Assembly: GCA_950097015.1 (NCBI GenBank)
Contig: CATNEN010000029.1
Location: 7,502,001-7,566,000, forward strand
Source: Macrostomum hystrix
Lineage: Eukaryota > Animalia > Platyhelminthes
Length of the DNA: 64,000 bases
Direction of reading: 5' to 3'
Part shown: positions 1 to 64,000 of the stretch, one piece after another
Position numbering within the stretch: position 1 is the stretch's first letter
Layout: each line of letters starts with the position of its first letter
The notes under the pieces: model-generated
Told to the model about the DNA's origin: nothing
What the model saw: the letters and a program-made list of their open reading frames with translations, nothing else
Databases searched by the model: none
Made by a program: the position numbers and the translations under genes

Positions 1-339
1 AATTATTGTATTTTAATTGGAAATGGACATTTTCACACTAAAATTAAGCAGTAAACAAATTGTTTTAGACAAAAACCGATACAAATGTTAGAAAAAATCA
101 CAAGCTATTTTTCCGTGTCAAAACGAGATGTGTACGTAGAGTATAAAAATAAAAAAGTAGCATACACTATGTACCACCAGTAAAATACCTGTAAAATACC
201 TGGAAAAACCTGTAAAAATATGGTAAATCTGAAAATCTTAATTTCAAGTGTGAGGAGGACATAATAAAATAGAATCAAATATAGATATTACGCTCGTACA
301 ACATTGTGAAATTTAGTCAGATGAACATGCGTTTCCAAA

Positions 340-535
340 GGCTGTGGTATAGCTGTTCAGTCTGTGGACTGCATGGGAGGTTCAAATACCTACCCTAAGT
401 TCTACTTTCAGCTGATGCTAGGTACCCATTTTACAAGTAGGTGAACAGAATTACAAAGGAATTAAGCCTAAGTGCCTTGCTCAAGGACACAATTTGTTCC
501 CGTTGAGCAGCTGAGATTCTAACTTCTGACTTGCT
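340..535 (-). mobile_element. CORE-like tRNA-derived SINE (family B), degenerate copy
   Basis: Reverse strand reads TGTGTCCTTGAGCAAGGCACTTA...TGTAAAATGGGTACC...CAGTCCACAGACTGAACAGC, shared with the copies at 23.3, 32.9, 38.4 and 41.6 kb. Confidence 0.7.
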
Positions 536-1244
536 GCAGACCTTTGAGCAGGACAACACAGAACACAAATTCACAGGCTGAGTGCATGAAATCTAATACA
601 ACGCGTGCAATCCAATCTCTAACGTGATATTTTTTATTTCAAAAAATGCTGTCAATACGTGATAATGAAAAACTGATAGGAATAAAATATGTTTTAAAAG
701 TCGGTTTAAAAAAAGATATATAACAGACTAGACATAGATTTTGTCACAAATCGAAAAAAGCATAATAAATCACTATTAACTCATTAACTCAATAAATCAT
801 TAACAACTATTATAGAGGCATGATCGATAGAATAGTACAGAGTTAAATAACTTTAAGTACACGTTTATCAATGCAAATACAATAAACATTCATACTACTA
901 TGAGTGACTAGCGATCGTGACTCAAACATGCGAAAAATGTGCGACTTAAAATCATGTTTGCTTTATCTTCGACCAATTTTTAAACGGTAACTTTCAAGGG
1001 AACTAGTGAAAAAGGTTAGTAAAATATATAAATACGATGCGTATTGTCTGCTAAAGACAATTTTTGTAATTGAATGCAGCACTCAGAAAAGTGTTATCAT
1101 ATTGTACTGCGGAACACGGCTGCTACGATTATTTTAAAGCAGATTTAAACAGATGAAACAACATTATTACAAATACGTGTAGAGTGTTCTTCTGACAGTT
1201 TGCAATTATATTAAATCTGAGTTCACAATTAAAAATGCCACCTC

Positions 1245-4200
1245 CTATTGCGATGGCGGCTGCGGCTGCGGCGGCGGAGGACTTGGCGGTCTCGGCCGTC
1301 CGGAGCCGAAAATTGACGCGCTTCGCCCGCTGGCCGAAGCGGCCGAGTGTAAAGGCTCGGTCACAGTACGCGGCAGCAGCTTTAACTTGGGCCTACTAAG
1401 AGCTGGCTGCTGCGGCTGCTGCTGCGTCTCCTGTCGTGGAGCAACTGCCTCATCACGGTAGCTGTTGCGGCTTCCGCTGCCACTGCCGCTACCGCTGGAG
1501 CCTTGGCGTTGACGCTGATGGATGCTGCCATGAAACGGCTGGTAGTCATGGTAACCCCTGTTTGGACCAGCGCTTCGCATCGCCAGCTCTTAGTGGTAGG
1601 GGCGCCCGCTTGCACCTCTGCTAGCGCCGCCTGTGATAGATTTAATTGAAGAAATTATCTAAAGGTAACCAACTTATGAGGGAGCTGAGCAGTGGGGGGA
1701 CTCTCGCGCTGAGGTCCCTGAGCTCGACGCCCACATTTAGTTTAGGGCTACAATCAGAAAAAAGGCTTTAAGGCTTGTCGTTTGCCATCCATAGAACTCA
1801 TATAAAATAAAGCCAAAAATAATTACACACCACCGCCGCGACTGCGTCTGCTCTGTGCAATGTCAATCTTCAACTGCCGATTATCGTAAAGCTGCAGGCA
1901 AAAATTTATATTCTCTTGTACGCTCGTAGATTAAGCCATCCCGACCAGTGACTCAGGACACTACATCCAGACCAATGACTCAGGACACTACATCCAGACC
2001 AGTGACTCAGGACACTACATCCAGACCAGTGACTCAGGACACTACATCCAGACCAGTGACTCAGGACACTACATCCAGATCCATGACTCAGGACACTACA
2101 TCCAGACCAGTGACTCAGGACACTACATCCAGACCAGTGACTCAGGACACTACATCCAGACCAATGACTCAGGACACTACATCCAGACCAATGACTCAGG
2201 ACACTACATCCAGACCAGTGACTCAGGACACTACATCCAGACCAGTGACTCAGGACACTACATCCAGACCAAGTGACTCAGGACACTACATCCAGACCAG
2301 TGACTCAGGACACTACATCCAGACCAGTGACTCAGGACACTACATCCAGACCAATGACTCAGGACACTATATCCAGACCAGTGACTCAGGACACTACATC
2401 CAGATCAAGTGACTCAGGACACTACATCCAGACCAGTGACTCAGGACACTACATCCAGACCAATGACTCAGGACACTACATCCAGACCAGTGACTCAGGA
2501 CACTACATCCAGACCAGTGACTCAGGACACTACATCCAGACCAGTGACTCAGGACACTACATCCAGACCAGTGACTCAGGACACTACATCCAGACCAATG
2601 ACTCAGGACACTACATCCAGACCAGTGACTCAGGACACTACATCCAGACCAATGACTCAGGACACTACATCCAGACCAATGACTCAGGACACTACATCCA
2701 GACCAATGACTCAGGACACTACATCCAGACCAATGACTCAGGACACTACATCCAGACCAGTGACTCAGGACACTACATCCAGACCAATGACTCAGGACAC
2801 TACATCCAGACCAATGACTCAGGACACTACATCCAGACCAGTGACTCAGGACACTACATCCAGACCAATGACTCAGGACACTACATCCAGACCAGTGACT
2901 CAACCAATGATTCAAGACACTACATCCAGACCAATGACTCAGGACACTACATCCAGACCAGTGATTCAAGACACAACATCCAGACCAATGACTCAGGACA
3001 CTACATCCAGACCAATGACTCAGGACACTACATCCAGACCAATGACTCAGGACACTACATCCAGACCAGTGACTCAGGACACTACATCCAGACCAGTGAT
3101 TCGGGACACTACATCCAGACCAATGACTCAGGACACTACATCCAGACCAGTGACTCAGGACACTACATCCAGATCAATGACTCAGGACACTACATCCAGA
3201 CCAGTGACTCAGGACACTACATCCAGACCAATGACTCAGGACACTACATCCAGACCAATGACTCAGGACACTACATCCAGACCAGTGACTCAGGACACTA
3301 CATCCAGACCAGTGACTCAGGACACTACATCCAGACCAGTGACTCAGGACACTACATCCAGATCAATGACTCAGGACACTACATCCAGACCAGTGACTCA
3401 AGACACTACATCCAGATCAATGACTCAGGACACTACATCCAGACCAATGACTCAGGACACTACATCCAGACCAATGACTCAAACCGCAGCAGCCAGACCA
3501 ATGACTCAAACCGCAGCAGCCAGACCAATGACTCAAACCACAGCAGCCAGACCAAATGACTCAAACTGCAGCAGCCAGACCAATGACTCAAACCACAGCA
3601 GCCAGACCAATGACTCAGGACACTACATCCAGACCAGTGACTCAGGACACTACATCCAGACCAATGACTTAAACCACAGCAGCCAGACCAAATGACTCAA
3701 ACCGCAGCAGCCAGACCAATGACTCAAACCACAGCAGCCAGACCAATGACTCAGGACACTACATCCAGACCAATGACTCAGGACACTACATCCAGATCAA
3801 TGACTCAGGACACTACATCCAGACCAGTGACTCAGGACACTACATCCAGACCAGTGACTCAGGACACTACATCCAGACCAATGACTCAGGACACTACATC
3901 CAGACCAGTGCCTCAGGACACTACATCCAGACCAGTGACTCAGGACACTACATCCAGACCAGTGACTCAGGACACTACATCCAGACCAATGACTCAGGAC
4001 ACTACATCCAGATCAATGACTCAGGACACTACATCCAGACCAATGATTCAAGACACTACATCCAGACCAATGACTCAGGACACTACATCCAGACCAATGA
4101 CTCAGGACACTACATCCAGACCAGTGATTCAAGACACAACATCCAGACCAATGACTCAGGACACTACATCCAGACCAATGACTCAGGACACTACATCCAG

Positions 4201-5804
4201 ACCAATGACTCAGGACACTACATCCAGACCAGTGACTCAGGACACTACATCCAGACCAGTGATTCGGGACACTACATCCAGACCAGTGACTCAGGACACT
4301 ACATCCAGACCAATGACTCAGGACACTACATCCAGACCAATGACTCAGGACACTACATCCAGACCAATGACTCAGGACACTACATCCAGACCAATGACTC
4401 AGGACACTAAATCCAGACCAGTGACTCAGGACACTACATCCAGACCAGTGACTCAGGACACTACATCCAGACCAGTGACTCAGGACACTACATCCAGATC
4501 AATGACTCAGGACACTACATCCAGACCAGTGACTCAGGACACTACATCCAGACCAATGACTCAGGACACTACATCCAGACCAGTGACTCAGGACACTACA
4601 TCCAGACCAGTGACTCAGGACACTACATCCAGACCAATGACTCAGGACACTACATCCAGACCAGTGACTCAGGACACTACATCCAGACCAGTGACTCAGG
4701 ACACTACATCCAGACCAGTGACTCAGGACACTACATCCAGACCAATGATTCAAGACACTACATCCAGACCAATGACTCAAGACACTACATCCAGACCAGT
4801 GACTCAGGACACTACATCCAGACCAGTGATTCAAGACACAACATCCAGACCAATGACTCAGGACACTACATCCAGACCAATGACTCAGGACACTACATCC
4901 AGACCAGTGACTCAGGACACTACATCCAGACCAATGACTCAGGACACTACATCCAGACCAGTGACTCAGGACACTACATCCAGACCAGTGACTCAGGACA
5001 CTACATCCAGACCAGTGACTCAGGACACTACATCCAGATCAATGACTCAGGACACTACATCCAGACCAGTGACTCAAGACACTACATCCAGATCAATGAC
5101 TCAGGACACTACATCCAGACCAATGACTCAGGACACTACATCCAGACCAGTGATTCAAGACACAACATCCAGACCAATGACTCAGGACACTACATCCAGA
5201 CCAATGACTCAGGACACTACATCCAGACCAATGACTCAAACCGCAGCAGCCAGACCAATGACTCAAACCGCAGCAGCCAGACCAATGACTCAAACCACAG
5301 CAGCCAGACCAAATGACTCAAACTGCAGCAGCCAGACCAATGACTCAAACCACAGCAGCCAGACCAATGACTCAAACCACAGCAGCCAGACCAGTGACTC
5401 AGGACACTACATCCAGACCAATGACTTAAACCACAGCAGCCAGACCAAATGACTCAAACCGCAGCAGCCAGACCAATGACTCAAACCACAGCAGCCAGAC
5501 CAATGACTCAAACCACAGCAGCCAGACCAATGACCAATAGCTCTGCACCAAAATCAAGGAGCTGCTCACAGCGCTATTGAGCTCGAGTGCTCTCCTCATG
5601 GAATCGGTATCCTCGAACTCCACATAGGCGAATCCCCTGAAGGTGTCAGTCTCACGGTCGCAAACCATCCGAATGCTGCGTATCTTGCAGCTGCTGAAAA
5701 TGTGCTCAACGTCTCCCTGGATTGAGTCTCTAGGCAGATTGCCAATAAACACGGTGGTCTGTGGCTCCACCTGGTTGATTTGTGAGCCTGCTCCACGGGA
5801 AACC
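1245..5804 (-). CDS. eIF4H: Eukaryotic translation initiation factor 4H (RRM + C-terminal RPKLKLLPRT...SIFG motif), at least 3 exons
   Basis: Exon ~5804-5570 encodes the RRM (TVFIGNLPRDSIQGDVEHIF..VCDRETDTFRGFAYVEFED) and ends at donor GTGAGC. Exon 1891-1831 (ctgcag|LYDNRQLKIDIAQSRRSRGG|gtgtgt) completes the RRM. The last exon (from 1630 or 1588 to 1245) encodes RPKLKLLPRTVTEPL..SASIFGSGRPR, matching the eIF4H C-terminus. Start codon not found. Confidence 0.88.
1683..1745 (+). mobile_element. Truncated tRNA-derived head of SINE family A
   Basis: ctctcgcgctgaggtccctgagctcgacgcccacatttag matches the head of the 47610 copy. Confidence 0.55.
1946..5535. repeat. 27-bp minisatellite (~130 units, TGACTCAGGACACTACATCCAGACCAR) filling an eIF4H intron
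   Basis: Directly visible. Variant units TGACTCAAACCRCAGCAGCCAGACCAA cluster at ~3475-3740 and ~5230-5535. Confidence 0.98.
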
Positions 5805-7942
5805 CTATGCAATGATGCTTGAGCAAATTATTTTAATGTTTAAGTATGCTTTACCTGTTTTAAAAGCAGAGATTTTAAAATTTAGTGAGAACTTATATGG
5901 AAATTAATTTTTTAAAATATTGTTTGATTTTTGTGCAGTTAGGTTGAAGTTTTTTACTTAAAAATTACTTTTAAAAATCTAGATGACAACATAATAAATT
6001 ATCTTAGTTACTGAATATACAAAAAATTGACTTACATATCTTTGAATCTAGCTAGATTGGGTTGTTAAATATAATTGCACTTCGATGAAAAACAGCTCTA
6101 AAAGACTTCTGAAAGTGAAAGAGGGACATGACAATATATAAGCATGCGTAATATAGCATTTAAACTAGGTGCAAGTCACTTGTGAACTTACTAATGAAAG
6201 AATACTTCTAGTACATTTTTGTTGTTTTATATACATATGCTGTCTTAGCTCCAATGCTAGTTAATCAAGACCAGTAGTATAGCCCAACAAGAAATGAAAC
6301 ATTAAAAAAACAAGAAAAATGATTTTGTGATAATAACCAAAACAATAAAGCAAAGATAATTTAAATATGTGATTGAATATACTAAGATATATTAATGTCT
6401 TAGTATATAAATACTCTATAAGCTCTTTCTGTACAGAGCATCATAGAATTGCTAAATACCAACAAGACTAATGTTTGACTAAAACAACACAATTGCAATA
6501 AAGCTAAGGCATATACAAGTTCATAATGAAAAGGGGGTCCTAAAATATTAGTGGCCTAATATTACGATAATACTTATGTATTGTTGACTGACATATGATA
6601 TACAAATTTGTACATTATTAGCTGCAAAAATATTTGTTAAAATGATATAGACTATATACTATAGAGAATAGCCACTTATTTAAGTGAATTAAGTTAACTA
6701 ATTTAAGTTTTTCGTTTACAATTGAAAAACTGAAATTTGTGGAAAAATATGGTAAGAATAAGTTTAAAGGCTGAAAGATTAAATATAACTAACGTTTTAT
6801 TTTAAAACAATAAAAGACACTTTAAAAGTCACTTTAGTTTAAATTAACATATATGACAGTATGGAATACACAGTTTAGAAGAGAATTGAGAACACTAGGA
6901 ATTGTAAGCCTACAAGAAAAAAATATTTATGAACTTATCATTTTACAAACCCGTCGAATTTCTAACCAAAAATAGTTCAAATTAGTGCCCGTAATGTTTC
7001 CGTAAGTTAAGTCGTTTAAAACGAGTTTATTTGGCTACAGTGGTTAATCAACGCATTTTGCTGAAATATGTAACTACTGGAAACTTAAACTTCTGGTTCC
7101 TTTGAACATTGGCTTTCAGTCAATTAAACAACTGGCTTTATATTTCGCCATTGCGACGAAACTTATCGAACGATACAAAATGCAAAATAATATGCGTAAT
7201 AAACTCGATTAAGACCTGAGCTTCGCTCTGAACCATAGCAAATATGTTCATGCCAATTAGAAAATAATGATTTCATTTAGCAAGCGTTTCCCAACAAGTC
7301 ACTAGACAACATGCCGATCCTGAAAACTGCAGCACTGCCAGTCAGCTGTACCCTAGCTAGGCCTGCGCCGTAGCGTATATTTTTGTACCCGGGTCGATCA
7401 GACAAAATTTATAGACGACTTATAAGCACCTATACTCTCGGAAATTAACTATAACTATAGTCAGCTATATCTTCGACAAGCATAAAATACGTTTACCTCC
7501 ATGCACGTGTCATCGAAAAACGGCTAAATGTGTTTGTACAAAGCACCGAAACAGCACGATCTGCACGTTTTCTGATTGCCTGTGACGCTGTGCAATACCT
7601 AAAATGCTTAAGAGCATATACAGTGCCAATTTGCAAAGAAAACACTCGTGCAGCACTGCACTAGTAAAAACTTAGTGAAGAAAATCAAGATGCTGCGGCA
7701 AGGCCTGCGAACGGGTATTTACTGTTTGTATTGGACTTGACATAGGATTGACACAGGCTGTTTGCTTAAGTCTCTGACAATACTCATTTCTAAGAAAATA
7801 TTTAATGAGACAAAAACTTGCGCAAACAAAAGACTACTCCGCTACTAAAAACTATATAACTAAGCACATAAGGGTCTCAAGCCTCACGAAGAAGCTACCA
7901 ATAGATTTAGCTTAAGAATAAGAAAGCAAACCAGCTTAGGTT

Positions 7943-10090
7943 ATGACTCGATTCTTATGTATTTGTTTGCTTCTTTTTGTTGCTGCCAGCGTTAGTGCAT
8001 CAGCTTGTGGTAAGTTGTGCTCGGAAGTAAAGCAAAAAATTGTAGCATAGATGTAGAAAATTTAAGCTTGTTGATTCCAGACTGCCCGTCCGGCTACAGA
8101 AAGGTAATAAATAAGAAATATGTATGCAGCCCCAAGTGCAGCATTGCACAACGTCGCGGCTCCCTGGCGTTCACCATCGACGATACGGGCTCCATGTGGC
8201 GCGAGATCAATGCGGTCAAGGCCAACATCGCTCGAATCGTTCGAGCGAACCGACGATTCAAGGACTACGTCATTGGTACATTCAACGATCCCTACAGACG
8301 CAATGTCATCAGGTCTCGGTCGGCATCCACCATCCTCAGCTTTCTCAGGCGGGTGAGGGCCTCTCGAGGTGGCGACTGTCCCGAGTTTGCAATGCGCGGC
8401 ATTCCTCGACGCTGCCAGGCTGGCCTAAGCCACGCTCGGTGCTCTTCGTGGTGACAGACGCCTCCGCCAAGGACGCCGCACTTAAGCACGCCGTTGCTCG
8501 GTACCTGCGCTCCAAGAAAATTCGTCTGTTTGCCGTCAAGGTGGGTGGAATGTGCGGCAGGCATTACCGAAGGGAGTTCGAAGTTCCTAGCCAAGCAGAC
8601 CGGAGGCCGGGTGCTGCAGTTTAGACGCCGAACGAACTTCCGTTATGTAAGTGCATGTGTCAGTTCTTCACTAATTCTCGATTGTCAAACATTTTTCATC
8701 CAAATATAATCAACAATCGAAATTGCCTCGATTTCATTGTTTTGCAGCTGATGCAATTTATAAAGAAAGCAGTTCATGGTGAAGTAGCCTTTAACTCCCT
8801 GCCGAGCAGTGGAGCAAAGTTGCGTCGACTAAAGCCAGGTAAAAAAGCTGGCAGAATCTATGCCAGTGTACGGTCTAACCTTAGCGTGGAGCTCAAAATA
8901 CGAATCCAATTAGGTGGTTCAGTTTAAAGCGGAGAAGAAATAATTTGGTCATAGGAACTTAAGAATAGTTTAAAGCAACAGTCAAATGTTTTGTTATTTC
9001 AGGCTGCTGCAAGTGGAAATTTACAACGAAATGCGTTAAAGAAGAACCGCCAAAAGGTGAGTTCAGCCAAAAGTACACGTCGAACTTTTTACGTGAACGA
9101 CTGAGACATGCAGACAGGAATACCACAAAAAATCCGACAGGGTGTCCAGCGGACCACTACAAGCTGGAAGAATCAATTCGCGAATGCAAATGCCGCAATG
9201 GAACCGACCAGATAAAACCACCACTGCGCGACGTAGGCTCCCTAGCTTTCACCATCGACGATACGGGCTCCATGTGGCGCGAGATCAATGCGGTCAAGGC
9301 CAACATCGCTCGAATCGTTCGAGCGAACCGACGATTCAAGGACTACGTCATTGGTACATTCAACGATCCCTACAGACGCAATGTCATCAGGTCTCGGTCG
9401 GCATCCACCATCCTCAGCTTTCTCAGGCGGGTGAGGGCCTCTCGAGGTGGCGACTGTCCCGAGTTTGCAATGCGCGGCATTCCTCGACGCTGCCAGGCTG
9501 GCCAAGCCACGCTCGGTGCTCTTCGTGGTGACAGACGCCTCCGCCAAGGACGCCGCACTTAAGCACGCCGTTGCTCGGTACCTGCGCTCCAAGAAAATTC
9601 GTCTGTTTGCCGTCAAGGTGGGTGGAATGTGCGGCAGGCATTACCGAAGGGAGTTCGAAGTTCCTAGCCAAGCAGACCGGAGGCCGGGTGCTGCAGCTGC
9701 GTAATAGGAACAACTTCCGAAATGTGAGTCGACGAAGCGAAAAATCACATTGTTCTCAAACGTGAAAAATCACGTAGAAACTGAATCCTGAGCATGAATA
9801 ATTACAGGTGCTGAGCTTCATCGGGCATGCGTCCAAGGGCGAAGCGAGCTTTACTTCGATTCCGTCAAGTGAGATGAAACTTAGAAAGCCTTGGAAAGCC
9901 AGGTAAGCTCGAACGCATTGTATTAGTAATCGAGCCACAGTAAAATCAAGTAATCTGAATTAAACTGTTCTTGAAATGTTCTAAATTCTTCTAGATTGCA
10001 TCTGCAAGCTCAAGACAAATGTGCGATGCGTCACCCGATGCCCTGATGGATACGAACGCAGTTGATGATACCTGCGTGAAGCCGCGCTAG
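7943..10090 (+). CDS. Secreted protein with two tandem hemicentin/VWA7-type von Willebrand A domains and Cys-rich linkers (~523 aa after removing seven +1 insertions)
   Basis: Exons 7943-8009 (signal peptide MTRFLCICLLLFVAASVSA), 8081-8646, 8748-8838, 9003-9056, 9114-9723, 9808-9902, 9995-10090, all GT-AG and phase-consistent after correction. Motifs LAFTIDDTGSM, FNDP, GGDCPE and FVVTDASAKD occur twice, as in the hemicentin N-terminal VWA. Confidence 0.82.
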
Positions 10091-11368
10091 AACTTCGTAA
10101 ATAAATAGCTCCATCATAGAGCTAATTGAAAAAAGTAATTCTACTAATTGATATCTTTACTTGTAAAACTATTTTCTTATCTAAAGTCTACTAAATCAAA
10201 GCTTGTTTTATATAAGCGGAAACCGACCAGAAATACAAGATCCAAGCTGCAAAATTTATAAATGTACTCCATTTAAGTACAAATAAACTTTTAATTTCTA
10301 TACGAAATAAATTGAAAAACTAATTTGACTTCAATTATTTAGAAAAAGAACGGTGTCAAAAGAACCGATGCAAGCGACTGTATGATTATGAACTGCTTTT
10401 ATTCAATTTTCGTAGCGGATTAGTAGTAACTCAAGAACATTCGCCGCAGAATTAACAGATATGGAACATCGGGAATGGAGGTCTCTAGGCTCATATAATG
10501 AAACTTAGATTACAGCTTGACATAAGAATATGTCTCTACAAGCCAATATTTCCTAACACGGTAGTAATTGCAGATCAAGTACCACGCCCTAGACACTAGA
10601 GTACAATAAATAAAAACAAACCAAGTGAAAGTCGAATGGTATGGAAGTAGAACATGTATCTGATACTGAATTTAACAGTGTCTTTTTACTAGAAAGAATG
10701 GCTCAATTTGCGGGCATACCCAAAAGTTGCCAATAGTGTTAATCGATTATTACATGCCTTGACTAGCAATGTCAAATAATTACACATACTTCTGTTACTA
10801 AATCACTAACAACGCACGCAAGCCATCTGAAGTTATTAAAAATCTGAAGATCTTTTTAAACAAAAATTGTACACAAGCAATACAAAACTAAGCTGAATAA
10901 TATGAGGAATAGGCACCGCTACACAGTGCACAAGCTATTTCGCCTGTTGGTGCAGATGCCGATGTTTTAAATTGTTATTCGACTTGCACAAAAATATTTT
11001 TGCTAATAAACGAAGGACTTTAGCATGTTGACAAATAAATCAATCGCTTTCTGACAATCTGCGAGGCCGTGAAATTTGAACAGATTAAGCATACAGATGT
11101 AAAGACAAACTTAGTCAATGAGGATGAATTTAGGCAATAAAAAAAGCAAGACACTTTTATAAAGACAAAAATGCAATCAAAAAGGAGTGGTGTCGGAATT
11201 CAGATTTTCTACTGTGCGCGCTGAACGAGGAGGAAACTAAGGGGGAATCTTGTTATGCTGGCTTATTGAGGCCACCAGCAGGCATCCGTTTAAGTAATGG
11301 AAGCAGGACTTATAGGGGCGAGTGTAGGTGACAAACAAATGCAAAAAGCACCGCAGATATAGTCTTAC

Positions 11369-13084
11369 TTTGGGTGCAGTCCTTCGGAGTTTCGGACTAA
11401 AACAGTTTCATTTTGTTGGATTTTTTCAACAACACGCGAGAGAGACTAAAATATGTTTTTAAACAACCTTTACTTCGCATATAGGCATCTTGTTTTGCAG
11501 GAAACTAAAAATAAGTAAAATTTTACAGACAAGAGGACGCACTTACTTACATACAAGATTTCCCAGATGCTACCACACTTCTAAAGGCTTGAATGTCTAT
11601 AAATCTGGAAATTGAAAATAAACTAGAGTGGCATTTCGTACTACACTCCTTCTAACTCTGATCAGAAGTCGTCAGAACTGCTACTGCTGCTGGACATAGA
11701 CGCGAAGTCTTCATTATCTTCAAGATCGGACAGTAACGACGAGGCAACGGTACCTGGCTCCCGCACCAACGCGACCGCCGCGAGATTTCTTAGCTGGCCG
11801 ACCGTCAGCCAGTAAGCAGACGAAGCACCTGGCGATCCTCTTCGCCGAGATTCAGGTCAGCAAAAGGGTCGTCCGAATGCTGCTGACGTCGGCGACGCTT
11901 AGCCAAGGCGCTGCCTTCGCCCATCGACGACGAACCGGCGCCAATCGAAGCAACAACGCCAGAGACGCCGACCCCACCGCTGCTAGCCGCAACTCGACGG
12001 CGCTTTGCCGACGGACGGCCAATGGCACTGGGGCCGCCGACAGCGCGTGGCATAGTAGCCGACGCCGGTGCTGGCGCCACTCGGCCGCGAAAAGAAGCGA
12101 GATAATCGCGACGCTCCACCTCGCTCTTGTCAGTGCTTTTATGACGCCAGCAGATTGGATAGAGCCGCACCACGGCCTGGTCAATGCTGCGCGTGCAAGG
12201 CCCGGTGAAAACAACGCTGCCAGTGGCGAACACTTTGGCCAATACACGGATGTCTTTGAAGCGCAGGTTGAGGGCAGGATGAATCTCAGGCTCGTACTCG
12301 GCCATTTGCGGCAATTCGTCAGCAATTCCGGGCAGTTTAACTAGGAATGGCAGCTCGCAGGTGGCGTGCACGTTGGTGATGCGAAAATTTGAAAACTTGC
12401 AGGGGAAGCCGAGTTTTTGAATGCGTCTAGCGATGCGCCGGGCGCCGCGACGAGATTCTAACTCACTGGCACTGCCGGCTACAAAGATTTTGCCACTGGA
12501 ACGAATACTCGCAACAGCAGTAGGGCTTCCGTAGGCGCATTGTGACCATGTAGTTCTCCGGCCTGTACTCAACATTCAAACCAGTCTAAGGCAATCTTCT
12601 TCAGGTTCAGGTGGCACTGTGTTGAGAAACAACTGACAACATTGTGCAGAGTAACTGTGATGTCTCGAGTGATGGAGCTGCCACCGCTGCCTCCATTGCT
12701 ATTGTCGCCAGCTGAAGTCGCTCCTTCTTGATTTTCTTTATGCGGCTGCTGCTGATTTTGTGCTTGCGGAGGCAGTCCTGCACTCCTGTCGTATAAGGTT
12801 GATGACATGTATAGCTGCAAAAATAATTTCATTTATAAATTATTTACTGACTGTGCATAAAGCATGCTGTACCCAAAGCAACCCTAATGAGGTTATTCAT
12901 TATCTGCCGGTTTTTCTATTTTCTTGCAACAAAGAAAACTTTTAATACACTGCTATCTATTTCGTAAATATTCTTATAGTACTTTTTACATTAAATTTTT
13001 TTTGTATTGCCATCATTGCAAAATTCTATGCACAATTGTGACTTCTGTGGCCTGTGAATATGCGAGAGGATGTTGAAGGTATTA
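11369..13084 (-). CDS. Unidentified multi-exon gene (partial) whose intron contains TRF2
   Basis: Putative exons 13084-12990, ~12915-12848, 11604-11551, 11504-11474, 11445-11369 with GT-AG sites join as NTFNILSHIHRPQKSQLCIEFCNDGNTKKFN-..QIMNNLIRVALGTACFMHSQ-FIDIQAFRSVVASGKSCI-FLQNKMPICE-SLSRVVEKIQQNETVLVRNSEGLHP. This needs one A removed from a homopolymer and a 28-nt intron. No family recognised. Confidence 0.4.
11662..12808 (-). CDS. TBPL1: TBP-like factor TRF2/TLF, intronless CDS with +1 frameshifts
   Basis: ITVTLHNVVSCFSTQCHLNLKKIAL-TGLNVEY..RLRKP-TAVASIRSSGKIFVAG..ARRIARRIQKLGF..YEPEIHPA..VFATGSVVFTGP matches TBPL1/TRF2 (CHLNL, YEPExHPA). Insertions at ~12586 and ~12524. An acidic tail (DLEDNEDFASMSSSSSSSDDF*) probably extends the CDS from the 11805 stop to 11662 via two more +1 indels. 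Confidence 0.9.
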
Positions 13085-13270
13085 CTAGTAAACGAAGAAT
13101 AATAAATTTGTATGTTATGTAAACGATTTTTAGGAATTTTGGGCAATTTAGAACTTGCCTGTGCTTCAAGTAGTTAGTTTCGAAAACGAAATACTTAGAA
13201 TTTAAAATTGCATTGTAGTGTATGCAATGGACCAAGCATGGTCACTGTGCCCCTAAGTCCATGTACGCAT

Positions 13271-14581
13271 AGGGGCGCTAAAAAATTTTGTCGTTTGACC
13301 ATAGCACATGATATTCTCATTGAATTTTTTCTCATAGTACGAGTTTCTCATACTCGTATATGGAATGTCTATGGCACACTTTCACCTTTGCATGTTTATC
13401 TAAAGGGATTTTTAGGCACAATTCAAAACACTCCCTGGATTTTCAGCAAAATGGACAAGCAAGAGTATCGAGCACTCATGAAATTCTTACACTCTGAAAG
13501 GGCTAAAGCCTGCCAGCTATCGAAGAGGAGATAAAGTCTGTGTACCCCACAACTTGTTCCCTCTCTGCGCACCATCGAGCGACACCACAACGAATTCAAG
13601 CGTGGTAGGGTGAGCCTCGAAGATGACCCCCGCAGCGGGCGGCCAGCGACTAGCACCAATCAGGACAAAGTGGACGCAGTTGCCAAGCTCCTGGATGAAG
13701 ATCGCCGGATCCGAGTTGCCACAACTCGAATCCGGCGAGTTGCACACACCGTGGGAATCTCAGCTGGATCGGTGGAGGAGACCTGCATTAAATCCTCGGG
13801 TACAACAAGATCAGTGGCCGATGGGGGCCCCGAATGCTTTCGCGAGACCACAAGGCAGAATCGGGTGAACTCCTGCCGCCTCATGCTTGACCTCTACAAC
13901 GAGGACGCGGACGGGTTTGAACGTCGCATTATTACTGGTGATGAGTGCTGGATTCACCACTACGATCCCGAGTGCAAGCGTGACTCCATGGAGTGGCGGC
14001 GCCCTGGTAGAAGGGCCCCACCGCAAGTTCAAGCAGACGAAGTCGGCTGGCAAGATCTTGGGCTGCTTCTTCTGGGATTGCCAAGGGATCCTGCTCGCCG
14101 AATACCTGCCCGTGGGGGACACTGTGACAGGTGTTCGATACGCCGAACAGCTTGGCCGACTTCGTCAGGCAGTCGTCCAGAAGAGGCGGGGAAGCTGAGT
14201 GCCCGCTCCCTGCTGCTTCACGACAACGCCCCTGCTCACACAGCCCAAGTGTCGGTGAATGCTGCCACGACTGCGGGGTTCGAAATCCTTCCGCATCTGG
14301 CCTATTCACCAGACCTGGCCCCCTCCGACTTCTACCGTTTTGCCAGCTGAAGCGGCCACTACGAGCGCACCAATTCGAGTCCGACGAGGTCATCACCCTC
14401 ACCAACCAGTGGCTGGAGGACCAGACAGCCGAGTTCTACACTAGCAGCATCCAGAAGCTGCAGGGACCAATGGCAGAAGTGCATCGATCGCCAGGGGGAC
14501 TATGTTGAAAAATAAAGTGACATTGTCCCCAAATTGCTGCTCTAAGTACCCGAACGACAAAAACTTTTTGAAACGCCACCT
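13271..14581 (+). mobile_element. Mariner (DD34D) DNA transposon; transposase 13451-14515 with several +1 frameshifts
   Basis: MDKQEYRALMKFL, EDDPRSGRP, GDECWIHHYDP, LLLHDNAPAH, YSPDLAPSDF and terminal GDYVEK*. Imperfect TIRs aggggcgctaaaaaattttgtcgttt (13271-13296) versus the reverse complement of 14552-14581. Confidence 0.9.
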
Positions 14582-15399
14582 GAACCACCAACTTGTATTA
14601 TGACAAAGTACCCTTTAGTATCACTACTAAATCAAAGTATCATTACTCCTAATACGAAAATTATGCTGCTTGAAATTCACAACTATTAATATAATTACAC
14701 TTTGAAATTTTGCTGATAACTTTACTGGTTGCTAAGTTGCAAATTCTTTAATTCAAAGTCAGACTAATTTTTTATTTTAGATTGACTATGCCTATAGCCC
14801 ATAGTCAGGAAAGTGGCATTTGGGTTAAAGAATTCTAGTGCATACTGACCATCTTGTAGCACATATTGGCATAAGTTAATAGCACAACTTCATGGCATAC
14901 ATTGGTGCACATCATTAGTAGAGGACAGATGGTACACCAAAAAATACTAAAACCCCATGTATACAAAAGAAAATGGTAATTCCTTTATTGATAGTTGGTT
15001 TGGTAATATTTAGTATTTTTTATTTCTTTGAATTAGGAGTTAGCTAATCTGATACAAATACAACTGTGCAACAAAAAAGAATAATTTTAATGCTTAATTA
15101 TTATCAGTTTAGATTTTTATAAACTGTATATTATATTATTGTTTGTATATTGACATGTTGACAATTGAAATGTTGACAATTATATTGACAATTAAGCAAA
15201 ACATCATACAAATATAACAATAGTAACAATAGTTAGGTTAAAAATTAACTTCAAATCAGTTGTTTATTGATAATGAATAAATGGTAGAAAACTTTATTGC
15301 GAAAAAACACATTTCTTTACTCTTTCTATGGCAGCTGTAGTCTCACAATCTCTGTTAAGTTTTCAATGTACTTTGCTTGCTTTCTTGTTACCTCTGTAT

Positions 15400-16650
15400 T
15401 TTCTTGCACCATTAAAAATGGCTTTTGTCTTCTGCTGTGAGACAACCCCATTTTTGCACTTTTGGCCAATCCAATTTTTATAAGGGATTCTTGGGTAAAC
15501 AGAATGCATTGTTTTGCAGGCTAGTCTGTGATTTCCTAAACATTATTTTGACACTATACACCTATGCTCTGGGTTTGAAAAATTTGATAAATACTTTACA
15601 TGGCAGAAATCTCTGTTGAAACTGTAGTATAAATGGCTGAGCTTTGCAGAATTTGCACCCTCTGTCTTCAGTGTCCTAGGACCCTTTTGTAGTCATATAT
15701 GCGCAACCTCCCAAATCTTAGCCGGCCATGCGACTTAGTTTTTGCTCTCATTTGCGACTTAGTTCATTTCATTGCTCTATTTACGACTTAGTTTGCTCTC
15801 TTTTGCTCTCTTTTTCTCTCCCCTTTTTCCTTTTCTTCACGCCTTCCTTTTTTGTCCCTTGGTCCCCCCTTTGATTTTTTTGCACTTGGTCTATTGGTTT
15901 TTGCGACTTACCTTGCTTGGCCCTCGTTTCACCCGGCCGGGTTGGCCGGGTGTTGCGCATGTATGTTTGTAGTTCTGTTAGATCTTTGCAAAAAATAACT
16001 AAGTCATCACAATAGAGTAGGTTGTTGATTTCTTTATTCATTATATTGGAGTTGCTGTGGAATGACTTATTTAATATAGCACTCAATGGGTCTATGTATA
16101 TGGAAAATAGTAGCGGCCACCAGGGAAACCTTGTCTTGTGCTATTTGTGATTGGATAGGCCTTTGTTGCTGTACTTTCCTATGTATTTATCTGGAACTTT
16201 CCTTCTTGGTACATGCTCTGAATTATGTTCATGATTGAGGGGTTGACAGTTGATAGGATTAAAGATATTTTAGCAGTTTGATCAAGGTTGAGTGGTTTAC
16301 CATATTAAAAACACTTTTAAGTTAGAAAAATACTAGATAATAAGGGCTTCTCTTTTGTTTTTTGCACTGAGTCAATGTATGAGCAGGGTGGCAATGTGGT
16401 CTGAATTTTTATGACCCTTTTGCTTCTAATTTGAGTAAAATACAATAATTTAAACCTTCTAATATGGTCATTGAGTTTACCATAGACCATAGATAATTGA
16501 TCTGATCAAATATGCTATTGCAGGTTGCACACTAATGCGACAATGTATTTTTTCTTGCTTGTAAAAACCTGTCTGTCAAAAAGACAGTTAGAACAAAGTC
16601 CTTTGCTATGGCTTTTATTGTTACAATATTGAAATAAATATAGATTGTAT
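15400..16650 (-). pseudogene. Decayed non-LTR retrotransposon reverse-transcriptase fragment
   Basis: Across frameshifts: RQGFP..LLFSIYIDPLSAILN (QGxxLSPLLF motif, ~16135-16070) followed by LLYCDDLVIF (YxDD, 16003-16014). Boundaries approximate. Confidence 0.65.
15694..15965. mobile_element. hAT-type MITE (272 bp) with 8-bp TSD
   Basis: TIRs CATATATGCGCAACCTCCC / GGGTGTTGCGCATGTATG, exact flanking duplication TTTGTAGT (15686-15693 and 15966-15973), internal repeated RCGACTTA motifs. Confidence 0.85.
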
Positions 16651-19600
16651 TGATTAGTTCAAATATGCACTTGCCAAGGAAGCTCGCAGAAATCTGGTTT
16701 GTGGGAAGGTTGTCCCATCTCTTTGTAAGTATGAGTTCAAGGCCATCAAATCAAATGCTATGTGTAAATTATGATTATGTAAATTCTACTTTCTATCTAA
16801 TACACCCTTCAAATTCATGATTTAGCAAATGGTTTCTCTCTAGTGTATGGTAGGGTGTCACAACACACAAAAAAGTATGTACAAATCCATTCAAATTAGT
16901 CATGGAACTAAAAAATCTGATTTATCTTCTATCTACATAGTGGCAGTTTAGCATGTCATGTGGACAGGCAAAATAGCAAGTGTTTAATTTCTTCTCATGT
17001 TAGTTGATCAACTTGTCTGCTCATGAAATTAACTTGCCTACAAATAAGTCAAATTGTCTGTTGGCACACAAGATGATGACAGACAGAAATTGGAACCCAA
17101 CAGAAACTAGGCATAAGAATTGTAAATCTAGATATGGGACAGACCTAATTAAAGTAAAAATCTAAGCAATGTTCTGCATTTATTGTGCAATTATTTCACC
17201 AATTTTTCTAATTTTTAATACTTGTTGCTGTTTCAAATAATTAGGTAGTACAATTTCTTTCATTTCAGCAACCCCAACATCAAGACTGGCTACCCACCCA
17301 CCCCAAATTTTATTCAATCACCCAACAAAGTATTATATTTTCCACCAAGCTGTTTAACTTCACTAGGGCCAACTTTAGCATTTGTCAAATGGTTGAGGCA
17401 AGCTGAGATAACATGCAAATGATGAAATAGATGACCAAATACCATTTCATTGCAAACCAGGCCAACTGCAAGCATTGTAATATTGACATGCTACTCAAGT
17501 GTTGGCAAATGCCCAACTATGCTGATGGCTATGCCTAATTCTAATTCTAGGATTAATTTTTTACTTGTACTAGTATCCTAGACTTGTACTTGTCTAGGAT
17601 TACTTTTACTAGTATTTGGACATTCATGAGTACTACATCATAAAATAGTTCACCATACCTAGGCCTAGCAATGAAGTACTGAGAAGATTAAATAGCATAA
17701 AATAATAAACAGCCTTATTATTTTATATTTTTGGAAAAGCCAAACACAGTGAGGCAAACAAACCTTGTTTATAAGAAGACAAGAAATAATAAACAAAATA
17801 ATAATTTGCCAAGCTTATTAATAAATCATTAAGCAGACATGTCATGACTTCTGCCCACAATGTTTTAGTTCATTCTGAATAAAGATATTTTTAGACTACT
17901 GAAATGTAGATATATCTGACTTATCTGCTTATAGCCCAATCATTTCTACTTGCTAGTTCTATAACGTATAAGTATTATTAAAAGGCGTCAACGAGTGAAT
18001 AGAAGTAGCTGCTACAATTATAAGTTTTTAATGGCCGTAGCTATAAACTATAAAAATATTTACTATGTTATATTTTCACGCATGCACACGCAACCTATTA
18101 TTCTGTAGACGGCCTGAAACACACAACAGCACTAAATATCAGTATGCAGTGCTAATATTTTAATACCAAGGACCAAGAAAGGACCAAAAAGAAACCAAGA
18201 AACGAAGTTGTCCCGTCCTTCTCAATCTAGCGGTCCTTGGTTGGCACACACGAACCTGTACAATACGAAACATTTGTATTGCGCATTTACAAGTTAAAAC
18301 AAAAGCTTTTTTACGCATTTCATATCAAATTTTAAAACAAAAAACCAAATAAAAGTATAAAAAAATAGAAAACATGTACTTTAGAGAATGCTTCGTCAGC
18401 CTATTTTGACTTGTATATTCATTTTACTTGTTGTTCAAGAAAGGGCCGGTAAAGGTTCAGGTAGACAGGAACAGGTAGACAGTTACTGTCTACAAATAGA
18501 TAAATTTCTATACCGTGAACTTCATCGTAGGCGGAAGCCTACCATTTCGATAAAATACTGTTCACAAAATTATTTTTTATGCACGAACAATGTAGATAAA
18601 TCTAACTTTACGTTTAGTACTCACAAATCCCTGTGAATCCACATTTTGATAAACTTTTACAATACACAATCTGGTAGAACAATAGCTTTAGATATAAAGA
18701 ATAAAATTAACTTATGTTGCCGTAATTTACGTAAATAGAAGTTCAGACCTAAATTAGTACAAATTAGACGCTTTGATCAAATACGCAGAAAGAAACTCCT
18801 AAAACGAAGTACAAACTTTAATTTGTACATCGGTTGACAGCGGTGGAATATTATGCGTATTACCCTTGTAAGCATATTTAGAAGCATTAGAATGTTAGAA
18901 GTAAAATAATATGCGTGTACAATAAATATGTACACCTGCGCATCCGTGCATGATTTTACAGAAACTTGCAGGAAAAAATTAAAGAAGACAAAAAATGTAA
19001 TTGCTGGCATGATCTTTTCAGATACATATGTCTGAAGCAGTACTCAGTAGCTAAATTAATTGAGCACTCACCAATCTTAAGAAACCCTTTCAATGTTCAT
19101 CTACATCGTATCATGAGATTTCCATACCAGTGCATGTGTAAGCAACAACGCATACTTTAGAGAAATACATGTATAAATACCGCTTACATGCACTTGTGCA
19201 GTTCACTAAAAATCGACCACATCATTAATTTTGGAAGACGACTTGACCTCATCTGACTCAATATACGAGTATTAATTCACAGTCTATAATTGTATCTTTC
19301 ATATTTACCACTAATTGTCTTCACGTACTCTTTTCACTGAGACTCAATAATTCCTTCAAATAAAGCTATAAATGTATAAGTGAATTCAAAAAGATATTTA
19401 TACGCTCGTATTTAGTGTACATTTTGTATGCACCCTCATCCAAAGAGACGTATTTTCGCATAAATTTGAGTAGAGTTACCCACAATTCCTCCCAATTTGT
19501 ATTCCGCTTTGCAGTTTCTTCATCTCTGTCAAATGAATTCTACTCTGTCTCGATCTATGTCTCCTAGCTATATTTGATTCTGGTTCGACATGTCTCTGCC

Positions 19601-22600
19601 CGGGTCATCGATTTCGGACATTTGATTACCGAAGGCAGCAGAAACTGCATCCAGTCACGGGCGACAGCGTGTTCCTCCTTCTGGAGCCCTTAATTTCACC
19701 CATCGTAGCCCGATTCCCGACTGCTCAACGGCCACCGTATTTTCTGGCGGCCCTCCTCTGCCAATACCCTCTGGACACGGGTTGGAAGGGCTGATTGGGG
19801 CTTGTCGACCCCGATGCCTAGGAGTCTGGCTAATTGAAAAAATTATCGAGTAACTCGATTTTCACTCAACTGCACACGCGGCTCGGTTCGGGGATGGGGC
19901 TGTAGGCGGGACTAGCTCCCTTGATTCTTTCGTCAAATCCTCCATCCAGCGCCAGCCCTTCTGTAATAATCTTCCAGCCAGAAGCGCGCTCGAACTCGGG
20001 CCCCTCTGGGACCCTTGCCAGACTCTGGGGGAATTCCAGCCGGCCTGCAACGCGTCACTAGTTCCCCTTTTCTCTCGCTCTTAATATACTAGCTTTCTCC
20101 ACTCGTGGAGCCGTGCAAGACTTTTTTTGCCTTCAAAGCCCCCTAAAACTCTCCCTCATCTTCCCTCCACTCCCCCCAGCCTCAGTTTCTCCCCCCCGTT
20201 CCTCATCCAGCGTGTCCTGTCCTGTCCGGCTCGCCCCTATTGATTGCCTTCAGCAGTCGTGCTGCCATCACTCCCTGTCTATTGCCAATCCGAGGCGTTG
20301 GTCAGGACCGCCCAAGCCCACGTCGTCCCTCATTGGTCGGCGGACCACTTACGCCGATTTTCAATTTGCTCTCCGGCCTGACTCCTAAAACTTGTTCCAG
20401 CGCCTGCTTATAGGAATTGAATTCTGTTTCGCTTTGCCCTCCTCACTCCAAGCTTCTTCAGTCGAGACACTTCCAACTACTTTTACTTTGGGGGGCCTCG
20501 TTCCACATTTCCCTAAGCCTTTTTTACTCTCTGCCAAAACTTTTTCCCGCCTCATCAGGCTCGCCCTCTTCATCTCCATCCTTCTCAGGGCCACCACAAC
20601 TGCCCTGACAGCCAACCCCACAGCCGTCTGTGCTGCCCTCCAAGTAGCCTTCAAGGCCAGGACTGTTGCAGAAGCCGCAAGCAGGAGTTGCTGGAGGGCT
20701 CAAGCCGCTATTGGAGTCCAGTTTCCCTCATTAGCGGGAACACACGCGCTCCACCCCCAGCCAACCGGCTCGCCAGCTAAACTCAGCGCCAGCAGAGCAT
20801 AAACCCATTGGCCAAGCAGCTGGAAGACAGAGTCACTGTAAGAGTCCGTTTCTGAGGCTCACAAGCCGGTGGCAGACAAAACAGCACTGGACATCACATT
20901 TGGTGAGCCACTACTCATAAATCGCTATGAAATAATGAATAAAGCAATTCTATTAATGTACTCGCAGATTGCACATTGACTTTGACGAATCATCGCCTTC
21001 GTATTCTCCCCTGAGGTTTCGTATGTCATTCACTCACTCAGGTTTGTTGCCCACTCATTCAGAACCTGAGATTTGACAGCTTTAATTCGACCCTTTTAGA
21101 TTTCTAAACTAGACACTATCGATATATAGAACTGGGCATATACGGCAAGAAAATAGACAGAAGGGAGTGAAAACGAAGAACTGAGTTGCGAAGTCCACTG
21201 CGCGGATTGAGATCGAAGAAGTGGTCCATAGGGGGCTTATAGAGGCCGGTGAAGTGAAACGGAAATGCAGCGAACCGCAAGAAAGGGAGATTTCAAAATG
21301 GAAAGTTTATCCCTTCGAGGAGAGGCGAAGACCCCGGCCTAAGCTCACCTCTTGTGGCCAACTAAAATATAAGCTCTATTTCGCCAAAACCCTATAGCCT
21401 TCAAGCATGAGCCATGGCAACTAATCCTCTGTCTTTCAGGGATGGAATTGCTAAAGAAGAGAGGACAGAGGCTTGCAGAATGCGAGTTGTGAGAAAGACT
21501 ACAAAAAAATTGAACAACAATTTCAGCCACTCAAACATGCTATCTCCAGGCCGTAGCAGATCTCAGGGGACCCCAATGAGACCCAGCTCCACCCCTAACA
21601 GAAAAACTCCTTGTTTTTTATCATTTCCAACCCAAAAACAAGACCAGCATTAAGCGCGGCACACTGTTTGTATGTTTTTTCTGTCCTCAAGTGCTCTGGA
21701 CTCTATAGCAGTTGGAGAATGGGGGAACTGGATGTACCGATTTTCTTATAGTTTTCTGGACAGAAACGGAAGCCACTATCGTGTTGCAAAGCCGGGTGGG
21801 CTGAAGCTATGCCATAATCTTTGTGCACACACATGCTCGCAGCACGAGTGAGTGGCTGAATGCCCAGAGCTGAGACTCGTGTACTCACCAACTCTACCCC
21901 AACTCTCGCTATTCTATTCTATTAAATTTTGCTGCCTAGCCGCTTCCTGCCTGGTCTGAGGTCATGCGTGCATGGCAACGAAAATGCAGGGGCCCGGCCC
22001 CTCCTTTGGAGCCGTGGTCTATAGAGAGAAGGAGTGAGTGAAAGCGGAAGACGATTCGAGTGTCTGCTACTTCTCTGCAACTTTCGTTGCAACTCTTCAC
22101 CGAAGCATTCAAATAGCCGCGCTTGTAATGAAGAAAGCCCGGTCCCTTTATAAACAATAAGTGGCACTGAATCAGCCTTCGATCTGATCGATGATGCTCG
22201 CAGGCAGGTGCCCTCTTAAGCCAGTTTAATTTCCCGCTCTTGACTGCACACGCGTATCTCCCACTTTCCTCACCTGCATGACGCAGGTGCGGCTATGGAA
22301 TGGAAAATCTCCCAGAATCGTTGTGAGGCGAGTGTGGCCGGGCGGAGCCCGTGGAGGCGTATAGTGGGGCGGCTATAGCACGGAAAGTATAACCCGATGC
22401 CGTCGATAACTCATTACCGAGGCATCGATGATGACGGTTGCGCGGGGGCCGGGCAGTCCAGCCTCCACTGAGATCGCTGACTAGCCAATCTAAAATATCT
22501 TTCACTCCCAGAGTTTTTTTCCGGAGCTTAACTTTGACTTTTCTTTTTGTGATTATTATTTTTTAAATCATGAGTTTGAAAATTTGCCGATCAATGCCGA

Positions 22601-22769
22601 AATTCTAGTCTCAATATTTACGTGGTGAGCAAAGAGTTGAGAAAAATCATACCTGTTGAGATTTACGCTCGTACACAAAATCGGACACCGGAATTGACAG
22701 ATCCGGCTTTCAACTAGCAATTTTTCGTTGGCTTTTCGGCCACATAATTGTGAGTTACCTGCTCTTCAA

Positions 22770-23105
22770 TGTAATAATAATAATAATAATAATTGCAAGC
22801 ATTTGGTGACACTATAGACCCGCAGCCAGCGAGGAGGCAATTCTGCCCATTTCGCTGACTCCATGAGCACACACGCACACAGATACTGTACGCAGACACA
22901 CGCTCACACATGTGTATACTATCTGTCCTGATTTTCTCGTCTCAGTTCTTTGAGGTTTGCCCTCAAGGGCGTAAATTTCACGACAAGCCGCATAGCCTTC
23001 TTTTCGCGACCTGCGCACTAAAATTAAGGTGGCCTCAGCGGCGCGGAATCGAACTCAGGGACCTTGGTGCGAGAGGCAAACCTGTTAGACCGCTGTCACT
23101 CACAC
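22770..23105 (-). mobile_element. tRNA-derived SINE family A, full length with (TTA)n tail
   Basis: Reverse strand: tRNA-like head with B box GAGTTCGATTCC, body ..gggcagaattgcctcctcgctggctgcggg.., (TTA)n tail at 22770-22795. Homologous to the copies at 38045 and 47610. Confidence 0.8.
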
Positions 23106-23324
23106 CTTTCCATTTGCAAAATCATCCTTGTCTCTCCCACCCTGTTCAAAAATTATCAATTGATCAAATGGAGTGACACGCGAAATCTACTGGAACATTG
23201 CAGTCTGATCTTCGTTTGATGTACCAGAGCGAGTGTAATGCTTGTTTGATGTACTAGAATATAACTAGAATTAATAACAATTGATAACACCTGCCCGAAT
23301 CGGGCCAGATGTGCAGCCGACAAC

Positions 23325-23560
23325 AGAACCGCAGCTATTGCGCATCTGAAGGCTGCGTACGGCTGTTCAGTCCATGGACTGGGGGGGGACGCCACACCCA
23401 CCCTCAATTACCCCAGCTGGTACCCATTTTACAGCTGGGTGAACTGAAGCAATACAGAGTTAAGTGCCTTCCTAAAAGACACAAATTGTACCAGTGGAGT
23501 CGGGAATCGAACCCCTGACCTTTAAGTCGCGAGTCCGACGCTCTAACCATACGGCTTACA
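23325..23560 (-). mobile_element. CORE-like tRNA-derived SINE family B
   Basis: Reverse strand: head with GGGTTCGATTCCC, then GGCACTTAACTCTG..CTTCAGTTCACCCAGCTGTAAAATGGGTACC and the conserved tail CCATGGACTGAACAGCCGTACGCAGCC. Confidence 0.8.
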
Positions 23561-26500
23561 ACCTCCTTGTATTAGAATTGTATTAGGACCTTGCAGTTGA
23601 ATTCTTGTTTGATGGACCAGAACCTTGTAGGATCTTGTAAACTCGCTCTGGAGTCAATCTAGAGAACCATTTCAGGCCGCCAGAACCATATAGTACGCAT
23701 AGACTAGACCGAAGTGCATAATGTACTGTAAGAATATACTAATTTCACAGTGTAGCGATAGTCAGCTGGTCGAAGTTGATCGACGCAAGAGGAGCGTTAA
23801 AAAACAAGTCACTCTGGGCCGGCGGCAGATTATCCGACGCTGAAATTGCGCGGACCATTCGCGCTGCCCTTCATCGAGCATAATTAGAATTGACGCTTTC
23901 TGCCGATCAGTCAAACACAGCCTCTCCGTGGTCTGAAACTGTCTCTCAATCTCGCCTCCTAAAGTACATTCCAAAAGCTCAATCTGTCTACGGTACTACA
24001 TAATCCATTAATTTATGAAGGAAAAATTGGCTCACGAAATGTTATGCTGCGCAATAATTGCATCATTAAATGCGCCACGACTTTACAACTCCTCAATCTA
24101 CGCTCGTAAAATCGGAGCCTAGGGGCAGAGCGGTGCGGCAATGTCCAGCTTCCTCACCCGACAGTACTCCTAAGCCAAGGCCTGACTGTTGCGTAGCACC
24201 TGGAGCGGTTAACAATGCACCAGTGCACCAGTGCAGGTATCACTAGCTTCCAGTAGACTCTCACCTGCTGCAATGTTCTCCCCAACTCATCAGATCCGTC
24301 TGCATTCTCCGCTAAAGACAAAAAGTGGAAAAATCAGCCGCCTATCCTTCTGTTTCATTTCTCTCTACCTCTCTGCCCCTCACGCCAATGTGCCATGTGC
24401 TTCAGAGACGCAGGCAAGAGGAGAAATTGGTATGGTATGCCCCCACTAAGTGCTAGGGCCGGCCAGGCAGGGTATATTCTCCCACATTCTAACTGCATCT
24501 CCCTAGTTTAGTAGTCTCAAAAAGTTGCAATGCCTGAATCATGCTCAAACCAGTTCTTTTTTTGGTATCGTGTGTGCCGTTCACGCAAGTCCAGCCAAAA
24601 ATATTCTTAAACATGGTGCACTAGTAACTTCCAATTGCAAAGATCTGCAGGCTGTTGGTCACACAGACAGGCAGTCCAAGCAAACACTGGCAGCTGCATG
24701 ATGGTATCTCTGTGGCAGCTTTATCGCCTCATTTTCTCACCAACCCGCGATACACGCCAGCGGCTACCTGTCCCCCTCACTCTGTCCTAATTACCGAATC
24801 CCCCTATTTCGTAGCCTGAAGTTGTTGTCCCTCCCGAAGCCACTCCCATCGTATCCCACTCCTTCTCTCCCTTCCGCTGCTAATGACGCACCGATTTCGA
24901 AAAGGCGCCATTTTTTCTTCTAGCCAAGCTGCCGCGTGCCGTCTTGTGTCAATGTTTGAAATGAACCGCTATGCCAGTTCTGGCCCCAGAACCCGCTCTG
25001 CCCCATCCCAAACAGTGGAACTAAAGGGGACCCTCGGCTCCTCGCGTTCTCGGCTGTGTCGGATGCGAAAGAGAGTGGCAGCAGCATTATCGGCATCCCT
25101 ATGCATGCATTTGCTGGGGGCCGGCAAGACAGCAGGAAATGGAAGACTGGAACATTAGAGAGCGAAAGCCAACAGCGAAGGACGAGCAACTGGAATGCGC
25201 CGGGGATTTCGAAAGGAAAGGAGAAGGGATTTTTTCTGGGGGCGGGGGAGGGGACGACTTGGAGGCTTCGGGATTCCCCACACAGGCGTCTGTCTCCCTG
25301 ACTCTTATTCCCTGTCTGTCTGTCTGTCGCTTCGCTTTTTGGGCCCATTCCATTCCGGCAGCCCATTTTCTTCAGCTCTGGCGTCATTTCAATAGCCTTT
25401 TAGCACACCGACGGGACGACATTGATGTCGGAGGCCAAGCGGGACGGGGGTGAGCGCTGCTGGTGTCCGTCGGGCGGCTTCTAAGTTGGTTTCTAAGTTG
25501 CGGGCTGATTAATTGTCAAAGCATAAATGCGAGGCAGCTTGTAGCCCAGTCGTCCGAGCTTCGGACTTCTGATCAAGAGGTCAAGAGTTCGAATCTCACC
25601 CCAAAGGAAACAGTTTTTATCATTGAGCAGAATACTTAATTCGCTAGTGCTTTCAGTTCGCCCAGCTCTAAGATGGAAGATGGGTACCTGCATCCGCTGG
25701 GACAGAAATTTTGGCAGTTGGGCCGGTCCATGTCCATGGACTAAACAGCTGTACACAACCTTTGGAAGCGCAATAGCTGCAGCTGTGCCACTGGCTATTC
25801 ATCTGCCCAACTGCCCAGCTAGGTGTCACTTCTGTCTTCTATCTACACTATGAGCTTAACAAGCCTGTCACTGGCTAGATATCCAACCGCAGCTCTCGAA
25901 CCTGAATCGCGGTAGAATAAAAGTTAGCAGAAAGTGCATCGGTCTCTTGACAGGTGATTTACCTGTTTAATTCAGATAGACAATACTCATGAAAAACGTG
26001 GCGAAATTTCAGCTGGAATGAGGATGAGTTTACCTGGCGGGCTTGGGGGAGTCCTGGCGCGCTACCGCGAACGTACCTGACTGACACATTAGGTAGGGAG
26101 GTGCAATTTCTGTCCGGCATTGTACTCAGGTCACCCGCTGGCAACCCGTGTACCGACGATTGAAAAAAACGGCATTAGCGACACGTGAAAAAAGTATATT
26201 TTAGAAAGACTCTGAAAGGAAAACGAATGAAATGAAATTTCCACGCATATTGAGGGGAATGAGGCTGCAGCTTAGGGTGGGGAACAACTTAGTCTACCGG
26301 ATGGCTCCCGAGTCTCATCAAGGAGCTTGTGTGTGTGCGTGAGCATTAGAGGCAGTTTTTTTCTCTCTGCGGATCTGTAAAAAAACTGAACTTCTTCCGC
26401 GCTTTGTCCGTCCTTGTCCCATGACCGCCAAGTCTTGCTAGAAACCATGCCAGCCACCCAAGCATATCCCCCACTGGACAAAGGGAGTAGGTTTCCCGAG

Positions 26501-27004
26501 GGGAGAAACGGAATGGGAGACTTAAGCAGTGAGATCCTCTCGCTTCGTCTGCTGTCCCGCTTTTCCTCAATTATTCATCGGGCAATTTCCTGAGCCGCGC
26601 GGTCGGACCTCGGTCGAGGTTAACATCGCGCTGCAAGACCAAGCTATTCTGATCCATGTGGCAGCGCCTTGGCCTCTCTAACCAGCACTCATTTTGTCCA
26701 ACCCCAGTGGACGAGCTGTAAGGCGAGTACCTGCATAGCCGGTATTTGCATTTCATCAGTCAAGGGTCGTGTGTCCCGCTGTTCCTGTGCAGCAACTCTT
26801 GCTTACTGCGGATATTGCTGGCTTCTAGGAGGCCAGGGACCTGAGTTCTCGCTTCTCTAGCGCGATTTCGGATCGCGTTTCACACATTTTTTAGGTTTTT
26901 CAGTTTTGGACTTCCATTAAAGAAAAACGAGAGATCCTCACAGCAGAAAATTTCATTTTTTGCTATCTCTACGGTATTATATAGAGATGAAATTACAATA
27001 ATGA

Positions 27005-40008
<13,004 letters not shown>

Positions 40009-41599
40009 TTTCATGCGAGCGATCGCCCGTGCTTTTTTATGCTCTGTTTTTTTAGTCAGCTTCCATCACCCGAGCATCAACGGCGTTTAGCCAAGGAACG
40101 CGGGAATTTAAATCGATTAACAGTACAATGACCACGCTATTTTCCCCTCTGGGGATTTTAAATAGCTCCCAAACCGAAAATTTTAGCCCGTGTTTATGAT
40201 TTTCATGGCGGATTGGTTGAATATTTTGGGAGATACTGAAAAAATGCGGATATTCACCCCCTGGTCCTACTGCTGTTAAAAAGTCAACTTTTGAATTAGC
40301 GCTTAAACACGAGTAGAGGACAAAGTTGTAATTTTAGCCTTTTTTAAACAAATGGAAACTACAAGGAGAGACAGACAACACTGCACACACAATGAATGCT
40401 GCTGCTGTAAAGATAAGTATCAAGCCCTTAGCTTCAGTCAAATAGCTCGTTGTATTTTCTGCTGAATCTACTCATAATACGCTGGTAGTTCCCTGTCTTA
40501 ACTGTCTCCTCACTTTCTATTTACTATGATACTTTGTTAAATACTTATGAGAAAGCAAATTTTTTAAATGCATAACACTCGTTTTTTACTTATCCGTGTG
40601 AGCTCCTTTGCATGCTTGCCTGCCTCTTTATAAAGATCAGTGTTTGTGTCTGTATAAAAAATGTCATTACTAAATATAACAGCACGAGGGATGTGCAAGA
40701 TGATGAGTATGAAACTTCAGCCACCCGGACCCTGATTTTGAAAGAGTTATCTTTTGATCTAACATTTGGTTTCTTATTCGGCTAATAATAATAGTAATCT
40801 GAAGACAGTGGATCGAAATATGCCCGAATATGAGTGTCATTTCTATCGTGTGAATGTGTTATTGATTGTTTTCTTTTGCAATTTATTTTCACAACTTAGT
40901 GTTCTTTGGTGTTACCTTGTCGATGCTGAGTTTTGATTGTGTTACATTTCTGTTTACCCCCCTTTCTTTTGCACCTGATTTATGTTGACCGCTCTGTAGT
41001 TTTGTTTTGCTTTTATAAGTTTTGTTTGACCTTTTGACATTCTGTTTTTTGTCCCTTATTAACATTCGTTTCTGGTTATAGCATGACAATTTAAAGAATG
41101 TAGCTTTGATAACAATTAAAGGGAATTGTACGAATTCCTGTAATTCTGGTTTACTGTAGACAAAGACCTATCAATACAAGCGCATGTGTGTATTGAAATC
41201 TATAAAACATGCTATATAAAACAATTATGATAACAATGATTACTTATTCCTGATTTGCATGTGCATATGGAATAAGCCTGTTAAAATTATGATTTGAAGC
41301 TATAGACGGATCAATTATTTGTTTGAATATTAAATTTTAGCACGGCTTCGAAGCTTTTGCGCGCGAATCAGTTATTGCTGCAAAGCAAAAAAAAATTTGT
41401 TTGATGACCTTGTTTATTATTTATTGATTTGTTCAATTCTTTCATTTTTGTTTTGTCCTTGATACCGGGGGCACAAACAAACAATAGAGTGCCCTATAGC
41501 ATGTTTATGTTCGAAGGTCAAATGTCTGTCCATGGAAGGCAATTTTTGCCTCATTGAGCAAGGCACTTATTTCCCAAATTTGTGTGGTCATTGCGGTTA

Positions 41600-41855
41600 A
41601 AAGCACAGTCGCAGCTATTGTGCGGCGCATCTGAAAGCTGCGTACGGCTGTTCAGTCCATGGACTAGGGGGACGCCACACCCACCCTCAATTACCCCAGC
41701 TGATGCTGGTACACATTTAACAGCCGGGTGAACTAAAGCAATCCAGAGTTATGTGCCTCGCTAATGGACACAAATTGTTCCAGTGGAGTCAAGAATCGAA
41801 CCCCTGACCTTCAAGTCGTGAGTCAGTCGTTCTAACCACTAGGCTACAACCTTCT
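41600..41855 (-). mobile_element. CORE-like SINE family B, near full length
   Basis: Reverse strand head gtagcctagtggttagaacgactgactcacgacttgaaggtcaggggttcgattc, then the CORE-like segment and shared tail. Confidence 0.8.
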
Positions 41856-41895
41856 AAAACTTTCTTTAACACTCCTACTCGTAGTAGCAAGACAA

Positions 41896-42540
41896 CAGGG
41901 GGGTATTTTAGATACCCCCATTTTTCTGTATCTCCAAAATATTCAACCGATCCGCCATGAAAATGCAGAACACGGGCTAATATTTTCCGCTCCCTCAAAT
42001 GAAACAGCTTCCAGAATCACAAAACATCGGCATCGTCTAGATATTCAACGATTCTCGTCGAAGTCTATGGTGGCAAATACCAACAATATCGGCATAATGT
42101 TTCTGGTCACAAAATTTTATAATGTAACAATGTCGGCTGTTATTGTTGATTATTTTACGACCCAAATTAAGTGTTGTTTACGCTAGCCCTTGAATATTTC
42201 TCTCCACTTCTTTCTCTCGCGAGCCAATCGTATCACCTTTGCTCATCTGTAATATCTACATCGTGCACCCACCCCACAGGCTGTCAACAATAAAAGTGGA
42301 TGGGTGTCGATTATATAGTCAATTATTATCTTATTAAAGCGATATAGATTTAGCATAGAGGTTTTCACATAGCAATGTCAGTTGTCCTTGTCACCAGGGT
42401 CTTCGAAAAGAATCATTGAATATCTCGACGATTCTGACGTCAGACGGCTTTGAAAGTTAGTTTCTTGTAAAGGGTGGGAAGTTTATTTCCATATATGTTG
42501 GAGTTTCACGAAAATCGGTCATTCGGTTTGGGAGCTATTG
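41896..42540. mobile_element. Putative MITE-like dispersed repeat (CAGGGGG end); partial copies at 40178-40264 (inverted) and ~47500-47600
   Basis: Shared blocks tatctccaaaatattcaacc.atccgccatgaaaat..aacacgggcta and gaatcacaaaaca.cggcatcgt..atgtcggctgttattgttgatta. Internal inverted match catcgtctagatattcaacgattct vs ~42410-42435. Confidence 0.5.
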
Positions 42541-42977
42541 TAAAGTAGGCAGTGGGTATTTGCTGCTTTTTTAAAAAGGGAACTTCAGAACCTGCTTCGG
42601 AGTTTGGCAGTGTACACTCCCTCTGTTTGATGCGGTGGGGGGTAGTATGACACACCAGCTACCAATGCGACTTTAGCCGCTAGCTAGAGAGAGGTGGGTT
42701 TGTGTTAGAGAGACTGAAAGGAACGGGACATAAGTACACTGGCGTACACTGTGTGTTCAATGGTATCAGGCTTCTTCCACCAGATTTCATTTTGGCCGGG
42801 GGTAGAGAGGGAACCACAGAAAGTCTTAACCTGAAATGCACTCATGGCCGCCCAGACCAGCTAACTCAGAGTGATATTTCTTTCTCTCATTGAATAAAAA
42901 AGGCAGCGCAAACAGAAGAAAGTGGTGTGAAGTATCGCTAAGACTGGTGCAGGATAAATGAGGTACAGTAAAAGGCC

Positions 42978-45900
42978 ATGAACCAGCCCGACGGTGCGAC
43001 TGCTGACCCGGTTGAGAATTTCCCATGGCTCGAGTTTCATCGGTCATTGAGTCGAGCCGGATTAACCAAAGCGCGAGCCGCTTTTCAAAGCAGCATCGGG
43101 CACCTGGTGGAGCATGTGGCTGCGGCGGTAGTCGAGATCAGCGGCGAGTCCTATTATGACTGGATGATGACAGGGAGCTTTGTCGAAGGCTGGGGCAACA
43201 ACCTGTTCCGATTGGATGGTGTAACAGGACTCGACTCCGACATTGATTGGAGCCAGGTGGTTAAGCACAAGGTCTACCACCTGGGCGAGACCTGTAACTC
43301 CGTTGTGGACTGCATCAATAGAAAGAATTATAAACTGGACGATGGACACATCGACGTGAAAAACTCCAGTAAGTATTCGGTATTGAGTCTATATGCTCGT
43401 GACGCGAAGCTGACGCGAAGCTGACGCGAAACTGATGCGAAGCTGACGCGAAGCTGACGCGAAGCTGACGCGAAGCTGACGCGAAGCTGACGCGAAGCTG
43501 ACGCGAAGCTGACGCGAAGCTAACACTTAATTTTACCAGGTCAGCAGCCGGCATTCGACACAGCCTCGACACGGACTCCGCCCGGACACGGACGAGTGCC
43601 ACGCCTATCCCTGCTGCTCCTATCCGGCCACCGTGCTCGACAATGACGGCAGTGAAAATCGGTGGTGAAGAAGTGCACAAAGAATTTTTGGAAATACTGA
43701 AGACCCAGTTTGACAATGAGAACCCAGTGGAGGATGTACACTTTGTGCGAGCCAGCGTACCCGGCAAAGTCAACCAGCTGCGGCTGAGCTGCACCAGGCA
43801 GGAGCGCTTCATCATGAGCCAGTTGAGCACAGTTCAGGGTCAGCTGTTTACAGTGCTCAAGTACCTGTTCAAGACTGAAGAAGAGTGAGTCGAATTTCTT
43901 TTGAGTGCATTTTTGAGTAGCACATCCGTTTTTAAAACGCCCTAAAGGGTTGCAAGTTGCAGCGCCCTGTCAACTGAGTAAATGAGAATGGGCAATTGTT
44001 AAGAGTCCCTAGTTTTGCTCAGGTTTAGCTATACTTTTTCAATCCAGGGTTCGCGACCAGGACAACAAGACTTCCAAGAAGAAGATCATAGAGAGTGTGA
44101 AGTCCTACCACGCCAAGACGCTGCTGATGACGCTGCTGAGGGATGCCGACAGTTGGCCGAGCTCGGAGGAGCCAGACGAAGCTGCTTCAGCCCAGCAGCT
44201 GAAACTGCTGCTGTATCGAGCGCTCTGTTTCCTATTGAAGTCGGTGGCGGATAACTTGAGGCCTTTCGAGGGTCTTCAGCCAGTTAACGGTGGGAATTTG
44301 TTCTTGACTCTTAGATGACTAACTCCTAGTTTCAGTATTCAAGTAAATAAATTCTTGTCCTTTGATAATTTCAGATGCACAGCAACAGCAGCAGCAGCCG
44401 CAGGAGCAGCAATCGCCACCGCCGCCGCCAAGTCGGCAGGTCTCGAGCGCGTCAAGCAGTTCCGAAGTCAGCACAAAGAAGGTGCCGCGAGTATTGGAGC
44501 ACGCGCTACTCAAAGACTCCGGACTCTACCTGAAGCCAAAGAAACCAAAGCAGGACGGTCGGGCCGCTGGCTACAGCCTGTTTGGTGTCTTCCGCTTGTC
44601 GTCCAGCTCAGGGCAGGGCAGGAAAGGCAAGAAGGTCACGGAGGAGGAAATGCATATTAACGCCCTGGAAGACTTGAAGAAGGATCTCTTGAGCCTGATT
44701 GGCAAGCGAGCGGTTCTGCAGGCTTTGATGGCCGAGAAGAATGCAACAGGTGATCCACAAGATTTGGATGAGCAGCAGCTCAGGGATATTGTGCTGGAGT
44801 TTCGCAGGCGAACAGAATCGCAGGATGCCAGCAGCTGCACTAGAGGAGAACTTAACTAGAAATGAACTTCTGGATCGAATTAACATCACCGAGGCGCAGA
44901 ACAGTCCTAAGCTTTTGAAGGTTCTCGAAACCTACATGAATCAAATAGACCAAATGTTGGATAATCGCAAGCAGACGCTCAGTTATCAGGAGGAAGAAAT
45001 TGGTCCGCAGTCGAAATTTCTATTCATTCCGTTGGCCATGCTGCCCAGAATCACTCTGGACACTCTGCTAGAGGAGCGGAGACGAAGAAAGAGGCTCGAA
45101 GCCTCCATGAAAGCTGATAGGGAAGACAGAAATAAGTCTGAGGCTACAGGAGCGAGTACAACAGGTCCAGCGGCGGATTGTACAACAGGTCCCGCGGCGG
45201 ATGGTACAACAGGTCCCGCGGCAGATGGTACAGCAGGTCCCGCGGCAGATGGTACAGCAGGTCCCGCGACGGATGGTACAACAGGTCCCGCGACGGATGG
45301 TACAACAGGTCCCGCGGCAGATGGTACAACAGGTCCCGCGGCAGATGGTACAGCAGGTCCCGCGACGGATGGTACAGCAGGTCCCGCGACGGATGGTACA
45401 ACAGGTCCCGCGGCAGATGGTACAACAGGTCCCGCGGCAGATGGTACAGCAGGTCCCGCGACGGATGGTACAACAGGTCCCGCGGCAGATGGTACAACAG
45501 GTCCCGCGGCAGATGGTACAGCAGGTCCCGCGACGGATGGTACAGCAGGTCCCGCGACGGATGGTACAACAGTTCCCGCGTCGGATGGTACAACAGGTCC
45601 CGCGACGGATGGTACAGCAGGTCCCGCGGCGGATTGTACAACAGAATCTGCGGCCGAAGCTTCAATTCCTGCAGCCGGAGAGATACTTAAAGAGGCCTAC
45701 ATCAAAGTGTGGATCGTGCTTAGGAGTCTGAGCGACACCGCCGAGCAAGCTAGTGATGAAGAAGCACAAGAGGAACTGATTGAAGCCAAGAATTGGATCA
45801 AGAAGCAGCCATGTCTCAACACAGCTTGGCACTGCTTAGAAATCATGGAGAAATTAAAGAATAAAGAGAACCTCGCGGAAGTTCTCAAGCAGATTGATGT

Positions 45901-46357
45901 TACCAATCTTAGGCCGACCAGGTGGGTTGGCCCGGCTGACCAATTTGATTTCTTGGAGCTGCTGAACAAGCATGACTGTGTCCTGGCGTTTCACTACTTC
46001 ATTCGACCCAAGACTAAGATTAGCTTCAACTACCTGAGTAATCTGCAGTCGGTCTGGCAAAAACGTAGTGCTCAAGTTTTGATAGAAAGCGATAAAAGCG
46101 GCCAAGTCAAACGCGAGTACGTTGAGGCAGTTCGCAAGGACTGGCTCACTCACCTGGTCGTTAATGACAAGCAGGACGACAAGAACAGTCGTCAGCCCAG
46201 TCTGACTGTCAACTTTGACGGACTGATTGACAGCTTCAAGCGGTTCGTGGAGCAGCAGGAGAACAGGGACACGAATGAACAGTTCTGGCTGCACATGAAA
46301 AACTGCTTATTCGACCCGAGGATCAGCAAGCGGTTGGAGGAGCAGAGAGAAAAGTGA
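42978..46357 (+). CDS. Mab-21/cGAS-like nucleotidyltransferase (cGLR candidate), ~985 aa after removing three +1 insertions
   Basis: Exons 42978-43368, 43540-43884, 44048-44289 and 44375-46357 are phase-consistent after correction (2958 nt). Motifs: TGSFVEG..DSDID, DTDECHAYPCCSYP, VHFV, LRLSCTRQERFIMSQLSTVQGQLFTVLKYLFK, KSYHAKTLL, and a distal HYFI. Confidence 0.85.
43398..43521. repeat. 11-bp tandem repeat GACGCGAAGCT (~11 units) filling cGLR intron 1
   Basis: Directly visible. Confidence 0.95.
45150..45645 (+). repeat. 24-bp coding tandem repeat (T-T/A-GPA-A/T-DG)n, ~20 units, inside cGLR exon 4
   Basis: In frame within the 44741-46357 ORF and flanked by non-repetitive coding sequence. 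Confidence 0.9.
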
Positions 46358-46439
46358 TTATTTCCTGACCACAAAATCTCATTTTGGGCTGTTGGACTTC
46401 TACAATGACATTAAGCTAATAATTTTGTCCTCATTCCGT

Positions 46440-47040
46440 GTCTCTATCTATCTATCTATTTGCAGGGGGGCCCGGGGCACTTGTCGCACAAGCGACGGAG
46501 CGGCACGCCCCCAGACCGGCGAACTAGGCGCTTTTGCGCCCATCGCGCCGCCTCCCCTGAGCAGGCACCACACACAGCAGCACAGACCAGCCGGGGAGGG
46601 CAGGAGGCACCCAGAATAGGCAGCAGTGTCCCCCACCCCAGCCCCACAAGCACATAGCAGACCAAGCCGGGGCGGAAGGCTGATAAGAAATCAGTCCTCA
46701 GGGGGGGGCCGGGTGATGAGTGTACACTTATCCAATCGCGCTGACGGAAGTCCAGAAAGCGCGCGGCGGTGTACACCCGCCCTCCAGCCACCCCCCGCAA
46801 GGTCTCACGCCCCAGCGCCAACGCACACAACTCACACAACGCAGAACAGGCACACAGAAAGGTAGGAGCGAAGCTATTATTTCAAGCTTTGATTGCACGA
46901 AATATGGTGCACCTCCGCCGGTCGCTACTGTCCAAACCCCCCAACAAGTCCCGAAATTAATCGTGACTTAAAGGGTGAATCGAACTAGCGTCCTTTGGAG
47001 TGCGAGGCAGCGACGTTAGCCGCTGACCCACTCGCCCCCT
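46440..47040 (-). mobile_element. Third tRNA-headed SINE (~600 bp) with (TAGA)n tail
   Basis: Reverse strand begins GGGCGAGTGGGTCAGCGGCTAAC..TAGTTCGATTCACCC (A and B boxes), has a GC-rich body, and ends aatagatagatagatag. Confidence 0.6.
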
Positions 47041-47609
47041 TTATTCCATGTCAGTCCATGTCTCACATTACGCGTCATGCTAAATTAAAAAAAAGTCTTG
47101 TTTTCTGCCAATATTTTCATCTTTCGTGAAGGCTGATTACACATTAACGCAGCTTTTCTCGCCAAATTATAACATTAGCTCGTATGTTTTTATCACAACA
47201 TTTTTGTTACGAAATTGAATTTTATTTATGTTATCATTGCTTCTGGTACACATTTAAATCCGGATATTAGACGATTTTTTCTCAAGAATTCTTACAAGAG
47301 AGAAAATTGTTTAGAAATGTTTACAAATGATCGACTAACATTTTTTATTCCTGTGCATATCCGCATCGTTTTAATTCTCATATAAAAACGAATACTTATA
47401 CTTATATTCTTATATAATGTGATTTTCTAAGAAATAAAACGGCAGTCTTTCCATTCACAATAGGAAAAAAATTACCGCTCTATCCGACGAAAAACCTTTC
47501 CGAATCACAAAACAGCGGCATCGTTGACATCTTCAACCATTATTGTTGTTGTGCTCATAAAGCTTCATCAGTTAAACATGTCGGCTGTTATTGTTGATTA
47601 CATTGTTGG

Positions 47610-48160
47610 GGGTTAGTGGCAGAGCTGTTAAAGCGTTTGCCTCTCGCACCAAGGTCCCTGAGCTCGATTCCGCGGCGAGGCCACATTTATTTGGGGCGCA
47701 GCCACGGAGAGAAGGCTTGGTGGCTTGTCGTGCAACTTACGCCCTTGGGAGCCTACCTGCAAGGCACAGTGAAATGTACACTGAATGACAATGAAAAATT
47801 CAGGTACACACCTGAGGAGCGGGATCCCAAGGGATGGGATCGGTGTGGGGGTGGCATCGGTGTGCGGATAGGGAATAGTGTGGGGATGGGATTAGTGTGG
47901 GGATGAGATCAGTGTGGGGATGGGATCGGTGTGGGGATGGGATCGGTGTGGGGATGGGATCGGTGTGGGGATGGGATCGGTGTGGGGATGGCATCGGTGT
48001 GGGGATAGGGAATAGTGTGGGGATGGGATCAGTTTGGGGATAGGCAACTCAGTATGAGTGTTTGCCTGCGTACGGCATCTGTGTGCGTGTGTGCTCGGGA
48101 GTCAGCGGAATGGGCAGAATTGCCTCCTCGCTGGCTGCGGGTTTAGTGTCACCAAATGAT
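47610..48160 (+). mobile_element. SINE family A interrupted by a 17-bp G-rich minisatellite (~47820-48045)
   Basis: Head and body up to ~47815 and the 3' part from ~48050 align colinearly with the 22.8 and 38.0 kb copies. Confidence 0.8.
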
Positions 48161-48300
48161 GTGCCATTGCACGCATCCCTCCTGCATTTATTATTATTAG
48201 AAATAAAACTAGCAAGTTTTGCCCCCCTTCGGGGAGCAAAAATACTTTTAATTCGTCTAGTATATACTTTTTAGCAGCTGAATTTACAGCTTTTTAAAGC

Positions 48301-49895
48301 TACAATGAACCCCCAGTTGACAATGATCCCACAGTTGATGATGATCCCCTAGTTGATGATGATCCCTCAGTTGACAATGATCCCCCAGTTGACAATGAAC
48401 CCCTAGTTGACAATGAACGCCCAGTTGACAATGATCCCCCAGTTGACAATGATCCCCCAGTTGACAATGATCCCCCAATTGACAATGATCCCCCAGTTGA
48501 CAATGAACCCCTAGTTGACAATGAACGCCCAGTTGACAATGATCCCCCAATTGACAATGATCCCCCAGTTGACAATGATCCCCCAGTTGACAATGATCCC
48601 CCCAGTTGACAATGATCCCCCAATTGACAATGATCCCCCAGTTGACAATCATCCCACAGTTGACAATGATCCCCCAGTTGACAAAGATCCCCCAGTTCAC
48701 AATGATCCCCCAGTTGATGATGATCCCCCAGTTGATGATGATCCCCCAGTTGAAAATGATCCCCCAGTTGACAATGATCCCCCAGTTGACAATGATCCCC
48801 CAGTTGACAATGATCCCCCAGTTCACAATGATCCCCCAGTTGATGATGACTCCCCATTGATGATGATCCCCAGTTAACAATGTTCCTCCAGTTGACAATG
48901 TTCCCCCAGTTGACAATGATCCCCCAGTTGATGATGATCCCCCAGTTGACAATGATCCCCCAGTTGACAATGATCCCCCAGTTGACAATGATCCCGCCCG
49001 TTGACAATGATCCCACAGTTGACAATGAACCCCCAGTTGACAATGATCCCCCAGTTGATGATGATCCCCCAGTTGACAATGATCCCCCAGTTGACAATGA
49101 ACCCCCAGTTGACAACGATCCCCCAGTTGACAATGATCCCCCAGTTGACAATGATCCCCCAGTTGACAATGATCCCGCCCGTTGACAATGATCCCACAGT
49201 TGACATTGAACACCCCAGTTGACAATGATTCCCCAGTTGATGATGATCCCCCAGTTGACAATGATCCCCCAGTTGACAATAATTCCCCAGTTTACAATGA
49301 TCCCGCAGTGGATGATGATCCTCCAGTTGACAATGATCCCCCAGTTGACAATGATCCCCCAGTTCACAATGATCCCCCAGTTGATGATGATTCCCCTAGT
49401 TGATAATGATCCCCCAGTTGACAATGATCCCCCAGTTGACAAAGATCCCCCAGTTGACAATGATCCCCAAGTTTAAAATGATCCCACAGTTGACAATGAT
49501 CCCCCAGTTGATGATGATCCCCCAGCTGACAATGATCCCCCAGTTGACAATGATTCACCTAGTTGATAATGATCCCCCAGTTGACAATGATCCCCCAGTC
49601 GACAATGATTCCCCAGTTGACGATGTTCCCCCAGTTGACAATGATCCCCCAGTTGATGATGATCCCCCAGTTGACAATGATCCCCCAGTTGACAATGATC
49701 CCACAGTTGACAATGATCCCCCAGTTGACAATGATTCCCCTAGTTGATAATGATCCCCCAGTTGACAATCATACCCCAGTTGCCAATGATCCCCCAGTTG
49801 ATGATGATCACCCAGTTGACAATGATCCCCCAGTTGACAATGATCCCCCATCTGATGATGACTCCCCATTGATGATGATGCCCAGTTGACAATGT
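48301..49895. repeat. 18-bp minisatellite GTTGACAATGATCCCCCA (~85 units)
   Basis: Directly visible. Confidence 0.97.
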
Positions 49896-50089
49896 TGCCC
49901 AGTTGAATTTTTATAATAGCTTTCTTTTAGAAAATTGAGAAGAACAAAAATTAAATGAATATTATGCAAAATATTTATCATACTAATATATATCATTATG
50001 ACGTTATGAGATAACTAACTCAAAATGTCGAGAATTCAATTCAATGACAGCAGAAAAAATTTGACGCTGAAGAAGAAAATGATTCAGAA

Positions 50090-50420
50090 GCTGGTTTAGC
50101 CATGATTCAGACGCTGGTTTAGCCATGATTCAAAATCTAGTTTAGCCATGATTCAGACGCTGGTTTAGCCATGATTCAAACTCTGGTTTAGCCATGATTT
50201 AGACGCTGTTTTTGCCATGATTCAAACTCTGGTTTAGCCATGATTCAGACGCTGGTTTAGCCATGATTCAGACTCTGGTTTAGCCATGATTCAGACTCTG
50301 ATTTAGCCATGATTCAAACTCTGGTTTAGCCATGATTCAGACTCTGGTTTAGCCATGATTCAAACTCTGGTTTAGCTATGATTCAAACTCTGGTTTAGCC
50401 ATGATTCAAACTGTATTGTT
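50090..50420. repeat. 23-bp minisatellite GCCATGATTCAGACKCTGGTTTA
   Basis: Directly visible; period 23 (50101 to 50124). Confidence 0.93.
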
Positions 50421-50529
50421 GCAATGATTCAAACTCAGATTTGCTATGATTTATGATTTTTTATTTACGAAATGAAAAAAATAAATTAAAATAATCTTCA
50501 ATCACTACTGGCTGAAAATTAGTCTAAAT

Positions 50530-51049
50530 GATTTGACGCAGGGACAACTAAAACCCTAAGGGTTTTAGTTGTCCCTGGATTTGACGCAGTGCAGAATCGA
50601 ACCCTAGCCTAGCCTAACTTATTCCTAGTGCCTACACATCGGCTATTCCGACTGTTGGTTAGTGGGTGCAGAAATCAGCCTTATAAAATGAATTTTCAAA
50701 GTTCTGGCTTTGTACAATGAAGTAAGAAAATAGAGTACACTCAGTCTCGCGGTTGGTTGTGTACATTTATTTCTAATTTGTCTCCAGAGTGCAGGCTTCA
50801 AATTCAATCAGCTAGGGGTTGTTGCGCAATTTGACGATGCAATTCTAATTCAGTGGCTGTCAGTGAAATTCTCAATAGGCCAAGATGGTTTGACCTTTGA
50901 AAAATCATGTTTTTCGAATATTTAATCCCCTTAGCAATTAAGTTAAGCTTAATAAAAATACGTGTATAATTCTCCCCATATTTAGCATCTTTTGGTGAAG
51001 AAATGGTGAAAATCGGTTGAGCCGTTTTTTCTAAAATCAATCGCCTACC

Positions 51050-51131
<82 letters not shown>

Positions 51132-51155
51132 CATCTCATTTTTAGTATATAGGAA
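50530..51155 (+). mobile_element. Putative non-autonomous Helitron/Helentron-like element
   Basis: Perfect 18-bp-stem palindrome at the 5' end. The 3' end reads aaaatcggttgagccgtttt..(AGAT)n..ttttagtatatagga, an architecture seen in rolling-circle non-autonomous elements. Confidence 0.45.
51047..51131. repeat. (AGAT)n microsatellite, ~21 units
   Basis: Directly visible. Confidence 0.98.
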
Positions 51156-51301
51156 GACTGCGCACAAAACTTAAATTTTTGTGAATTCTACAAAGCGAAC
51201 GAACAGTGATCGCAAAACAATAGTTTATTAGTAGCTGTGCACAGCTTGCACTTTGACCCAGGTGCCAGGGAAGAAAGGGATTAATTTATTGTCAATGTTG
51301 C

Positions 51302-53105
51302 TCAATTAATTGCGCCGGAGTCCACAAATTCTCTTCTCTGGTACTTGGCCCGCACAAACGCTTCTCGAACTGGACTCGAAGCCTCCGGACTCGGCCTGCG
51401 ACCCTGCGGTAGGCGAGCTTCCAATATAGCGTTGCCAAGGCGGTTGCCAATGATGCACAGCGGCATCGCCTGGCCAGGCGTCCAGGCGTCGAGCGTCAGA
51501 GAGCGGACGCGGCTAGCCTGGGTGCCCAGACGGCGGTGAGCTCCTGAGCAGCGGATGCAGATCAGCAGGCCGCGGCTGACGCTCGCCCAGTCTGGCGCCG
51601 GAGCGCCGCAATCAGCGCAGACATCGTTGCCGGGCAGGTTGACGGCAGCTCTCAGAAGGATCTCGGCAGCGCCGCCGGTGGCTGCTGAAACAGTTTCGGA
51701 TGGCCCAGTCGGACGGCGCAAGCTGGCTAGGATGCCGCAGCGGATGGCGGCCACCCAGACGTCGCGTTCGGCTGAGTTGGCCGCCTGGAAAAGCCGTCGG
51801 CGACCGTCCGCCGTCACTAGCTGGAAGGTGGCATCGTCAGCTTTGTCGACTTTGGCTTTGACGGCGACTGCGGCTGGCGATGAGGCCCGGACGGCAGCCT
51901 GAGCGAGGTCGACCACTTCGGCATGGTTTGCGGTATCCGTGTGAACGAAGAGTCCGTCGGCTGTGACGCGGGCAGCTCGATGTCGCGGCATGACTCGTCG
52001 AAGGGCCGCCGGTAGGCGACGGCGGGTGAGTAGAAGGCGGCCTTCGTGCTGAACGCGGGTCTGGGATCCGGCAGTCTCATTGTGACAGCGGATGGCTGGT
52101 GGCTGAGTCTGATGGTGCGGATTGAATTGAGTAGTGGATATCAGTTTGCGGCCAGGCCAGTTTGGGGATAAAATCTGTGTTTGGTTGGGGATCAGTCTGG
52201 GAATGGGATCGGTGTGGGGATGGGATCGGTGTGGGGATGCGATCAGTGTGGGGATGGGATCAGTGTGGGGATGGGATCAGTGTGGGAATGGGATCAGTGT
52301 GGGGATGGGATCAGTGTGGGGATGAGATCAGTGTGGGAATGGGATTAGTGTGGGGATGGGATTAGTGTGGGGATGGGCATCAGTGTGGGGATGGGATCAG
52401 TGTGGGGATGGGATCAGTGTGGGGATGGGATCAGTGTGGGGATGGGATTAGTGTGGGGATGGGCATCAGTGTGGGGATGGGATCAGTGAGGGGATGGGAT
52501 CAGTGTGGGGATGGGATCAGTGTGGGGGTGGCATCGGTGTGGGGATAGGGAATAGTGTGGGGATGGGATTAGTGTGGGGATGGGATCAGTGTGGGGATGG
52601 GATCAGTGTGGGGATGGGATCAGTGTGGGGATGGGATCAGTGTGGGGATGGGCATCAGTGTGGGGATGGGATCAGTGTGGGGATGGGATCAGTGTGGGGA
52701 TGGGATCGGTGTGGGGATGGGATCGGTGTGGGGATGGGATCGGTGTGGGGATGGGATCGGTGTGGGGATGGGATCGGTGTGGGGATGGGATCGGTGTGGG
52801 GATGGGATCGGTGTGGGGATGGGATCGGTGTGGGGATGGGATCGGTGTGGGGATGGGATCGGTGTGGGGATGGGATCGGTGTGGGGATAGGGAATAGTGT
52901 GGGGATAGGGAATAGTGTGGGGATAGGGAATAGTGTGGGGATAGGGATTAGTGTGGGATGGAGATCAAATGATAATCGGTATTGAGGTGCTAATGGGGCA
53001 CAGTTAATAGCGGACACTCACGCCATGATAGGTGTCTCCGGGAGCATGTAACCTGAGGCTCAGGCCCTGGGGACTTGTTGTGTTGCCAGTTGACTTGGCG
53101 GGTGT
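51302..53105 (-). CDS. PH domain + ArfGAP protein (centaurin/AGAP-like), 3' part; further 5' exons possibly up to ~55.3 kb
   Basis: Exon 52108-51302 encodes a PH domain (FQLVT..LFQAANSAERDVWVAAI) and an ArfGAP C4 zinc finger (GNDVCADCGAPAPDWASVSRGLLICIRCSGAHRRLG..SRVRSLTLD..FVRAKY). The upstream 84-nt exon 53105-53022 is in phase 0. Confidence 0.85.
52170..52960. repeat. 17-bp G-rich minisatellite GTGTGGGGATGGGATCR filling the ArfGAP intron
   Basis: Directly visible; same unit as at 47820-48045. Confidence 0.97.
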
Positions 53106-53469
53106 CTGAAATAAACGCCAGGAAGTGAGGTCATTAATGATATTTTTCAGTTAGTCAAAACGGAGGTCGGAGAAATGCCGGTTCGCCCCGCAGGTGTGTC
53201 TCGGAGTTGAGCAGGTGGTGGGTCCCGCATGATCTGAGTATAGCTGTGCTGCTCGGGGCAGAATTCTATTTTTTAGAAAGATGAATAACTTTTGCAATGG
53301 CAAACAAATAACGAAATATTCCGCTTAGCAAGGAAAAATAGGGTAATTATAAATATATAATCTAGAGACAGTTGAACACCGGTTCTTTGTAAGAAGTGAA
53401 AGAACTAAGAAATATTATAATTCCATTTCTTAGAGGCAAGGAAATATGAAGAGATTAGACAGATATGGA

Positions 53470-54115
53470 GGGGAAGCGGGTTGATGAGGAGTAGAAACGG
53501 AATGCTAAGGAGTGGAAACGGATTGGTACGGAGTGGAAAGGGATTGATGAGGAGTGTAAACGGATTGATACGGAGTGGAAACGGGTTGATGTGGATTCAA
53601 AACGGATTGATAAGGAGTGGAAACGGATTGGTACGGAGTGGAAAGGGATTGATGAGGAGTGTAAACGGATTGATAAGGAGTGGAAACGGAATGCTAAGGA
53701 GTGGAAACGGATTGGTACGGAGTGGAAAGGGATTGATGAGGAGTGTAAACGGATTGATAAGGAGTGGAAACGGAATGCTAAGGAGTGGAAACGGATTGGT
53801 ACGGAGTGGAAAGGGATTGATGAGGAGTGTAAACGGATTGATAAGGAGTGGAAACGGAATGCTAAGGAGTGGAAACGGATTGGTACGGAGTGGAAAGGGA
53901 TTGATGAGGAGTGTAAACGGATTGATAAGGAGTGGAAACGGAATGCTAAGGAGTGGAAACGGATTGGTACGGAGTGGAAAGGGATTGATGAGGAGTGTAA
54001 ACGGATTGATAAGGAGTGGAAACGGAATGATAAGAAGTGGAAAAGGATTGATAAGCATTCAAAACGGATTGATAAGGAATTTAAACGGATCGACAAGTAG
54101 TTGAAACGAATTGAT
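53470..54115. repeat. 84-bp higher-order repeat built from four ~21-bp subunits (GAGTGGAAACGGATTGATAAG-like)
   Basis: A 28-codon period is visible in the ORF translations. Confidence 0.92.
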
Positions 54116-55689
54116 AAAGATTCTCAGCACAACTAACCGTTCTAAGCCATGAAGCAGGGCCTGCAGTATTTTTCGCCGCAGAGGCCACCTTGTACAGTTT
54201 GTGACTGCACACTGCAGACGACCAAAGTTGTCTCACGCAGGCACCGAGGTTCATAGTATTAGCAGAATCGAGACAAGCTAACCTCCGAGGCCCCTTATCA
54301 ATGGGGCTTTTTGCGGACTTAATAACGTACTGTCTTGGCATGACTCCGAGTGGATTCAGAATTGATTGGACAGGTAAAATGAAGTTGATATTAAGAATAT
54401 TTGGGCCTTTTTATATACTGCTCTTTGTGGAGCTGTGAATACTCGTATTTTCATTGGCTGAGGAGTGTAGGAGAGTGTTGAGAAGTCCCTGAGCAGACTG
54501 GTTATTCAGAGGCAGGTGTTCTCAGCGCAGGCACGAGGTGGATGCGAAGAATTTAGCGGATTTTCACCAGCAGCTCAAGTTTGATGAGAAATAGCTCGTT
54601 TTCGTCAGCTTATTAACCAGATTAGCGCCATTGAATTTCACAGTTTGGTCTGCAACTGCAATCGATTATGCTAATTGAGAGGGTCGATGTACGTTTTTTG
54701 CGAAGCTCAATCCGCTGACTCCTGAGCACACACTCACACAGATGAAAGCACTCTAACCTGGAAATTTCACGTTAAAAATCGTTGCTAAACTAAAAAAAGC
54801 ATGGAAAATACATATCAATGCCTATTCAGAAAAATGGACAACCATTCAGAACGAGAAATAAAAATAATTAACGTCTGATTGTTATTCCGTTAAAACGACA
54901 AAAATTAACGATAAGACCTTCTTTCGTTAAAAATTAAATTAAGACAAATAAGAAGCAATTAATGAGGGTATTTATCTTTGATTTTATCGAGTTTAGTGTC
55001 TTGTGGCGCTAATTTTCTCAAATTTTAGAAGAGCATTGCTAGCAACAAAATAGGGTAACGACATTCAGGCAGTCATGTGAAGGTCATCAAATCGAACAGA
55101 CTGCCCGCAACCTCCACTTTCACTTCAACCCTACATCTGCTCAGCAGTTAGCTACTCAAATGGATAGGGTGGCCAATTGTTTGACAGATAATTCCAGTGA
55201 AATTGTTTTGCCTGCCCCTGTAGGATCTGTGTTTGCCGTCTAGAGGAACTGTTTATGCCAGAGGGTGCATTGGGGCGGTGGATTGAGTTGAGACCGCCGC
55301 TGCTACTTGCTTGAGGAAGGCACGCGACATCCGGCTGCTGACCATTCGTTGAGCAATAAAAGCTAGAACCGTTTTAGAAAACAATCACCATGCACTAGAC
55401 AGGTGCGAAGCGGCGGGAGACAAGACAAGGCGAGACAACAGATAGTCATAGACGGTGGGTCGTTTGCACACCCATCTTAAATTTCCGATATAAAAATAGT
55501 TCTTCTTTTCAAAACTACACGAGTCAATAAAAAACTTATTTTTGTGAACTATCAACATTTTCTATACTGAGAGTTGAAACAATATATTTCATTTTCTAAA
55601 GTAAAAAATTGATTATACTGAATCTTGCACAGAAAAACTTGCGTTCAGTTTGAAAACAGACACCACACTATACAGACAGACTCACAGAC

Positions 55690-55980
55690 ACCTGGATAAC
55701 ATACACCCTTGATAACATACACCCTGGATAACATACACCCTGGATAACAGACACCCTGGATAACAGACACCCTGGATAACAGACACCCTGGATAACAGAC
55801 ACCCTGGATAACAGACACCCTGGATAACAGACACCCTGGATAACAGACACCCTGGATAACAGACACCCTGGATAACAGACACCCTGGATAACAGACACCC
55901 TGGATAACAGACACCCTGGATAACAGACACCCTGGATAACAGATACCCTTGATAACATACACCCTGGATAACAGACACCC
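55690..55980. repeat. 16-bp repeat TGGATAACAGACACCC (~18 units) starting at the TMLHE stop codon (3' UTR)
   Basis: Directly visible. Confidence 0.95.
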
Positions 55981-58147
55981 TACACAACCCGCAGAATCCG
56001 GGCCTTACTCATCCAGTCGTCTCTAGTCACATAGCAACCGGTGACAATCCGTGTTCCGGAGAAGCCACAGCGGCCGTGCAGGACTCGCCAATTGTCAATG
56101 AACAGCACGGTGCCAGGCTGCAGGTTTATCCGAATCTGTGAGTCAGGCCGGTTCAGTATGTCGCCCAGGTGTGCGTAGGCGGCCAGGTAGGTTGCGACCT
56201 CCGCCTGCGGCAGGGTGGTCAGAGTGTCAATGTCGTAGGGATTGTAACGAATCTGGTACGGGCAGTCGTTTCCCTCTGGGTCCAGTTTGATGACGCTGTC
56301 CAAGCAGCGGGTGTGATAGGCCGGTCCGCCGGGCCCGCCATCCTCCAGGTAGTGGTGATACACTGGCCTGCTCGCCAACAGTTTAAAGTGCTCGCCGCTT
56401 TCTCGGCGCAACGTCTCAGCGGCTAGAAAGCCGTCGGCCAAGCATGTCTGGCCGCCCTCTGTGGCCGGCTGAAGGACGTGGAATACCTTTAGGGAGGACA
56501 AATAGTATTATGCTTGTTATGACACTTCCAATAGAATCCCTGCACTGCCACTGAACCCTACACAATCCCTACACAGCCATTCTACTGAACCCTACACAAT
56601 ACCTACACAGCCATTCTACTGAACCCTACACAATCCCTACACAGCCATTCTACTGGACCCTACACAATCCCTGCACTGCCATTCTACCGAACCCTATACA
56701 ATCCCTGCACTGCCATTCTACTGAACACTACACAACCCTACACTGCCATTCTACCGAAACCTACACAATCCCTGCACTGCCATTCTACCGAACCCTACAC
56801 AATCCCTGCACTGCCATTCTACCGAACCCTACACAATCCCTGCACTGCCATTCTGTGTAGAAAAAATAGCTTTCAGTTACTTATTGCCACTGCGATTGCC
56901 ACTCTGGTTGTATATAAGTAATTTTCCCCTAATTAAATCCGTCGGTATTACCCTATTCAGTAGAATAATAGGGACATGGAAAGCTAATTTTTTTTTACGC
57001 ATAAAATCTCGCGGCACAAGTGTACGGATCAGAGAACTCGAGTTCCTTGGTGTGTGAGGGCAAGTCTTATGGAATTAAGTGCCTGCACAGTTAGTCTGTC
57101 TCGCTAAGAAATATATAATTAGATTTCAGTCTAGAAGAGAATAATAAGAGCCAATAAAACTTAGTCTACTTAAAATTAGCATGCTAATGACGACAAAAGT
57201 TTATGGCTCTGGCCATTATTATAAAACTAATGGCAATTAGACTGTTTTCAATCTTCGCCACAACTGCTGCTGTATAATTGTGGTGAGAATAGTGCTCAGA
57301 AATAAATACAAACCTAAATTAGCTGATATTATTTCATTAGTTCAAACATTTTGAATCTTGAGGGAGGCATTTAGTCCAGTAGTTCAAGCCTCGAGTTTCT
57401 AGCAGAGAGATCTGGAGTTCGAATCCCACTTTGCATAAAGCTCACCTGCAGTCCCGCACAGCTGTGCAAGTAGGTGTTGTCGTTGTGCACCCCGATGGCG
57501 TCGCTGCCGTATGCTGTGTCCTGGCGTTTGCCATCGGCGCTGAACGTCCACATGCGGCCGAACAAGGTGTGCATGACCGGCGCCAGAAGCTGCACGGCAG
57601 CCTCCGTTGCCGCCTCAGTCGGCTCCACCTCGGTGACGGTGGCCACTCCGGAGGACCAGAGGTTGCGCAGCACGGTGCGCAGGCCGCCCTGCGAGGACTC
57701 GACCTCAGCTAAGGGCACTGGCCGAATTGCAGACGGTCCTTCGAAGGGATGACCAGCCGAACGGTTCCAGAGGCGTCTTTCGACGCCGCCGCCGTCAGGA
57801 GACAGCAGGGCGTCTAGCTGAGAATAGGCGAACTCCGTCAGGTGGCCGTCCGGCCAGTCCAGTCGGATCCCGGATTTGTCCGGAAGCTGGCTGAGCTGCG
57901 GCTGCGACGCTGCGGCGGACAGAGCAGCAGACGGCGAGACCGAGCGCTGCCTGGTAGCTGCGTTGTGGCACTCGGGGCAGCGGCAGTTAAAACGCAGCCA
58001 CGCCGCGCTCAATCGGCGCAGCTTGCCGTTCGGATAGCGGATCTCCGTCATCGTCGACTCAGTCGCTGATGACGAGCTGGACAAACTGGTGCCCAGCTGG
58101 CCCCAGCGGCGACCAGCCAGGAGGCAGCCGAGACCTTTGCGAAGCAT
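55980..58147 (-). CDS. TMLHE: Trimethyllysine dioxygenase (carnitine biosynthesis, Fe/2OG dioxygenase), 402 aa, 2 exons
   Basis: Exons 58147-57446 and 56486-55980 in phase 0. N-terminal WLRFNCRCPEC, HxD (VHNDNTY), GGQTCLADGF, IRYNPYD, LFIDNWRVLHGR and GCYVTRDD are closer to TMLHE than to BBOX1. The N-terminus resembles a mitochondrial presequence. Confidence 0.9.
56540..56855. repeat. 34-bp minisatellite in the TMLHE intron
   Basis: CTGCCATTCTACCGAACCCTACACAATCCCTGCA, ~9 units. Confidence 0.92.
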
Positions 58148-59439
58148 TGCGCTTTGATGCTGAGCTGTGAAAATTGAGTCGATTATCAGTTGCAGCAAAT
58201 AAGCGCGCCGACTTCTAAAGCTTGACACAGAACTCTATGCTACCGGCTATTAATAGACACTCAACTGGATTCGGAAATCCAATACATGTGGGATTTCCGC
58301 AAATACCGAGTCCATTGGCTCGACCTTCTACCGTCATGCTTATTTGTACATTTATGCCTGGACAATCGAGTGCATGAAAAATTCTGAAGTGTGTTTCTAG
58401 AAAATTTAGTCTATGGCATCCGTCACAGAACGCCAATTGTTAGACGTATTTTTGTCTTTTTGAATATAAAGCTCACCTGTGAGACTAATTCTTGGTGGCT
58501 TCAGTCTCCAATTTTTGGGTCTCAGGTGCTCAGTCTGAATTCTAAAATCGCCTCAAGGGAGAGCAGAGATCTAGAAAGCACACACTTGCTTCGCAAAGGA
58601 AGCACTTGGTTATTAATTGGAGGTGTGCGGTTGAGGGGAGACAAGGAGAGAAGAGATTAATATATGCTGCGTACATGGAAGCAGGTCTGTACAATCGACA
58701 CCGGTGCAGCTTGTGCGTACTCTCTCTATGCATGAAACTCAGGGGCCAGGTATGGGTGTACAGTCCCAACAGCTTAGAAACTGTTTGGATCTACAATCTG
58801 ATAAATTGACGCAGTTTTGTGGGTACAATAAACATTAATACTCTCGGTGGACCGAGAGAAGATCAATGCTTTGAAAACTTTGCTTGCGTGACCAAACATG
58901 CGAGTAGCGCAGTGTGACATCGCAAGCCGGGTTTGGTTAGGAAAATATACGCCCTGGAATATTCTATTCGACTTTCTGTTTCATAGTTCACGATCCTTCG
59001 AAAACATTTTGATCCGAGTCTAGTCCCTAATAGCTGTAGAAGGTTTCGTGTGCGACTTTGTCTGATGTCCTAATATCATTAGTTCAACCTGACTTTCACA
59101 TTGTATAGCGTTTCAACATAGAGGATGCAGTTCTAGGCTGCACAGACAGATCGATGCTGAGATCAATCATTAGGATACAGGGAACGACCTTTGTGCGTCT
59201 TGGCTTGAACTACATGCGAGACAAAGAACGACATAGTTATCAAAAACTGAGCCAAATGCACTGCTCCTCTGATGACGATGGGCAGGCAGAGCTGCTGAAT
59301 ATCTCGTGACTGCAGTATTTTGAGACACTTTGTGTCGGATCAATAATTGAATACTAATTTAAGTCCCTGAGCTTTCCGGTAAACGTCGTAAAAATGCCAA
59401 TGTGTTCCACCCTGGTGACTCATCATGTGAACCGTATTG

Positions 59440-60255
59440 TGAAATTGTGACCCATCTTGTGACCCATCTTGTGAAATTGTGAACCATCTTGTGACCCAAT
59501 TTGTTACCCATCTTGTGACCCAACTTGTGACCCATCTTGTGACTCATGTTGTGACTCATCTTTTGACTCATCCTCTAAATTTGTGAACCATCTTTTGAAC
59601 GATCTTGTAACCTATCTTGTGACCCAATTTGAGACCCATCTTGTGACCCAATTTGTGACCCATCTTGTGACCCATGTTGTGACTCATCTCGTGACCCATC
59701 TTGTGACCCATCTTGTGACCCATGTTGTGACTCATCTTGTGACTCATCCTCTAAAATTGTGAACCATCTTTTGAACGATCTTGTAACCTATCTTGTGACC
59801 CAATTTGTGACCTATCTTGTGACCCATGTTGTGACTCATCTCGTGACCCATCTTGTGACTCATCTTGTGATTCATCTTGTAAAATTTGAACCATCTTGAG
59901 ACGCATCCTGTGATCCACATTGTGACTCATCTTGTGAACCATCTTGTCACCCATCTTGTCACCCATCTTGTGATTCATCTTGTGATTCATCTTGTAAAAT
60001 TTTGAAACATCTTGGGACCAATCTTGTGATCCATCTTGTGACTTATCTTGTGAACCATCTTGTAACCCATCTTGTGAACCATCTTGTGAACCATCTTGTG
60101 ATCCAATTTGTGACTCAATTTGTGACCCATCTTGTGACCCATCTTGTGACCCATCTTGTGACCCATCTTGTGAACCATCTTGTGATCCAATTTGTGACCC
60201 ATCTTGTGACCCATCTTGTGACCCATCTTGTGACCCATCTTGTGACCCATCTTGC
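59440..60255. repeat. 12-bp minisatellite CATCTTGTGACC
   Basis: Directly visible. Confidence 0.95.
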
Positions 60256-61094
60256 GAAACATATTGTCTCTTATCCATAGTATTCGAAGGGATGAACTAT
60301 TGGCAATATTTGCTAATGTTTGCACGTCAAAATGTAACTCCCTTGCCTTCAAACTGCAGCACAGAGATACAGTCAGGCCTTATATCTTGCTGCATCATCT
60401 AACAGGGTTGTTGCATGTCAGCAAGCTCAGGATTTTTACACAGGTATAGAAAGCCAATCAAAATATACTGAGTGATGATGCATAAAAGAGCATTTAAACA
60501 AGCATAGGGTCGATCTGAAAGTAACTATAAATAGTTACAGATAGCAATAGCATGCAATGGACGAATAGCATAAAATGGCAGCAGTGCTTTTAAGGAAGGG
60601 AAAAATTAAACGAATTCCTCTTTAACAAGACCCGTAAGAGTTCTTGCTTGCTCGGTTATACATAAAAATACCAATTAAGAAAGTTGTCTTAGCCGTACAG
60701 TAATAAAAATGCATTTAATTTTACATTTTAATGGTACTTGATTTGCTAGCCAAATGGGAAGTATATTGCGTGCATATGGTACAAAAAGTGAAGTTAAAAC
60801 AAACTGGTTTCCTTTTATTGACAGTATATTCGCATTAAAAGTGGCATGTAAAAAGTTACATCGTTAAAATTTACGTGGAATGAATTAAGGAAGATTGCGT
60901 TTTTATCAACAAATTTTATAGCAAAGCTACCATAACACGAAAGCGCTAATTGGTCTTGAAGTACTAAACGAAGGTTTCGTGCTAATCATGTCATAAACCA
61001 CAACTGTAGAAGCTTAGTAGCAATGCCAGACTGTTTGCATCAGGAATCATCGAGGAATCATCGCTTCAATCAATGGCTGCTTCAATTAAAGGTC

Positions 61095-61620
61095 ACCCCA
61101 GTTTCATTTATAATCGTCTGCTTCCATCTGATTGGCTACTTCAATTTATGGTCACACTGCCTCAATTCGTTGTTTGCTTCCATCTGATTGGCTACTCCAA
61201 TTTATGGTCACACTGCCTCAATTCGTTGTTTGCTTCCATCTGATTGGCTACTCCAATTTATGGTCACACTGCCTCAATTCGTTGTTTGCTTCCATCTGAT
61301 TGGCTACTCCAATTTATGGTCACACTGCCTCAATTCGTTGTTTGCTTCCATCTGATTGGCTACTCCAATTTATGGTCACACTGCCTCAATTCGTTGTTTG
61401 CTTCCATCTGATTGGCTACTCCAATTTATGGTCACACTGCCTCAATTCGTTGTTTGCTTCAATCTGATTGGCTACTTCAACTTATGATCACACTGCCTCA
61501 ATTCATTGTTTGCTTCAATCTGATTGGCTGCTTCAATTTATGGTCACACTGCCTCAATTCGTTGTTTGCTTCCATCTGATTGGCTGCTTCAATTTAAGGC
61601 TAGACTGATTCAATTTTATT
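61095..61620. repeat. 56-bp minisatellite (~9 units), each with CTGATTGGCT (reverse CCAAT box)
   Basis: Period 56 (61128, 61184, 61240 ...). Confidence 0.95.
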
Positions 61621-62836
61621 GGCTGCTTGAATCGGATTGGCTGCTTCAATGTAATTGGATGCTTCAATTAAAAGCTCTCTCTTCCTCAGTTCTACGGTTA
61701 TTAATTTGCATTGCATTGGCAATGGGAATACGACTACAGAAGTCACGACTACAAAACAGCGCCATCGATTTCAGCCAGAATCATGCAACCGACAATGAAA
61801 ATGACAGGCCAAGGAATGCAAAAACATGATTCGAATAGTAGTATCAAACGATGTCAAAATTTCTGCTTTGTAGATCGGGTCGACCGAATGATAATGAAAG
61901 ACCATTTATTTGTCTCAGCAAACGGGATGCGATACTGAGACCGACAGCGTTTCTGTCAACGTCGAGTTCGGAAGGCCGAAATAGAAGGCATGCAGTTGAA
62001 AAGCATTATGCAAATAGCAGCATTCAGAAATCTGTCCAAAAACAGGTGCCATATTTGGTAACTGTGGATCTTGAATTACAGAGATTTTTAGTCTAACAAA
62101 ATTTAAGATTTCCTATTTAGCTAGAAATCGGTTTAAACATGACGGGTTGTAAAATTTCGTTTATTTTTTGTCTAGATTCCAGTGCGCAAGTAAGTAAAGT
62201 GCGCCGCGTAGGAAGACCGTATAGGAATTGACGACCAGCAACTTCCACTCTGGGAAAATACACAAGACACCCGGTCGAGAGGCCAGTCAGCCCTCTTATT
62301 TCGTAGGTGAGACGCGGGGCGGGGGGTGTGTGTTGGTGAATGAATTGAGATACCGTGTTCGCTAGAATGGGTTCCATGCAACATGGGAGGCCCGGTCGCA
62401 GAAGACGCTTTTAAAAACAACCCAGAAGCTGCATGCTTCATGTCACGTCGCATTCCTATGATCCGTTTCCTGGGAAGTGTCTAGAAGTTTTTGCTGCTGC
62501 TTCAACTGTGGGGGCAGGCGTCACATACCTTCCTGAATGCTTATTTTCATTCCGTCAAAAACGTAAAATAGAATTAGACTTTTCTAGTTTCCGTGTTATT
62601 AAACTAGAAGTGAAGGGGCAGAGAAGAGACGGGAGAGTACAGGCAATGTTAAGATCGAATGAAATATGCTCGCAGCTTTCTGATTGGCTGCCCAGCTCAG
62701 TTGGGCTACTGGGGAGTGAGGGATTGCTAGTAAAAAGCCGACACAAATTGGAAGACTCTCGACGCCACGAATCAGTCCCGAATTCCAGTTCCTGGTTGCC
62801 TGCTCACAGAAATCTTCTTCGTTAAAGCCAGCCAGC

Positions 62837-64000
62837 ATGTTTGAAGGCACCTTCCTTCACTGGCGCTACCCGCTGCATAGCAACGTGTGCGAGGTGATGC
62901 TGTACAAACTAAACCTCAGCCGCAGCCACCTGCAGCAGCGGCAGCAGCCGCGCTACCTGGATAGTTCATGCAATCAGAAAGACATTCGCATGTCCAGTAT
63001 CTTCTTGCCGGTGAGTTTGATCGGCCTGAGCCTCAGCTTGTTCAGCGCCGCGGTATTCATTCGCCAGCGTCAGCGGACGTCCTTCCGCACCAGCCTCATT
63101 GCCTTGTCCGCGACAATCAGCTGCTACATGCTCTTCTCCTCCTTGGACTTCATCAATGTGCTCTCAGGAGCCTGCCTGTACTGGCGCGAGCCTCGACGCC
63201 ACGCTCAAGTATTCCTAGGCGCCATCATCTGCCTGTTTGTTGACACAATGATCTGTCTGCGCAATTGGTGCAATGTCCTCATGACGGCCCAGCGTACAGA
63301 GGCTTTGCTCTTTCCCCTGCGAGTACGGAAGCTGCTAAAAAAGCGCAACTTCTGTCTTTGCCTGCTGCTGCTGCTGCTCATCTGCCTTCCATTGTCTCTG
63401 GTTCGCTCCATTGCTGAGGTCTTTGTAGTGTGCGCCGATGACTCAACCGGCGAGGTCTACGGAATCGTTGGCTACCCACTCTCGGAAGAAGAGGACAAAA
63501 ATAATCCTCACCTGGAGGGAAGAAAGCGCCACTTTCACTTTCTGCTAAACGAGGAGAGCTGGTTCAATCACTACGAGACTTACGCCTTCTTTACTGTGCA
63601 AACAGTGGCGCCTGTGCTACTCGTGATCGCCTTCTCGCTCACAATGTCCGTGGCCATGCTGCGCCGCTGCAGCAGCGGCAGCGCGCAGCACCCACAAGCT
63701 GTCGCTGCCTCCACCATCGCCGGCAACAGGCAGAGCAAGAGAAACAAAATTCGCGCCAGCCGCACCGTGCTCTGCCTTGCCGCCATCTTCACCGCCCTGC
63801 AGATGCCCAACTTCCTGTTCCCGCTGGTGCTGACGGGCACATCCATGCCTGAAGAATCCGCAGCTGGCAAGATCTTTCAATTCGTGGCCGAGCTGTGCCT
63901 CCTACTGGACTCCATCCTCAACATCTTCGTCTATGCCTACTTCGTGCCCGACCTCCGGCTCTGCTGCGCCCGCATCTGGTGCCGACTCGCCGGCGGTGCT
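62837..64000 (+). CDS. Intronless class-A (rhodopsin-like) orphan/peptide-type GPCR, 3'-truncated by the window
   Basis: Open frame of 388 codons from ATG 62837, missing from the ORF track because it has no stop. Seven hydrophobic segments; TM3 end NWCNVLMTAQRTEALLFPL, TM6 AIFTALQMP, TM7 LLDSILNIFVY. Confidence 0.88.
   Translation, partial: MFEGTFLHWRYPLHSNVCEVMLYKLNLSRSHLQQRQQPRYLDSSCNQKDIRMSSIFLPVSLIGLSLSLFSAAVFIRQRQRTSFRTSLIALSATISCYMLFSSLDFINVLSGACLYWREPRRHAQVFLGAIICLFVDTMICLRNWCNVLMTAQRTEALLFPLRVRKLLKKRNFCLCLLLLLLICLPLSLVRSIAEVFVVCADDSTGEVYGIVGYPLSEEEDKNNPHLEGRKRHFHFLLNEESWFNHYETYAFFTVQTVAPVLLVIAFSLTMSVAMLRRCSSGSAQHPQAVAASTIAGNRQSKRNKIRASRTVLCLAAIFTALQMPNFLFPLVLTGTSMPEESAAGKIFQFVAELCLLLDSILNIFVYAYFVPDLRLCCARIWCRLAGGA

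Follow-up and report, generated by a model that had tools for sequence, protein, structure and literature searches.

The window, the 64,000 nucleotides of Macrostomum DNA analyzed here, very probably carries an intact, spliced, and transcribed gene of four exons, in which the assembly has broken the reading frame by wrongly inserting a single base at each of three places and which encodes a cGAS-like receptor (cGLR) nucleotidyltransferase (NTase) domain of a Macrostomum family with a complete predicted set of metal-binding residues. When the three bases that are absent from the reads are removed, the coding sequence, from 42978 to 46357, is open throughout its 985 codons. The gene is an additional member of a family that has already been catalogued, and what is chiefly new about it is that its "frameshifts" are assembly errors. 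The evidence from reads consists of contigs of public runs, namely, X1 (DNA), X2 (RNA), and X12 (RNA, from a separate study). An earlier note on this DNA, made from the sequence alone, had placed the gene at 42978 to 44289. The start is retained, and the end moves to a stop codon at 46355 to 46357, beyond a third extra base at 44825.

The gene lies on the forward strand. The 5' untranslated part of exon 1 (42800 to 42977) is contained in contig 12 of X2, which is unbroken over 42800 to 43368. An in-frame stop at 42969 to 42971 lies shortly before the ATG at 42978, and no further coding exon is possible upstream. The coding part of exon 1 (42978 to 43368), established by the contigs, the translation, and the family alignment, provides residues 1 to 130 plus one base. 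It contains the spine helix, M64-T65-G66-S67 (43167 to 43178), D88 (43239 to 43241), and D90 (43245 to 43247), and its translated product includes MMTGSFVEGWGNNLFRLDGVTGLDSDIDW. Intron 1 (43369 to 43539; 171 nt, GTAAGT..CAG) is delimited by the joint of 43368 to 43540 in contigs of X2 and X12, and holds 11 copies of an 11-nt tandem repeat, TGACGCGAAGC, at 43400 to 43521. Exon 2 (43540 to 43884) is covered by contigs of X1, X2, and X12 and carries two bases inserted by the assembly (43562/3 and 43652); it is open after their removal and then agrees with the reading of the Macrostomum lignano protein P0001. It encodes D148 (43591 to 43593, within RPDTDE) as well as two strands, marked by VHFV and by LRLSCTRQE. 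Intron 2 (43885 to 44047; 163 nt, GTGAGT..CAG) is given by the joint of 43884 to 44048 in the X2 contig. The C-terminal helical lobe begins in exon 3 (44048 to 44289), which encodes KSYHAKTLL, matches Pfam Mab-21_C with an E value of 0.04, and aligns by profile with "sYHvKTaiF" of cGAS. Exon 4 (44375 to 46357) runs to the stop codon with an assembly-inserted base at 44825, as delineated by the contigs, the corrected translation, and a repeat search.

The most informative transcript is contig 12 of X2 (1,953 nt), which is placed on 42800 to 43368, 43540 to 43884, 44048 to 44289, and 44430 to 45174 with GT..AG joints and zero substitutions. Being spliced and free of substitutions, it therefore represents spliced RNA from the window's own haplotype. 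Intron 3 (44290 to 44374; 85 nt, GTGGGA..CAG) was located by length arithmetic in this contig and by its GT..AG ends, because the 55 letters left unplaced between the third and fourth pieces of the contig correspond exactly to 44375 to 44429. Introns 1 and 2 are thus confirmed by spliced contigs, and intron 3 is supported by this arithmetic.

The list of open reading frames had been described as showing only fragments of the gene, and indeed exon 2 of the window runs through three frames in turn, reading QQPAFDT, then RHGLRPDTDECHAYPCCSYPATVLDNDG, and then KIGGEEVHKEF...VHFV...LRLSCTRQE...LKYLFK. All the peptides from which the gene had been proposed (TGSFVEG, DSDID, LRPDTDECHAYPCCSYP, VHFV, LRLSCTRQE, LKYLFK, and KSYHAKTLL) are present, with 14 residues, not 13, between TGSFVEG and DSDID. 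The two bases in exon 2 that had been taken for spurious insertions near 43574 and 43657 are indeed spurious, and the contigs that lack them shift their positions to 43562/43563 and 43652. Every contig that covers the respective site has one base fewer than the window at 43562 (X1) or 43563 (X2 and X12), at 43652 (X1 and X2), and at 44825 (X1 and X2). A fourth extra base of the window, the intronic 43378, is revealed by the DNA contig of X1. Moreover, P0001, which is the closest database protein, reads identically across both breaks of exon 2 (QQPAFDT.RHGLRPDTDECHAYPCCSYPATVLD). Since the DNA and RNA contigs lack the extra bases, the 985-codon frame opens, and P0001 reads through, the gene is intact and transcribed, and the insertions that break its frame are consensus errors of the assembly; this evidence is that of contigs, and rare alleles lie beyond their reach.

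The frameshifts might instead be real in the assembled haplotype, as a young pseudogene allele beside an intact one. The extra bases do stand in the window, none of the four (43378, 43562/3, 43652, and 44825) lies in a homopolymer run, and rare variants are dropped from contigs. However, the extra bases are missing from each covering contig at full depth, and over the approximately 3.7 kb from 42700 to 46440 each of the four differences is a base inserted in the window, and one of these bases lies in an intron. A decaying allele ought to show substitutions too, and the X2 contig has none over its 1,953 nt, being otherwise identical to the window. The frame-breaking changes that would define a pseudogene are not seen in the organism's DNA, as the contigs of X1, X2, and X12 are without the extra bases, and neither are the frameshifts present in all alleles, a finding that the earlier note had said would speak against the gene. 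A decaying allele is therefore very unlikely.

Even less credible is a reading that needs no frameshift at all, in which the acceptor of intron 1 would lie 5 to 8 nt further downstream, with the first base of exon 2 at 43545 or 43548, and exon 2 would stay in the one open frame of the window. That frame ("mod 2") is open through all of exon 2 and is in frame with exon 3, but contigs of two studies splice 43368 to 43540, and P0001 and the paralogues fit the other frames (QQPAFDT and RPDTDECHAYPCCSYP) instead of the frame-2 peptide. Both acceptors, 43545 and 43548, are therefore rejected.

At Thr138 the DNA contig of X1 has ACG and the RNA contigs of X2 and X12 have ACA, a synonymous polymorphism that the window merges as "ACAG" (43560 to 43563). 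The assembly appears to be underpolished, with about one single-base insertion per kilobase in this region. Other "frameshifted" genes of the same assembly may likewise be artifacts and should be compared with reads before they are named pseudogenes.

The fold of the encoded protein was explored through its family, as single exon pieces gave almost no matches in Pfam or among PDB sequences and a family profile was required. The only credible hits of this profile in the PDB were cGAS (E value, 2.4e-5, in the C-lobe) and Drosophila cGLR1 (8gjy; E value, 4e-4), with weak hits to MB21D2 (7lt1) and a Mab-21 protein (7lt2). An AlphaFold2 model of residues 545 to 830 of the paralogue P0005, the core of which is 34 to 54% identical to the window exon pieces in the alignment, had a pLDDT of 85 and a pTM of 0.86. 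In this model the GS lies right after strand 1, D-I-D begins the long strand 2, and the Asp of RPAxD is inside a later strand. The top Foldseek hits of the model were all cGAS (E value of approximately 2e-8), and VIA-align gave Z scores of 16.7 with human cGAS and 16.5 with the oyster enzyme Cv-cGLR1, with 230 to 244 residues aligned; the alignment to cGAS covers residues 10 to 285 of 286. Predicted structural homology to cGLR/CD-NTase enzymes was thus found by way of the paralogue, and the cGAS/Mab-21 fold that had been suggested for the window domain is supported by profile and model, with residues ~15 to 440 as the predicted cGLR NTase domain.

The family models of Pfam were less responsive. 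Mab-21 (PF03281) had zero hits in the window pieces (E values up to 10) and in 10 relatives (E values up to 0.01). For Mab-21_C (PF20266), exon 3 reached 14.5 bits against a cutoff of 24.1 in a scan of separate pieces, which lowers the scores; of the same 10 relatives, only the paralogues P0003 (26.2) and P0019 (26.8) passed the threshold. The comparisons that the earlier note had in mind for this fold hold for cGAS, through Foldseek and the paralogue model; for the window pieces they give no match to Mab-21 and stay below the threshold of Mab-21_C.

The active-site motif by which cGLRs are recognized is h[QT]GS X8-20 [DE]h[DE]h X50-90 h[DE]h (Li et al. 2023, PMC9980059). In the protein of the window it reads M64-T65-G66-S67, 20 residues, D88-I89-D90-W91, 55 residues, and T147-D148-E149, with the first spacer at the upper limit. 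The motif calls for hydrophobic residues on either side of D148, but T and E stand there, and both positions vary among the paralogues too. G66-S67, D88, D90, and D148 align with columns conserved in the family, being kept in at least 70% of its rows and in P0001. The GS loop and the three acidic positions are present as had been claimed, and the "DTD" previously pointed out does hold the third Asp, D148. Judged by this alignment, the putative metal-binding set is complete, comprising the G66-S67 loop, the pair D88 and D90 of strand 2, and D148 from the strand next to it.

A search of the full protein library with exon 1 retrieved 57 representatives of the family, which is lineage-specific and expanded in Macrostomum, and all 10 of those whose species was looked up are from M. 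lignano. The host is thus a flatworm, the case that the earlier note had envisaged. The best is P0001 (UniRef A0A1I8J3X3), 82% identical over exon 1, which the sequence comparison suggests is probably the orthologue of the window gene. P0001 is named "Bromo domain-containing protein" in the database, although Pfam detects no domain in it, and its gene model skips ~45 residues, those with the VHFV and LRLS strands, a gap that is probably a gene-model error. Homologue searches with P0001, whole or as region 41 to 221, returned only P0001 itself, the 985-residue protein being outside the length range that they covered, and within this range no intact database copy of the window protein came to light. 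The 330 N-terminal residues of the read-supported protein match the cores of the relatives over ~260 to 300 residues, with up to 128 bits. In an alignment of 22 paralogues the motifs TGS..EGWGN, SDID, RPAxD, CH.V.A, QLRVS..F.E, QGQLF, and LK.YHAKT are family-wide, as is HFF..D..LYLK. The alignment of the exon pieces spans the whole core of the 22 paralogues, and the family profile reaches the C-lobes of cGAS and cGLR1. Homology thus extends over the NTase core as well as the C-terminal helix bundle, as Li et al. (2023) ask of a cGLR.

The earlier note had raised the prospect of an undescribed immune pathway. In Li et al. (2023, PMC9980059), the M. lignano family had already been curated as cGLRs whose active sites are complete, and five of its proteins were cloned for a biochemical screen (Table S3 entries 89 to 93: PAA86972.1, PAA45980.1, PAA57558.1, PAA93208.1, and PAA68676.1), so that the prospect is not supported. 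In that table the "Note" column is empty for these five proteins, and entry 90 matches the aligned paralogue P0046 over the compared stretch. These proteins, from the same genus, share with the window protein the colinear motifs GS..EGWGN, SD(I/V)D, RP..D, CH.V, LR(V/F)S..F.E, QGQ.F, YH(A/V)KT, and HFF..D..LY(L/F)K. Most of the M. lignano relatives have ankyrin repeats N-terminal to the cGLR domain, together with weak matches to Mab-21_C, and ankyrin-cGLR fusions are a known architecture according to Li et al. (2023). In contrast, the window gene is without ankyrin repeats, and tblastn detected no ankyrin-coding sequence in the window. The window protein also differs from the M. lignano family in a Q/P/S-rich insert that precedes the HFF-type motif (EHALL in this protein) and in a long, acidic extension with ~20 octapeptide repeats.

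The extension is encoded by exon 4, which specifies, in order, the Q/P/S-rich insert, the EHALLKDSGLYLK motif (residues 367 to 379), a charged region, the octapeptide repeats, and a C-terminal region of ~225 residues. The insert, of ~35 residues, directly precedes EHALLKDSGLYLK, which is the apparent counterpart of the HFF..D..LYLK motif of the family. A distal "HYFI", ~530 residues away, was considered as the element that completes the C-lobe and was rejected, since the family motif aligns instead, with weak support, to residues 367 to 379. The octapeptides, ~20 copies of the GPAADGTT type, arise from a 24-nt coding tandem repeat at 45156 to 45644 (20.4 copies, 92% matches); the contigs break within it (45174 to 45599), and the copy number comes from the assembly alone. 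Weak colinear matches to the C-terminal extension of the family itself occur at residues 504 to 554 and 766 to 833, with the octapeptide array between them, and the FYFHPF motif of the family aligns weakly to KFLFIPLAMLP (539 to 549). Profile-profile comparison of the extension gave an hhalign probability of only 3 to 4%.

Among proteins of known structure, vertebrate cGAS (6ct9_A, human cGAS-DNA; 4k98, mouse cGAS) shares the bilobed NTase core and the helix bundle, the paralogue model superimposing with an rmsd of 3.5 Å over 232 residues, and the GS and acidic triad of cGAS also occur in the window protein. Identity is, however, only 14 to 22%, and the core is acidic where that of cGAS is basic. 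The invertebrate cGLRs Cv-cGLR1 of Crassostrea virginica (8gjw) and Drosophila cGLR1 have the same fold at ~15% identity; their ligands and products have been demonstrated, whereas the window protein is a predicted enzyme. MAB21L1 and MB21D2 belong to the same superfamily, but their Pfam model matches neither the window protein nor the paralogues. Mab21L1/2/3 genes are without a predicted functional active site according to Li et al. (2023, PMC9980059), in contrast with the full motif of the window protein.

The chance that the window protein is catalytically active is put at about even. By the example of characterized cGLRs, it would bind two NTPs with Mg or Mn, and some cue would order the activation loop for the production of a cyclic di- or oligonucleotide messenger. 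The core is acidic, with a pI of 5.4. An acidic core is described in Li et al. (2023, PMC9980059) as typical of auto-active cGLRs and not of nucleic-acid sensors, and therefore a nucleic-acid ligand is not the obvious guess.

Less probable, though a possibility to be taken seriously, is that the fold and the motif have been kept in a protein that is not an enzyme and acts as a scaffold or regulator. Such a role has been considered for MAB21L1-type proteins. It would agree with the acidic core, with the nonhydrophobic neighbors of D148, and with the lack of a match to the Pfam Mab-21 NTase model. The screen of Li et al. (2023, PMC9980059) points the same way: it included the five paralogues, and the lineages named for its 15 active enzymes, which include insects, anemones, molluscs, hydras, and corals, do not name flatworms in the part of the paper that is accessible. 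On the other hand, the conservation of GS, D88, D90, and D148 across the family and in P0001 is what selection on catalysis would yield, and Li et al. credit the family with complete active sites in their curation, which argues in the same direction.

If the protein is an enzyme, an ankyrin-less acidic cGLR that is conserved between Macrostomum species and bears a repeat-containing extension could represent a functionally distinct flatworm branch, either auto-active or switched through the extension by a cue other than nucleic acid, and its product might feed soluble TIR-STING proteins. This proposal is speculative and rather improbable; were it true, a functioning cGLR-STING axis would be demonstrated in a flatworm for the first time. 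Being expressed, conserved between species, and free of ankyrin repeats, the gene also offers a simpler construct with which activity could be demonstrated for a flatworm cGLR.

The gene stands alone in the window, outside any immune gene cluster, and no second copy of the cGLR family was found within the 64 kb. The neighboring open reading frames are of housekeeping type, with domain hits to TBP (11808 to 12575, reverse strand), RRM_1 (34228 to 36090, forward strand), hexapeptide/eIF2B-epsilon LbH (48303 to 49460, reverse strand), ArfGap (51305 to 51991, reverse strand), and GBBH/TauD-like proteins (57374 to 58228, reverse strand). Just past the stop codon, at 46444 to 47040, lies a repeat of very high copy number, with a contig depth of ~1e5 compared to ~75 for the gene. 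This repeat had no match in Rfam, and it turns up as well in a macroalgae metagenome and in runs that carry the labels of other organisms.
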